Source of the DNA: Candidatus Cloacimonadota bacterium
GTDB taxonomy: Bacteria > Cloacimonadota > Cloacimonadia > JGIOTU-2
Direction: 5' to 3'
Length of the DNA stretch: 47,677 bases
Assembly (NCBI GenBank): GCA_030611765.1
Contig: JAUWPE010000003.1
Coordinates: 1 to 47,677 of the forward strand
This document shows, in pieces, positions 1 through 47,677 of this stretch. Numbering within the stretch: the stretch's first letter is position 1; the number at the start of each line of letters is the position of its first letter. The position numbers were made by a program, and so were the translations under genes. The notes under the pieces were generated by a model, which was given only the letters and a program-made list of their open reading frames with translations, did no database searches and was not told where the DNA came from.

Positions 1-164
1 GAACTTTTATTAAAAGATGAATAAGTGCTGTCAAGAAAACATTAAAGGATTTAAGAAATTCACTTGCTAAATTACATCATTTCGGCAAGTTCTTTTAGTT
101 TCTTTGTTGCTCTTGGCAAATCAGTATTTCTTCTTTTTGCATTCTTCGTTTGTCTAACGGAAAA

Positions 165-580
165 GCTCACCCCGTTAGATAGTATCCCATCCCGATAAAT
201 CGGGACGGAGCAAGAGTATCTAACAGGGTAAACCTGCCCGGTGAAATAATTTAAAACTATGGTTAGTAACATAAAGTAGTCAACAAAAATAAATTAAATG
301 GGTATAGTCATAGATTATGCCGCTATTTCACGGGGTCAGGTGAAGCGGGGGTTAGTCACTTAATTCTAAAATCCTTGCATTTTTTGGCAAAAGAATTTTT
401 ATCAACTAACTCCATTTGAATAGAAAAAAAGATTCAACGGAGTTCGTTTTGCTTGCCCCGTGAAATGTTTTTTCTTTTATTTCATTGGGGTTCGTTGCTA
501 ATTCTTTGGTTCGGTTTACCCTGTTGGATAGCTATCATGCTGGATTTACCTCGTTAAAATAATTATCCTACAGGGTTTAT
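165..580. repeat. Cluster of nested/adjacent CCCCGTGAAAT...ATTTCACGGGG-type hairpin elements (family E), one carrying an internal ATCCCGATAAATCGGGAC palindrome
   Basis: Inverted arms at 170-181/217-228, 233-248/324-340, 408-421/432-443, 456-466/479-490 and 519-530/564-575; 18-bp palindrome at 189-206. Confidence 0.8.
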
Positions 581-601
581 CCGAGTTAGGTGTTTTGTAC
601 T

Positions 602-820
602 TTATGTATGTAGCAACAGTTTTGCTTGAACAGATTCCAAAACATTATCTCTAAGATAAGAACTGGCATTGAGAATTTCTACACCAATAATTTCACCTTT
701 TTCATCTAGTTCCGCTGTAATGTTTGGAGAAAGTTCGACACTATTTGCCTCTGGACCGTCTTTAATCTTTATATGAATAACGTCTTCTTTGGGAAAATAT
801 TTCATATTTGTATTATTCAT
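602..820 (-). CDS. DUF2283-like small protein, putative antitoxin
   Basis: 72 aa; YFPKEDVIHIKI...ITAELDEKGEIIGVEILNAS pattern typical of DUF2283; overlaps the upstream gene. Confidence 0.75.
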   Translation of the reverse strand: MNNTNMKYFPKEDVIHIKIKDGPEANSVELSPNITAELDEKGEIIGVEILNASSYLRDNVLESVQAKLLLHT

Positions 821-1085
821 TAGTATACCTCCCTGTTCGGATGCGAAAATTAATTTGTTGTCTTGTGGTTCGATGAATTGTAATAGGTGTGATAAAATTT
901 TCAGACTTTTTATATGGTATTGCCACTATCTGATTATTGTGTTTTCCAATAGTAATTAATCTTTGATTTTCGGTATCAAAATATCGTTCTTGTGAATATT
1001 TGATTATTTGTTCAATTGTTGACAGATCGTATCCTCTTATTAAGGAACGATATTGAAGATATTCAGTCCAGATTATTTTTTTCAT
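813..1085 (-). CDS. DUF4258/RelE-BrnT-like small protein, putative toxin
   Basis: 90 aa from MKKIIWTEYLQYR (start re-set to 1085); basic, ends ITPITIH; coupled to the DUF2283 gene. Confidence 0.6.
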   Translation of the reverse strand: MKKIIWTEYLQYRSLIRGYDLSTIEQIIKYSQERYFDTENQRLITIGKHNNQIVAIPYKKSENFITPITIHRTTRQQINFRIRTGRYTNE

Positions 1086-1342
1086 ATGACAGTTTTTTAT
1101 CCACCTAACATATATTAGACTGCACTGTGCATAAAATAACACACTTATTTTCGAAATTAACATACATAATAAAACAAATTCCTATCTAAGAAATTAACTT
1201 TTACAATTATTTCATTACTCAATCTTTTAAATGATTTCATCAAAAGTATTGTCAAATTTTTTATAATAAATTGCTATAAATATTGACGTAAAACCAAGTA
1301 AAAAATTACTGGGTTTTCGATTAATAAGAAGTTAAAGTTAAT

Positions 1343-4300
1343 ATGATAAAAAAAGTTTTAAAAAAGATTTTCGGGACTCAGTTCGAGCGGGAAGTGAAGA
1401 AAATTCAGCCCGTTGTGGATGAGATAAATCGCATATATGCGGAACTTTCCTCTCTTTCAGAAGAGGAACTTAAGCACAAAACGGTAGAATTCAAAGAGAG
1501 AATTCAGGATCGTCTTGATAAGAAGCAGCAACTGGTTGATGGGCTTGAGTTACATTATGATGAGACTTCTGACGATAATGAAAAAGATCGGATCGGTTTC
1601 CAGATCGATGATGCAAAGAAAGATCTCGATGAGGAAACCAAGAACGTTCTTGAAGAAATTCTTCCTGAAGCATATGCTGTGATCAAGGAAACATGCAGAC
1701 GCCTCGTTGGCACCTCATGGCAAGTTCGCAGCCGTGAAACAGAATGGAACATGATACCTTATGATGTGCAGCTCATTGGCGCGATCTCATTGCATAATGG
1801 AATGGTCACAGAGATGAAAACCGGTGAAGGAAAAACTCTTGTTGCAACCATGCCTCTGTATCTGAACTCACTTGTGGGTAAGGGATCTCACCTTGTTACG
1901 GTGAATGACTATCTTGCTCAGCGTGATGCCGAATGGATGGGACAGATATACAAATATCACGGTTTGACTGTTGGTTGTATTTTCGGAAATCAAGAACCAT
2001 CGGTGCGTAGAGAGCAATATGCTGCTGATATCACCTACGGCACAAATAATGAATTCGGCTTTGATTATCTAAGAGATAATATGGCGATTAGCCCTGAAAG
2101 CATTGTACAGCGTGAACATTATTACTGTATCGTTGATGAAGCTGATAGTGTACTTATCGACGAAGCAAGAACTCCACTTATTATTTCGGGTACAGTTGAG
2201 CACTCGAAAAATTATTTCAGGGAACTCAATCCACAGATCAGAAAATTAGTGACCAAGCAGCAACGTTTAGTGAATGAACTTCTCTCCGAGATAAATACAA
2301 TGATCGAGAAAGGGACTTCGCAGGAAAATGAATTTGAATTCGGGAAGAAGATGCTAACAGTAAAGCGTGCTGCTCCGAAATCCAAACGGTTCATGAAGAT
2401 ACTGAAAGACGGAACTTATCAAAAGATCATGAATGAAATCGAGGGACAGTATCTGCGAGAGAAACAGCTTCATAAGCTTGACGAGCAGCTTTACTATACT
2501 ATCGACGAAGGGCAGCGCAGTGCAGACCTTAATGAGATGGGGCAGGATGAGCTTTCTAAATTTGACAGCTCACTTTTTATCATGCCGGACCTTGATGAAG
2601 AGATCGAAAAAATAAATAAAGATGAGTCCCTTAATTCGGCTGCAAAGCAGGTAAAAAAGCAGAAGTCGCAGGAAGATTTTTTAGAAAAGAATGAGAAGCT
2701 TCATAATATAAAACAAATGCTGCTTGCATATTCACTTTTTGAAAAAGATGTGGAATATATTGTAACAGATAACCGAGTTGTTATTGTGGATCAATTTACA
2801 GGACGTATCATGCCCGGCAGACGATTTAGTGAAGGACTCCATCAGGCGTTGGAAGCAAAAGAGAATGTTCAGATACAAGAAGCCACGCAAACGCTTGCAA
2901 CTATTACGCTTCAGAACTATTTCCGTATGTACACAAAACTTGCAGGTATGACGGGTACAGCCATCACAGAGCAGGTTGAGTTTGAAGAAATTTATAAACT
3001 TCCCGTGATTGAAATTCCTACCAATGAACCAATACGCAGAATTGATTATGATGATTTGATCTACAGAACTAAGAAGGAGAAATACGAAGCGCTCGCCGAT
3101 GAAATTGAAGAGATGTATCAACAACGCAGACCTGTGCTCGTAGGAACAATATCCGTTGAAGTTTCAGAGATCATCAGCCGGTTGCTGAAAAGAAAGAATG
3201 TTCCTCATGAAGTGCTGAACGCAAAATATCATGAGAAAGAAGCTGAGATCGTTGCCTATGCCGGACTACCCGGTGCTATAACCATTGCTACGAATATGGC
3301 AGGTCGTGGAACAGATATCAAACTTGGCGAAGAAGTTGTTCGATGCGATACCTGTATCGTTAAATGTGTGGGGGACTGTAAGGATGCGGGAAATAATAAA
3401 CCAAATCCTGATCATAACTGCAAGGAAAAAATGCCCTGCGGTTTGCATATCATTGGCACAGAGCGTCACGAAAGCAGACGAATCGACAGACAGTTGCGCG
3501 GACGTAGCGGGCGTCAGGGTGATCCGGGTTCATCAAAATTCTTTCTTTCTCTCGAAGATGACCTTATGAGAATTTTCGGCTCGGATAGAATTGCAGGTTT
3601 GATGTCCAGAATGGGGCTCAAAGAAGGCGATGCGATAAAGCATCCGTGGATGACCAAGGCAGTTGAAAACGCACAGAAAAAAGTGGAAGGTCATAACTTC
3701 GAAATACGTAAACAACTCATAAAATATGACGATGTTATGAACCAGCAAAGAGAGGTTATATACTCATATAGAAGAAAAGTTCTGAAAGGTTTGGACCTTC
3801 GGGATGAAGTTCTGGAAATGCTTGACGATACGATAAATAGCAAAGTATCCTCATTTATTGGTTCAAGTGAATATGAAGAGAATTGGCCTCTTGAAGATAT
3901 TGTTGGTTGGTTCGAAAATGAGCTTGGGGTCAAAATCAATATTTCTCTTGAACTTGGCTCAATCAATAATAAGGAAGACCTGATCCACACTCTTTATGAG
4001 CAGCTAACAAAAGCTTATGCACGCAAGGAAAAACATTTTGAAGAAGAGCAAAGAAAACTGGAGCGATACTCTGTTTTGAAAGTTGTGGATGAGCAATGGA
4101 AAGATCATCTATATGAAATGGATAGACTGAAAGAGGGCATCGGTTTGCGTGCATATGGACAGAGAGATCCACTCATCGAATATAAAAAAGAAAGTTTTGA
4201 ACTCTTCCTGAATTTGATCGATACTATTAAAGAGAAAGTGATAAAAAATGTCTTCACACTTTATCCTGCGCTCTATTATCAAGTGCAAGACAGAGTTAAA

Positions 4301-4534
4301 GATATGCAGCTTTCTCATAAAGAAAGGAATGCATTTGATCATGTTGCTTCCAGCGCTGAGGATCAGAGAGAACGAATGCAAAATATGCAGCAAGGACAAC
4401 ATCGAGTTCAGCAGCAACCTGAGGAACCAAAACGTCAACCTATGAGAAGAGATACAGAAAAAGTGGGGAGAAATGATCCCTGCCCCTGTGGAAGCGGTAA
4501 GAAATACAAGCATTGCTGCGGACAGAAAGGATAA
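1343..4534 (+). CDS. secA: Preprotein translocase ATPase SecA (long form)
   Basis: EMKTGEGKT Walker [47 protein letters not shown]-terminal [22 protein letters not shown]. Confidence 0.99.
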
Positions 4535-4548
4535 ATAGGAAAGTAGAT

Positions 4549-6741
4549 ATGGCAAAGAATTTACTCATCGTAGAATCACCGACAAAATCAAAAACAATTA
4601 GCCAATACCTTGGAAAAGATTTTAATATTCTTGCTTCAATGGGGCATATTCGAGACCTGCCCCAAAAGGAATTCGGAATAAATCTGAAAGATAATTTCAA
4701 ACCTACCTATGTGCTGGATCCAAAAAAATCCAAAGTAGTAAATAATATTAAAAAAGCTGCAAAAGAGAGCGAAAATATCTATCTTGCATCAGATAATGAT
4801 AGAGAGGGCGAAGCGATTGCATGGCATCTCAAAGAGATATTGAAAAATATTATTCCGGAAAAGGATATATACAGAATTGTATTTAATGAGATTACGCGGG
4901 AGGCTATTATTGAAGCAATTGAGAAACCCACCCATGTTGACGAGAACAAGGTTGATGCACAGCAGACACGCAGGATTCTTGATAGGATCGTTGGATACAA
5001 AGCAAGTCCAATCTTATGGAAGGTTATCACAAAAAACCTGTCCGCAGGTAGAGTACAGACTGTGGCATTACGACTTATTTGCGAGCGAGAACAAGAGGTC
5101 AGAGATTTCGTACCCCAGGAATACTGGTCAATCGAAGCTTATCTGAAAAAGGATATCGAATTCAAAGCTCAACTGAAAAAATATGCCAATAAAGTTATCA
5201 AGCTGAACACAAAAGAGGAAGCTGAAGAGATATTCGAGAAGCTCAAAAACGCTGATTATATCGTAAAGGGCGTGAAGAAAGAAAAAAAATCAATTGCTCC
5301 TTTTCCTCCATTTATAACAAGTACTCTGCAACAGGAAGGATCAAAATTACTGGGATTCTCGATTAAGAAAACCATGCAGATCGCCCAGCAACTCTACGAA
5401 GGAGTGACCATACACGGACGCAACACGGGTCTTATTTCATATATGAGAACTGATTCTGTACGTATCTCGGATAAAGCGAATTTTCAAGTCAGAAAATATA
5501 TCAAAGATTCCTTTTCTGAAGAATATTTGAATTCCTATATTCGAAAATACAAAAATAGGAATAAAGCTCAGGATGCCCATGAGGCGATCCGTCCCACGAA
5601 TTCTTTCACAACACCGAATTCAATCAAAGAATTTATGTCAAAAGACCAGTATAAGCTCTACAATCTAATCTGGAAAAGGTTTGTTGCCACACAACTTTCC
5701 AATGTGCAATTGGAAAATATCACCGCACAGATTCAGGCAGAAAAAGGATTGTTTGAATCTCAAGCAGGAAAAATCCTTTTTGATGGATTTATAAAAGTCT
5801 ATACTCATGTACCTATTAAAAATCTTAAAGAAACCTTTCCTGAGCTTGTCCAAAATGATGAAGTCGAGTTGCTGAAACTTAATAAAGAGCAGCATTTTAC
5901 TCAACCCTCATCACGATATACAGAAGCCTCGCTTGTTCGAAAACTCGAGCAGGAAGGTATCGGGCGTCCAAGCACCTATGCACCTATTATTTCTACCATT
6001 CTGCAGAGAAAATACGTGACACTTCAAAAGAAGAAATTTTTCACAACAGAGCTGGGCGAAACCGTTGAGAAATTCCTAATTGATAAATTTGAAGATTTTT
6101 TTAATGTGAAATTCACTGCGGAAATGGAGAACAAACTCGATAATATCGAGAAAGGGGAGTTGAACTGGATAGAAATACTTAAAAAATATTACGATGATTT
6201 TATCAGTCATCTGGATAAGATCGATATTTCAAAGGAAAAGAAGAAATATGAGCAGAAAACTGATATCGTATGTGATAAATGCGGTTCTCCGATGATAATA
6301 AAATTTGGGAAATACGGGAAATTCATTGCCTGTTCTGCCTTTCCGAAATGTAAAAACGTGAAATCCCTTGATGAGAATGAGGAGATCGTTGAACCGGAAA
6401 CCAATGAAAAATGTCCGAAATGCGGCGGTAGGATACTTTTGAAGAATGGTAAATATGGTAAATTTTATGCGTGCGAAAATTATCCGAAATGCAAATTCAC
6501 TAAACCTTTTACTATTGGTGTGAAATGCCCTCAATGCGGCGGAGAGCTTATTGAAAGAAAGGGCAAACAGAACAAAATTTATTATACATGTTCCAATTAT
6601 CCTACATGTAAATTTCTTACAAATAAGAAGCCCGTTGCTATTAAATGTCCTGATTGTGGTGCAGAATCCATGTTTGAAAAACCATCACGAAAAAAGGCGA
6701 AAATCCTTGTTTGTGAAAAATGCGGAAAAGAACTCGCATAA
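4549..6741 (+). CDS. topA: DNA topoisomerase I with C-terminal Zn ribbons
   Basis: LLIVESPTK TOPRIM, ASDNDREGEAIAWH, SAGRVQT, LISYMRTDS active site, QDAHEAIRPT, repeated CxxCG motifs; ATG at 4549 after AGGA. Confidence 0.98.
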   Translation: MAKNLLIVESPTKSKTISQYLGKDFNILASMGHIRDLPQKEFGINLKDNFKPTYVLDPKKSKVVNNIKKAAKESENIYLASDNDREGEAIAWHLKEILKNIIPEKDIYRIVFNEITREAIIEAIEKPTHVDENKVDAQQTRRILDRIVGYKASPILWKVITKNLSAGRVQTVALRLICEREQEVRDFVPQEYWSIEAYLKKDIEFKAQLKKYANKVIKLNTKEEAEEIFEKLKNADYIVKGVKKEKKSIAPFPPFITSTLQQEGSKLLGFSIKKTMQIAQQLYEGVTIHGRNTGLISYMRTDSVRISDKANFQVRKYIKDSFSEEYLNSYIRKYKNRNKAQDAHEAIRPTNSFTTPNSIKEFMSKDQYKLYNLIWKRFVATQLSNVQLENITAQIQAEKGLFESQAGKILFDGFIKVYTHVPIKNLKETFPELVQNDEVELLKLNKEQHFTQPSSRYTEASLVRKLEQEGIGRPSTYAPIISTILQRKYVTLQKKKFFTTELGETVEKFLIDKFEDFFNVKFTAEMENKLDNIEKGELNWIEILKKYYDDFISHLDKIDISKEKKKYEQKTDIVCDKCGSPMIIKFGKYGKFIACSAFPKCKNVKSLDENEEIVEPETNEKCPKCGGRILLKNGKYGKFYACENYPKCKFTKPFTIGVKCPQCGGELIERKGKQNKIYYTCSNYPTCKFLTNKKPVAIKCPDCGAESMFEKPSRKKAKILVCEKCGKELA

Positions 6742-8000
6742 TGAAATACTCAGAAGTTTTAGTTTCTGGAATTAAAAGCATTTTATCTCATAAATTGCGC
6801 TCATTTCTGACCTTAGCAGGCATTATGATCGGTGTGGCAGCAGTTACAACAATGTTCTCCTCGGTTGAGGCAATGAAAAATCTCATCGAGGAGACGATCA
6901 GTTCACTTGGATATGATAATGTGATCGTGCTCTATTCAAAATTTCCTGATACCAGTACTGATAAATTAAAAAAATACAAAACAGTAAAACGCTTTCAGCA
7001 AATCAATTACGACGATTATGAAGCGCTAAAAGATAATCTTCAAAATGTGGAATATATCTATCCCACTATTGACGATCAACGAAATACGATCATAAATGGA
7101 AAGAAAAGCCAGATCCGTTTGAAAGGTGTTAAAAATATTTTCTTCGCAGAAAAAAATTATTATTTTGTAGAAGGAAGGGAATTCAATACCATCGAATCCA
7201 AAAACGGTGAGAATGTCTGCATTCTTGGCGAAACCATAAGCACGAAACTTTTTCCCAAAGGCAAAGTTCTCGGGCAATATATATCGATAGGGGATATTCG
7301 GCTGAAAGTGATTGGTGTCATTGACTTCGAAACCAGCGAGAGTGGTTTTGCTAAAGCGAATGAGTGGGAGAGAAGACTCGCACTTGAATCCTGCTATGTT
7401 CCTTCAAAATTCGCAGCGAAATATCTTCGTCCAACAATGAATATCGATGTCATGTGGATAAAAGCAACCGATGCTGATCTTGTAGGGGATGTATATAATT
7501 CAGCAGTTCAGATATTGCGTTCCAGACATAATATGGCAGATGATGTCGGTATGAGGGACATCAGTGCGGATATGCTCGAGGTCAGGCAGCAGGTGAATGA
7601 ATTTTTAAAGAATTGGAATATTATTCTGCTGGCAATTTCCAGCATCTCGCTTTTTACAGGCGGCATCGGACTCTTTAGTATTTTGCTCATTTCTATTACA
7701 GAACGTATGAAAGAGATCGGTATTCGTAAGAGTGTCGGTGCAAAGAATAGAGACATTTTTTTCTACTTTCTTTTTGAGTCGATAATTCTTGCTCTTATTG
7801 GCGGTCTGGTGGGTTCAGGTCTAGCCCTGTTACTGATAGGAGCGTTAAGCAATGCACTGAAAGTCGTTGTTTCATTCCCAATTATGGGAATTATTGTTGG
7901 TTTATCTTTTGCCATTATCATGGGTTTAGTTTCGGGATTTTATCCTGCGTACAAAGCATCAAAAATAGATCCCATCAAAGCAATTTTTTATACGGAGTAA
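6741..8000 (+). CDS. MacB/FtsX-family ABC transporter permease
   Basis: RSFLTLAGIMIGVAAV, SITERMKEIGIRKSVGA, GFYPAYKASKIDPIKA; TAATG overlap with topA. Confidence 0.93.
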   Translation: MKYSEVLVSGIKSILSHKLRSFLTLAGIMIGVAAVTTMFSSVEAMKNLIEETISSLGYDNVIVLYSKFPDTSTDKLKKYKTVKRFQQINYDDYEALKDNLQNVEYIYPTIDDQRNTIINGKKSQIRLKGVKNIFFAEKNYYFVEGREFNTIESKNGENVCILGETISTKLFPKGKVLGQYISIGDIRLKVIGVIDFETSESGFAKANEWERRLALESCYVPSKFAAKYLRPTMNIDVMWIKATDADLVGDVYNSAVQILRSRHNMADDVGMRDISADMLEVRQQVNEFLKNWNIILLAISSISLFTGGIGLFSILLISITERMKEIGIRKSVGAKNRDIFFYFLFESIILALIGGLVGSGLALLLIGALSNALKVVVSFPIMGIIVGLSFAIIMGLVSGFYPAYKASKIDPIKAIFYTE

Positions 8001-8009
8001 TACGATATA

Positions 8010-9362
8010 GTGATTACAATTATTGCAATACTTTTTCTGATAGGCATATTGGTTTTTGTTCATGAGTTCGGGCATTTCATCGTAGCTCGGCTCAATCATG
8101 TCAAAGTTGAGAAATTCTCATTTGGCTTTGGACCAAAACTATTTTCGTGGACTATTGGAGAAACCGAGTATAGAATATCACTCATACCGCTTGGCGGGTA
8201 TGTTAAAATGTTGGGTGAGAACCCTGATGAAGCATCCAACGGGGAGCTTCTTGATAAGAGGAGTTTTAAGCAGAAACGCTGGTGGCAGAAAGCTCTGATC
8301 GCTTTTGGAGGACCCTTTGCCAATTTCCTGTTCGCAATTTTGATCCTTGCGCTTACGTACACCATTGGAATAAAAATCTATGACATTGCTCCAGTGATAG
8401 GCAGAATTTCCGAAGAAGCATATACGGCAATTCCCCTTGAAAGCGAAGATAGGATAGTGAGCATTGATGGAGTTCCAATTACTGGCTGGGCATCCATAAT
8501 TCAGGAATGGGTAACAAAATCTCCAGATAAAAGGCAGATCACTTATATACGGGATAATGATACACTTTTTACTCAAACGAAAAATTTTTCCTATGAACTT
8601 TGGCTTTCAGACATAAAACCTTATGTGCCTGCAATTATCGGAGATGTCTATTATGGATTACCTGCATATCAGGCAGGTTTGAAAAAGGGTGATACCATTG
8701 TTAGAATTGAGGATACGGAAATTCATGACTGGTATGACCTGCAGGGAATCATTAAAAATAATGCGGATCGTCCTTTGCATTTTGTAGTGCAAAGAGATGA
8801 TGAGTTGCTGGAGATGGATATCACTCCTCAGATTAATATCGAACTTGATGAAAACTCGGGTATTATTGGAATCTCTCAAATTCTGGAACAGGAATATATT
8901 GAGAGTTTCTCTGTGTCAAACTCATTTAAATACGCATTTCTTACAACAATAGACTTCATAGGTCGGTATTATAGTGGATTATTCAAACTTGTTCAGCATC
9001 CGTCTCAAGTTGGTAAAAGCGTGGGTGGTCCTATAATGATCGCATCGCTGACAAGCCAGCAGGTGAGAGAAGGCATAAGTGCCTATCTCTCATTCCTCGC
9101 AATGATCAGCATCATCTTTATGATCGTCAACCTGCTTCCTATTCCTGTTCTTGATGGAGGAATGATCATCTTTTCCATTATTGAAGGTATAAAAGGTAAG
9201 CCGCTCAAATTAAACACGCAGGTGATCCTTCAACGTATAGGGGGAATAGTTTTACTGTTTATCATGATTTATGCTTTCTATAACGATATTTCGAGATTTG
9301 TGGGGCGATATTTCTCCCTGAAGCGATCCAATACTCCCACAACTCTCGAAAAACCACAATAG
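8010..9362 (+). CDS. rseP: RIP metalloprotease RseP (M50, PDZ domains)
   Basis: VFVHEFGHF, FSFGFGP, PLGGYVKM, NLLPIPVLDGG. Confidence 0.96.
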   Translation: MITIIAILFLIGILVFVHEFGHFIVARLNHVKVEKFSFGFGPKLFSWTIGETEYRISLIPLGGYVKMLGENPDEASNGELLDKRSFKQKRWWQKALIAFGGPFANFLFAILILALTYTIGIKIYDIAPVIGRISEEAYTAIPLESEDRIVSIDGVPITGWASIIQEWVTKSPDKRQITYIRDNDTLFTQTKNFSYELWLSDIKPYVPAIIGDVYYGLPAYQAGLKKGDTIVRIEDTEIHDWYDLQGIIKNNADRPLHFVVQRDDELLEMDITPQINIELDENSGIIGISQILEQEYIESFSVSNSFKYAFLTTIDFIGRYYSGLFKLVQHPSQVGKSVGGPIMIASLTSQQVREGISAYLSFLAMISIIFMIVNLLPIPVLDGGMIIFSIIEGIKGKPLKLNTQVILQRIGGIVLLFIMIYAFYNDISRFVGRYFSLKRSNTPTTLEKPQ

Positions 9363-9381
9363 AATGGGCTTGTTGAAGAAA

Positions 9382-9429
9382 TAAGTGGGTTAGTTGAAAA
9401 TTCAGATTTTAAGTATATCGACCCACTTA
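9382..9429. repeat. Intergenic inverted repeat TAAGTGGGT...ACCCACTTA
   Basis: Arms at 9382-9390 and 9421-9429; the same arm recurs at 36229. Confidence 0.5.
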
Positions 9430-9449
9430 AAAATAAAAGGAACCATAAA

Positions 9450-10586
9450 ATGAGTTTCAAGTTCTCCGTTCATACTCAGGATTCGATCACTTCAGCTCGC
9501 ACAGGAGAGCTTACACTTCCTCACGGAACAGTCAAAACTCCTGTCTTCATGCCTGTGGGTACACTCGGTACAGTGAAAGCCACTTCCCCGGAAGAATTAG
9601 AGAACATCGGATTTGATATAATCCTTGGAAACACTTATCATTTGTATCTACGTCCTGGAGATGAACTTATTAAAAAAGCAGGCGGACTGCACTCTTTTAT
9701 CAACTGGGACAGGAATATGCTTACTGACAGCGGTGGCTTTCAGGTCATGAGCTTGCAGCAGTTCAGGAAGATCACGGAAGAAGGCATTGGATTTCAATCT
9801 CATATAGATGGGAGCTCTCATTTTTTCAGTCCGGAACGAGTAATGGAGATCGAGCACAATCTTGGGGCTGATATCATTATGGTGCTGGATGAGTGTGCTC
9901 CCCATCCCTGCACAAAGGAATATGCAAAGGAATCTGCCGATATGTCACTCCGCTGGGCAGAACGATGCAATATCAAGCATGAGCAGCTCGGTGGGGAACA
10001 ATCCATATTTGGAATAGTGCAGGGAAGTATTTTTGATGACTTGCGTGAAGAGAATGCAAAAGAACTTATCAGCATTGATTTCCCCGGCTATGCCATTGGA
10101 GGTTTAGCTGTTGGTGAAAATAAGGAGGATATGCTACGAATTGTTAACCTGATGGATAGGGTTCTGCCCAAAGAGAAACCACGCTATTTAATGGGCGTGG
10201 GAACACCACTCGATCTGCTTGAGAATATCGAGCGCGGGGTGGATATGTTTGACTGTGTGATGCCCACGCGTCATGCACGAAACGGGCAGGCATTTACCAG
10301 AGATGGCAGACTTACAGTAAGAAACGGTAAATATAAAGAGGATTTCCGTCCTATTCAGGATGATTGTAACTGTTATGCTTGTAGAAATTTCTCTCGCGCC
10401 TACATTCGCCATCTTATCAATGTGAAAGAGATACTTGGTGTTCGATTAACGACCCTGCATAATTTAACCTTTTATAATACTCTGATCAAAGAAATAAGAG
10501 AAGCCATTAACAGTGGCGTTTTCTCACAATACAAAAGCAATTTTATCGAACGTTACACACGTTCCGATGATGTCCAATACATATAA
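9450..10586 (+). CDS. tgt: tRNA-guanine(34) transglycosylase
   Basis: TPVFMPVGT, LGNTYHLYLRPG, TDSGGFQVMSL, DMFDCVMPTRHARNG, CNCYAC Zn site. Confidence 0.98.
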   Translation: MSFKFSVHTQDSITSARTGELTLPHGTVKTPVFMPVGTLGTVKATSPEELENIGFDIILGNTYHLYLRPGDELIKKAGGLHSFINWDRNMLTDSGGFQVMSLQQFRKITEEGIGFQSHIDGSSHFFSPERVMEIEHNLGADIIMVLDECAPHPCTKEYAKESADMSLRWAERCNIKHEQLGGEQSIFGIVQGSIFDDLREENAKELISIDFPGYAIGGLAVGENKEDMLRIVNLMDRVLPKEKPRYLMGVGTPLDLLENIERGVDMFDCVMPTRHARNGQAFTRDGRLTVRNGKYKEDFRPIQDDCNCYACRNFSRAYIRHLINVKEILGVRLTTLHNLTFYNTLIKEIREAINSGVFSQYKSNFIERYTRSDDVQYI

Positions 10587-10596
10587 TTATTAAAAA

Positions 10597-11037
10597 ATGA
10601 ACACAAAGAAGTCATTTAAAACCAACGTGACCACCGAGTACACTGAGAAAATAGAAAGAGACTCTTTCACTGAGAAAATTATTGGCTGTGCAATAGAGGT
10701 ACATAGAAATCTCGGACCTGGGTTGCTTGAATCGACATATAAACAATGCTTAGCAAGGGAGCTGTCAACTCATAATATTAAATTCTTTTTGGAACATCCT
10801 ATACCAGTCAATTATAAAGGGATCCATTTAGAATGCGGATATAGAATTGATATTTTATGTGTAAGCAGTGAGCAAAATCGTAAAGTCATCTTGGAATTGA
10901 AATCTATAGAAGAAATTATTAATATTCACAGAGCTCAATTGCTTACTTATATGAAACTTGCCAATATTGATACAGGTTTATTAATGAATTTCAATGTAAA
11001 ACAATTAAAAGATGGAATTGAAAGATTTAAGTTTTAA
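10597..11037 (+). CDS. GxxExxY protein (PD-(D/E)XK nuclease-like), copy 1
   Basis: IIGCAIEVHRNLGPGLLESTY, YRIDIL...ILELKS, AQLLTYMKL, GLLMNF. Confidence 0.92.
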   Translation: MNTKKSFKTNVTTEYTEKIERDSFTEKIIGCAIEVHRNLGPGLLESTYKQCLARELSTHNIKFFLEHPIPVNYKGIHLECGYRIDILCVSSEQNRKVILELKSIEEIINIHRAQLLTYMKLANIDTGLLMNFNVKQLKDGIERFKF

Positions 11038-11096
11038 ATCTCTGTGTCCTCTGCCTGCCACGTCGAAGTGTAACGGAGACGGGTGCTCTCTGTGGT
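10630..11096. mobile_element. GxxExxY cassette bounded by family A inverted repeats (ACCACAGAGnnCACAGAG)
   Basis: Left arm accaccgagtacactgag at 10630-10647; right arm ctctgtgtcctctg[30 nt]tgctctctgtggt at 11040-11096; sits between tgt and porX. Confidence 0.6.
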
Positions 11097-11143
11097 GGGA
11101 AAGAATGTGTGTAATGGATAAGTTCTGATGAAAGGAATATAGA

Positions 11144-12700
11144 ATGAAAAAAGCAAAGATACTCTGGATAGATGATGAAATACAGATGCTCAAACCGCAT
11201 ATAATATTTCTAGAAGAAAGAAATTTCGAAGTGGTTTCAGCATCCAATGGAAACGACGGTATTGCCCTCGTCGAAGAACAAAATTTTGATATCGTACTTC
11301 TCGATGAGATGATGCCCGGACTCGACGGACTGGAAACTCTTGTGCAGATCAAGAAGCTCAATGAAAGTCTGCCTGTGGTAATGGTTACCAAGAACGAAGA
11401 AGAGGGTTTGATGAACAAAGCGATCGCCCAGCAGATCACAGATTATATCATCAAGCCGATCAATCCCAACCAGATACTGATGTCCCTTAAGAAGATATTG
11501 ATGTCTGAAGAGATCCGCAGAAACCGGACAGGCGAAGAATATGCGGAATTCTCTGCAAAACTCAATCAAAAACTTTTTGCAGAACCGAACTGGCAGGATT
11601 GGATAGATATTTATCGCTCCATTGCAGAGTGGGATCTGAAGCTGGATCAGCTATACTACGAAGATATCATTCAAATGCACTCGTATGAAAAGAAAAATTG
11701 CGATACCGAGTTTTCAAACTACATCGCTGCTCATTATGAAGATTTTCTCACTCAATCCGATAGTCCGGTGCTTTCTCCTGATATTGTAAGAAAATACGCT
11801 GCCGACAGATTGTACACAAAGAAGGTTGTTTATTTTGTTGTTCTCGACTGTCTTCGACTCGATCAATTCATGACAATTAAGCCCTTTATTGAAGAGCTTT
11901 TCAATGTGAAAACCGATTATTATTATTCAATTTTACCCACGTCAACGCCATATTCTCGAAATGCAATTTTCAGCGGTATGATGCCAGGCAAGATAGCGAA
12001 AGTGTACCCACAATTCTGGCGCACCAGCAAAGAAGTGGAAAGCAGTCTTAACCGCGATGAGCACTTTTTCATGGATGAACAGCTCAAGAAAATGGATATT
12101 CCCATGCCACATGGAAGTAAGTATATAAAGGTACTGAATACTGAGGAAGGCGAGTATGTCACAAGAAAGATCCCTTCCTATAAAAAAGAGCGATTGGTCA
12201 TTCTCGTATATAACTTTTTGGACATGCTGCTTCATCACAGATTTAAAGATGAAATACTTCAGGAAATTATACCTAACGACCGCGCATTGCGTTCGTTAAC
12301 AAAGCTGTGGTTTTTGAATTCTCAGTTCTATGAGACACTCAAACTCATTGCAAAACAGGATGCGGTTGTCATACTTACAACTGATCACGGATCGATAAAA
12401 GTCGAGCATCCAACAAAGGTTATCAGCGATAAGGAAATCTCATCCGGATTGCGCTCAAAACACGGCAAGAATATCACCTGTAATGATAGGCATACTATCA
12501 AAGTTTCAGACCCGAAAAGATACGGACTTCCTATTGAAAATGTTGTAGAGAACTACATCTTTGCCAAAGGTGATCATTACTTTGTGTATCCAACTGCTTA
12601 TAATGAGTACAAGCGTAAATTCGACGGCACCTATCAGCACGGCGGTGTTTCCATGGAAGAAATGATCCTGCCGGTATCGATCTTAACAACCAAGAAGTAA
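11144..12700 (+). CDS. porX: PorX-like response regulator with PglZ/alkaline phosphatase domain
   Basis: Receiver ILWIDDE/VLLDEMMPG; LDCLRLDQ, SILPTSTPYSRNAIFSG, TTDHG, YQHGGVSMEEMILP; 518 aa; adjacent to tsaE. Confidence 0.9.
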   Translation: MKKAKILWIDDEIQMLKPHIIFLEERNFEVVSASNGNDGIALVEEQNFDIVLLDEMMPGLDGLETLVQIKKLNESLPVVMVTKNEEEGLMNKAIAQQITDYIIKPINPNQILMSLKKILMSEEIRRNRTGEEYAEFSAKLNQKLFAEPNWQDWIDIYRSIAEWDLKLDQLYYEDIIQMHSYEKKNCDTEFSNYIAAHYEDFLTQSDSPVLSPDIVRKYAADRLYTKKVVYFVVLDCLRLDQFMTIKPFIEELFNVKTDYYYSILPTSTPYSRNAIFSGMMPGKIAKVYPQFWRTSKEVESSLNRDEHFFMDEQLKKMDIPMPHGSKYIKVLNTEEGEYVTRKIPSYKKERLVILVYNFLDMLLHHRFKDEILQEIIPNDRALRSLTKLWFLNSQFYETLKLIAKQDAVVILTTDHGSIKVEHPTKVISDKEISSGLRSKHGKNITCNDRHTIKVSDPKRYGLPIENVVENYIFAKGDHYFVYPTAYNEYKRKFDGTYQHGGVSMEEMILPVSILTTKK

Positions 12701-12701
12701 A

Positions 12702-13166
12702 ATGTCTCACGATTCTTTTTCTCAGGAATTTACAAGTGGTTCTGAAAACGAGACTTCCCAGATCGCAAAAGATTTTGCTGAAATACTGCAAATGGGTGAT
12801 GTCGTGGCACTAAGAGGTGAACTGGGCAGCGGGAAAACTTTTTTTGTGAAAAAGGTAGTTGAGAAATTGGGATTTAATGGCTATGTATCAAGTCCAACCT
12901 TTACCATCCTGAATATTTATGAAGCTTCGACCTATCTCTATCATTTTGATTTCTACCGCCTGAATAATATCGAAGCAATTGAAAAGATCGGCTTTTACGA
13001 TCTGCTCACGGAAGATGGGATTTTTTTCATAGAATGGCCAGAAAAAGCTGAAGAACTATTCCCTGATGAATATTTTGAGATAAAAATTGACATTATTAAT
13101 AGAACTCACAGAAAAATAAGTATAAAGAAAATCACTGGAAATGAGGATGCATTATGTCGAAATTGA
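12702..13166 (+). CDS. tsaE: tRNA threonylcarbamoyladenosine biosynthesis ATPase TsaE
   Basis: LRGELGSGKT, VSSPTFTI, YHFDFYRL, FIEWPE. Confidence 0.96.
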   Translation: MSHDSFSQEFTSGSENETSQIAKDFAEILQMGDVVALRGELGSGKTFFVKKVVEKLGFNGYVSSPTFTILNIYEASTYLYHFDFYRLNNIEAIEKIGFYDLLTEDGIFFIEWPEKAEELFPDEYFEIKIDIINRTHRKISIKKITGNEDALCRN

Positions 13167-14500
13167 TGAAAAGTGTTTCCGGCATTCGAGGAATTGTTGG
13201 AGACACTCTCACAACGGAACTTGTGCTCTCTTTTGCAAAACGTTTCGGAGTATTTTCCGGACGAGGAAAAGTCGTAGTTGGAAGAGATTCCCGAACCACT
13301 GGAAAAATGCTGCTCAACGTTGTTTCTGCAGGTTTAGTGTCAGTTGGAGTTGATGTGATCGATCTCGGGATTTGTCCCACGCCTACAATACTTCTTGCTG
13401 CAGAAAATCTCAAAGCTGACGGAGGGATTGCTATCACTGCGAGCCATAACCCGCAGGAATGGAATGCATTGAAACTTATAAATAACACTGGCACTTTTTT
13501 GACGCCAGCCCAATCTCATGATTTCTGGAACATTCCCGAAAATGAGTTAAAAGACCTTGATTGGGCTAAGATCGGATCATTCTCACAATATGGTTGTGCG
13601 ATCGAAGACCACATCGAAGCGATCCTGAAACTTCCTATTATAGCGTCAGATAAGATAAAAGAAAAGAATTTCAAAGTAGTCATAGATTCCACAAATGGTG
13701 CAGGTGGTTTGATGTCACCACTTCTGCTAAAAGCGCTTGGTTGTGAAGTGATAGAGCTGTATTCAAAACCGAATGGAATGTTCTCACGCATTGCAGAACC
13801 GGCAGCAAAAAATCTTGGCGTCCTGGAAAATGAAGTAAAAAAATATGCTGCTGATATTGGCTTTGCTACAGATCCCGACGTGGATAGATTATCCATTGTT
13901 TCTAATGATGGGATTGCGCTTGGCACAGAATATACACTGCTGCTTGCTGAAAAGTATGTGCTCTCACAAAAGAAGGGAAATATTGCTACGAATTTATCTT
14001 CCTCGATGGCTTCAGATGTGATTGCAAAGGGAAACGGAGTTGAAATTTTTCGATCTCGTGTAGGTGAGATCAACGTCGCAGAAGCAATGAAGGAGCACGA
14101 TTGCATCATAGGTGGTGAGGGCAATGGTGGAGTCATTCTGCCCGATCTTCACTTCACTCGTGATGCTCCACTTGGAATGGCGCTTATCCTTTCATATATG
14201 GCTGTTTCACGGAAAAAAATCTCAGAATTAGCAGCAGAAATTCCTAAGTATTATATCTATAAGACCAAGCTGGATATCTCTGAAGATACTGATTTTGATG
14301 AAGTGACGAGAAATATCATTCAAGATTATTCTCATAAAAAACTTGATACACTGGATGGCATTAAAATTATTGATCCTGAGTTTTGGATTCATATAAGGAA
14401 ATCCGGAACCGAACCGATCGTGCGAATTATTGCAGAGAGCAGTTCCGAAGAAGAATCAAAAAAACTGTGTGAAGATATTATTCAAAAATATTTAGGGTAA
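13154..14500 (+). CDS. glmM: Phosphoglucosamine mutase-like phosphohexomutase
   Basis: SVSGIRG, ITASHNP, DPDVDR, GGEGNGG, RKSGTEP; substrate specificity is inferred. Confidence 0.8.
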   Translation: MSKLMKSVSGIRGIVGDTLTTELVLSFAKRFGVFSGRGKVVVGRDSRTTGKMLLNVVSAGLVSVGVDVIDLGICPTPTILLAAENLKADGGIAITASHNPQEWNALKLINNTGTFLTPAQSHDFWNIPENELKDLDWAKIGSFSQYGCAIEDHIEAILKLPIIASDKIKEKNFKVVIDSTNGAGGLMSPLLLKALGCEVIELYSKPNGMFSRIAEPAAKNLGVLENEVKKYAADIGFATDPDVDRLSIVSNDGIALGTEYTLLLAEKYVLSQKKGNIATNLSSSMASDVIAKGNGVEIFRSRVGEINVAEAMKEHDCIIGGEGNGGVILPDLHFTRDAPLGMALILSYMAVSRKKISELAAEIPKYYIYKTKLDISEDTDFDEVTRNIIQDYSHKKLDTLDGIKIIDPEFWIHIRKSGTEPIVRIIAESSSEEESKKLCEDIIQKYLG

Positions 14501-14560
14501 GAAATAATGGAAAAATTTACGGTAAATTGTTTTGATACTAATTCACAAAAAGGAGTATAA

Positions 14561-14848
14561 ATGACAAACTTTGACAAAGATTCCGAAGAATACAAAAGAG
14601 CAAAAATGCGGGTTGATGAGATCAGGGGATTTTGGTCACATCTCGCAGTGTATATTATAGTGAATATTGGTATATTTATTATAAATATGTTAACCTCTCC
14701 TCATCACTTATGGTTTTATTGGCCCCTTCTTGGATGGGGGATCGGTTTGTTTGCACACAGCTTCCATGTATTTTGCGCACAGGGTATATTCGGCAAGGAT
14801 TGGGAGGAGCGTCAGATCAAGAAATATATGGATAAGAGAGGTCAATAA
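14561..14848 (+). CDS. 2TM domain protein
   Basis: GFWSHLAVYIIVN...WFYWPLLGWGIGLFAH...WEERQIKKYM; AGGAG RBS. Confidence 0.9.
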   Translation: MTNFDKDSEEYKRAKMRVDEIRGFWSHLAVYIIVNIGIFIINMLTSPHHLWFYWPLLGWGIGLFAHSFHVFCAQGIFGKDWEERQIKKYMDKRGQ

Positions 14849-14989
14849 GATTACTCTTAATTTATTTCTATATTGTTAGTTAGGAAGCAGTTTCTTATAT
14901 TTTAGTTTAGATAATATTGATCTGATTTTTTGCTTCTATGAGATCGTTTTCTGTATCAAATTCAAAAATCAGAATTATCTTGTAATAAG

Positions 14990-15720
14990 CCCGTCACGGA
15001 GCAGTGTAACGGAGATGGATCGAGAGCTTGGGATTTCTTGTCACAAGTCGGAGAGCTTATGATAAGTAATTCGTTGGAACATTACAACTTAAGACATGCT
15101 CTGCGACATGTCTCAAGTTTTCAAAAAATAGAATTTAATTTATTTTTCTTCATTTTTTTCTAAATCAGTGTTAATCTGTGTTCTGGAAATGAAATGAAGA
15201 CGGATTCTTTTCTGCTCCCGAGTCGTTCTCTTCGCGACCGACTCGTGATTTCCACCACCACAAAAAACAAAAAATGTCATTCTCGACCATGCTCAACTTG
15301 ATTGGGTATCGGGAATCCAGTATTTTCGCCTTCTCTGAACTCCATCCATATAAATCGGGCTGAAGTCCAGTCTGCTAGGGTTGGACTGGACTTGAGAGAC
15401 GAAGTCCTCGAGTTCAGAACAACCGGACAACCGACTATGCATTCTGAACTCCACCCACCTTTGGCGTGCGAAGTCCAGTCTTTGAATCCCTCTCATCAAA
15501 TCGGAGATACCTATAAAAATTAGAGGATAATTTTCTGAAATACTTATTAATAAAGTGTTTGCGAAAGATTTAAGTTTAAAATTACTAATCAATATCATTA
15601 TGGAAATCTTTCAAAAAAAATTAAAAAAAGACGTCTTTCTTCCCGATATTCTGGAATCGGGAATCCAGTATTTTCGCCTTCTCTGAACTCCATCGCCGGC
15701 TGGCTGATGAAGTACAGGAA
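14990..15720. repeat. Mosaic of short palindromic repeats between convergent genes
   Basis: 30-nt unit at 14990-15019, hairpin at 15088-15117, family B arm near 15163-15184, REP at 15216-15250, GTCATT...GGGAATCCAG unit at 15275-15320, 36-bp module repeated at 15310 and 15659. Confidence 0.8.
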
Positions 15721-15837
15721 TGCTTAGTGTAAGTATAATGTTATCTCGAACAAAGATTGGAACAATAATTATTTCCTTAATGATAGTCCATGAATTCAAT
15801 TAGGGTAATTTTAGGAAGGGAATAACTGCAACATCTT

Positions 15838-16617
15838 TTAGCATAGCTCTTTCAAGTATTCTACGAGTTTTTTTGCGACTTCTTCCGGTTCACCTTCGAG
15901 CATCATTGTTTTCTTTTCTAATGTTGGAGTATAAATTTCTTCAACCTGTGTGGGAGAGCCATTAAGTCCAACTTTAGCTTCATCAAGATGAAGATCGTCA
16001 AAAGTCCAGACAGGTATTTCGGCTTTTTTCGCTTTCATTTTTGTTCGCAAAGAGGGCAGTCGCGGTTCATTGATGTCTTTAACGACAGTAAGCACGATCG
16101 GCAGTTGTGATTTGATCACATCAAAGCCATCTTCCATCATTCTATGAGCTACGATTTTGCCATTCTCAATAGCATCGATCTCTTTTACAAAAGCGATCTG
16201 CGGAATATCAAGGTGACGCGCAACGCCCGGTCCGACCTGTGCTGTATCTCCATCAATCGCCTGTTTGCCAAACAGAATTATATCATAATCACCAAGTTTT
16301 CTTATAGCGGCAGAAAGCGTGTAACTTGTTGCCAGAGTGTCTGATCCGGCAAATTTTTTATCGGAAATCAGAATTGCATTATCCACACCGAGCGCCAATG
16401 CTTCGCGCAGTGCATTTTCTACTTGTGGAGGTCCCATACTGATGACTGTAACAGTACCTCCGTGAGCTTCCTTAATGCGTAATGCCTCTTCCAAAGCGTA
16501 CATATCAAATGGGTTGATGATGCTTTCCACTCCTTCACGAATAAGTGTATTGTCTTCCGGATTTATCTTAACATCAGTGGTATCCGGAACCTGCTTTATA
16601 CATACTATAATGTTCAT
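15838..16617 (-). CDS. etfB: Electron transfer flavoprotein beta subunit (EtfB/FixA)
   Basis: MNIIVCIKQVPDT, INPFDMYALEEA, FAGSDTLATS, GKQAIDGDTAQVG, NEPRLPS. Confidence 0.96.
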   Translation of the reverse strand: MNIIVCIKQVPDTTDVKINPEDNTLIREGVESIINPFDMYALEEALRIKEAHGGTVTVISMGPPQVENALREALALGVDNAILISDKKFAGSDTLATSYTLSAAIRKLGDYDIILFGKQAIDGDTAQVGPGVARHLDIPQIAFVKEIDAIENGKIVAHRMMEDGFDVIKSQLPIVLTVVKDINEPRLPSLRTKMKAKKAEIPVWTFDDLHLDEAKVGLNGSPTQVEEIYTPTLEKKTMMLEGEPEEVAKKLVEYLKELC

Positions 16618-16653
16618 TTTATTTCTCCTACAAATGAATTATGTTACACTACA

Positions 16654-17450
16654 ATAAATAATTTTAACCACGAAAAACACGAAAATCACGAAAGAGTTTT
16701 TTAAGAAAAATATTTCATTAAATTTCATTTTATTTATTATGTGTTTTTTTTATTCATGAATTAACTCTATTAAAAATCCAGAACACGTTTTTTCATATAC
16801 TTCAAAAAATCGTACACTGAATTGAATTATTCTTTTCTTCAAAATAATTTACGTCTAACATAATTTGTATTAATTGTCATTCAAATGCTATCTTTATTTT
16901 TATTACATTATCATAAATAATTTTAACCACGAAAAACACGAAAAGCACGAAAGAGTTTTTTAAGAAAAATAGTCTATAAAACTTCATTTTATTTATTATG
17001 TGTTTTTTCTATTCATGAATTAACTCTATTAAAAATACAGAACACATTTTTTCATATACTTCAAAAAATCGTACACTGAATTGAGTTATTCTTTTCTTTC
17101 AAAATAATTTACGTCTAACATAATTTGTATTAATTGTCCTTCAAATGCTATCTTTATTTTTATTACATTATCATAAATAATTTTAACCACGAAAAACACG
17201 AAAATCACGAAAGAGTTTTTTAAGAAAAATATTTCATTAAATTTCATTTGATTTATTATATGTTTTTTTTATTCATGAATTAACTCTATTAAAAATCCAG
17301 AACACATTTTTTCATATACTTCAAAAAATCGTACACTGAATTGAGTTATTCTTTTCTTCAAAATAATTTACGTCTAACATAATTTGTATTAATTTTTCTT
17401 CAAATGCTATCTTTATTTTTATTACATTATCATAAATACTTTTAACCATG
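16654..17450. repeat. Three tandem copies of a 259-260 bp AT-rich unit, each starting with a family A arm
   Basis: ACCACGAAAAACACGAAAA at 16667, 16926 and 17186, partial fourth at 17445; intervening sequence near-identical. Confidence 0.95.
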
Positions 17451-17494
17451 AAAGTGGTGTTTAAAAAAAATATTCTTAAAAACTTCATTTAATT

Positions 17495-17552
17495 TTTCGC
17501 GTTTTTCGTGCCTTTCGCCTGCAACGGCGTAGCGTAGTGAAGATGTGTGGTT
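17495..17552. repeat. Family A right arm interrupted by a 30-nt micro-element
   Basis: tttcgcgtttttcgtgcctttcg[17518-17547]tggtt; inverted relative to the arms of the tandem array. Confidence 0.8.
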
Positions 17553-17565
17553 CAAAATATTCTTC

Positions 17566-18639
17566 TTACAGAGTACCCAGTATTTTATCATCTGATCCCA
17601 GAAGAAGGGCGCAGTCACCCTTGAGGTCGATCGAGCTCAATTCTACATTTTTTCCGATGATGCTTTCGACGATCTTGCCTTTTACATTTCGTATGATGGA
17701 ATTTTCCAGGATTATGGAATTTTCAATATTAACATTTCTTATTACAGAGCCGTTTCCGATGCATGTGTTAGGAAGAAGTGTCGCATTTTCGATTTCACAG
17801 TTTTCGCCGATGATCACCGGTCCTTTTATCGTGCACTTTCTCATTCTGGAACCTCTTCCAATAAACAATGCTCCGTCAAGAATTGAATCCTCATCAAGAT
17901 CGCTTTCACCTGCAATGTGCCAGCCGTTTAGCTTGCTGCACAGATATATGTTCGCATCGATAATATCTTTTGGTTTTCCTGTGTCCAGCCATTTGCCATG
18001 AAGTATTTCACCTTTGACTGTCAAACCTTTATTAATAAGTCCCTGTATTGCGTCTGTGATCTCATACTCGTTTCGCCAGGAAGGTTCGAGCTCATCTATC
18101 GCTTGAAATACATCTTTATCAAAAATATACACTCCTGCAAGCGCCAGATTTGACTGAGGATCTTTCGGTTTTTCTACGACTTTTATTATCCTTTCTCCAT
18201 CAAGAATTGCGACCCCGAAACGCTGCGGATCTTCCACTGCTTTCAGATTTATTATGCATGACGGCTTTTCTTCATTATATCTGCGCACAAGATTGGTGAG
18301 GTCATCTTCAAAAATATTATCCCCAAGAAAGACCATAAAAGAATCATCTCCCACAAAATCCTGTCCCATTTTGACAGCATGGGCAAGCCCTTTTGGTTTA
18401 TCCTGTACAATGTATGTGATCTTCGCACCGAGTTGCGAGCCGTCACCAACCGTTTCTCGTATCTGTTCCTGCATATAGCCAACGATCAGTCCGATCTCTG
18501 TAATACCGAGATTCACCAGTTTTTTAATGATATGGAACACAATAGGCACGTTTGCCAAAGGTAAAATATGCTTTGGCATTGAGTATGTAAGTGGCTGCAA
18601 GCGAGTTCCTTTTCCTGCACAAAGGACCAATGCTTTCAT
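17566..18639 (-). CDS. rfbA: Glucose-1-phosphate thymidylyltransferase, long form
   Basis: LCAGKGTRLQPLT, QDKPKGLAHAV, FLGDN, VEKP, PSWRNEYEITDAI, WLDTG, hexapeptide tail. Confidence 0.9.
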   Translation of the reverse strand: MKALVLCAGKGTRLQPLTYSMPKHILPLANVPIVFHIIKKLVNLGITEIGLIVGYMQEQIRETVGDGSQLGAKITYIVQDKPKGLAHAVKMGQDFVGDDSFMVFLGDNIFEDDLTNLVRRYNEEKPSCIINLKAVEDPQRFGVAILDGERIIKVVEKPKDPQSNLALAGVYIFDKDVFQAIDELEPSWRNEYEITDAIQGLINKGLTVKGEILHGKWLDTGKPKDIIDANIYLCSKLNGWHIAGESDLDEDSILDGALFIGRGSRMRKCTIKGPVIIGENCEIENATLLPNTCIGNGSVIRNVNIENSIILENSIIRNVKGKIVESIIGKNVELSSIDLKGDCALLLGSDDKILGTL

Positions 18640-18695
18640 AGAAAAACCTCCGAGATTAGCTTTGTTTGCGACATTTGAAATAGAGCGATTCTGAG

Positions 18696-18795
18696 TGTCA
18701 ATGAAATAAAGTTATAATGTTAGAAGGTTAAAATATTTTAATGTTTGATCGATGAATGGTGAATAAAGTTTCAGTTTCAAAAATATTGACGTCAA
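18696..18795. promoter_or_regulatory. Divergent -35 boxes; TTGACGTCAA palindrome
   Basis: TGTCAA at 18696-18701 (minus-strand TTGACA) and TTGACGTCAA at 18786-18795 between divergent genes. Confidence 0.4.
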
Positions 18796-18847
18796 ATAGA
18801 TCGAACTCAATGTGCATCTGTTCCCTTAAAAACAATAAAATAAAAAT

Positions 18848-19405
18848 ATGAAAGAGAGCATATCTATGTCAGAGAATATAAGGAAATGGTTGAAAAGCGG
18901 AGAGCAAAGTAAGATCACAAAGGATGCGACAGATATTGTTTCCGAATTTACAGGTAGTGATTTTGAAAAGATCATAAGCATTTTAAATTGGATGAACAAA
19001 AACCTGAAAAGATGTACTGATCAGGATAAAGTATTGAAAATTTTTGCCACAAGAGACATCTCTGAAGTTTTAAAAGATATGCTGAGTACTGGATGTCATG
19101 ATGATGCTCTCATTTTTACAACATTTTGCAGAGCAGTGGAAATACCAGCGAAATATGTGGTAGGTATCAATAAACTTAATCCGAAAAACAGCGGTCATTG
19201 CGTTGTGGAACTTTATCTGCACGACAGGTGTATTCTTGTAGATCAATCGAGAGGAAGTGTGTTCATCGATCCAAAACGAAGCGATTTCTATAGAATGAAT
19301 TTTATCGTAGGCAAGGGCTTGGATTCGTGGGATGTTGGCATTAGCTCTTTTAAAACATGGGAAGAGAAATCCAATAAAATAATGGAGATTATTTCAAAGA
19401 TATAG
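18848..19405 (+). CDS. Transglutaminase-like domain protein
   Basis: Cys-His-Asp triad pattern: TGCHDDALIFTTFCRAVEIPAKYV, GHCVVELY, ILVDQS. Confidence 0.8.
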   Translation: MKESISMSENIRKWLKSGEQSKITKDATDIVSEFTGSDFEKIISILNWMNKNLKRCTDQDKVLKIFATRDISEVLKDMLSTGCHDDALIFTTFCRAVEIPAKYVVGINKLNPKNSGHCVVELYLHDRCILVDQSRGSVFIDPKRSDFYRMNFIVGKGLDSWDVGISSFKTWEEKSNKIMEIISKI

Positions 19406-19684
19406 ATGAAGTTTTAGCAATCAAGCTATAAATACTGGAATTCCGGTAAAAATTGTTCCTAATTTTTTTTATTGTAGAAATACTCAAAATTATACTGGAA
19501 GAGCAGTAAATACTTGGTAAATTTCACGATTGTTTCATTAAATACTTTGGAAAAGAGCGTATGGAGATTCCTGAAAAAAAGTGAGTAACTAATAAGCAAA
19601 TTAACCATTTCACTAATTTACTAATTCACCACATCACCAATTTCTTGACAGCTAAATATAATTCTCTTCACACAATACGTTGAT

Positions 19685-19923
19685 GTGAGACCGTGAAAAT
19701 GAATGCTCTGAAAACATGGAAAAGAAAACTTATGAAAGCAAAAGTGGAATGAAACGTTCGATACTTGAATCGCAGTGAGTGAAACGACCCTGTGAAATAA
19801 AAAAACAGATTTCACCCATGTGTAATAAAAGATATAAGAGATTACACAGGGTAAACGGGTTAAAAGTGTGATTCGAGAATTGCGGATGAGAAAAATGAGA
19901 TGTTTATGTTTAATCATTCTCGC
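19685..19923 (+). ncRNA. Candidate rod-shaped structured ncRNA (6S-like architecture) with nested repeat insert
   Basis: TTGACA at 19645; 5'/3' closing stem (19685-19709 with 19897-19923), A-rich bubble, 11-bp stem 19764-19774/19867-19877; folded by eye only. Confidence 0.35.
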
Positions 19924-19980
19924 TTCATACTTCGCAACGAAGCAAGCCTGACAGAAATAATTTTCAAAAAGGAATTTATC

Positions 19981-20157
19981 ATGAAATGCAAAAAAGAAGA
20001 ATTCGTCGAAGGTGCAATTTTTCATTTATTCAACAAAACACCTAAAGGGAAACCATTATTCAAATGTGATGAAGATTATTTATATTTTTTGGAAAAGTTT
20101 AAAAAGAATATACAGAAATATCCTTGTAAAATATCTCCCTATTGTATAGTCAGTTAA
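19981..20157 (+). pseudogene. Truncated RAYT/Y1 transposase (N-terminal third)
   Basis: MKCKKEEFVEGAIFHLFNK...LFKCDEDYLYFLEKFKK...KYPCKISPYCI aligns to the N-terminus of 26326..26895 and stops just before the HUH motif. Confidence 0.85.
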
Positions 20158-20456
20158 GAATTCAAAGTGTTAAAGATGAGTCTAAATATTAAAAATTTTA
20201 ATAAAAATTAAACAATTTTAAGAAGAATTTAATGGTTATTTTTATCAATTTAATTATCAGAAATTGTTTTTATGATTGGGGAACAATGAGCATAAAAGGG
20301 CATTAAAAATATGGGCGGGATTGAATTATTTGACAAATATTCTAAGTTTAAATCTATTATCCAACTTTAAAAATATAGTTTAAATTCAAAATGATAATAG
20401 GATTCATTAATAATTGTTTTTGCTTTGTTTGAATCAATGGTAAGTTAGGAGATATC

Positions 20457-21590
20457 GTGAACAGATTAGTAGATTATTTCATCTCGTTAGTTGAAATTGA
20501 CAGTGAATCTAAAGATGAAAAGAGGGTTGCTGAGAAGCTTGCAAACGATCTTTCTGAAATGGGTGCGGAAGTTATCTTTGATAATGCACATCATGCGACA
20601 CAGGGGAATGTAGGAAATCTTATTGCAAATTTCAAAGGGAAAGTCGATAAAGCACCTCTTCTACTCTGTGCTCATACCGATACTGTCAACCCAGGAAAGG
20701 GAATCAAACCTATCATCAAAGATGACCTCATCACATCTGACGGTTCGACAATTCTTGGGAGCGATGACAAATCCGGAATCGCGCAGATCGTTGAAGCCAT
20801 AAGGCGCCTCGATGAAGAGGGTTACGAATATGCACCAATCCAGGTTTTGTTCACAATATCTGAAGAGATCGGACTGCTTGGAGCGAAAAATCTGGATTAT
20901 TCTCTTATAAAAGCCAAAGTCGGCTTTGCACTCGACTGTAATGGAGTTGGTTCGATAGTAACGCATGCACCCTCATTAAATGTATTTGAGATCACCATAA
21001 CCGGTAAAGAAGCCCACTCAGGTGGATCTCCCGAAAAAGGTATCAATGCAATTCAGGTTGCCGGAGAAGCTATTAGTAAGCTGAAACTTGGACGAATTGA
21101 TTTTGAAACCACTGCTAATATCGGAAATATCAAAGGAGGTCTTGCTCATAATATTGTTCCGAAAGAATGCTTTATCAGCGGGGAAGTTCGCAGTCACGAT
21201 GAAGTAAAACTTGAAAAAGTTACTAATAAAATTGTTAAGACCTTTGAAGAAGTAGCTGCCAAATATGAGGTTAAGTTTGATTCAAAGGTGTTTCACGCAT
21301 GTTCTAGCGCTCATGTAATTAATGATTTTTCCGCAATGAAGATCAAAGAAGATGAAGATATCATAAAAATTGCTAAACAGGCAGCAAGGAATATCGGAGT
21401 CGAGCCCAAGATCGAAACGGGCGGTGGTGGAAGTGATGCAAATGTGTTTTTTGCTCGCGGACTCGTGGTTCCTATCATAGGTACAGGCATGAATGATGTT
21501 CATTCCACACATGAAAATATCAAAATTGATGATCTTGAAAAAGTAACACAGTGGGTTATGGAAATCATAAAAGAATACACTAAAAAATAA
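20457..21590 (+). CDS. M20 family peptidase T-like metallohydrolase
   Basis: AHTDTV, LGSDDKSG, SEEIGLLGA, GKEAHSG, GGGSDAN, HSTHE. Confidence 0.92.
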   Translation: MNRLVDYFISLVEIDSESKDEKRVAEKLANDLSEMGAEVIFDNAHHATQGNVGNLIANFKGKVDKAPLLLCAHTDTVNPGKGIKPIIKDDLITSDGSTILGSDDKSGIAQIVEAIRRLDEEGYEYAPIQVLFTISEEIGLLGAKNLDYSLIKAKVGFALDCNGVGSIVTHAPSLNVFEITITGKEAHSGGSPEKGINAIQVAGEAISKLKLGRIDFETTANIGNIKGGLAHNIVPKECFISGEVRSHDEVKLEKVTNKIVKTFEEVAAKYEVKFDSKVFHACSSAHVINDFSAMKIKEDEDIIKIAKQAARNIGVEPKIETGGGGSDANVFFARGLVVPIIGTGMNDVHSTHENIKIDDLEKVTQWVMEIIKEYTKK

Positions 21591-21616
21591 ATACTTCTCA
21601 AAGAAGGGAGTAAAAA

Positions 21617-22759
21617 ATGAAAAAATACTTATTGGCACCCGGTCCTACACCGGTTCCGGAAAAAATCCTGCAGGTTATGGCAGAACCAATGGTTCATCAC
21701 AGAACACCTGCGTTCAAAGAAAAAGTAGGAAAAGCGATCGAAGGTTTGAAATACATATTTCAAACAAAAAATGATGTGTTGATTTTTTCATCAAGCGGTT
21801 CAGGCGCGATGGAAGGAGCAATATCCAATGTTCTCAACCCAGGAGATAAAGCCATCATTATTCGCGGCGGAAAATTTGGTGAACGTTGGGGTGAGATCGC
21901 AGAAAAATTTGGCGTACAACCCCTGTATATCGATATTGAATGGGGCACTGCCGTCGATCCTGCTGATGTAGAAAAACTCCTAAAAGAAAATCCCGATGTA
22001 AAGGGTGTATATACGCAACTTACAGAAACTTCAACCTGTAGCGTGCAGCCGGTCAAAGAGCTTGGCGAGATCGTAAGCAAAACCGATACATTGCTCGTTA
22101 TTGATGCAATTTCCGGACTTGGCGGACAGGAATTCTACATGGATGACTGGAAAGTAGATATCTGCGTTGCCGGTTCGCAGAAAGGGCTTATGCTTCCTCC
22201 TGGACACGCCTATGCAGCAGTGAGTGAGAAAGCATGGAAAGTTATCGATGAGTGTAAACAGCCAAATTATTACTTTGATTGGAAGAAATATCGTAAAAAA
22301 TTGGCTACTAATACCGATCCATTTACAGGTTCTGTGTTACATGTAAAAGGTCTGCTTGTTGCAATTGACATGATCAAAGAGCGTGGACTTGAAAATATGT
22401 TCTATCAGTACAGAGTGCTTGGAAAAGCAGTCCGTGCAGCAGCAGAAGCACTCGGTTTGGAAGTCTATGCACATCCTTCCTGCGATGTGGCAACAGCAGT
22501 TAAAGTTCCTGAATCAGTGGATGGGCTTGCGCTGGTAAAGATACTTCGTGATAAATACGGATTCACCATTGCAGGTGGACAAGCTCCTATTAAAGGTAAG
22601 ATATTCCGCATTGCCCACATGGGTTATATTGAGATGTTCGATATTATTTCAGTGATATCTGCTCTCGAGATCGTGCTTCATGAACTCGGCTGGGAATTCA
22701 AGTGGGGTGCAGGTCTGACTGCAGCTCAGGAAATTTTTGCAAAAGAATACAAATTCTAA
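21617..22759 (+). CDS. Class V aminotransferase (alanine-glyoxylate/serine-pyruvate family)
   Basis: LLAPGPTPVP, SSSGSGAMEG, VIDAISG, GSQKGLMLPPG, FRIAHMG. Confidence 0.93.
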   Translation: MKKYLLAPGPTPVPEKILQVMAEPMVHHRTPAFKEKVGKAIEGLKYIFQTKNDVLIFSSSGSGAMEGAISNVLNPGDKAIIIRGGKFGERWGEIAEKFGVQPLYIDIEWGTAVDPADVEKLLKENPDVKGVYTQLTETSTCSVQPVKELGEIVSKTDTLLVIDAISGLGGQEFYMDDWKVDICVAGSQKGLMLPPGHAYAAVSEKAWKVIDECKQPNYYFDWKKYRKKLATNTDPFTGSVLHVKGLLVAIDMIKERGLENMFYQYRVLGKAVRAAAEALGLEVYAHPSCDVATAVKVPESVDGLALVKILRDKYGFTIAGGQAPIKGKIFRIAHMGYIEMFDIISVISALEIVLHELGWEFKWGAGLTAAQEIFAKEYKF

Positions 22760-22775
22760 CATATAAAAGCGTCTA

Positions 22776-22808
22776 AAAGGCGGATTCATTCCCGCCTTTC
22801 TTATTTTT
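22776..22808 (+). terminator. Putative intrinsic terminator
   Basis: AAAGGCGG-loop-CCGCCTTT followed by a T-rich tract, just after the aminotransferase stop. Confidence 0.5.
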
Positions 22809-22809
22809 C

Positions 22810-24033
22810 ATGCTGGTAAAAATACGATCCGTTACAACTGATACAATTGCCGATGAAATCGGGATCCAGCCCGAAGATTCACTTCTTTCAATAAATGGTC
22901 ATGCCATTCATGACGAACTCGATTACATATTTTATCAAGCTGATGAGAAGATAACTGTGAGGATTCAAAGGGGAGAAAAAACATTCACTCATTTCTTCGA
23001 GAAAGATATAGATGAGGATATTGGACTTGAATTATATACAATGAAGGTTCGAAAGTGTGGCTGCGACTGCATTTTCTGCTTTGTTGACCAGATACATCCT
23101 GACGCACGACCATCGCTGAAAGTGAAAGACGATGACTTTCGGTTCTCATTCTTTCACGGGAATTTTATCACACTTTCAAATTTGACCGAGAAAGATTACC
23201 ATAGGATCATCGAGCAGCATCTCTCACCTTTGTACATTTCCGTACATACCACAACTGATAAGCTCCGACAGAAGATCATGCGGTATAAGAAAGAAATTTC
23301 AGTTATGGAAAAGCTTAGATTTCTCGCAGAAAATGGTATTACTTTGCATACTCAGATCGTGCTTATCCCTGACTGGAATGATGGCGTAGAATTTGAAAAA
23401 TCCGTATTTGATCTCGCTTCTCTCTATCCTGCGGTGCAGTCAATCGGGATTGTGCCGGTTGGTTTAACGAAATTCAGAAAAGATTTGACTCGACTAAAAA
23501 AAGTAAGCAAATCGCAAGCAAAAGAAGTTATTATACAATCAAAAAAATGGAGAAGGCAGTTTCAGGAGAAATATGGTTCAGGTATTGTCTCACTTGCTGA
23601 TGAGTTCTTTCTTCTTGCTGATGAGCCGATTACAGCAGATGAGTATTATGAGGATTTTCCCCAGATTGAGAATGGTATCGGACTTGTTCGTGATTTTCTT
23701 GATAATTGGAAAGATTATTCCGATGAATTGCTCGAACAACACAGGAATAAAAAAGTGCTTTTTGTGACTGGAGTATTATTCTATCCTATTTTAAATGAAT
23801 TGGTCGATGTGCTTAATTCAAAAGAAAATCAGCAATGGAAAGTTATTCAGGTTGAGAATGAATTTCTTGGTAAAAATGTGACAGTTGCCGGTTTGCTTGT
23901 AGGTCAGGATGTGATCAAGGCAATTCAAAAAGAAAAATATGATGTGCTTTTGCTTCCTGATGAGATGTTCAATGTGGATGGGATTACGCTGGATAATGTT
24001 AAAATGGAAAATTTAAAATTTAATCCCCAATAA
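22810..24033 (+). CDS. PDZ + radical SAM-like DUF512 protein
   Basis: N-terminal PDZ-like segment, CGCDCIFCFVDQ, KDDDFRFSFFHGNFITL, YYEDFPQIENGIG, VTVAGLL. Confidence 0.9.
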   Translation: MLVKIRSVTTDTIADEIGIQPEDSLLSINGHAIHDELDYIFYQADEKITVRIQRGEKTFTHFFEKDIDEDIGLELYTMKVRKCGCDCIFCFVDQIHPDARPSLKVKDDDFRFSFFHGNFITLSNLTEKDYHRIIEQHLSPLYISVHTTTDKLRQKIMRYKKEISVMEKLRFLAENGITLHTQIVLIPDWNDGVEFEKSVFDLASLYPAVQSIGIVPVGLTKFRKDLTRLKKVSKSQAKEVIIQSKKWRRQFQEKYGSGIVSLADEFFLLADEPITADEYYEDFPQIENGIGLVRDFLDNWKDYSDELLEQHRNKKVLFVTGVLFYPILNELVDVLNSKENQQWKVIQVENEFLGKNVTVAGLLVGQDVIKAIQKEKYDVLLLPDEMFNVDGITLDNVKMENLKFNPQ

Positions 24034-24052
24034 AATCAGATAGGGAGAATCA

Positions 24053-25108
24053 TTGAACTATAAAATAGTTTTCGCAAATCCTTCTTATTCAAAAGAAAAA
24101 ATAGAAGCTATTATAGACAAATGCAAAGATATTAATGAACTTCAAAAATTGATAAATCAAAACCTTTTCACCTTTGACCGATTGGAATTACCTTGCGGGA
24201 CATTACGCTTAGAGCATATACAAAAAGCTTTAAATATTGCTGATTATTTCGGAACTTCAGATGTCTTGCCGGATATTCCATTATTAAACAGACTTTATTA
24301 CAAATCTCATCAGAAGGGAAGTAATAAAGGAAAAGTTGATGATGCAGATATCATTAGATATTTACGTGATACCTTTCACGATCTCGACTTGAGCGATGAT
24401 GACTGGCAACGTGTGATTGAGAAATTAAGCATCGAAGAATTTATAAGCATAGACACGATCGCTGAAAGGACAGTGATCATCTGGAATTCGCTTCCATACA
24501 TATCAACGACTAATTCCTGCACAGGTCATCGGGATGCACTACGCTATTTCTGTTTTTCAAATTTGCATTTTAAATTCGATCCCGAGCATATTTCCGTCTC
24601 ACGCATCACTGATTTGATAAAATCTGCTTTTGATGATTTCAATTCCAATATTTTTAAAATAGATATAGAGAATTTTGATAACACATTAGGTATCTTATTT
24701 TTTCAGATCCCGCCCTCGGAGTGGATTGCCACAAATAACAAAGAGCCGGTGAAAACAATATGCGAAAGATGTTATAAACAGTTGAAAACTACTTTCAAGA
24801 CGGACAATGATCTTGATGGTTTCGAGCTTGAAAAAAGTACGTCGGATGCCCGAGTTGCGGACTATATCCGTAAGAAAATGTATAAGTACTTTAATCGATT
24901 GAACACAAATTTTGAGATCGATGGGTCTGAAGATGAATTTTTCTGGGAGGTATTTCGTAAACGCTGTTTGGTTTTCGAGGAAAGCTACAAAGATTTTTAT
25001 ATTTCACATGAAGCGATTGAGAATATAAAGCATTTTTGGGAGCGTTGTGAAGAGCTTGGGAAAAGTATAAAAACATGGTATCGTAACTCGAAGAAAAACC
25101 AGGAGTAA
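24053..25108 (+). CDS. Hypothetical protein
   Basis: 351-codon ORF with TTG start and GGGAG RBS, filling the gap in a co-oriented run. Confidence 0.75.
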   Translation: MNYKIVFANPSYSKEKIEAIIDKCKDINELQKLINQNLFTFDRLELPCGTLRLEHIQKALNIADYFGTSDVLPDIPLLNRLYYKSHQKGSNKGKVDDADIIRYLRDTFHDLDLSDDDWQRVIEKLSIEEFISIDTIAERTVIIWNSLPYISTTNSCTGHRDALRYFCFSNLHFKFDPEHISVSRITDLIKSAFDDFNSNIFKIDIENFDNTLGILFFQIPPSEWIATNNKEPVKTICERCYKQLKTTFKTDNDLDGFELEKSTSDARVADYIRKKMYKYFNRLNTNFEIDGSEDEFFWEVFRKRCLVFEESYKDFYISHEAIENIKHFWERCEELGKSIKTWYRNSKKNQE

Positions 25109-25133
25109 TGAATAAGGATTGGAGGTTTGCATC

Positions 25134-26096
25134 ATGAAAAAGAAGAATCAACAAACAGATAAGATCGACTGGTCGAAAGATGAGTATAGAAAACATATTA
25201 TCGAAGAGCGGAAGTTCTTGTGGAGAGAGGATTCGGTCGAGTTGTATGCAAGGTGGATCGGTTTGAAATCCGGAATGACAGGCGTGGACGTGGGCTGCGG
25301 ACTCGGTTATCTTGGCTGGACATTCTGGAAATATTTCGGCAAAGGAGGAAAATATATAGGCATCGACGTATCCGAAAAACTCATCTCCGAAGCAAAAGGA
25401 ATCTCAAAAGATTGGTTGAAAGAGGGTTCTGCAGAATTTTTAGTCGGTGATACTTATGCTTTACCCCTGCCGGATAATTCTGCTGATTTCGTAATGTGCC
25501 AGACCTTGCTGATGCATCTGGAGGAACCGGTAAAAGCACTTACCGAGATGAAACGTATAGTCAAACCCGGCGGCATTGTGATTTGTATGGAACCGGATAA
25601 TCTTTCAAATTTTATGAGGGTTAGTTACAATTCTGTTCATCAGTTTTCTATGGAAGAACTCCTTTTGATTCATAAGGTGCAGTTCTGTTGGACTGAGGGC
25701 AGGAAAAAGCTCGGAGAAGGAGATTGGGGTATCGGTTCGAAATTGCCGAAATTGATGAGCGATGCAGGACTGAAGAATATCGATATTCGTAATAATGATA
25801 TCGTGAAGTTTATACTGCCATCTTACGAAACACCCGAACAAAAAGATATGTCAAAAAAAATTAAAGGATACTGCAAGAAACCATTTAACAGAAAAGCGAT
25901 CAGAGAATCAGTCGAGGAGAAGGTCTTAGCAGGTGGGGGATCAAAGTATCTTTTACGAAAATATTATAATTTTCTTAAGGATCAAAAACAACAAATTTCT
26001 TCCAAAATTTTGCAGGAATTAAAAAAGAAATATTATTATGCTTTTTGGGGAAGTTCTTTCTTTTATATTTGTATTGGAAGGAAAAAGAAGGTTTGA
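25134..26096 (+). CDS. Class I SAM-dependent methyltransferase
   Basis: VDVGCGLG, GIDVS, LPLPDNSADFVMCQTLLMHL, RIVKPGG; ATG at 25134 after GGAGG. Confidence 0.92.
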   Translation: MKKKNQQTDKIDWSKDEYRKHIIEERKFLWREDSVELYARWIGLKSGMTGVDVGCGLGYLGWTFWKYFGKGGKYIGIDVSEKLISEAKGISKDWLKEGSAEFLVGDTYALPLPDNSADFVMCQTLLMHLEEPVKALTEMKRIVKPGGIVICMEPDNLSNFMRVSYNSVHQFSMEELLLIHKVQFCWTEGRKKLGEGDWGIGSKLPKLMSDAGLKNIDIRNNDIVKFILPSYETPEQKDMSKKIKGYCKKPFNRKAIRESVEEKVLAGGGSKYLLRKYYNFLKDQKQQISSKILQELKKKYYYAFWGSSFFYICIGRKKKV

Positions 26097-26235
26097 AGAG
26101 CGTAGAGAGTGAAGCGAAGGGAAGCGATAAATATGAATTCAGAGAATACGAAAATACTGGATTCCCATACCCAATCAGCCAGTTGGCGGAGGCAAGCTTT
26201 CGAGGGAATGACATTATGTTTTTGTTGGTTGTGAA

Positions 26236-27145
26236 AATCACGAGTCGGCCACGAAGGGAACGACTCGGGATGGAGTTTCAATCTTTAAACCCGACTCATC
26301 TTTGCAAGCTGAGTCGTGTTTATCATTATTCAAATAATTTCCTGTCTTCCTCATACTTTTCATCTGAATAAACTTCCATCATCTTTGAATATTCCAACGG
26401 TGTTAGATCAAACCAATCCCATACCTCATTGCAAAATAACTTCCCTTTTCGTTTACCAATCCATTCAAGACAATTTGAGTAGATCCAGTCCTCCGGTCTT
26501 TTAACAAGATTTGATTTCACTGGATTGAAATGGATATACAGGCATAATCTGATAAAATATTTTTCTGTTGCTACTATTTTGTGTTGCAAAGGACTTCGAA
26601 ACAATGTTCCTTTTCTGCTATATTTGTGATTGTAATATAAAGTATACCCCGAAAATATATCGTTAAAGATTTTGTATATGGGCACATCACTATCTTGCCG
26701 GATGAAGAAGTGATAGTGATTCGGCATTAAACAATAAGAAAATATCGTTGCGGGATATAATAGTATTTTCTGTTTAAACTTACTGATAACTCTGAGATAG
26801 TCATTTTTTTTACGGAAAAGATTTTGGTGCTCAACCGCGTGATTGTATATATGGAAACAACTTCCTTTAATAAAATTTTCTTTCTTTACTCTCATAATAA
26901 TTACATATTATCATGGAATCACGAGTCGGTCACGAAGGGAACGACTCGGGATGGAGTTTGCGCGATTTCAACCCGACTCATCTTTGCAAGCTGAGTCGTG
27001 TCTCAAAAATATCATGAGACCTCCTGATTATTTTTTCACAAGAGAATTTGAAATTATTTTTCAACGAAATAAACTACGATTTTTGCGTCAAGGAATATGA
27101 TAATCGAGTCACGAGTCGGCCACGAAAGGAACGAATCAGGATGGA
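26236..27145. mobile_element. REPtron-like locus: RAYT flanked by direct-repeat double-hairpin REP modules (family C)
   Basis: ~84-bp modules at 26236-26319 and 26917-27001 (CACGAGTCGG...CGACTCGGG plus CCCGACTCATCTTTGCAAGCTGAGTCGTG); third partial copy at 27109-27145. Confidence 0.85.
26326..26895 (-). CDS. REP-associated tyrosine transposase (RAYT, Y1 HUH)
   Basis: FHIYNH, YCLMPNHYH (HUH), YYNHKYSRKGTLF, YIHFNPVK, PEDWIYS. Confidence 0.93.
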   Translation of the reverse strand: MRVKKENFIKGSCFHIYNHAVEHQNLFRKKNDYLRVISKFKQKILLYPATIFSYCLMPNHYHFFIRQDSDVPIYKIFNDIFSGYTLYYNHKYSRKGTLFRSPLQHKIVATEKYFIRLCLYIHFNPVKSNLVKRPEDWIYSNCLEWIGKRKGKLFCNEVWDWFDLTPLEYSKMMEVYSDEKYEEDRKLFE

Positions 27146-27419
27146 AGAAGTGAAAAGTGATCCGCCTTCATTACATTTCAGTCTTCTCCGCTGGCGGATA
27201 CGACCTGGCAAGATGGCGCGACTCGTCTTCTTTCCGACCCCGACAAGTCAGCGGGATTACGTCGCAGCAGGCAGGAGAGAGTGGAGCGAAGAGAAATATT
27301 AAATGTAATTTTTTTATGAGTCGTCAGGGACCATTCCCTGATGACAAAAAATCTTAACTCTAAATCCAAAATCCCAAACTAATAAGTAAATTGAATTTTT
27401 AAAATAGGAAAAAGGGATA

Positions 27420-28094
27420 TTAATTATGAAGAAAATCTTGGGATGGCTCAATCAGCTCAGGATAATTATTAGCCGGTGAATTTACATCCATTGAGACCTC
27501 ATAATAATCGAGATCATGTTCCTGGTAGGGAATGAGCAACTGTTTCAATGCTTTCGTATCAGAATTATTTAACCATAAAGAAAAGTTGTTTTCGGAAAGA
27601 ATGACAGGCATTCGAGGGTGGATATTTCTCAGACTTTTAATCGCATCTATAGTAATTATGCTGCACGAAGTAATCTTATCACCATCCGGAGATTTCCAAT
27701 TATCATAAATACCTGCAAAGCAAAAGGGCTTGTTGTCCTTCAAATGAATGAAATAGGGGAATTTGTTAGATCCGCGTTTCTGCCATTCATAAAAGCCGTT
27801 TGCAACTATAAGGCATCTTCTTTTCTGAAATGAGTATTTAAAGCTTGGTTTTTCATCAATTGTTTCTGCGCGTGCATTGATGAGTTTGGAACCAATTGAA
27901 ATATCCTTTGCCCAAAAGGGGATCAATCCCCAACGCATGGCAGTTAGTACTGAGCTTCCATTTTCAATGATGACTGCAACATCCTGAGTGGGAGCGATAT
28001 TATAGCTTGGCCCGAGCTCGATCTCAATTTGATCGAGATTAAATATTTCCATTATCTCTTTTGCAGTATTTATTCGAGCAAATCTTCCGCACAT
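27420..28094 (-). CDS. SOS response-associated peptidase (SRAP/YedK/HMCES)
   Basis: MCGRF, YNIAPTQ, RWGLIPFW, INARAET, GFYEW, IHPRMPVIL. Confidence 0.96.
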   Translation of the reverse strand: MCGRFARINTAKEIMEIFNLDQIEIELGPSYNIAPTQDVAVIIENGSSVLTAMRWGLIPFWAKDISIGSKLINARAETIDEKPSFKYSFQKRRCLIVANGFYEWQKRGSNKFPYFIHLKDNKPFCFAGIYDNWKSPDGDKITSCSIITIDAIKSLRNIHPRMPVILSENNFSLWLNNSDTKALKQLLIPYQEHDLDYYEVSMDVNSPANNYPELIEPSQDFLHN

Positions 28095-28096
28095 TG

Positions 28097-29392
28097 TTAC
28101 TCCTTTTCGTCATCTGTTTTCACCACGAGGATCTGGTCCCATTGCGTGGTGAAATGAGGGGATTTGTGCATACGCTTCATCATCCATGGCTTTTTAATAC
28201 CAGTTGCTGCGTAGTGCAGTGTATCGCTTCCCCATTTCTCATTGATGTTGTCTATGATATGTGTCAGTTTTCGGTTTCTGCTGTGGAAATAGGATTCTGT
28301 GAAAAGATTGAGCTGGTACTTACCCTGCTCAACAATTCCGCTAAGCATCACACCTGCTTTTTTGTAGCGGTACCCTTCTCTGAATATTTTTTTTAGATTT
28401 TCATGAGCGTGGGAAATGAATTCCGCAGTACTATCTGTAGCTTCCGGCAGTTCAAACATATAAGCATTTGAATATTGAGGTTCCTTTGGCCTGAACCGAT
28501 TTGTCGCCACAAAAACCTGAACGAAAGAGGCAAGGCATTTCTGTTTTCTGAGTTTTTCAGCAGCAGTTGTTACATATGTCGCCACCGCCTCCTCCAGTTC
28601 TTCAAGAGTCTCAACAGGTCGTCCAAAAGAGCATGAGCTTACGATCTCTTTTTTGTGTGGAGTAACTTCTTCAAGATTTATCGAGGGAGTTCCCCTTAGT
28701 TCAAAAACTGTGGCAAGTCCCATGACCGTCATATTCTTTTTCACCCATTTATCAGGTGCATATTTGAGATCATAAGCCGTGTGAAAATTATTACGTTTAA
28801 GCAGTTTTTCATATTGCCATCCCACCCCCCAGATGTCTGATACATCTACCTGTTTCAGGAATTCATCTATCTCATGCTCGCAGAAGGATGTGATGTCGAA
28901 CACTCCATTATACTTATTTGATTTTTTTGCAAAACGGTTTGCGATCTTTGCCAGAGTTTTTGTCTCTGCAATGCCAATTGAGACAGGAATCCCTGTCCAG
29001 TTCGTAACTGTGTTTTTGATTCTCCAACCATATTTAGTCAGGTCTCGATCTGCAAAACCTGTCAGATCAAGAAAAGCTTCATCGATTGAGTAAATTTCTA
29101 AATCGGGACTGAATTGCTCCAGGGTTTGCATCACACGATGCGACATGTCGCCATAAAGGGTATAGTTGGATGAGAATACATAGATGTTATGTTTCTTAAT
29201 AAGATGCTCTGCTTCGAAAACCGGTTTGCCAAAAGGCATACCCAAAGCTTTAGCTTCGTTAGAGCGAGCGACTACACAACCGTCATTATTCGAAAGCACG
29301 ATGATGGGTTTGCCCTCAAGCTCAGGTCTGAATACACGCTCGCAGGAAGCATAGAAATTATTGCAATCAACAAGGGCGACGATGTTTTTCAT
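28097..29392 (-). CDS. umuC: Y-family DNA polymerase V subunit UmuC
   Basis: [38 protein letters not shown]-terminal [13 protein letters not shown]. Confidence 0.95.
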
Positions 29393-29415
29393 GTAAGAAT
29401 AGAACACTCAAGAAT

Positions 29416-30130
29416 AGCACGCAGATGAACACAGATTGAGCAGATTTGCGCAGATGAATATTTAGTATATATTTTCTTTTTCATTTTCATTTTACATTTC
29501 TTAATCAGTGTTTATCAGCATCATCAGCGAAAATCTGCGTTCTATTCTCTTTATAATAGCACGCAGATGAACGCAGATTGAGCAGATGTTCGCGGATAAA
29601 ATTCTTCATATTACTTTATTTCATTTACTTCGTTAATTCATCAGCGTTTATATGTAATCCACTGCTTAGTCGTATTTGAATAGATCTTTCTCCTAACTTC
29701 AGGCTTATTGCCGAAATTAAGTATCAGTCCTACTTCATATTCAGTTGCCTTTAGATAGTTTATTAATTGAGTTTCATTTTCTGGAATTAGAAATTTGTTA
29801 GCTTTGAGTTCAATTATAACCTTATTTTCAACAACTAAATCAGCATAATATTCTCCAACTATACTTTCTTTATAAAACACTTGAATTCGTTTCTGAGATT
29901 CAACAGAAAAATTCTTCATCTCAAGTTCAAATTTTAACGAATTCTCATAAACTTTTTCAAGAAAACCGTAACCTAAAGTATTATACACTTTATAGAAACA
30001 GTTAATGATCTTATCAGTTAAATCTGAGTATTTATATTCCATATTTAATTAATATTTTTGTTTTTCATTTTCATTTTTTCTTTTCTTAATCAGTGTTTAT
30101 CCGTTTCATCAGCGTTAATCTGTGTTCCAT
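29416..30130. mobile_element. GxxExxY cassette bounded by family B inverted repeats, inserted between umuD and umuC
   Basis: GCACGCAGATGAACGCAGAT-type arms at 29417-29455 and 29558-29597; complementary arms at 29503-29543 and 30088-30129. Confidence 0.7.
29641..30042 (-). CDS. GxxExxY protein (PD-(D/E)XK nuclease-like), copy 2
   Basis: VYNTLGYGFLEKVYEN, YYADLVVENKVIIELKA, QLINYLKAT, GLILNFG. Confidence 0.94.
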   Translation of the reverse strand: MEYKYSDLTDKIINCFYKVYNTLGYGFLEKVYENSLKFELEMKNFSVESQKRIQVFYKESIVGEYYADLVVENKVIIELKANKFLIPENETQLINYLKATEYEVGLILNFGNKPEVRRKIYSNTTKQWITYKR

Positions 30131-30136
30131 TCTTTC

Positions 30137-30607
30137 TTACACAGGTTTATGGATAACATAGGTGACAACACCCCAGATGTGAAAATCCATATTGGGAGTG
30201 ATCTCGATAGGTGAAAAATTAATATTTCCAGATTGTAAAAAGAGTCTGTCCTCATCATACTGAATCCTTTTAACGGTCAGTTCGCCATTTACTGCTGCGA
30301 TAACTATCTTATGCTTCTCGGCTTGAACTGCTCTATCGACAATGAGAATATCTCCTGAATGTATCCCGGCATCGATCATGGAATCACCTTCCACGCGTAC
30401 AAAAAAAGTGGCTGCAGGGTGTTTAATAAGGAATTTGTTCAGATCAAGTGTGGATTCGATATAATCACTTGCAGGGGAGGGAAATCCGGCTTTGATCTCC
30501 GATTTGTACATTGGCAGTTCGAGTTCAATACCTTCTTCATAGCTCATTATCTTCGCGATGCCCTTTCCTCTTTTTAAAGGACGGATATGATTATCATTTT
30601 TATTCAT
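30137..30607 (-). CDS. umuD: UmuD-like S24 autoprotease
   Basis: AGFPSPA cleavage site, HPAATFFVRVEGDSM, GELTVKR, WGVVTYVIH; start at 30607 overlaps the yggS stop. Confidence 0.93.
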   Translation of the reverse strand: MNKNDNHIRPLKRGKGIAKIMSYEEGIELELPMYKSEIKAGFPSPASDYIESTLDLNKFLIKHPAATFFVRVEGDSMIDAGIHSGDILIVDRAVQAEKHKIVIAAVNGELTVKRIQYDEDRLFLQSGNINFSPIEITPNMDFHIWGVVTYVIHKPV

Positions 30608-31271
30608 ATTTACAAGCTCTTTCTCCAAATAATTTGGTGCCTACTCGAATGACATTTGCACCTTCTTCAATCGCTACTTTATAGGAATTGCTCATGCCCA
30701 TGGAAAGGTATTTCATATCAACATGAGGGATTTGAAGGCTTTTTATATGATCAAATATTCTTCGTGTTTCCACAAAGTAGGGACGTGCATCTTCAGGATC
30801 ACCGGTAAAGGGTCCCATAGTCATGAGTCCAAGTAGTTTTGTATGTGAAAGAGGAGCGATTTCTCTTACAAGATTCTCCACATCTTCGGGCATCACGCCA
30901 TTCTTTTGTGGTTCGCGTCCGCTGTTCACTTCAATAAGTATGGACATTATTTTGTTGTTCAGTTTAGCATATTTATCGATCTTACGTGCGAGTTTAGCAG
31001 AATCAACAGTTTCGATCATGTCAAAGATCGGCACGACCTGCACGACTTTATTGCTCTGCAAATGCCCGATGAAATGCCATTGAGCTTTTTTACCAACAGA
31101 TTCATAAACCGTGAGGGCTTCCTGCACATAATTTTCACCGATTTTGGATATTCCTGCATCAAGCACTTCAAGAATTTCATCTGCTGTTCTTGTCTTTGCA
31201 GCTGCAACGACCTCGACTCCTTCCGGTACTTCGGAAAGCAAACGTTTCACATTCTCAGTTATTTTTCCCAT
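30600..31271 (-). CDS. yggS: PLP homeostasis protein YggS
   Basis: GENYVQE, WHFIGHLQSNK, GLMTMG, LSMGMSNSY, IRVGTKLFG. Confidence 0.96.
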   Translation of the reverse strand: MGKITENVKRLLSEVPEGVEVVAAAKTRTADEILEVLDAGISKIGENYVQEALTVYESVGKKAQWHFIGHLQSNKVVQVVPIFDMIETVDSAKLARKIDKYAKLNNKIMSILIEVNSGREPQKNGVMPEDVENLVREIAPLSHTKLLGLMTMGPFTGDPEDARPYFVETRRIFDHIKSLQIPHVDMKYLSMGMSNSYKVAIEEGANVIRVGTKLFGERACKYE

Positions 31272-31291
31272 ACAAACCTTTCATTATAGTT

Positions 31292-31351
31292 TTATACATT
31301 ATGTACTACATTCATTTTAATGAACTTTCCTTTGTCAACTCCTATTTCATT
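31292..31351 (-). repeat. Duplicated 3' end of the Zn-finger gene (other copy at 32756-32815)
   Basis: Both copies encode IGVDKGKFIKMNVVHNV-stop, with synonymous differences. Confidence 0.85.
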
Positions 31352-31398
31352 ATCCGAATTGACGTAACGCATAATTCCGGTCTTGCGTAATTGAATTT

Positions 31399-31700
31399 AC
31401 CACGAAAGGCACGAAAATATCTCTGCTTCTAATCCCTATTTCTATTTAATTATTTGCTGTGAGTCGTCATGGACCACTCCGTGACGAAGTTTTTGAATGA
31501 TGATTGAAGAATACTGATTTGGGATTTTAGGGGTGGGTGGTTGTCTCAAATGTCGGTTACTTGGGGGTAATTGACCCTACATGTAAACCGTTGCGAAGGT
31601 CAAAAGAAACCGTTCGCAAGGTTTATTATAACCAAAAATATCGATTGTCACCCTGAGCCGACATGTCGTAAGATATGGAGAGTCGCGGGGTCTAGCTTGC
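31399..31700. repeat. Cluster of REP-like palindromes
   Basis: Family A arm at 31399-31416; hairpin near 31464-31489 related to the one near 27319-27344; GTAG-type REP on the minus strand at 31552-31580; AAACCGTTGCGAAGGT/ACCGTTCGCAAGGTTT at 31585-31624; GTCACCCTGAGC unit at 31647. Confidence 0.7.
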
Positions 31701-31746
31701 TGTAAACCATAATAAAATCATTATTATTAGTAGCAGCTTCTTCATT

Positions 31747-32415
31747 TTACCTCCCATTAATAATTAACGATAATTTTATATTACTTATAAACATTTTTAT
31801 TCCAAAATCCATCGAAATATGAAAAAAGGAATTTTTACTAATTTTGAAGCTATATCCTCCACCTGCTGTTACATTTGGTAATAAACCCACATATGCTAAA
31901 GAAGCTACATAATCACACCCGAGATTTACCGTGGTAAAAAAACCTTTTCTATCTAAGTTTTTAAAATTGTTTACAGTTATTGATATTCCAGCAGTACGGA
32001 CAACCCTGATTGCATTAGCATGCAAAACTATTATATTCTCTTTAATATAACTACTACTGTCGCTCGTAATCCATCCATAACCAATATATATTCCTGGAAT
32101 CAATCCAGGTGAAAGACTAGCATTATAGCAACCTTTCTTTGAACGAATTTTTTCCCCTAAAGTTTTTGGGATTTCACTTTGTTCAACATTTTTTTCCACA
32201 TTTAAGACATTTTCAGATTCAGTATTCATTGAGTAAAACAGAACACATACCCAATTTAGGTTGTTATTAAAAATCTTGATATGTCCAAATTCAGAGACAT
32301 AACTTTTTCCAAAGTTATAATAAGAAGCTGGGATTTCTGCGAAAAGATTTGCTTCAATAAATACTATTGACAATAGAATTAATCCTAAGATAATACCCAT
32401 CAGTTTTTTATACAT
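31747..32415 (-). CDS. Hypothetical exported protein, possibly a small beta-barrel
   Basis: Signal-like N-terminus; alternating beta-strand patterns (PNVTAGGGYSFKI, FFHISMDFG); very AT-rich; AAGGA RBS. Confidence 0.65.
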   Translation of the reverse strand: MYKKLMGIILGLILLSIVFIEANLFAEIPASYYNFGKSYVSEFGHIKIFNNNLNWVCVLFYSMNTESENVLNVEKNVEQSEIPKTLGEKIRSKKGCYNASLSPGLIPGIYIGYGWITSDSSSYIKENIIVLHANAIRVVRTAGISITVNNFKNLDRKGFFTTVNLGCDYVASLAYVGLLPNVTAGGGYSFKISKNSFFHISMDFGIKMFISNIKLSLIINGR

Positions 32416-32755
32416 TTTTTATTTCTATCCTTATTTTTATAAATAGGAATTCTAAATTTATTGTTTACTTCCTTTATGTGAATGTCCCTCTATCTGTAGA
32501 AAACAAATAGAGGGGAAAAATAAATAAACGTATTTTTTTCAAGAATGCATATAGACTTTCCATTTGTATGGAATAGTTATATCGTAATTTATGCAACTTG
32601 CTTACTTGTATTGGCGAACAGACGGAGTTGTAATAAGTTGGAGAGGGGATATACGCTCCTAATACATTCTTCCGCTTACTTATCGTTTCCATCATATGAT
32701 TCATTAGTTTCGAATTAATGAGAATTGTGATATGGGTGTCAATTTTTATTGTTCG

Positions 32756-32980
32756 TCACACATTATGAACAACATTCATCTTAATGAACTTTCCTTTGTC
32801 AACTCCAATTTTATTTCCGCATGAGCATTTGACGATTTTATCTTCATGAATTGAGTGATCTTCCAAAATTCTTTTCTTATAGCATCGCAAAATGTGACCC
32901 CTTCCCACTTTTTCATATTTGAAAATTTTGCTTTTGCATTTATCGCATTTTATGATAATAATGCGCAATGAATCTGCCAT
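32756..32980 (-). CDS. Small Zn-finger-like hypothetical protein
   Basis: CDKC...C...CSCG, 74 aa; starts 1 bp after the helicase stop. Confidence 0.75.
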   Translation of the reverse strand: MADSLRIIIIKCDKCKSKIFKYEKVGRGHILRCYKKRILEDHSIHEDKIVKCSCGNKIGVDKGKFIKMNVVHNV

Positions 32981-32981
32981 A

Positions 32982-35900
32982 TTAGAATAGCTCTTGCTGT
33001 GATTGCGGGTGTGAAGGTTTTTTCTTTTTCTTGTACTCTATTTTCTTTTCCTCAAGAAGCTCCTGCTCGATCGATTTAATGTAAGAGGATTGGGGAAAAT
33101 TACAAGTTTTTCCATAAATGAAGCGACTTTGGGCACCTGTCAGATACAGCAGGTTCCTTGCACGGGTCATACCAACATAGAACAATCTGCGCTCTTCATC
33201 TATGTTGCATTTTTTATTTTCGAATAATGAGTAGGGAAGTATGCCATCTTCACAACCTGCGATGAACACACAGTCAAATTCCAAACCTTTTGCAGAATGG
33301 AGTGTGAGCAGATTCACCCGTTCCAAAGTGAAGTCGTTTGTGTCAACACCGGAACCAAGAATTGCAAACTTCAGGAATGCATCAAAGTCATTATCAAATT
33401 TCTCGGTACAGTTAATCAATTTTTTAATAGATTCATCAAGTTGAGATATCTGTCCTTTAAAAAATCTCGCGATGATCATTTCAAGTGCTTGCTGCACGTT
33501 ATTTTCTATAAGACAGGTCTTAAGCTCGTTCAGGTCGGGGATGGTCAAAATATTCCGTTTGATAAGTTCATCTATGAGAAACATATTTCTCGGGTTGAGT
33601 GCAAGACGCAGCACATCGAGCACTGATTTTACGGGCTCTTCAAAGAAAAATGAATTTTCTGTTACTTTCTGATAGGGGATCGAATGGTCATTAAGCGCCT
33701 TTTCCAGCACAGGCATTTGTGCCTTCAGCCGACAAAGGATTGCAACTTCGGAAAGACTGCCCACTTTCGAGCCCTCGCTTCCATCGGTGATAGAACTGTC
33801 CATCGAGAAAAATCGCACACCGCCGATGAGTTTCTCGATCTCACGAGCTATAAATTCTGCTTCGCTTTTATCTGTGGCATGAGAAGAAATATTGATCTTC
33901 ACACCTTCCTGCAAACCGGAGAGTATTTCCTGCTCCTCAATAACCTGGTGGGAAGCTCTCAAAATTGTATTGGTGCAGCGGTAACTCTGCAGCAATGGAA
34001 TGATTGTTGTTTGGGTGTAATCCTTTTGAAATTTTTGGATTAAACCGACATCTGCACCACGAAAACCGTAGATTGCCTGATTTGGATCACCGATCGCTGT
34101 GATATTTGCCTGCTTTTCCGGCTTAATAAGTTTGATGAGCTGGTACTGTGCTGCATTGATATCCTGAAATTCATCAATTAGAATAAACTGTATTTTTTTC
34201 TGATATTTTTTCTGGATTTTCTGCTCGTTCTTTAAGAGCATGACCGGTTTATAGATCAGATCTTCAATATCAAAAAGATTGAACTGCCGCAGAGCTTTCT
34301 CGTATTTTGCAAAGAGTTCCTTAGTTGCTTTTTTTCTGATCTTTGATCGTGATATTGCCTGCTGCTTGATATGCGAAATTTCCTCATAAAGAGATTTTAC
34401 TTTTTTCTTATTACATCCCACTTTTTCGATAAGAAAACGCTGTTTTTCTGTTTCATCAAGAATACTGAATTGCGAATCCCGATTAAAATATGATGCATGC
34501 TCTTTGAGGATCGAGTAGCCATAAGAATGAAAAGTCGAGATCTGCAGCTCCTCTTTTGAGATGGTGTCCAATATTTTATCGAGCCGTTCCTTCATTTCCT
34601 CCGAAGCTTTATTGGTAAAGGTAACCGCAAGTATATTTGCCGGCTTGATACCTCGCTGTTTGATAAGATAAGCAATACGCGCCGTAAGTGTTCTTGTTTT
34701 GCCTGTTCCCGGTCCAGCCAAAATGAGTAGTGTTCCCGGATAGTGTTGTACTGCAAGCTTTTGATTTTCGTTGAGTTCCTCAAGAAAATCTGAAGGAGTT
34801 TGTTCAACTGCAGTTTTTTTTTCCTTCACGATAAAAAGCTCGGGTTCCGTTTCCTTTGTATATAACTTCTTAAATGATGCAATGTCAAAGTTGATGAGCG
34901 GTTTGGGTGGTGGGGCTTTTATCTCTTCAGTGAAATCTGAGAAAAGGGCTTCCTGGTTTTGCATATCCTTTATTTCATCCTTGGTGAAAACGCGAATAAT
35001 GCCGTATTCTCCATCAAATCCTTCCTCGATATGCACCTGTCCGTTACGCATCCTTCTAATGGCTTCGGTAAGGATTTCATTAGTTTTTTTCTGCAAATCA
35101 TCAAGTGGAGTATGTAAGAGAATATCAAACTCGGAAGTAAATTTTTGCAGCAACGCTTCATAAGCTTGAGCAACTTTTTTTGAATTTTTGCCTACACCGA
35201 GAATCTCTGAAAGAATTTCATCCAATGTGATAAGAGAATGGAATTTATCTCTGTGTGGTCTTGCTTTTGGATCGGATCTGTCTGCGAGCTGGGCAACGCG
35301 GTTGAGCACGCCAACAGTAACTTTTTTCCCGCAAACAGGGCAGATGCCTTTATGCTTGAGCGTTTCAACCGGATCCCAGCAAATGCCGCATTTTCTGTGT
35401 CCGTCAAAATGATATTTCCCTTCCTGGGGAAAGAACTCGACTGTTCCTAAAAATTGCTCATCATTACCGAATTTCATCGCATCACGAATTGCATGATAAC
35501 TCAGCTCTGTATCAAAAAAATTTGCTTCTCTACCAAGCTTTGATGGTGAGTGCGCATCAGAGTTTGAAATGAGGGTATATTTATCCAGAAATGAACAGAC
35601 CCAGTTCATCGGAGGGTCGGAAGAAAGCCCTGTTTCAACTGCGAAAATGTGTTCAGAAAGGTCGTCATAGCATTCTTCGATAGTATCAAATCCCGATTTT
35701 GAACCAAGTGCAGAAAACCAGGGCGTCCAGATATGTGCAGGAACAAGGAAGGAATCGTCCGAGCTTTCGAGCACAATTTCGAATAGATCGCGGGAATCCA
35801 AGCCGAGGATCGGCCTGCCGTCTGAAGTGATATTTCCTATTTGCGAGAGCTTGTTTTGAATCTTCTCAACAGTTTCGAAATCAGGTGCAAAAAGAACATT

Positions 35901-36203
35901 ATGTACCTTGCGGACTTTTCCGTTCTTTTTGTAGATATTGCTGATCTCAGCAGTAAGAATGAAGCGTGTTTGATTATGAAAATTGTATTTTTTAAATTCC
36001 TTTTTAAGTGTGAAAAGACCGGGCTCGGCAGGTTCGAGTTTTTCTTTCAGTTCCTTAAGCCATCCCGGATGAGAAAAATCTCCTGTCCCAACAACAGTGA
36101 TACCTTTTTTCTGCGCCCATTTGTCGAGTTCTTCGGGAATGAGACTTTTACTGGTGGCAATTGAAAAATGCGAGTGAATATGGAAATCGGCAATAAATTT
36201 CAT
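32982..36203 (-). CDS. EndoQ/PHP-type nuclease fused to a UvrD/PcrA helicase
   Basis: DFHIHSHFS, GTGDFSHP, PAHIWTPW, SNSDAHS, CGIC...CPVC; AGPGTGKT, AVTFTNKA, IDEFQD, GDPNQAIYGFRGA, TLHSAKGLEF, EERRLFYVGMTRA. Confidence 0.93.
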   Translation of the reverse strand: MKFIADFHIHSHFSIATSKSLIPEELDKWAQKKGITVVGTGDFSHPGWLKELKEKLEPAEPGLFTLKKEFKKYNFHNQTRFILTAEISNIYKKNGKVRKVHNVLFAPDFETVEKIQNKLSQIGNITSDGRPILGLDSRDLFEIVLESSDDSFLVPAHIWTPWFSALGSKSGFDTIEECYDDLSEHIFAVETGLSSDPPMNWVCSFLDKYTLISNSDAHSPSKLGREANFFDTELSYHAIRDAMKFGNDEQFLGTVEFFPQEGKYHFDGHRKCGICWDPVETLKHKGICPVCGKKVTVGVLNRVAQLADRSDPKARPHRDKFHSLITLDEILSEILGVGKNSKKVAQAYEALLQKFTSEFDILLHTPLDDLQKKTNEILTEAIRRMRNGQVHIEEGFDGEYGIIRVFTKDEIKDMQNQEALFSDFTEEIKAPPPKPLINFDIASFKKLYTKETEPELFIVKEKKTAVEQTPSDFLEELNENQKLAVQHYPGTLLILAGPGTGKTRTLTARIAYLIKQRGIKPANILAVTFTNKASEEMKERLDKILDTISKEELQISTFHSYGYSILKEHASYFNRDSQFSILDETEKQRFLIEKVGCNKKKVKSLYEEISHIKQQAISRSKIRKKATKELFAKYEKALRQFNLFDIEDLIYKPVMLLKNEQKIQKKYQKKIQFILIDEFQDINAAQYQLIKLIKPEKQANITAIGDPNQAIYGFRGADVGLIQKFQKDYTQTTIIPLLQSYRCTNTILRASHQVIEEQEILSGLQEGVKINISSHATDKSEAEFIAREIEKLIGGVRFFSMDSSITDGSEGSKVGSLSEVAILCRLKAQMPVLEKALNDHSIPYQKVTENSFFFEEPVKSVLDVLRLALNPRNMFLIDELIKRNILTIPDLNELKTCLIENNVQQALEMIIARFFKGQISQLDESIKKLINCTEKFDNDFDAFLKFAILGSGVDTNDFTLERVNLLTLHSAKGLEFDCVFIAGCEDGILPYSLFENKKCNIDEERRLFYVGMTRARNLLYLTGAQSRFIYGKTCNFPQSSYIKSIEQELLEEKKIEYKKKKKPSHPQSQQELF

Positions 36204-36299
36204 GGTTTATTATAGGTCTTTCTAATTTTAAGTGGGTTGAAATATTGAAATAAACGAATCTGAATTTCCAATATCCAACACGGAATAACCAATATCCAT

Positions 36300-36600
36300 T
36301 TAACTACACTCTCTCTTAACTCTTTTAAAGTTGCTTTCAATTTATTTATACTGTTAGATATTTCGCTTAACATATTGTTTTCCATTATTGTATTAATTGT
36401 CTAACGGAGTAAATAAAATCAGACCTAAATTCAGTATTTTGAGCTTCTCCATAATTCGCTGTAGGTGATGATCCGCTTTTCAGTATTTGAAATATGGTAT
36501 GTTTAACTGCCTTTGTTTCGGGTAGTTGCGCATAAACATGAATAATCTTAACCGAATAATCAATCAGACGTTCCTGCAAATCGAACTTTTTATGAATCAT
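36300..36600 (-). pseudogene. Four-helix-bundle (23S rRNA IVS-like) protein, interrupted and truncated
   Basis: DLQERLIDYSVKII...QILKSGSSPTANYGEAQ...DFI; removing 36345-36409 restores DFIYKLKATLKELRES. Confidence 0.85.
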
Positions 36601-36724
36601 TTTCTTTATTCTTTTCCTTCATTAATTGGATATTCCGTGCCTGCCGAGCCATAGCCTAAGCGACGGCTGGTTGAATATTAGATATTGTTTGCAACTTACC
36701 AACTCAATGCTCAAAAGATCCTTA

Positions 36725-37834
36725 TTATGTCGCAGTTCTGAAGAGTCCGATCAAGCCGATAGTTCCAAAGATAATATTTGCAAACCACGCAGCCATAACC
36801 GGTGAAAGCAGTTCATTGTAGCCGAGACTTTGTCCGAATCTGACCATTGAAATGTATAAAAAACAGATTGCAATTGCTACCACAAAGCCGATTCCCCGGG
36901 ATTTTCCTCTTTTTGAAATCGTGGCAAGTGGAATGCAGAACAGGATCATTATCACATTCACAAAAGGATATGCTATCTTCAGATTCATTTCCACCAGCTC
37001 TTTTTGATGTTTCTCACCAATTCTTCGTAAACGTTCAATATAATCCCGTAACTCGAATACAGTCATCTCATCAGGTTTTTTTGTGCTTTTTACCAGATCT
37101 TCGGGCTGTATGTGAATATCATCAAAATACTGTTCCTCAAAATTAATATATGAAACGAGTTTATTATCCTCGAATTCTCGAATGTAGCCATTATAAAAAG
37201 TTAGCTTCATATCTTGATCATCATTCTTGGTTTCTGTGTCCCAGAGTCCGTGTTCCGCATGTATCTTTTTCACAATATGACTGTCATTATTAAAGATAGA
37301 GATGTCTATATTCTTGATCTTGTTTTTGTAGCCATCAAGAAATCCGATATAGTACAAACGGTTCTTATCATCCTTATATTGAATGTCAGACCGGACCCTG
37401 ATGTCGGCTCTATTCTGTTTTTTTATCTTTACTCTTTCGATGTACACGAGTGTATCTTCTGCCCACGGCATGACTGTATCACCGAAAACAAATAAAAGTA
37501 TCGTGATAAGAAATCCAAAGGCAAAAAGAGGAACGGACATCCTTTTTATGCTTATGCCTGCGCTGCGAATTGCGACTGTTTCGTTGTGCTTGCTCATGTA
37601 TTGCATAAGGAAGAGTCCTGCAAGAAGGATCGCTACAGGAGATGAGAGCACCATAATATAGGGAATCCTGCAGAGGAAATAGAAAACCACATCCCAGAAT
37701 GCCGGATTCTCACTAAAAAACCTGCTCCATTTTTCAAAGAATTCAATAACCAGAAAAATTGCTGTGAAAGAACTTAGAATGATCATGTAGAGACGGGCAA
37801 AGCTTTTAAAGAGGTATTTATCAATTATTTTCAT
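36725..37834 (-). CDS. lptG: LPS export permease LptG
   Basis: MKIIDKYL, MSKHNETVAIRSAGIS, PDEMTVFEL, PVMAAWFANIIF. Confidence 0.9.
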   Translation of the reverse strand: MKIIDKYLFKSFARLYMIILSSFTAIFLVIEFFEKWSRFFSENPAFWDVVFYFLCRIPYIMVLSSPVAILLAGLFLMQYMSKHNETVAIRSAGISIKRMSVPLFAFGFLITILLFVFGDTVMPWAEDTLVYIERVKIKKQNRADIRVRSDIQYKDDKNRLYYIGFLDGYKNKIKNIDISIFNNDSHIVKKIHAEHGLWDTETKNDDQDMKLTFYNGYIREFEDNKLVSYINFEEQYFDDIHIQPEDLVKSTKKPDEMTVFELRDYIERLRRIGEKHQKELVEMNLKIAYPFVNVIMILFCIPLATISKRGKSRGIGFVVAIAICFLYISMVRFGQSLGYNELLSPVMAAWFANIIFGTIGLIGLFRTAT

Positions 37835-39143
37835 CGGATGCTTCTGTTTTTTGCTTTCGTTTGAAGATGTTCTTTATTCGTTCAAGATGAATTATTTTTC
37901 GCTCCCGCATTGAATAGATCACAAGATACACGCCTGCGATAGTGAAGATAATATTCGAGATCCACATGCCGATAAATGGTGAGATGATCATCTTGTCTGC
38001 CAGCTCCTCGCCTGCAAAAAGCGATACGTAATACACCACAAAAACAAGCGAACTCACTGTAAATCCCATTCCCACGGAATTTGTCCGGGTCATCATGCCG
38101 ATGGGCGCTCCGATAAGGATGAATACAAGGCAGGCAAAGGCGATCGAGTATTTCTTGTCTACCTCCACCTGATACTTGCTGATCTCCCTGCTCAAGCTAT
38201 AAATACGTTGATCGTGAACTCTGATAAGATGTTTCAGTTTACTTATTTCTTTGTTATCTCCATCTTTCGGGTTCTCCGCTATTTCTACAAGCTGTGTTTC
38301 ATATTTTAGCTTTTCTTTGATCTTATTCTGTCGTTGAGTATCAAGTTCCCTGATGTGCTTTTTCATGTCCGAAGAGCTCATTTCTCTATCCCCACGCTGT
38401 GCAAGATGGGCTTCGCTCACACCGATGCCGAGGTCAGGGATTTTTATCAAGTACTTCTTGAATACAATAGTTGTATAATCCTGCGGATCATCTTTAGAAA
38501 TTTCGTGGATCAGTCCGTTATACAGCGTCGCATTCAGAGAATTCCCGCCATTGAAAAGCTCGATATTGCCGTATTCTGACGTGATTGTTTTGGGATATTT
38601 GCCGTTGTTCTTATCGTAAATAACGATTTCATTATAACGTTTGCCATCTTCAGATTTGTCATGAAAATAAAAATTGTAATCTTTCAATTCTGTGAACAGT
38701 CCGGGTTTGAGTTCCGAAGTGGGTCTGCGAGTGCTTATTTTAATTAAGAGATTTTTCAACTCAAAATTACTCTCCGGCAAAATGTGGTCGTTGAAGTAAA
38801 TCATAAAAAGAGAAATGAGGATCGCAACGATCACCACAGGCTTCATCATACTGTAAATATTGATGCCGCTTGCTTTAAATGCAGTGATCTCATTGTCCGA
38901 TGAGAGCCGACCAAATGCCATAATTGTGGCAACGAGCACAGCCATCGGGATAGCGAGAGCAAGCATAAAGGGTAAACTCAACACAAAAACCTGCGTGGTC
39001 GTCCAGAGGTCGAGATGCTTTGTGATGATGAGATTCAGCAGATCCAGCACTCTGTCCAGCAGCATAATGAAGGTGATCACCATGACTGAGAGTATAAAGG
39101 GACCTGCATGCTCCCTGAGAATATATTTAGATAGAATTTTCAT
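37821..39143 (-). CDS. lptF: LPS export permease LptF
   Basis: MKILSKYILRE, FGRLSSDNEITAFKASGI, KKYSIAFACLVFILIGAPIG. Confidence 0.9.
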   Translation of the reverse strand: MKILSKYILREHAGPFILSVMVITFIMLLDRVLDLLNLIITKHLDLWTTTQVFVLSLPFMLALAIPMAVLVATIMAFGRLSSDNEITAFKASGINIYSMMKPVVIVAILISLFMIYFNDHILPESNFELKNLLIKISTRRPTSELKPGLFTELKDYNFYFHDKSEDGKRYNEIVIYDKNNGKYPKTITSEYGNIELFNGGNSLNATLYNGLIHEISKDDPQDYTTIVFKKYLIKIPDLGIGVSEAHLAQRGDREMSSSDMKKHIRELDTQRQNKIKEKLKYETQLVEIAENPKDGDNKEISKLKHLIRVHDQRIYSLSREISKYQVEVDKKYSIAFACLVFILIGAPIGMMTRTNSVGMGFTVSSLVFVVYYVSLFAGEELADKMIISPFIGMWISNIIFTIAGVYLVIYSMRERKIIHLERIKNIFKRKQKTEASDENN

Positions 39144-39224
39144 TGAACGACCTTTCGCAGTGCAGTTTTTGAGATGGGGGAAAATTGTCAATTTTTGGGA
39201 GAAAATAAATCAAATAAAATCTTA

Positions 39225-39810
39225 ACCACGAAAAACACGAAAAAACACGAAAAAATAAATTTAAACAACCACAGAGGGCACAGAGAAACACAGAGATAAA
39301 AATAACCGAGAAGAAAAGCGAAGAGAGAAGAGCGAGGAAAGAATAAAAATCACGATCCGTCTTCATATCAACTATCGGGACGACGCTGTGGCAAGCCAGT
39401 CTTAGTTTCACTACTCTGTGATAAAACGGCGTAACATGCAGGTAGAGGAATTTTCGACTTGTGACAAGATAATTCCAAATAAAAAAGGGCATGTCATTCC
39501 CGTGAAAACGGGAATCCAGTTTATTAATAACAGCACGCAGATAAACGCAGATTGGGCAGATTTTGGCAGATATATATTGAATATTTTTAACCACAGAGAG
39601 CACAGAGAACACAGAGGAATTATCAAGTTAAAATTTTAAATATAATCAGTATTCCTTCTTTGCAGGATTTCACGGGGTAAATCAGTTTCATCAGCGTTAA
39701 TCTGTGTTCTATTCTTTTCAGATCCCCGAGTCATTCCCTTCGTGGCTGACTCGTGAAACGCAACACATGTTTATCAGCTTCATCAGCGTTTATCTGCGTT
39801 CTATTCTCTA
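39225..39810. repeat. Dense repeat mosaic between divergent lptF and the beta-helix gene
   Basis: Family A at 39225, 39268 and 39590; GTCATTCCCGTGAAAACGGGAATCCAG at 39493; family B at 39532-39571 and 39680-39803; family C at 39725-39756. Confidence 0.85.
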
Positions 39811-39906
39811 TTTTTAGCTCTTCGCGAATATTTGTCTTGACAGCTTTCTGAACAGATATTCCATTCATCACGAAGTTAAAAACTTAGCTTCGTAAAGAGA
39901 GGTAAA

Positions 39907-41883
39907 ATGGAAAAAAAGATATTTTTATTAGTCTTTTCTTTATTGTGTGCGGGAATACTCGATGCAGCGATCCTCAATGTGCCGGCAGATTATGCAACAA
40001 TACAAGCTGGAATCGATGCAGCAAACACTCATGATACAGTCCTTGTTGATACAGGAACTTATGTTGAAAACATTAACTACAATGGGAAGAATATTACTGT
40101 CGCTTCATTATTTCTTACTACTGCTGATACTTCCTATATTTCGCAGACCGTGATTGATGGAGACAGTGTGGATAGCGTTGTGAAATTTATGAGTGGTGAA
40201 GATTCTACTGCTGTATTGTGTGGATTTACAATAACAAATGGTAGTGCTTATGTTGGTGGCGGGATTTACTGCGAAGAATGCTCCCCAAGTCTAATAAATG
40301 TAATAATCACAAGTAATACTGGCGGGTTATATTGTATTAATAATTCAAATCCGAATTTAGAGGATGTTACTATTATTAGAAATACAGGCAGGGGGATAAG
40401 CTGTTTTGATTCAAGTCCAATTTTAGAAAATGTAATAATAAAAGGAAATGCTCCTGGTGGTGGAATTTATTGTAATAATGCTAATATGAGTTTAAGCAAT
40501 GTTACTATTACCGGTAATTTTGCTAATAATTCGGGTGGTGGAATTTTATGTGCTGGGAATTCTTCCATTAGTTTTGATCCAGATAATCGGTGTAATATAT
40601 TTTTAAATTATGCAGGTTTTGGGAATGATTTATATGCTTTCGACTGTCCACCTATTAATGTAATTGTGGATACTTTTACAATTTTAGAACCTGACCAAAA
40701 TTTTGCATATCCCATTGATAATTTTACCTTTGATATTCTTCATAGTAAAGTAGAGCAGGTTAATAATAACCTGTATGTTAGTCCTGATGGTTCTGATGAT
40801 AATAGTGGATTATCTCCCGATGAGCCATTACTTACAATATCCTTGGCATTAATAAAAATTTATGCTGATAGTTTAAATCCCAATATAATACATTTAGCAA
40901 ATGGAATTTACTCACCTTCTCAAACAGGCGAGAGATTCTCTTTAAATTGCAGAAACTATGTTTCTTTACAGGGAGAAGATGTATCTTCTACTATCTTAGA
41001 TGGTGAAGAGACGAGTCGTATTTTATGTTGTTATAGTGATAATTATTTTTTCATAGATAATATGACTATTAAGAATGGCTTTGTTAGAGATGGTGGTGGT
41101 ATTTATTGTGGCAAATATTCCAGTCCTGATTTAAAAAACGTTATTATTAGCGGTAATAGTGCTGATGATTTTGGAGGTGGAATTCTCTGTTATGATAATT
41201 CTAATCCTAATGTAGTTAATGTTACTATTAGTGAAAATATATCTTTAGTTGGTGGTGGGATTTTTTGTCAAAATGCTAGCCCTTGTTTAATAAACTGTAT
41301 TCTCTGGAATGATACTCCGAACGAAATTACCGGCACTATAGCAGCAACTTATTCAGACATTCAGGGTGGATGGGCTGGAAGCGGCAACATTAATGCTGAT
41401 CCATTATTCGCAGATACATTAAATGAGGATTACCATCTCACTCAGGATTCTCCCTGCGTAGATACTGGAATTCCTGACACAACTGGACTTAATCTTCCAC
41501 CTTGGGATCTGGATGGAAATATTCGTGTTTGGGATGGTAATGGAAATGGGGTTGCTATAATTGATATGGGAGCATATGAATATGGCTCACCTTCATGCTC
41601 GATACATGAACCTGAAATCCCAGAAGAAAGTATAATATATAATTTCCCCAATCCAACAAGAAACTCAACAACAATCCAATATTCACTTAAAATGAATTCT
41701 CATGTTATGATAAGTATCTACAACATAAAAGGACAACTCGTTTATGAGCTTATAAATGAGACAAAACCTAAAGGAGAATATTCGGTTTTCTATAATACAA
41801 AAGAATTGAGTTCTGGAGTGTATTTTTATAAATTACAAACTGACGAAATTTCAGAAATTAGGAAGATGATTGTGATAAGGTAA
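39907..41883 (+). CDS. Secreted right-handed beta-helix protein with C-terminal T9SS-A/FlgD-Ig-like domain
   Basis: Signal peptide, VPADYATIQAGID, repeated GGGIYC, YVSPDGSDDNSG, NINADPLF, IDMGAYEY, NFPNP...LSSGVYFYKL...KMIVIR. Confidence 0.88.
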   Translation: MEKKIFLLVFSLLCAGILDAAILNVPADYATIQAGIDAANTHDTVLVDTGTYVENINYNGKNITVASLFLTTADTSYISQTVIDGDSVDSVVKFMSGEDSTAVLCGFTITNGSAYVGGGIYCEECSPSLINVIITSNTGGLYCINNSNPNLEDVTIIRNTGRGISCFDSSPILENVIIKGNAPGGGIYCNNANMSLSNVTITGNFANNSGGGILCAGNSSISFDPDNRCNIFLNYAGFGNDLYAFDCPPINVIVDTFTILEPDQNFAYPIDNFTFDILHSKVEQVNNNLYVSPDGSDDNSGLSPDEPLLTISLALIKIYADSLNPNIIHLANGIYSPSQTGERFSLNCRNYVSLQGEDVSSTILDGEETSRILCCYSDNYFFIDNMTIKNGFVRDGGGIYCGKYSSPDLKNVIISGNSADDFGGGILCYDNSNPNVVNVTISENISLVGGGIFCQNASPCLINCILWNDTPNEITGTIAATYSDIQGGWAGSGNINADPLFADTLNEDYHLTQDSPCVDTGIPDTTGLNLPPWDLDGNIRVWDGNGNGVAIIDMGAYEYGSPSCSIHEPEIPEESIIYNFPNPTRNSTTIQYSLKMNSHVMISIYNIKGQLVYELINETKPKGEYSVFYNTKELSSGVYFYKLQTDEISEIRKMIVIR

Positions 41884-41885
41884 CT

Positions 41886-42195
41886 CACGACTCAGCTTGC
41901 AAAGATGAGTCGGGGCGAAATGGGACGTAGATATACGCAGATTCAGCGGATTTTCGCAGATAAAGAATTAAATTTATTTTTCATCATTATATTTTCTGAA
42001 TCAGTGTTCATCCTGTGAAATAATCCCGATGCATCGGGATTCCTGCTTTGCAGGATTTCACGGGGTAAATCAGTTTCCTCAGCGTTAATCTGTGTTCTAT
42101 TCTTTTCAGATCCCCGAGTCATTCCCTTCGTGGCTGACTCGTGAAACGCAACACATGTTTATCAGCCTCATCTGCGATTATCTGCGTTCTATTCT
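41886..42195. repeat. Repeat mosaic including a 157-bp direct repeat of 39651-39807
   Basis: Family C at 41886-41914, family B at 41925-41961, nested element at 42011-42069, direct repeat at 42039-42195. Confidence 0.9.
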
Positions 42196-42271
42196 TAAAA
42201 TATTGAAGAAAGTACGTGGAAATAAATTATAAACTTGACAGCTCCATTCCAAAAAAATCTATTCCAAATAC

Positions 42272-42730
42272 ATGAAAAATGAAAACAAAATTCTCAAAGA
42301 AGTCGTCATATACTGCGACGGCTCATGCAAAGGAAATCCCGGTCCAGGCGGTTGGGCAGCAATTCTGATCTATCGAGGAAAAAGGAAAATACTTACCGGC
42401 TTTGCTAAAGAAACAACCAACAACATCATGGAACTCACCTGCGCTATAAAAGCTCTGGAAAAGCTGAAAGAGCCGTGCACTGTCGCATTATACTCGGATT
42501 CGACCTATCTCGTTAAAGGCATGACAGAATGGATGGATAACTGGAAAGAAAAGGGATGGAAAAATTCTAAGAAGAAGCAGATCAAGAATCTGGAATTATG
42601 GCAGCAGCTTGAAAGATTAGCTCAGAAACACAATATTTACTGGCAGTGGCTCAAAGGGCACGAAGGTCATCCCGAAAATGAGGAATGCGATAGACTGGCA
42701 AAATACCAAATTAAGAAATATATAAAATAA
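42272..42730 (+). CDS. rnhA: Ribonuclease HI
   Basis: YCDGSCKGNPGPGGW, TTNNIMEL, YSDSTY, WLKGHEGHPENEECDRLA. Confidence 0.97.
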   Translation: MKNENKILKEVVIYCDGSCKGNPGPGGWAAILIYRGKRKILTGFAKETTNNIMELTCAIKALEKLKEPCTVALYSDSTYLVKGMTEWMDNWKEKGWKNSKKKQIKNLELWQQLERLAQKHNIYWQWLKGHEGHPENEECDRLAKYQIKKYIK

Positions 42731-42755
42731 TGCGATCTTCAAAAAAGGAGATTCG

Positions 42756-43262
42756 ATGAAAAAAGCAATCCTTCTTATTATGATACTACTACTTTCAACG
42801 AGTTGTAGTGTGTTCAAAACTGCTCCGAAAGAACGATTTCAAACACAGATTCTTCCTGATCCAGTGAAGGATCTTTATTTTGGCATGTCTATGAATAAAT
42901 TTGAAGATGAGAAAGATGAAAAGAACTTGGAAAATCGCACCGATTTGTCTTTTCGGTACGAGTATGTAGAAAATATCGAGAATGCTGAATTCCAATCCAT
43001 CACCTATTATTTTGATGCAAAGATATCTTCCCACCCTCTTTATGAAACGATCTTTACGTTTAAGGATAATGTGGATGTGGAATCCTACACACGGAATATG
43101 TATGGTAATCCCTCGATAATGCATCATCTTCCATTTGATGAGTGGTGCTGGAAGAGCGGAGAGGGTTTCCAGATCGTTGCCTGGACATTTGAAAATAAAC
43201 TGGTCATCATTGCAACGATCAAGAAAACTGAATGGGCTGAGCTCAATATTTGCGGAGAATAA
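42756..43262 (+). CDS. Hypothetical lipoprotein
   Basis: MKKAILLIMILLLSTSC lipobox-like signal; AGGAG RBS. Confidence 0.75.
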   Translation: MKKAILLIMILLLSTSCSVFKTAPKERFQTQILPDPVKDLYFGMSMNKFEDEKDEKNLENRTDLSFRYEYVENIENAEFQSITYYFDAKISSHPLYETIFTFKDNVDVESYTRNMYGNPSIMHHLPFDEWCWKSGEGFQIVAWTFENKLVIIATIKKTEWAELNICGE

Positions 43263-43810
43263 TGGTTTTTGAAACAACTCGTTTGATTGCAAGAAGACCA
43301 ACCACAAAAGATGAGGATGTGGACTTCTATTTTCAGCTCTGGAATGACCCACAGGTAATGAAAAATGTCGGGTTCCCAAAAGGATTACTGATACGTAGAG
43401 AAGAGATCATTGCGCAGTTGGCTCGTGCAGAAAACTCAGAATTTGACCACACCTTAATAGTGATAGACAAAGAGAGCGATACTCCAATAGGGGAATGCAA
43501 ACTCGGCAGTCCTGATGAAAAGGGTATCAGCACAACAGATGTAAAATTATTGCCTCTTTATTGGAACAAAGGATTTGGCACAGAGATAAAAACATGTCTT
43601 ATCAATTATATTTTCACACACACGAACTGCAAAGCAATTCAAGCAACTCCGAACAAATCAAATATCGCATCCCAAAAAATGCAGGAGAAAGTTGGTGCGA
43701 AACGTGTTAGCGAAGGAACCTACCGGTTTCCGGAATCCATGCGATCCTATACAAAACCTGTTGAATATATTTTATACCAAATTGATAGAGCAGAATGGGA
43801 AAAGAGGTAG
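43262..43810 (+). CDS. RimJ/RimL-like GNAT acetyltransferase
   Basis: FETTRLIAR, YWNKGFGTE, NIASQKMQEKVG; TAATG coupling with the upstream gene. Confidence 0.88.
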   Translation: MVFETTRLIARRPTTKDEDVDFYFQLWNDPQVMKNVGFPKGLLIRREEIIAQLARAENSEFDHTLIVIDKESDTPIGECKLGSPDEKGISTTDVKLLPLYWNKGFGTEIKTCLINYIFTHTNCKAIQATPNKSNIASQKMQEKVGAKRVSEGTYRFPESMRSYTKPVEYILYQIDRAEWEKR

Positions 43811-43894
43811 GAACACATAAAATTAAAAAATTTATGGACATTCTTATTATGAATATAAAAGAAGTAAAAAAATAAAAAAAGGAGTTATCTGAAG

Positions 43895-44221
43895 ATGGAA
43901 AATATTCTTAATTATTTAAATGCAAATCCGATTTTGTGGGTGATACTCGGCATTCTTGCAGTACTTCTTATAATAGCGATCATAAAAAAAATGTTTAAAC
44001 TTCTCATTGTTTTAGTTGTGATCGCTCTGGTGTATGTTGGTTATCTGTTCTTTACAGGCAAGCCAATTCCCACAAATAAGGAAGCATTGATCGAACACGG
44101 AAAAGAATTGCTGGAAAAAGGAAAAGATGCAGGTAAAGATCTGCTCGAGAAGGGAAAAGATGCCGGCGAGGATCTAATAGAAAAAGGTAAGGAGGAACTG
44201 AAGAAGAAAACAGACAGTTAG
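43895..44221 (+). CDS. Small membrane protein with an 11-aa repeat tail
   Basis: Two hydrophobic helices, then GKELLEKGKDA/GKDLLEKGKDA/GEDLIEKGKEE. Confidence 0.8.
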   Translation: MENILNYLNANPILWVILGILAVLLIIAIIKKMFKLLIVLVVIALVYVGYLFFTGKPIPTNKEALIEHGKELLEKGKDAGKDLLEKGKDAGEDLIEKGKEELKKKTDS

Positions 44222-44370
44222 AAATCCGGAATATTATTGCTTTCTATTGTCGATATATTGTTAATTCAACTCTGCGTTCTCTGTGGTGTAATTTTTTCTC
44301 TTTAGTTTCCTTTGGCTTAAATTTTCTACAGTGTAAATACCTCATATCCTCTTGCGTATTTAGTACATTA

Positions 44371-45036
44371 TTACGCCCTGATCACTCCGAAACTGACCGC
44401 AGAATTTATCATTGCCTGCAGTTCATTGATGGCTTTGGATACCGATTGTCCGATCAGATCCATCTTGGAGATTTGATAGATCCGTTCAGATGCCTTTTTG
44501 ATCTCCTGTGAAGAGAATATCTGGTCAACAAGTCCGCATGATTTTATAAGGGAAATGACCACAATATCGCGTGGTTCGGGAATTTCATCGCTGAGAACGA
44601 TCTGCCGGACACGGTTTTTTACCGAAACTTCCTCTGCGTTGTTTAGCACGGGATAACGTTTCTGAGGAAAAATCCAAAGTAGCTTCTTCTTTTTCTCTTC
44701 AAGGATTCCCTTTTCAACAAGGCGCTGTGTTAAAATTTCTCTCAGATTGGTGAATCTATTTCTGATCTCTTTCACCCAGTACAGGGCATTTTTACTGTCT
44801 GGGTATTGTTTTATAAGCGTGATTACTTCATCATAGATCGGGTCACCTGTTTCGGAATCATCGATAAGTATCAGATGTTTAAGGTCTGTATCGATTTTGT
44901 TTTCTAAAGCCAGTTCCATCAAAATAGCTCCTGCCAGCGCACTCTCAAAGGACATAAGCGACATCGGGAGAAAGTAGCCCTTCTTATCATCAAGGGCAAG
45001 TAAAATTAATTCTTCTGCAAAACTAAGCATCCTCAT
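44371..45036 (-). CDS. GPP34/GOLPH3-like phosphoprotein
   Basis: LSFAEELILLALDD.KG, LAGAILMELAL..KI, TGDPIYD, RLVEKGIL, RYP. Confidence 0.85.
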   Translation of the reverse strand: MRMLSFAEELILLALDDKKGYFLPMSLMSFESALAGAILMELALENKIDTDLKHLILIDDSETGDPIYDEVITLIKQYPDSKNALYWVKEIRNRFTNLREILTQRLVEKGILEEKKKKLLWIFPQKRYPVLNNAEEVSVKNRVRQIVLSDEIPEPRDIVVISLIKSCGLVDQIFSSQEIKKASERIYQISKMDLIGQSVSKAINELQAMINSAVSFGVIRA

Positions 45037-45206
45037 TTCTCCATTGATTTTATTTTGAATACGATTCAGGATACTCTCATTTTTTTCGTCAATGAAATTT
45101 ATAAAACAATTTCAGGAATCAATAAATTTATAAATTCTTTGACAACAAATATACTTCTCTATCAAACATAGATGCTATAAAGAAATGCTATTGCTATGGA
45201 GGAACG

Positions 45207-46571
45207 ATGATTAATCCACAGATTTTCAGAGAATATGATATTCGTGGTATCGTAGATAAGGATCTCACAGATATTGCTGTTGAGAATATTGGACTTAGCT
45301 TTGGTACATATTTGCACAGCTTGGATCTGAAAACAGTGGCTCTCGGTGGAGATTGCCGTCTCAGTTCAAACCGATTTCGAGCTATACTCAGCGATGCCCT
45401 GGCGCAAACGGGCTGCAAAGTTATAGATGTGGGCACTGTGCCTACTCCTGTGCTGTATTATGCAATTGAAAAGCTAAAGACAGATGGCGGATTGATGGTC
45501 ACAGGCAGTCATAATCCTCCGGATTTTAACGGCTTTAAACTCTGCATTGGCACCTTCTCTATTTATGGAAAGGAAATTCAAAAGATCCGAGAGATAATTG
45601 ATGACGGCGTATATATTTCAGGTGAAGGTTCTTACGAAAAATACGACTCTATCATTCAGGATTATCAGGATTATGTGGTTGAGCATCTCATTATTGACAG
45701 ACCTATTAAGGTCATTATCGATTCTGGAAACGGCACTGCAGGTCCAGTTGCTCCGGACATTTATCGAAAACTGGGATGTCAAGTGATCTCCCTTTTTGAA
45801 GAAATGGACGGCACTTTCCCAAATCATCATCCCGACCCGACAGTCAAAGAGAATATTGAAACTCTTATTAGAAAAGTTATTGATGAAAAGGCAGATGTGG
45901 GAATCGGTTTTGATGGCGATTCCGACCGCATCGGCGCTGTTGATGAGAACGGAAATATTGTCTGGGGTGACCAGTTACTTATGATTTTTGCTCGTGCAGT
46001 GCTCAAGGAACACCCGGGTGCAACTGTCATCTCTGAAGTGAAATCATCAAAAAATCTCTATGATGACATACGAAAGCACGGCGGAAATCCCATTATGTGG
46101 AAAACCGGCCATTCTCTTATTAAGGAAAAAATGAGAGAAGAAGAAGCATTACTCGGAGGCGAGATGAGCGGTCATATGTTCTTTGCCGATAAATATTTCG
46201 GCTTTGACGATGCGATCTATGCAGGCGGGAGATTGCTTGAAATTCTCTCTCAAACCGATAAGCCACTCAGCGAACTTCTATCCGATGTACCTCCGGTGTA
46301 CAACACTCCTGAGATCAGGATCGACTGTGCTGATGAGAAGAAATTCGACGTCGTTGAACATGTGAAACACTATTTTGAAAAGAAGAAATGCAATATAAAT
46401 GATATTGACGGAATGCGTATCACATTTGAGGATGGGTGGGCTCTGGTGCGTGCATCGAACACCCAACCGGTGCTGGTTCTCAGGTTTGAAAGCACTTCGG
46501 AAGAACGTCTTGCAGAGATCAAAGATATGATCATGAGAAAAGTCGAGGAGTTTATCAAAGCAGCTTCCTGA
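45207..46571 (+). CDS. Phosphomannomutase/phosphoglucomutase (AlgC/ManB-like)
   Basis: IFREYDIRG, VTGSHNP, FPNHHPDP, FDGDSDR, GEMSGH, RASNTQP. Confidence 0.96.
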   Translation: MINPQIFREYDIRGIVDKDLTDIAVENIGLSFGTYLHSLDLKTVALGGDCRLSSNRFRAILSDALAQTGCKVIDVGTVPTPVLYYAIEKLKTDGGLMVTGSHNPPDFNGFKLCIGTFSIYGKEIQKIREIIDDGVYISGEGSYEKYDSIIQDYQDYVVEHLIIDRPIKVIIDSGNGTAGPVAPDIYRKLGCQVISLFEEMDGTFPNHHPDPTVKENIETLIRKVIDEKADVGIGFDGDSDRIGAVDENGNIVWGDQLLMIFARAVLKEHPGATVISEVKSSKNLYDDIRKHGGNPIMWKTGHSLIKEKMREEEALLGGEMSGHMFFADKYFGFDDAIYAGGRLLEILSQTDKPLSELLSDVPPVYNTPEIRIDCADEKKFDVVEHVKHYFEKKKCNINDIDGMRITFEDGWALVRASNTQPVLVLRFESTSEERLAEIKDMIMRKVEEFIKAAS

Positions 46572-46575
46572 TCCA

Positions 46576-47052
46576 ATGAACTCTTCATACGAAATATCCG
46601 TTTCTGATTTGCTTTCCCCAAAAGCAATTCTACTCGATCTTACCGAACCGGATAAAACTGAATTGTTACATTTCCTTTGCACCAAAATTTCTAAACTGTA
46701 TCCCGATGTTGATCTACAGATTTTTTTTACAGATATTATGAAACGCGAGAATGACCTATCCACTGGCATTGGAAATCATATTGCGATTCCACATGCCTTT
46801 GCTGAGTCCGTACAGAAAATGCACCTACTCTTTGCAACTCATACTGGAGTTGAATACGATTCTCTCGATGGCAAAACTGTGAACATAATCTTTATGCTCG
46901 CAATACCACCAGATGAAAACAAATTATATGCTTCCTTTCTCATGAAGGTCTCTCAACTTATGAGGATCAGGGAACTTAGAGAATCGCTAATGAATACTCG
47001 ATCAACCGAAGATGTCATTATGTTATTCCAAAAATATGAAGGCACAGATTAA
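46576..47052 (+). CDS. PTS EIIA-2 (PtsN/fructose-type) domain protein
   Basis: RENDLSTGIGNHIAIPHA, YDSLDGKTVNIIFML. Confidence 0.9.
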   Translation: MNSSYEISVSDLLSPKAILLDLTEPDKTELLHFLCTKISKLYPDVDLQIFFTDIMKRENDLSTGIGNHIAIPHAFAESVQKMHLLFATHTGVEYDSLDGKTVNIIFMLAIPPDENKLYASFLMKVSQLMRIRELRESLMNTRSTEDVIMLFQKYEGTD

Positions 47053-47079
47053 ATGAAAAATTATTAGTTGGAGACAAAA

Positions 47080-47677
47080 ATGTCAGAAAATAAAAAATAT
47101 GTAGAACTTATCTGGGCTGGCAAATACGATAAAATTGAAAAAGGAAACAGAAATCCTATTGAAAGACCAAACCTTCCTCTACAATTAGTTGAAACTATAA
47201 ATGAACCCCGAATGAAAGAATATGATTATGATAAAGATATATTTAGAAATGTTTATTATCCAAAAGCTGAATATCCTGAGAACTACCCAAAGGACTGGAA
47301 AAATAAACTCATCTGGGGTGATAATAAGCTGGTGATGTCATCTTTGATAAAACAAGGTTGGGCTGGAAAGATAAATCTGATATATATTGACCCACCATTT
47401 TTCACAGGTTCGGATTTTACTATAAGGACAAAATTAGGTAATGAAAAAATAGAAAAAGAACCTTCCATTATTGAAGAACGAGCTTATAAAGATACCTGGG
47501 GCGGTGGAATTGCTTCTTATCTGAAATATATGTATGAAAGATTGGTTTTAATGAGAGAACTTCTGGCAGAAAATGGTTCTATTTATGTGCATCTTGACTG
47601 GCATGTAGGACATTATGTAAAATGTATGATGGATGAGATTTTTGGATATGAGAATTTCAGGAATGAGATTGTGTGGA
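47080..47677 (+). CDS. N6-adenine DNA methyltransferase, type III Mod-like (runs off the window; absent from the ORF track)
   Basis: Own translation from ATG 47080: NKLIWGDNK, INLIYIDPPF, GSIYVHLDWHVGHYVKCMMDEIFG...FRNEIVW. Confidence 0.9.
   Translation, partial: MSENKKYVELIWAGKYDKIEKGNRNPIERPNLPLQLVETINEPRMKEYDYDKDIFRNVYYPKAEYPENYPKDWKNKLIWGDNKLVMSSLIKQGWAGKINLIYIDPPFFTGSDFTIRTKLGNEKIEKEPSIIEERAYKDTWGGGIASYLKYMYERLVLMRELLAENGSIYVHLDWHVGHYVKCMMDEIFGYENFRNEIVW

Follow-up and report, generated by a model that had tools for sequence, protein, structure and literature searches.

A GxxExxY nuclease gene and its periodic inverted arms are gained and lost as one unit in Candidatus Cloacimonadota

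In a 47,677-nucleotide stretch of DNA from a Candidatus Cloacimonadota bacterium (assembly GCA_030611765.1, contig JAUWPE010000003.1, positions 1 to 47,677; hereafter the window), we found a gene of the GxxExxY family that is set between two inverted arrays of a short repeated word, and comparison with related genomes showed that gene and arms form a single unit in gain, loss, and inheritance. We interpret this insert, at positions 10571 to 11121, as a selfish mobile mini-cassette in which a RecB/Cas4-like PD-(D/E)XK gene lies between inverted arrays of 7-nt cores, a reading to which we assign a probability of about one half. The association and co-inheritance of gene and arms suggest that the nuclease may act on its own arms, and this part of the reading is put forward more tentatively. 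The cassette itself is real, widespread, and apparently undescribed: no description of the nuclease-arm association was found in the openly searchable literature, and arm sequences matched literature text only in primers and unrelated genes.

The open reading frame at 10597 to 11037 on the forward strand encodes a protein of 146 amino acids. Profile searches matched it to PF13366 (PDDEXK_3, E = 9.7e-40) and TIGR04256 (GxxExxY, E = 6.2e-40), with a score of 136 bits against cut-offs of 22 and 35 for these models. The match covers residues 24 to 144, while residues 1 to 23, where the left arm is encoded, lie outside the domain and are disordered in the structure model. Residues E45, D85, E100, and K102 are invariant among 44 aligned GxxExxY sequences, as is a QxxxY motif, a pattern compatible with a predicted active nuclease of the RecB/Cas4 kind. 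An alpha-beta core was predicted (model pLDDT 86), for which the nearest folds were Cas4, a restriction-like protein, and Hjc, all of them weak (Foldseek E of 1e-3 to 2.4e-3), and matches to HMMs of Cas4/RecB-family models were weak as well. Cassette proteins are under purifying selection, with dN/dS of 0.07 to 0.18, and the protein has therefore been kept functional. In a 2012 survey of PD-(D/E)XK proteins, the function of the PF13366 family is given as "Unknown."

Other searches with the cassette gene and its surroundings gave few leads. No solved chain matched the 146-residue protein by sequence, and no Pfam or NCBIfam family other than PF13366 and TIGR04256, nor any transposase of a known family, was found in the gene. 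PADLOC defence models gave no match proper, only weak Cas4 and candidate hits (E of 1e-3 to 6e-3). Phage records contained no protein match at E of 1e-8, and eight plasmid or chromid records did match the protein. Equivalog models identified the neighbors as tgt (9450 to 10586) and the type 9 secretion (T9SS) response regulator gene porX (11144 to 12700). No Rfam family was matched within the window, and the cassette lies between tgt and porX, not in a 23S rRNA helix. Between 10300 and 11400, neither a sigma-70-type promoter nor a terminator scored above shuffled sequence, although the consensus may not fit the host phylum.

The bounds of the insert (551 bp) were set by comparing empty and filled tgt-porX sites; its features, all given here on the forward strand, are ordered as follows. 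A 10-bp direct repeat borders the insert, with the left copy at 10561 to 10570, inside the end of tgt, and the right copy at 11122 to 11131, one mismatch separating the two. In the following, G000 is the source genome of the window and G001 to G011 are its relatives; the repeat is single at the empty junctions of G008, G002, and G001 and is present as two copies with one mismatch in G000 and G009. The left outer segment (10571 to 10596) is missing from empty junctions and resembles a segment at a paralogous cassette on contig C157; it provides tgt with new last codons and a stop codon (10584 to 10586) and also serves as the leader of the cassette. Within the nuclease gene, the forward arm occupies 10621 to 10652 as three in-frame 9-nt units, worn and with the first unit degenerate, and the G009 ortholog carries three clean units at the same place. 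A further copy of the arm core, at 10927 to 10933, falls in conserved codons and is a common right-hand end of deletions in relatives.

The reverse arm (11039 to 11099) sets in 1 to 2 nt past the stop codon and is interrupted by a 30-nt module at 11053 to 11082, which lies within an arm unit (placement ambiguous by 1 nt) and is missing from the same arm in G009 and G005. The module belongs to a family with about 59 loose-regex matches in the genome, 28 of them flagged inside arms; as a local hairpin, it offered no convincing stem by eye. The right outer segment (11100 to 11121) is likewise missing from empty junctions, the arms at two other loci have comparable tails behind them, and its last bases are retained in G007 beside a restriction-modification insertion. 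The insert ends outside the arms share only a weak inverted repeat, and a plain arm cut therefore does not define the unit at tgt-porX. The right outer segment also shares a 12-nt inverted match with the end of tgt, which is not interpretable. A preliminary description of this DNA had reported the gene, the in-frame position of the left arm in the N-terminus, a right arm just past the stop codon, and a set of gene-free arms elsewhere in the window; on re-reading of the sequence and with the profile matches, its coordinates and its account of gene and arms were found to be correct, and all of the listed gene-free arms were present.

Arms were next considered across the 2.23-Mb source assembly. 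Each arm is a tandem array in which a 7-nt core recurs every 9 nt, in forward orientation upstream of the gene and reverse-complemented downstream of it. PF13366 matched 11 stretches of the assembly, which represent 10 genes or fragments, and by eye arms were present for all 10, on 17 of the 17 flanks lying on a contig. Four arm types occur in the genome, each tied to one protein subfamily. A strict two-unit regex recovered 69 CAC-led arrays, and the two commonest two-unit patterns occurred 34 and 43 times, versus 0 and 1 for controls read backwards. For each of the five CAC-type genes whose two flanks both lie on a contig, one or more forward cores precede the gene and one or more reverse cores follow it, an arrangement found for 0.345% of 20,000 random pseudo-genes; three of the five have at least two cores on each side, compared with 0.015% of pseudo-genes. 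Arms are strongly enriched at GxxExxY genes, as the preliminary description had expected.

Cores of the two arms were 97.9% identical to each other across 18 loci, and the 2-nt spacers agreed at 44% in register versus 32% out of register, a difference over 108 positions that is too small to argue for selection on pairing. The same DNA repeat is moreover translated in differing frames in different homologs. Given the core identity, the loose spacers, and the differing frames, the conserved object is therefore an inverted array of DNA or RNA words and not a peptide or a fully paired stem. Folding gave different pictures for two copies of the cassette. The copy in the window has worn arms; its long-range stem had a z-score of -0.89, and 20 of 100 shuffles folded equally well. 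For the intact ortholog in G009, the minimum-energy and centroid structures alike paired one arm with the other (z = -3.45), and 0 of 100 shuffles folded as well.

To follow the cassette among relatives, porX was sought in 41 related genomes and located in 33, and 30 of the loci were retrieved. An intact cassette is present at tgt-porX in G000 and G009, and the cassettes of G005, G010, and G007 have lost a large internal part; the G007 remnant adjoins a restriction enzyme and methylase pair. The two genes are separated by 12 bp in G008, G002, and G001, by 57 bp in G003, and by 92 bp in G006, and the G004 sequence ends at a contig end. Outside the genus, the junction is empty (9 to 30 bp) in four genomes and holds toxin-antitoxin-like pairs in four others. 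The gene thus interrupts a housekeeping tgt-porX junction, as had been proposed from the window alone, and it is not fixed there, since congeners carry empty and decayed alleles. We conclude that tgt-porX is a hot spot whose occupants alternate among nuclease cassettes, toxin-antitoxin-like pairs, and a restriction-modification system.

Other loci displayed comparable turnover. Locus B, on contig C157, has an intact cassette in G000 and G005 and a decayed one in G009; the site is empty in seven congeners, and the insert ends carry an 11- to 12-bp direct repeat with one mismatch. Insertion could thus leave a direct target repeat of 10 to 12 bp, as judged from two sites (10 or 11 bp at tgt-porX, 11 to 12 bp at locus B), and the repeats could also be microhomology used for loss. 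At locus C (contig C120), the gene is present only in G000, where two forward-arm copies flank it; a remnant is found in G009, a gene-free arm pair in six congeners, and nothing in G003. A second GxxExxY gene of the window, at 29641 to 30042, lies in a site with two arm pairs, in the first of them in G000 but in the second in G001, and G009, G003, G006, G008, and G004 have gene-free pairs only. Some cassettes occupy the same site in several congeners, and the number of PF13366 gene copies ranges from 0 to 20 among close genomes.

Decay of the cassette could be followed at tgt-porX. Between 3526 and 14520, only two indels of at least 12 bp separate G000 from G005, and both fall in the cassette: a 304-bp deletion of the gene in G005 and the 30-nt module that G000 has in its right arm. 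The internal core at 10927 to 10933 is the shared end point of the deletions in G005, G007, and G010, two of which start in the left arm. In a lake metagenome, a deleted allele (depth 144) was present alongside an intact allele (depth 14), and the deletion joint in the lake runs connects 10624 to 10947. Contigs from an RNA library contained both alleles, and one of them spans tgt, the intact gene, and porX, although DNA carry-over is possible. The breaks of these contigs coincide with the allele bubble of the DNA runs, and contigs cannot show RNA ends; the breaks therefore say nothing on RNA processing. Overall, these comparisons show that cassettes decay by deletions, which in some cases start in arm units, and leave gene-free pairs and solo arms behind.

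Sequence divergence pointed to exchange among cassettes at different loci. Identity between the positional orthologs of G000 and G009 is 78.0% (dS 1.17), against 88.5 to 94.6% for their flanks (dS 0.32 and 0.62), and copies at other loci match the G009 copy at tgt-porX to 90.7% and 87.2%. For locus B, identity is 98 to 99% in the flanks and 88.8% in the gene. Copies at the same locus are less alike than copies at different loci; cassettes therefore move, are replaced, or convert each other. Gene trees were at odds with locus identity.

The window also holds several arms without a gene. Three tandem copies of about 260 bp span 16666 to 17552 on the forward strand, each opened by a forward arm (16666 to 16694, 16925 to 16953, and 17185 to 17213) and closed together by one reverse arm with the 30-nt module (17494 to 17552). 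Also on the forward strand are a solo forward arm at 31398 to 31418, two adjoining forward arms of two types at 39224 to 39296 (39224 to 39254 and 39267 to 39296), a solo forward arm of three clean units at 39589 to 39617, and a solo reverse arm between convergent genes at 44270 to 44288. The last site is shared with G005, G001, and G007, with differing unit numbers, and is not found in G009. The arms at 16666 to 17552, 31398, and 39224 are of a sister type, and the other gene-free arms share their core with the arm pair of the gene at 10597 to 11037.

The second GxxExxY gene (29641 to 30042, reverse strand) belongs to another subfamily (TIGR04256, E = 8.8e-39; PF13366) and has arms of the fourth type, with the forward arm at 30085 to 30128, upstream of a 42-nt leader, and the reverse arm at 29555 to 29597, both on the reverse strand. 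A gene-free pair adjoins this cassette on the same strand at 29412 to 29547 and consists of a forward arm, a 43-nt leader-like loop, and a reverse arm; it folds arm on arm with a z-score of -1.72, and 9 of 200 shuffles were equally good. Gene-free pairs in general measure 110 to 135 bp, with a forward arm, a loop of about 42 nt matching the leader of gene-bearing cassettes, and a reverse arm. Together with solo arms, they outnumber the genes by about ten to one.

The bracketed arrangement extends well beyond this lineage. Searches for the GxxExxY/PDDEXK_3 family returned more than 8,000 word-sharing candidates at E of 1e-5, and a pattern scan with one genome per species yielded at least 600 stretches, of which at least 593 were confirmed. 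Among the matches listed, 80 loci were retained, and 75 were compared after one truncated locus and four loci with short flanks were left out; by record titles, the loci among the matches listed come from about 20 phyla, including Planctomycetota, Desulfobacterota, Acidobacteriota, Verrucomicrobiota, Chloroflexota, Proteobacteria, Bacteroidota, Chlamydiota, and two archaea. At least five inverted 7-mers were shared between the flanks at 59 of these 75 listed loci, versus 28.6% of permuted pairs. Runs of at least three units spaced at 9 nt were found in 25 upstream and 29 downstream flanks; for the same 75 listed loci, a spacing of 8 nt gave 9 and 10, and spacings of 6, 7, 10, 11, and 12 nt gave 0 to 2. 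In a within-gene control, 1 of 79 stretches had three or more units.

Placement was similar across these loci. The distance from the stop codon to the first reverse core had a median of 9 nt and was at most 12 nt in 34 of 53 loci among the matches listed, and the upstream neighbor was co-directional in 59 of 72 loci, again among the matches listed. Cultured Bacteroides finegoldii has the same bracketed plan, between radA and the next gene. When arm labels were mapped on a tree of 110 domains (66 labelled rows), 19 changes were required, versus 33 to 42 in 200 shuffles; arm type follows the protein tree, a comparison that the preliminary description had suggested, and because kin share labels, this result indicates co-inheritance and not co-evolution.

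Several known systems resemble the cassette in part. A parallel with RAYT genes and their REP repeats had been drawn at the outset, and part of it stands: in RAYT/REPIN systems, as here, an enzyme gene lies between its own short inverted repeats, each enzyme lineage has its own repeat type, and dispersed hairpin doublets far exceed the genes (PMC3337134, PMC3116915, PMC5581495). The parallel fails in other respects. The cassette enzyme is a PD-(D/E)XK nuclease and the RAYT a Y1 HUH transposase; cassette arms are tandem 7-nt cores at 9-nt spacing, whereas REPs are palindromes of 20 to 40 nt; a single arm forms no hairpin alone, and only two arms together pair; and the cassette gene sits inside one doublet. 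Cassette genes are also polymorphic and number 0 to 20 per genome, whereas RAYTs are typically single-copy (PMC5581495).

Transposons accompanied by MITEs, of which the Correia elements of Neisseria are an example of the MITE type, share with the cassette terminal inverted repeats, a target duplication, putative in the cassette, an excess of gene-free, internally deleted forms, and co-transcription with neighbors, which is probable here. Unlike them, the cassette has no transposase of a known family, its sole gene encodes a nuclease of 120 to 146 amino acids, and the unit at tgt-porX ends some 20 to 50 bp outside the arms. Free-standing homing endonuclease genes, for which I-Ssp6803I provides a PD-(D/E)XK example of the enzyme, are alike in that a small nuclease gene lies between host genes, spreads between homologous sites, passes through a cycle of invasion, decay, and loss, and has copies that convert each other. 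Copy-in of the homing kind would agree with the conflict between gene and locus trees and with the gene's change of arm pair; however, no intron or intein is involved, and the invaded sites would be dispersed arm pairs and not one allelic site. With Cas4/RecB nucleases, the protein shares its weak nearest folds and HMM matches and the E, D, ExK, and QxxxY motifs, but it comprises only the core of about 120 residues and has no link to a CRISPR locus here.

A further resemblance, to the intervening sequences (IVS) of 23S rRNA, leads to an alternative explanation. The two kinds of element share a size of about 430 to 550 nt and one ORF of about 120 to 146 amino acids between terminal inverted repeats of about 28 bp, and the IVS is described as selfish, horizontally acquired, and prone to ORF decay (PMC4990558). 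The cassette differs in lying in operons or intergenic DNA, in carrying a nuclease as cargo, and in its periodic arms. It may nonetheless be an RNA element of this kind, in which an arm stem around the ORF is cut by RNase III or hides the start, rendering the insert harmless inside operons, while host recombination spreads it and the nuclease is cargo, for example for restriction-like defence; we consider this unlikely. The terminal stem is significant in G009 and not significant in the window copy, as the z-scores above indicate. Arms adjoin start and stop codons, the upstream gene is mostly co-directional, and the promoter and terminator searches, within the limits of the sigma-70 consensus, are in keeping with this account. 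The Coxiella IVS is comparable, with 428 to 444 nt, a 28-bp terminal stem, an ORF, and excision by RNase III (PMC4990558). In addition, PF05635, a four-helix-bundle family first found in 23S IVS, has the same kind of bracket here: it has 15 matches in the genome, bracketed by other units of 7 to 8 nt; visual inspection shows this bracket clearly at about 8 of 11 loci, although a k-mer test was noisy. These genes do not encode nucleases, and the bracket plan therefore needs no nuclease inside. Yet pairing alone requires no 9-nt periodicity, which is kept across arm types and phyla, and spacer complementarity is barely higher in register than out of it. Solo arms are common and kept at orthologous sites, and target duplications and new insertion sites are left unexplained.

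The arms could instead be independent small repeats moved by another enzyme, RAYT-like or of the host, into which GxxExxY genes land or by which they are captured. Arms do persist in genomes where PF13366 had no match even at E of 0.01, namely, G011 (99% complete, 23 arm arrays) and G003 (95% complete, 15 arrays), locus C has gene-free pairs in congeners that lack the gene, and RAYT-like genes are at hand, with 14 PF01797 matches in the genome, one of them in the window at 26326 to 26895. However, the RAYT-like genes each have palindromic repeats of their own at their flanks, where no 9-nt arms occur, and arm type tracks the GxxExxY subfamily. The empty alleles at tgt-porX and C157 lack any arm, so gene and arms arrived together, and the loop of gene-free pairs matches the leader of gene-bearing copies, as expected of deletion derivatives. 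We regard this account as improbable. An ordinary host gene with repeat-type regulatory sites, vertically inherited and immobile, would fit the purifying selection on the protein and the cassettes that share a site among congeners; it is contradicted by clean empty sites at three loci, by decay in three of five lineages at tgt-porX, by the disagreement between gene trees and locus identity, and by the range of copy numbers among close genomes, and it appears very improbable.

Under the mobile-cassette reading, the nuclease would nick or cut arm arrays of its own type, and the break would be repaired from a gene-bearing copy, or an excised unit would be pasted elsewhere. Two observations speak for caution on this step: the four-helix-bundle genes share this kind of bracket, and G011 and G003 retain arms although no PF13366 gene was found in them. 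The arms would double as recognition arrays and as the homology that guides copy-in, on the model of homing or of transposon-MITE pairs. The cassette, putatively without a promoter of its own, would ride on the upstream host gene, and base-pairing of its arms in the transcript may cover the start region and so probably restrain translation or attract RNase III. In its workings such a cassette would resemble a RAYT/REPIN or transposon-MITE pair, and in its build an ORF-bearing intervening sequence, with the PD-(D/E)XK nuclease and the periodic arms setting it apart from both. A broader proposal is possible but speculative: GxxExxY nucleases may be the enzymes of pan-prokaryotic hairpin mini-elements, a partnership like that of RAYT and REPIN but invented independently, in which each lineage would cut its own 7-nt/9-nt array and drive copy-in of itself and of gene-free pairs, with the four-helix-bundle genes as a sister class using the same vehicle.

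These findings place the PDDEXK_3 family in a concrete setting, as the one gene in a small mobile cassette whose inverted arms are periodic, and a candidate recognition array beside each gene offers a testable substrate. If the proposal is correct, thousands of annotated GxxExxY proteins would be sequence-specific nucleases whose specificity can be read from their own flanks. The mobile cassette also accounts for intergenic repeats that are abundant in many phyla and for many spurious N-terminal extensions of annotated proteins, and it ties these to the long-puzzling ORF-bearing intervening sequences.

Arms also occurred without a nuclease gene. A tandem set of three ~260-bp copies of AT-rich, non-coding DNA was found at positions 16666-17552 of the window, between two minus-strand genes, where each copy began with a forward arm and a single reverse arm ended the whole set. 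Forward arms formed a tandem array in another genome (contig C283 of G011, locus L189), with an interior stretch given as N. A second repeated element, of ~660 bp, was present at 39224-39900 and again elsewhere in the same genome, G000 (contig C50, 11491-12150); it started with a forward arm and finished with a reverse arm, and the GxxExxY gene was absent. The window copy was preceded by two adjacent forward arms of different types.

Four genomes retained a solo reverse arm at one shared intergenic position (44270-44288 in the window; orthologous sites L153, L155, and L156), with the number of units ranging from 2 to 3, and in the congener G007 the arm contained a long insert. Comparison of the window with contig C64 of another congener, G005, revealed ~900 bp of additional coding sequence in G005 at 14521-14560, as well as a rearranged stretch from after 14960 (window 14960-15660) that in G005 contains a forward arm missing from G000.

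Within arms, a 30-nt module was identified that recurs at ~59 places across the G000 genome, including 11053-11082 and 17518-17547 in the window. It has relatives of 39 and 69 nt, so that all lengths are multiples of three, and module and relatives sit at one fixed position within the arm units; the module was also found outside arms, where it forms tandem arrays of its own. On sequence comparison, the copy at 11053 is a recent gain, because it is missing in two congeners (G009 and G005).

Other gene families of G000 were also flanked by repeats. PF05635, the four-helix-bundle family originally found in 23S rRNA intervening sequences, gave 15 matches, and these genes carried inverted short-period arrays on both sides, built from unit types other than those of the GxxExxY arms, mostly of 7-8 nt (among others, C120:425-730, C130:10952-11266, C122:35287-35601, and C157:10871-11469). 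PF01797, representing RAYT-like genes, gave 14 matches, 13 of them outside the window; the one within it (26326-26895, minus strand) matched the REP-associated tyrosine transposase model with an E value of 7.7e-17 and a score under the model cut-off. Palindromic repeats flanked each RAYT-like gene and were of a type particular to it; one such type also occurred at 39700-39760 in the window.

At the tgt-porX junction of relatives (loci L012, L013, L015, L016, and L003/L163), toxin-antitoxin-like gene pairs occupied the site in other genera, and in G007 a restriction enzyme and a methylase adjoined the cassette remnant. For small selfish modules, this junction is a hot spot.

Follow-up and report, generated by a model that had tools for sequence, protein, structure and literature searches.

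The window analysed here, that is, the whole 47,677-nt stretch of contig JAUWPE010000003.1 from a Candidatus Cloacimonadota genome (GCA_030611765.1; G000 hereafter), carries a GxxExxY gene (10597–11037) directly upstream of a 30-nt unit of the CC..GG subfamily (11054–11083, forward strand; two mismatches to the family consensus), which interrupts a host array at the boundary of two of its 9-mers. Its left host arm (11040–11053, forward strand; ctctg plus tgtcctctg, part of the 9-mer array) and its right host arm (11084–11096, forward strand; tgctctctg plus tggt) are joined directly to each other in the relatives G009, G005 and G010, and uninterrupted paralogous arrays for these arms exist as well (e.g., C119, 631–659). 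A contig from a public sequencing run spanning positions 10500–15337 shows zero differences to the window and may come from the sample that yielded it, and in related-strain contigs from two lake runs (one DNA and one RNA library) 58 other letters replace positions 11038–11128. A second unit, belonging to the CA..TG subfamily (17518–17547, forward strand; three mismatches to the consensus), is inserted at tttcg^tggtt, immediately to the right of a host array of the D2 family (17495–17517, forward strand; tttcg cgtttttcg tgcctttcg), while a third one, degenerate and 31 nt long (36640–36670, forward strand), lies at ccgtg^ttgaat within a repeated element of ~510 nt, the paralogues of which have the same site filled (C50), empty (C99 and C148) or occupied by a different CCTGCC...GGGG hairpin (C79). 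The fourth unit, a diverged one of the form CCCGTC...GATGGA (14990–15019, forward strand), is found within another palindromic repeat (cttgtaataag^tcgagagctt) and shares 80% identity with positions 11053–11082 (family D18).

Two further regions hold copies on the reverse strand: a degenerate nested composite at 27161–27212, consisting of a left half CTTGCCAGGTCGT, a truncated inner hairpin atccgccagcggagaagactga and a right half AATGTAATGAAGGCGGA arranged like the intact composites elsewhere in the genome, and two adjacent degenerate units at 39356–39425, TTTATCACAGAGTAGTGAAACTAAGACTGG being followed by CTTGCCACAGCGT..ATGAAGACGGA, with extra letters between the halves of the latter. The original prediction, made from the window alone, had listed the same four forward units, each between a G and a T, and had suspected degenerate reverse copies near 27163–27210 and 39357–39424, all of which the sequences bear out with marginally wider bounds for the reverse ones. 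Close to the composite, on the reverse strand, lies a gene for a 189-aa RAYT-like Y1 (HUH) transposase (26326–26895; Pfam Y1_Tnp 26.4 bits against a cut-off of 23, and NCBIfam REP_Tyr_transpos 61.5 bits, under the cut-off of 80), flanked by hairpin repeats (26224–26319, 26905–27001 and 27095–27145) of a family different from that of the unit.

Genome-wide, the unit family comprises 200 copies in the 2.23 Mb of G000, a draft assembly of 189 contigs, when inner units are removed iteratively, with 167 contiguous copies compared with 0 in a reversed-genome control. The consensus can be written as the degenerate 30-mer CCTGYCNNGGCGTARYGNARYGRAGACKGR, which at no more than three mismatches recovers the units at 11054 and 17518 and finds no match in 100 shuffled versions of the window with dinucleotide composition preserved; a profile search recovers the unit at 14990 with 18.1 bits (E 0.006) and the one at 36640 weakly (12.7 bits, E 0.41). 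Such strict patterns and the reversed-genome control were used in place of loose half-unit patterns, which had been dropped (in one example, 840 matches in the genome vs 696 after shuffling). Boundaries that vary across the genome would have spoken against a discrete unit; every one of the 200 copies keeps to one 30-nt frame. The units are largely intergenic (161 of 168 under a crude ORF model, in a genome that is 85% coding), occur singly, in tandem head-to-tail or nested, and, when neighbours lie within 150 nt of each other, share orientation in 30 pairs and oppose each other in six. Among the 20 family relatives and 20 genomes of other families in the class that were scanned, the exact degenerate pattern is confined to a single taxonomic family, being present in 14 of the former and none of the latter.

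What makes these units look mobile is their precise presence and absence between sister species. The site of the unit at 11054 is empty in G005, G009 and G010, where cctctg is directly followed by tgctctctgtgg and the gap is exactly 30 nt; that of the unit at 17518 is empty in G007 (ttttcg joined to tggtt), the same 30 nt being missing from G009; and that of the unit at 36640 is empty in G009 (attccgtg joined to ttgaatatt), with an exact gap of 31 nt. The earlier expectation that removal of a unit restores its host sequence thus stands for these three of the four named units. The one at 14990 is retained by G009 in a gap-free alignment and, because it is also present there, is regarded as an older copy. 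Outside the window, G005 carries a nested unit that is missing from G000 contig C88 by an exact 30-nt gap, a unit that is intact in G005 is split in G000 contig C35 by two nested units (60 nt), and G000 contig C56 has a 43-nt half-plus-whole unit at aacca^cgaaaa, a site that is empty in G005. Orthologous gain or loss was seen at six loci in all, with a boundary ambiguity of no more than 1 nt, and no target duplication longer than 1 nt is found at the orthologous empty sites, just as had been anticipated; the unit, in other words, enters and leaves DNA precisely and without target duplication. Two other candidates were discarded: a MITE of a DDE transposon was rejected on the missing duplication, and CRISPR-like spacer uptake was rejected on the missing duplication together with the fact that all inserts belong to one family. 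MITE-type terminal inverted repeats are absent too, the ends (CCTG... and ...GACKGR) being complementary only at positions 5–30 and 6–29, with the first four letters unpaired. As to the reach of the comparison, 29 of 41 units of relatives lacked a spanning alignment in the broad orthology test (the intergenic arrays being too different, or G000 contigs ending there), and an anchor-based retry placed seven of 20 loci.

Within G000 itself, host arms devoid of the unit are readily found: by BLAST, 110 of the 152 flank contexts have a gap-free empty paralogue, a count that includes some trivial matches in tandem contexts. As had been claimed at the outset, the units sit inside other repeats, namely 9-mer arrays, the loop edges of several REP-like hairpins and copies of the unit itself. 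Such a pattern might also arise if the module spread by copying between repeats rather than by a transposase, with the short homology of host repeats serving gene conversion, or a switch of template while DNA is replicated or repaired; we consider this unlikely. Copying would account for units inside other repeats without duplication, and it fits the near-constant placement of the units in repeated host sequence with so many empty paralogues, as well as the gain and loss between species of larger unit-containing blocks (200 nt and 404 nt). However, the hosts are many and unrelated (the unit itself, 9-mers of several types and no fewer than five REP-like hairpins), each entry into a new one would need a non-homologous step, and the flanking homology is often just 9–15 nt.

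The choice of target also argues against copying. The junction consensus, YYNG^TG (logo of 146 distinct contexts: pyrimidine at −4 in 84% and at −3 in 86%, G at −1 in 65%, T at +1 in 66% and G at +2 in 62%), is common to unrelated hosts. Insertion between G and T, which the original prediction had treated as the rule, is indeed the modal junction (79 of the 200 copies) but not a rule, with 36 copies at T^A, 21 at G^C, 20 at A^T and 18 at A^A. Thirty-three copies are nested in other units, and 29 of these 33 lie after position 13 of the outer unit (GCGT^AR), a fixed point that likewise speaks against copying; repeated nesting builds L(L(L R)R)R arrays resembling Russian dolls. The preferred junction, moreover, differs by subfamily, and the sequence of the unit predicts its target: units of the CC..GG subfamily have a G^T junction in 42 of 49 cases and are never nested, those of the TC..GA subfamily are nested in 31 of 90 cases and follow an A in 31 of 90, and those of the CA..TG subfamily have a G^T junction in seven of seven, the mutual information between flank position −1 and unit position 5 being 0.38 against a shuffle maximum of 0.08. 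That subfamilies differ in the junctions they prefer points to recognition of a site and not of homology; some copies, on the other hand, travel with their host repeat and are not independent, and the link between subfamily and target may therefore be partly historical. One identical 30-mer was found in nine different contexts, in eight of them nested.

The unit has a simple layout, in which an unpaired 4-nt tail, CCTG (positions 1–4, nearly invariant and outside the first covarying pair, 5–30), is directly followed by an irregular hairpin with stem pairs 5–30, 6–29, 8–28, 9–27, 11–25 and 13–23, conserved G.A mismatches, and an apical mini-hairpin (pairs 15–21 and 16–20) closed by a G-N-A triloop; GTAG or GTAA is conserved inside the hairpin, at positions 12–15. 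Compensatory changes are seen at pairs 5–30 (TA 70, CG 46), 8–28 (CG 64, GT 31, AT 20), 15–21 (AT 64, GC 62) and 16–20 (TA 86, CG 53), for each of which the observed covariation was reached in none of 500 shuffles, bearing in mind that related subfamilies can inflate covariation. Nearest-neighbour folding energies were computed for six folds of copies in the window, with or without flanks; five are no better than those of shuffles (z +0.2 to +1.1), and the unit at 36640 with its host arms gives z −1.6. As folding energy is weak, the structure rests on covariation. G.T pairs (100) outnumber A.C pairs (27), and one specific strand is therefore the one that folds.

A structure kept by compensatory changes, with frequent G.T pairs, is also what one would expect if the unit were chiefly a functional motif (a DNA hairpin bound by a protein, or an RNA element that stabilises or terminates transcripts) of which selection keeps copies, presence and absence then reflecting deletions of a dispensable hairpin. 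The extragenic location of the units and the position of many array ends, 20–30 nt ahead of a start codon and its ribosome-binding site, agree with this, and roles of this kind have been credited to REPs in the account of PMC3733652. We nonetheless find it improbable as the main explanation: the Rfam 15 covariance models gave no match at the gathering score and, relaxed to E ≤5, three unrelated chance matches, none of them on a unit, and orientation relative to neighbouring genes is mixed (between co-directional genes 45 antisense and 31 sense; 26 between convergent and 13 between divergent genes). Neither would function alone explain self-insertion at a fixed point, an identical 30-mer in nine contexts or the fact that sister species show gains in either direction. 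The unit could, however, be mobile and serve its host at once. The same single folding strand and tolerated G.T pairs, fitting RNA as well as single-stranded DNA, are the sole support for an RNA route, in which cDNA made by reverse transcription of a small structured transcript would be integrated; this strikes us as very improbable, as no tail, target duplication or variable 5' truncation was seen and the boundaries are constant.

Setting these alternatives aside, the reading that we favour, and to which we would give about an even chance, is that of a non-autonomous, non-coding 30-nt element moved in trans as single-stranded DNA by a Y1 transposase. Both the single-stranded intermediate and the Y1 enzyme are steps that we infer: a Y1 HUH transposase (a RAYT or one of IS200 type) encoded elsewhere in the genome would cut and rejoin the unit by the "peel and paste" route of IS200/IS605 elements, and the guide-like tetranucleotide would be the CCTG tail, which stands at the hairpin's foot. 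Candidate enzymes are at hand: G000 holds 14 matches to the Pfam Y1_Tnp family, 12 of them RAYT-like and one or two IS200-like, one being of the IS200 type above its NCBIfam cut-off; of the six tested against REP_Tyr_transpos (cut-off 80), one RAYT is above the cut-off and four others score 61–77 bits. The gene at 26326–26895 in the window is a representative of this candidate class.

The search for a transposase gene flanked by the unit, suggested together with the original prediction, did not single one out. Units lie within 400 nt of three of nine RAYT-family ORFs and, in the flanks examined, sit within those genes' own, different REPs; the majority of the 14 Y1 ORFs have their own flanking repeats, of families other than the unit's. 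A Y1 gene flanked by units alone was not found among the flanks of the 14 Y1 ORFs of G000, a 189-contig draft that could hide a REPtron, and no exact-pattern unit lies beside the Y1 genes listed for G005 or G009. That Y1 genes occur without the unit pattern in G013 (four), G014 (two) and G015 (seven) speaks against a Y1 enzyme; that G003 (95% complete), the sole sister species without a Y1 match, has no unit either speaks for one. Taken across Y1 flanks, gene families near units and Y1 counts in 15 relatives, no cognate enzyme is singled out, and the lack of a cognate Y1 gene among the Y1 ORFs of G000 and the Y1 genes of its relatives is a point in favour of copying between repeats, as are the neighbours that the units do have: six of nine GxxExxY genes have a unit no farther than 400 nt away (the one at 10597–11037 in the window is among these six) and both DUF559 genes lie near units. 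Breaks made by such abundant small nucleases (GxxExxY/PD-(D/E)XK, DUF559, GIY-YIG) might trigger copying. Its difficulty, as before, lies in junction preferences that vary by subfamily.

Movement by a Y1 enzyme can be measured against the systems for which such enzymes are best described. REPs, as characterised in PMC6006769 and PMC3733652, are short (20–65 nt), GC-rich and extragenic, present in hundreds of copies, and fold into an imperfect hairpin whose 5' foot bears a tetranucleotide (GT[AG]G, or CGTC in a second superfamily), their subfamilies showing complementary stem changes and G.T pairs. Against that description (PMC6006769, PMC3733652), the unit is REP-like in being a GC-rich, 30-nt extragenic hairpin of 200 copies with an unpaired tetranucleotide at the 5' foot and subfamilies that differ by complementary stem changes and G.T pairs, and G000, like genomes with REPs, combines several repeat families with several RAYT-like genes. 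It differs in its tail, CCTG, from the GT[AG]G and CGTC tetranucleotides given in these sources (PMC6006769, PMC3733652), in that no REPtron was seen, that is, no RAYT gene flanked by units alone, in that inverted pairs, as in BIMEs and REPINs, are not its usual arrangement (30 same vs six opposite), and in the precise gain and loss of single 30-nt units between sister species. An identity as a CGTC-tagged REP was considered and rejected, there being no 8–9 bp stem after TGTC in the unit.

Elements of the IS200/IS605 family (IS608, ISDra2), according to the description in PMC6006769, insert and excise precisely, without target duplication, and are recognised via a hairpin of ~20–25 nt, the foot of which is immediately preceded on the 5' side by a guide tetranucleotide; the sequence of the element specifies the target. 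The unit resembles them in its precise gain and loss without target duplication and in a subfamily that predicts the junction, and an IS200-type TnpA is present in G000. It differs from them in being a single, gene-free hairpin (5–30) of 30 nt without a left-end/right-end pair. Its target seems loose (YYNG^TG, with G at −1 in 65% of 146 contexts and a preferred junction that differs by subfamily) where theirs is a fixed tetra- or pentanucleotide. For IS200/IS605 elements an orientation bias tied to the lagging-strand template is known, and on the short contigs of G000 none was seen for the unit by local GC skew (50 arrays on the G-rich strand vs 54 on the C-rich one, p 0.77), which, as far as it goes, speaks against the IS200/IS605 route. 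REPs inside other palindromes are described in PMC3733652 for Anabaena variabilis (GTAG-15), Thermomicrobium roseum (GTAG-23) and Halothiobacillus neapolitanus (CGTC-1), with hundreds of unoccupied target palindromes in T. roseum. The unit likewise sits regularly inside other palindromic repeats, whereas self-nesting at a fixed internal point and orthologous empty sites do not figure in the passages of PMC3733652 on these cases, a paper that does not use the word "nested". The sequence family and the phylum are different as well. The original prediction had called a mobile unit this small unusual; precise mobility is indeed what is seen, and the unit is among the smallest apparently mobile DNA units in bacteria, but it is not without relatives, its layout of tetranucleotide plus hairpin being that of REPs and of IS200/IS605 ends.

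Small scattered mobile palindromes are also found in organelles: the GC clusters of yeast mitochondrial DNA, like similar ultra-short elements of organelles, are mobile, GC-rich palindromes of ~30–50 nt that lie in AT-rich spacers, one at times being inserted into another. They share this character with the unit and differ from it in being organellar and in duplicating a short target, and we know of no link between them and Y1 transposases. The movement of REPs has been argued mainly from doublets (REPINs) in Proteobacteria, and to our knowledge no REP has been shown to be acted on as a single hairpin by a Y1 enzyme; what the present family offers is a single 30-nt hairpin with exact presence and absence, a fixed self-nesting point and subfamily-specific junctions. 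This leaves room for a bolder reading, possible rather than probable in our view, in which the unit would typify an undescribed class of minimal transposon, one 30-nt hairpin plus a 4-nt tail with its own target code, moved by a Y1 enzyme or by one not yet linked to such elements; each subfamily would then have junctions of its own, a fixed point within sister copies among them, and the outcome, throughout one Cloacimonadota family, would be hierarchical "Russian-doll" arrays between genes. Should the unit be moved by a Y1 enzyme, it would be a very small natural substrate in which hairpin plus guide set both cleavage site and target, and the biology of REPs and RAYTs would extend to an uncultured phylum in which 2.2 Mb hold a dozen RAYT-like genes; should it be moved by a different one, DNA would have a further, new way of being mobile.

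The consequences for intergenic DNA are more immediate. Turnover by the units is fast, with 17 units in relatives as opposed to five in G000 across seven orthologous intervals, and their frequent position just upstream of gene starts means that they may affect expression, and they may also break assemblies. As for hairpins with the same tail, a generic scan for CCTG followed by any hairpin was uninformative (417 matches vs 297 in the control), and other CCTGCC...GGGG hairpins are known in G000 from cases read by hand.

The four units named in the original prediction, at 11054-11083, 17518-17547, 36640-36670 and 14990-15019 of the window, read exactly as quoted there, and three of them were placed by the repeat finder in one family (D18). 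When up to 3 mismatches are allowed, a degenerate 30-mer (CCTGYCNNGGCGTARYGNARYGRAGACKGR) matches the units at 11054 and 17518 in the window and had 0 matches in 100/100 dinucleotide-preserving shuffles thereof. The proposed genome-wide profile scan was run on the draft genome (G000; 2.23 Mb, 189 contigs, 37.6% G+C, the window being contig C98) and recovered a large family: a profile from the four units gave 109 matches at E <=10, an iterated one 151 at E <=0.05, and a strict pattern (<=3 substitutions) found 167 contiguous copies vs 0 in the reversed genome. The units have a mean G+C of 56%, and 161/168 lie outside ORFs in a genome that is 85% coding under a crude ORF model. Exact matches to the pattern number 53 in this genome; they were also seen in 14/20 further members of its taxonomic family and in 0/20 genomes of the class that belong to other families, and the reversed pattern, used as a control, gave 0 matches in all genomes scanned. 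No matching Rfam family was found, nor did a search of the openly accessible literature, supplements aside, return any description of the unit. The predicted degenerate reverse copies exist as well, at 27161-27212 (-), where an inner hairpin, truncated, separates a left half from a right half, and at 39356-39425 (-), where two decayed units lie side by side.

The expectation that removal of a unit restores its host sequence was borne out by orthologous empty sites in related genomes. The unit at 11054 is missing, as exactly 30 nt, from G005, G009 and G010 (cctctg^tgctctctgtgg, ^ marking the insertion junction), the one at 17518 from G007 (ttttcg^tggtt) and, as the same 30 nt, from G009, and the one at 36640 from G009 (attccgtg^ttgaatatt), whereas unit 14990 is common to G000 and G009. 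Since the closest relative also lacks unit 11054 (the protein of the gene beside it is 99% identical in G005 and 96% in both G009 and G010), it is more parsimonious to read this as a gain by the G000 lineage than as the alternative, a precise loss. Further differences separate G000 from G005: a nested unit (a unit inside another unit) is present in G005 and leaves an exact 30-nt gap on G000 contig C88, two nested units (60 nt) on C35 face an uninterrupted host unit in G005, and a 43-nt half-plus-whole unit on C56 is likewise missing there (aacca^cgaaaa). Across 7 anchored orthologous intervals (20 tried), 17 units were counted in the relatives and 5 in G000; within G000 itself, a gap-free "empty" paralogue was found for 110/152 flank contexts, some of these being trivial tandem-context matches.

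Three types of host could be told apart, namely, tandem 9-mers (tgctctctg, tgtttttcg and similar) ending in TGGTT, the 3' loop edge of several REP-like hairpins (ctcaacattccga^tgttgag, cttcgaatcctaa^(a)gcgcagcg.., ccccag^cttggtaa), and the unit itself. Stepwise removal of units exposes 27, then 5 more interrupted ones, bringing the total in G000 to 200. The interpretation as a mobile 30-nt element residing inside other repeats is supported, with the claim of strict G^T insertion relaxed: G^T is the modal junction (79/200), and other junctions include T^A (36), G^C (21), A^T (20), A^A (18) and G^A (11). The subfamilies differ in their targets, as CC..GG units sit at G^T in 42/49 cases and are nested in 0/49, CA..TG units sit at G^T in 7/7, and TC..GA units are nested in 31/90 and preceded by A in 31/90; a single identical 30-mer occupies 9 contexts, 8 of them nested, and a mutual information of 0.38 links unit position 5 to flank position -1 (shuffle maximum, 0.08). 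Such a link would be expected if the element encoded its choice of target, and it could also partly reflect copies having travelled along with their host repeat. Copying between repeats by conversion or template switching, perhaps nuclease-initiated, would agree with the clustering of small nucleases near units, 6/9 GxxExxY genes lying within 400 nt of one, including the GxxExxY/PDDEXK_3 nuclease-family ORF 10597-11037 (+; 136 bits) beside unit 11054; it is the main alternative but the less likely one, as unrelated hosts have a common junction consensus, YYNG^TG (146 distinct non-nested contexts), and the nesting point is fixed, with 29 of the 33 nested units inserted after position 13 (GGCGT^AR), 3 after position 4 (CCTG^YC) and 1 after position 28.

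Some further features of these surroundings were seen. The locus of ORF 10597-11037 is homologous in G005, G009 and G010, and its upstream sequence differs in six other relatives; both DUF559 genes (2/2) likewise have a unit no more than 400 nt away. The tandem 9-mers, of the form (TGNNNTYYG)n with a terminal TGGTT, are the favourite target of units; a lenient pattern found ~100 such arrays in G000 vs 24 in shuffled sequence (in the window, 16651-16685, 16910-16944, 17170-17204, 39209-39243, 39574-39608 and 11040-11096); many stop 20-30 nt upstream of an AGGAG ribosome-binding site and start codon, and they may be promoter-region modules. One array is carried by each of three tandem 259/260-nt blocks (family D1; 74-95% identical) at 16639-17453, between two minus-strand genes; the copy number of the block seems to vary in public contigs, as judged by joints that skip or repeat ~258-551 nt. 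A GCAGAT-type intergenic repeat of ~10-nt words (family D6; 29410-29468, 29552-29610, 39526-39584 and 41916-41974) often adjoins the arrays. The region 36204-36724 is a ~510-nt repeated element with >10 paralogues, the genes on either side of which are directly adjacent in G007, G010, G008, G004, G001 and G002; its small ORF 36388-36600 (-) has a match to the TIGR02436 "four helix bundle protein" model (26.1 bits, cut-off 24) that is confined to the model's N-terminal half.

Positions 1-4 (CCTG), G9, C11, G12, A14, G17, A19, G22 and A24-C27 of the unit are near-invariant, and the variable ones covary as complementary pairs among 143 distinct unit sequences: 5-30 (TA 70, CG 46), 8-28 (CG 64, GT 31, AT 20), 15-21 (AT 64, GC 62) and 16-20 (TA 86, CG 53), the pairing at each being matched by 0/500 column shuffles, a signal that relatedness of the subfamilies can inflate. 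Adding the invariant pairs 9-27 (G-C) and 11-25 (C-G), and the conserved mismatches 10.26 and 12.24 (G.A) and 14.22 (A.G), the unit is modelled as a tail of 4 nt and a bulged stem (5-13 with 23-30) capped by an apical G/A-Y-G-N-A-R-Y mini-hairpin, a putative fold; DNA of the sequence GCGNAGC forms a mini-hairpin of very high stability. By folding energy, the window copies do no better than shuffles, which counts against this hairpin model. Of the 1144 cells in eight pairs, 960 hold Watson-Crick combinations and 100 hold G.T, against just 27 with A.C; the strand that folds is therefore the one written CCTG.... The tip appears to be an exchangeable module, as, in orthologous units, a mini-hairpin GCGTAGCG in G005 (C7, locus L129) corresponds to a longer hairpin TCCGTCCCGACTAGTCGGGAAA in G000 (C137), with the outer frame unchanged.

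Precise entry and exit without duplication, one folding strand, a 5' tetranucleotide at the hairpin foot and an element-dependent target would fit movement as a single strand by a Y1 HUH enzyme ("peel and paste"), to which, with both the enzyme and the intermediate putative, we give an even chance. The hairpin would be bound by the enzyme and the tetranucleotide at its foot would guide cleavage and the choice of target sites, as is described for Y1 HUH chemistry (PMC6006769). The same features speak against both a DDE transposon and a double-stranded circle, for which 30 bp also seems too short.

G000 has 14 Y1_Tnp matches, most of them RAYT-like genes of 179-230 aa (RAYT, REP-associated Y1 transposase). 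Among the six ORFs covered by the NCBIfam test, one is IS200-type (72.6 bits, cut-off 55), one RAYT exceeds the REP_Tyr_transpos cut-off (106 vs 80 bits) and the remaining four score 61-77 bits against the latter. One of the six lies in the window (26326-26895, -), its translation containing NHYHF and YIHFNP, presumably the HUH and tyrosine motifs, with repeats around it at 26224-26319, 26905-27001 and 27095-27145; further Y1 genes lie on C58, C142, C52, C161, C167, C119, C35, C122, C113 and C11. Most Y1 genes sit between their own hairpin repeats, of other families than the unit, and G000 therefore has many REP/RAYT-like systems; three ORFs of 201-230 aa (C31, C78 and C113:22414) had no flanking repeats within 350 nt. 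The suggested search for a transposase or nuclease gene flanked by the unit found units <=400 nt from 3/9 RAYT-family ORFs (inside those genes' own repeats, in the flanks read), and no cognate enzyme was singled out by Y1 flanks, unit proximity or Y1 counts in relatives. These counts (Y1 matches/exact-pattern units), descriptive only as the genomes are kin, are 0/0 in G003 (95% complete), 1 unit to 4 matches in G001 (4/1), 4/11 in G007, 9/21 in G005, 11/41 in G009, 14/53 in G000, 4/0 in G013, 2/0 in G014 and 7/0 in G015. No orientation bias was seen relative to local GC skew on the short contigs (arrays on the G-rich strand 50, on the C-rich strand 54) or between co-directional genes (45 units antisense, 31 sense).

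In its general layout the unit is like REPs, which published accounts (PMC3733652; PMC6006769) describe as 20-40 bp or, in another account, 21-65 nt long, with an unpaired GTAG or CGTC tag, arranged mostly in inverted pairs with head-to-tail dimers rare, certain families sitting within other palindromes; REPINs are, by definition (bioRxiv 10.1101/2021.07.10.451892), REP doublets. The unit differs in its tag (CCTG), in being head-to-tail and nested (neighbouring pairs: same orientation 30, opposite 6), in the exact gain or loss of single units, and in that no REPtron (a RAYT gene flanked by its own REPs) was found for it in the 189-contig draft genome. It is placed here with the REP/IS200-end kind of element, the enzyme and intermediate being putative.

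Other small hairpin elements were seen as well. A 16-nt perfect palindrome, TCCGCCAGCTGGCGGA, has 71 sites in G000 (<=1 mismatch; e.g., C1:12569, C8:5350, C52:578), a truncated copy at 27186-27199 (-) of the window, and is found in 20/21 genomes of the family, including G003 (0 Y1 matches); it caps other hairpins and, in some units, replaces the apical mini-hairpin. Other small hairpins that start with CCTGCCC and end with GGGG (e.g., CCTGCCCCGTGTAAT..ATTACACTGGGG and CCTGCCCCGTTGAAT..ATTCAACTGGGG) share their types of junction with the 30-nt unit, lying at ccgtg^ttgga sites (G000 C35, C38, C69, C79, C92, C122) and in 9-mer arrays (C50, C120, C138, C186), which suggests a wider element group with common ends. 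A 73-nt hairpin element in G009 (..CCCTGTGAAAT..ATTTCACTGGG..; L020, C81), missing after window position 15163, where the empty site reads ...ttctaa^atcagtgtt..., is another small insertion family.

Follow-up and report, generated by a model that had tools for sequence, protein, structure and literature searches.

A 65-nucleotide insertion in a Candidatus Cloacimonadota pseudogene is a dead miniature of a cross-phylum GIY-YIG hairpin element

The stretch of DNA analysed here, referred to as the window, comprises positions 1 to 47,677 (47,677 nucleotides) of contig JAUWPE010000003.1 from a Candidatus Cloacimonadota bacterium (assembly GCA_030611765.1, genome G000). At the locus of interest a 65-nt unit belonging to a repeat family designated E splits a gene for a four-helix-bundle protein, and the split gene is carried by a larger cassette of about 570 bp. 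The arrangement is as follows, with the basis of each assignment in brackets.

36204..36773, no strand assigned: cassette with the four-helix-bundle pseudogene, inverted repeats of CCAATATCCAACACGGAATATCCAA type at its ends, multi-copy in the genome (paralogues with the same repeats; contig joints)
36414..36600, minus strand: split four-helix-bundle gene, N-terminal part (homologue comparison)
36410..36413, minus strand: left-flank tetranucleotide TTTA, host-gene sequence (ATT CAT or ATT TAT at this place in intact homologues)
36345..36409, minus strand: family E / GIY-YIG hairpin element, a decayed gene-less copy (MITE) of the TTAGAT arm subfamily (paralogue comparison; DNA fold)
36290..36344, start approximate, minus strand: split four-helix-bundle gene, C-terminal remnant (KLKATLKELRES...) (homologue comparison)

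Read on the minus strand from 36409 to 36345, the 65-nt unit has the arms CCGTTAGA and TCTAACAG, follows TTTA and ends in TAAA (36348-36345), in agreement with the coordinates and strand given in the original prediction. The listed open reading frame 36385-36600 (minus strand) enters the element and terminates inside it, and excision of the 65 nt in silico fuses ...DFIY in frame to KLKATLKELRES (locus L042). That removal restores the frame, as had been proposed, is confirmed by homologues that read across the site. With the N-terminal part of the four-helix-bundle protein as query we searched 23 genomes, 13 of which gave matches, and read 24 loci; 18 of these cross the site uninterrupted in open reading frames of 99–129 residues, and three are interrupted elsewhere. 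The junction reads DFIHKLK, DFIHKMK or DFIHKIK in 16 of the 18 uninterrupted loci, DFIHILK in one and DFIYKLK in one, the junction DNA of this last locus (L048, genome G008) being exactly as removal of the unit predicts. A plus-strand reading, placing the unit at 36349-36413 after TTTA (from TTCA), had its initial basis in paralogues that show TTCA/CCC...GGGGTAAA/ on that strand (slashes mark element boundaries here and below); it needs two changes relative to the intact homologues, against none or one for the minus-strand reading, and was dropped on these grounds.

Intact homologues extend further (...EVWLKIIVKAKLIQPSTKL...) and the gene in the window is without its last ~45 codons, so that, with the element insertion added to the missing C-terminal part, the gene is dead twice over. 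G009 has the same insertion twice (the N-terminal parts being 95% and 88% identical), and it recurs in G012 and in paralogues within G000; it is thus old and has multiplied together with its host cassette; the N-terminal query gives 10 matches in G000 and 16 in G009. The window copy landed after TTTA in the four-helix-bundle gene ahead of both the multiplication of the cassette and the divergence of G000 from G009. Sequence from the window, in whole or in part, is contained in 22 public runs, and over half of it in four cold-seep runs, in all cases as assembled contigs. In contigs of runs X5 and X16, which stem from a relative about 92% identical, position 36203 is joined to 36774 with 54 other letters between them; the whole of 36204-36773 is absent at this spot from the relative's contigs, and the four-helix-bundle cassette is therefore itself an insertion. 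None of the 15 of 33 joints listed for contigs of four public runs skips a family E copy only, and neither an excision product nor a circle junction was seen among them. Three paralogues in G000 (on C131, C148 and C99) carry a second palindrome (GGTTACCAAG...CTTGGTAACC) further upstream in the four-helix-bundle gene, which recalls the repeats beside the RAYT-like genes of C52 and C161.

The window copy has degenerated at both ends, its 5′ end reading CTCC versus CCCC in paralogues and its 3′ end AGTA-TAAA versus GGGG-TAAA. Folded as single-stranded DNA, 36345-36409 gives −2.8 kcal/mol, no better than shuffled sequences (z −0.03). The unit is a decayed relic that has since lost its pairing. The further members of family E in the window, with their fold z-scores or the end pattern on which the assignment rests, are these.

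170..232, plus strand: 63-nt copy, TTAGAT arms, after CTCA, TAAA end (fold z −4.3)
515..575, minus strand: 61-nt copy, TAGGAT/TCCAAC arms, after TAAA, TAAA end; absent from the original prediction (end pattern)
19815..19855, plus strand: 41-nt copy, TGTAAT arms, after TTCA (fold z −4.8)
39667..39681, plus strand: right end only (ATTTCACGGGGTAAA), TGAAAT type, with no matching left arm within 260 nt (end pattern)
42011..42069, plus strand: 59-nt copy, TGAAAT arms, after TTCA, TAAA end (fold z −6.5)

The sites at 170-232 (CTCA), 19815-19855 (TTCA) and 42011-42069 (TTCA) are as they had been described. The last of these interrupts a host repeat whose uninterrupted paralogues read CAGTGTT(C/A)ATCAG (C82, C50, C69, C189) or GTGTTTATCAG (C69, C98), and its loop contains two small hairpins. 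The copy at 19815-19855 lies within a TGAAAT-type hairpin starting at 19788, whose right arm, ATTTCA/CGGG, it splits, and the composite of this copy and its host hairpin is found in five places (C87 twice, C94, C98 and C108). The loops at 190-208 and 42027-42044 hold a small hairpin, CCCGAT(N3-4)ATCGGG, like the stem of an SRM-type hairpin (see below) near a GIY-YIG gene on C189, which suggests repeats nested in repeats. Immediately behind the copy at 170-232 comes, at 233-345, another and longer hairpin; its arms are of TGAAAT type (CCCGGTGAAATA ... TATTTCACGGGG), and its flanks, CCTG and TCAG, are non-canonical.

The general plan N4/CCCYGT...ACRGGG-TAAA/ is found in the three other copies originally named and in about 50–70 genome copies. 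In the 2.23-Mb genome, which comprises 189 contigs, the end pattern ATNNNACRGGGTAAA has 54 matches and none for the reversed control, more than chance would give; a hairpin followed by GGTAAA has 46 matches, against 2–19 for eight other tails, and a looser pattern yields 71 right ends, 42 of them with a clear left arm within 260 nt. Five arm subfamilies can be told apart, differing at arm positions 4, 7 and 9. The four copies originally named belong to three of them (TTAGAT, TGTAAT and TGAAAT), and the conservation ascribed to their arms holds for CCCYGT/ACRGGG plus AT and for nothing beyond this.

Three long copies with family E arms occur in G000, of 276 bp and 286 bp (C157) and of 285 bp (C88), and all three contain an open reading frame of 83–87 residues for a GIY-YIG protein. 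PF01541 covers nearly the whole of this protein (E 5e-16 to 8e-21 for the three copies), and the domain search gave no second domain; TIGR01453, the group I intron endonuclease model, scores 22–24 bits versus a cut-off of 56, the only sequence matches in the PDB are the UPF0213 proteins 1zg2 and 1ywl, and 11 relatives all keep the Y, G, R, H and E columns unchanged. The full form of the element measures 276–300 bp and comprises one terminal inverted repeat of 12–16 bp (CCCYGTnnnAT ... ATnnnACRGGG), a 4-nt 3′ tail (TAAA, less often TGAA) and the GIY-YIG gene, and the gene-less copies of 36–150 nt retain arms and tail only. For three of the five subfamilies of gene-less copies a gene-bearing copy with the same arms is present in G000. 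The 120-nt copy on C26 has kept the first ~25 codons of the GIY-YIG gene, as would be expected of an internal-deletion derivative. The gene-bearing copies each split a gene of their own, one AlbA_2-like, one of HepT type and one encoding another four-helix-bundle protein. The HepT-type gene, split in G000 by the 285-bp copy, is intact in G009 (95% identity) and G004 (89%), which dates this insertion to after the separation of these species.

The right arm and tail code for Y-L-T-G-stop, the last codons of the GIY-YIG gene, and in our reading the variable arm positions are synonymous positions of the Leu and Thr codons, with the non-coding left arm changing in step. Among 52 distinct arm pairs, 94.7% of cells are paired, compared to 80.7% (maximum 83.7%) in 500 partner shuffles, with double changes preserving the pairing at arm positions 4, 7 and 9, and RNAalifold reports compensatory double changes in 5 of the 12 terminal pairs. 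Arm complementarity is under selection. Since the inverted repeats of ordinary double-strand transposons also covary, this covariation is no proof of a single-strand hairpin. A three-armed fold for the entire unit was not reproduced: from 55 units, one of them wrongly cut, RNAalifold predicted the 12-pair terminal stem only, which does not prove that such a fold is absent.

The gene-bearing form is widespread. Among 61 related genomes, close homologues of the nuclease (56–74% identical) have the same kind of arms and distant small GIY-YIG genes have other flanks. In a species-representative collection we confirmed at least 595 relatives and read the arms of the best 80 of these, which are 64–78% identical, stem from more than ten phyla (Cloacimonadales, Bacteroidota, Ignavibacteria, Patescibacteria, Planctomycetota, Acidobacteriota, Nitrospirota and others are represented) and have matching arms around the GIY-YIG gene in 75 of the 80 loci, in units of mostly 275–300 bp. 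The end pattern is abundant only in relatives from family f1 (171 matches in G012, 79 in G017, 71 in G019, 54 in G015 and 33 in G009), with at most two matches in each of the 20 genomes searched from family f6. Co-occurrence of pattern and gene is imperfect: G005, G007 and G020 (89, 93 and 59% complete) have 12–29 end patterns and no close homologue was found in them, and G013 and G052 have close homologues and 0–1 end patterns. Phage and plasmid records gave no tblastn match at E ≤ 1e-8. Class-level relatives (L026, L031 and L035) have GIY-YIG genes between 20–22-bp inverted repeats of unrelated sequence, and a third small GIY-YIG type of 79–85 residues is found in G000 with yet other flanking repeats (C97:1636-1851, plus strand, and C136:13872-14048, plus strand).

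The insertion point of family E copies is directly 3′ of a tetranucleotide, which is TTCA more often than any other, and both genes and other repeats are interrupted in this way. Because many of the 42 copies with two clear arms sit in larger repeats that multiplied as wholes, these copies reduce to 27 flank clusters, in which the left tetranucleotide is TTCA in 11 (background frequency 0.85%), TTAA in three, TTTA, TAAA and CATC in two each, and ACGA, GCGA, TCAC, CGTT, CTCA, CTTA and CTTG in one each. A tetranucleotide preference is thus real, and the target is looser than the YTYA originally put forward. In-genome empty sites, that is, uninterrupted flank paralogues, exist for 11 of the 42 copies. 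The left tetranucleotide equals that of the empty site exactly at five sites (CATC, CGTT, CATT and TTAA twice), and at two more there is one mismatch (TTCA versus TTTA or TTAA). TAAA is in none of the in-genome empty sites. It follows that TAAA travels with the element and that nothing is duplicated, as had been claimed, the net gain being the hairpin plus 4 nt. These sites also bear on double-strand cut-and-paste by a DDE-type transposase acting on terminal inverted repeats. piggyBac targets TTAA and has ends CCC...GGG, and the TTNA/TNAA flanks of family E could be taken for a degenerate TTAA duplication of this kind, to which the likeness TT(C/A/T)A-CCC...GGG-T(A/G)AA (a superficial one) and the net gain of hairpin plus 4 nt would lend themselves; the right-hand TAAA, however, never copies the tetranucleotide of the empty site at the five exact sites, the 276–300-bp unit has no transposase gene inside it, and we regard this explanation as very improbable indeed.

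Two further models of target use were considered and rejected. That both tetranucleotides are element-borne and replace four target bases does fit the HepT, AlbA_2 and four-helix sites but fails at the five sites where a left tetranucleotide other than TTCA equals the empty site. That the TAAA tail guides the element to its target by base pairing would call for the complement TTTA, which is rare (2 of 27 clusters) where TTCA dominates, so that simple tail-target pairing is not supported. At the HepT site, G000 (C88:5539-5823) reads TTCA/element/A, versus CAATG in the intact orthologues (G009 C42, G004 C335), so that within a 95%-identical gene five bases have changed precisely at the junction; for the AlbA_2-like site, a homologue with 58% identity favours TAAA over TTCA as native sequence. 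Left tetranucleotide and tail pair up in 80 loci as (TTCA,TAAA) 26 times and (TTTA,TGAA) 16 times, the fully complementary pairs (TTTA,TAAA) and (TTCA,TGAA) accounting for 6 and 1, and the left side is variable for 28 of 45 TAAA tails in G000 versus 5 of 22 TGAA tails. The tetranucleotide that moves along with the element is therefore not the same throughout, and none of the models considered accounts for this cleanly. Gene-bearing copies with TGTAAT arms are found at the SNIA/EG codons of four-helix-bundle genes in three genomes (G000 C157 at about 11045-11330, minus strand; L011; L014), flanked by CCTG and T/CAAG, or by CGAG in L011. Judged by reading frames only, the apparent gain with this subfamily is 2 + 3 bases and not 0 + 4, and SNIA/EG may be a preferred landing site in the four-helix-bundle gene family.

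Elements of the IS200/IS605 family insert 3′ of a short specific sequence, have a defined 3′ end, make no target duplication and depend on DNA hairpins; for IS608 the target is TTAC and the right end TCAA. The original prediction had likened family E to this family, and the likeness holds for the insertion grammar (tetranucleotide 5′, TAAA 3′, no duplication), which family E has in common with IS608, ISDra2 and their PATE derivatives. For an HUH/Y1 enzyme there is no such support. Y1-like genes are unusually numerous in the genome, which has 17 Y1_Tnp matches in 2.2 Mb from which 16 open frames were extracted, and this richness, together with the shared grammar, speaks for family E being a non-autonomous, PATE-like IS200/IS605-type element that a Y1 HUH transposase mobilises in trans by single-strand peel-and-paste, with the GIY-YIG gene as mere cargo. 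Yet the Y1 transposase expected between family E arms was not found, none of the 16 open frames having such arms in the 350 nt on either side. Most of the 16 frames are RAYT-like (180–220 residues), and most lie between different, REP-like palindromes of their own, including that of the window at 26326-26895 (minus strand), which is flanked by family B hairpins (CACGACTCAGC...GAGTCG type). No TnpB match was found in the genome, and the only gene found between family E arms is the small GIY-YIG nuclease. In structure, too, family E departs from IS200/IS605, one terminal inverted repeat closing the whole unit in place of distinct left and right subterminal hairpins. Finally, three of five other unit-carrying genomes searched have no Y1_Tnp match, among them a 0.6-Mb genome in a single record with 11 end-pattern matches; in the two such genomes G061 and G064 there are 11 and 9 end-pattern matches (controls 0 and 1) and 4 and 5 GIY-YIG matches. 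Action of Y1 in trans is thus unlikely, with the proviso that the incomplete genomes among these are no proof of absence. Assignment of an HUH/Y1 enzyme is not supported, the enzyme of family E is probably a different one, and we consider the Y1 explanation as a whole improbable. REP/REPIN sequences with their RAYT genes resemble family E in being short palindromic repeats in tens of copies, but family E flanks no RAYT-like gene, is often intragenic and has its own nuclease gene.

The closest published system is that of the Ssn nucleases, SsnA of Neisseria meningitidis and its homologues (Chenal et al. 2025, PMC11893778). According to the available text of that paper, Ssn is a single-domain GIY-YIG protein of ~94 residues that cuts only single-stranded DNA beside its own NTS/SRM hairpins, the repeats flank the ssn gene and are scattered genome-wide, and the nucleases modulate transformation; the authors note that the arrangement resembles an insertion sequence, and mobility is put forward there as a hypothesis only. 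In the same text the SRM motif is given as HGTCWY N0-2 YYVSBRH N0-5 WNVSBRG N0-2 RNCYNB, membership is defined by the cd10448 clade or by E < 1e-10 against SsnA of N. meningitidis, and in the genome table the row for Candidatus Cloacimonas acidaminovorans ends in four columns that all read NO (PMC11893778). Family E has in common with this system, as described in the available text, a single-domain GIY-YIG protein (83–87 versus ~90 residues), hairpin-forming repeats on both sides of the gene and many genomic copies. The two differ in that Ssn genes have two self-contained hairpins, whereas the family E arms are halves of one long-range inverted repeat of which the right arm is coding, and the exact junctions, interrupted genes and gene-less miniature copies of family E are without counterpart in what is available of the Ssn account. 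The 12 genome matches of the SRM motif overlap none of the 42 family E copies, and around the three family E genes there is none up to a distance of 300 nt. Two other GIY-YIG genes, on C32 and C189, have one match each next to them; they adjoin SRM-type hairpins (TGTCATTCC...GGGAATCCAG), and identity of their products with the family E protein is no more than about 32%. This second GIY-YIG type has 101 residues (C32:10079-10303, minus strand; C189:8502-8720, minus strand) and one of its copies is broken by TAA. The C32 gene and the broken C189 gene look like a canonical Ssn-type pair. A hairpin fitting the SRM motif is also present in the window at about 39491-39519, where contig depth is above 1000.

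The Ssn precedent opens another explanation for family E, namely a housekeeping module in which a hairpin-directed single-strand nuclease serves the host, for instance by restricting incoming single-stranded DNA, and the hairpins are its binding sites, spread by routes such as recombination, copying linked to repair or transport within other repeats. Ssn cutting beside its own repeats, its effect on transformation and the purely hypothetical status of its mobility in the available text (PMC11893778) all suit such a module, as does the location of many G000 copies inside larger repeats multiplied wholesale (42 copies, 27 flank clusters). Against it, gene-bearing copies split unrelated protein genes at exact junctions while close orthologues are intact, precise empty sites exist, units whose nucleases are 64–78% identical (best 80 of at least 595) occur in more than ten phyla, and binding sites for a host factor are not expected within coding sequences. 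We therefore hold the housekeeping explanation to be unlikely, though it is the strongest of the rivals.

Two other comparisons were made. I-TevI and the Seg proteins represent the free-standing and intron-encoded GIY-YIG homing endonucleases and, like family E, present a selfish GIY-YIG nuclease gene that interrupts genes; they have a DNA-binding domain, however, for which the family E protein, with 84 residues in all, has no counterpart, and homing to a cognate allele does not explain an inverted-repeat-bounded unit at many unrelated sites with gene-less miniatures. Integron attC sites have core and inverse-core sites, and the GTTAGAT / ATCTAAC boxes of family E resemble these, but their order is reversed and the units are scattered in genes rather than in arrays; attC was set aside as a candidate. 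A literature search, with PDF and bioRxiv supplements outside its reach, found, beyond the Ssn paper, no account of a GIY-YIG element whose ends are inverted repeats, and the available passages of the 2006 GIY-YIG phylogenomics paper have no bearing on such an element. Judged by this search, the mobility of family E appears not yet to have been described in print.

The account we favour, reasonably probable though by no means certain, is that of a mobile element of ~280 bp with a GIY-YIG gene, whose nuclease cuts and whose host joins, and of which the 65-nt unit would be a non-autonomous copy now decayed. In this proposal the two arms would pair while the DNA is single-stranded, so that the element's ends meet, and the element's own nuclease, acting as Ssn does beside its hairpins, would cut once at the 5′ foot and once four bases beyond the 3′ foot, after which host ligase or polymerase functions would complete the joining. 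Nucleases of the GIY-YIG superfamily act by hydrolysis and form no covalent intermediate, and host functions would for this reason be needed for joining; a nuclease alone cannot join DNA, and it is in the joining that the account is weakest.

The unit in the window is, in sum, a dead miniature of a cross-phylum GIY-YIG hairpin element that is like the Ssn/SRM modules yet distinct from them. For annotation this means that units of this kind split real genes (four-helix-bundle, HepT-type and AlbA_2-type) and should be masked before pseudogenes or novel short open reading frames are called. The Ssn paper, in its available text, provides the cutting half of the story in vitro (PMC11893778), and the junctions, empty sites and interrupted genes reported here provide the genomic half, with the arms and the TTCA and TAAA sites offering concrete substrates for a direct test. 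Transposition is thought to require an enzyme that both cuts and joins, the accepted transposase classes being DDE, DEDD, HUH, serine, tyrosine and Cas1, and a hydrolytic nuclease of ~84 residues alone would need another route, such as host ligation or copy-in synthesis. We put forward tentatively, at somewhat short of an even chance, that the 84-residue GIY-YIG nuclease itself mobilises a hairpin-closed single-strand DNA transposon of ~280 bp and so represents a new transposase class, with miniature derivatives, a TTCA / TAAA cleavage grammar and a distribution over more than ten phyla. If true, the family E elements would be among the smallest autonomous mobile elements known.
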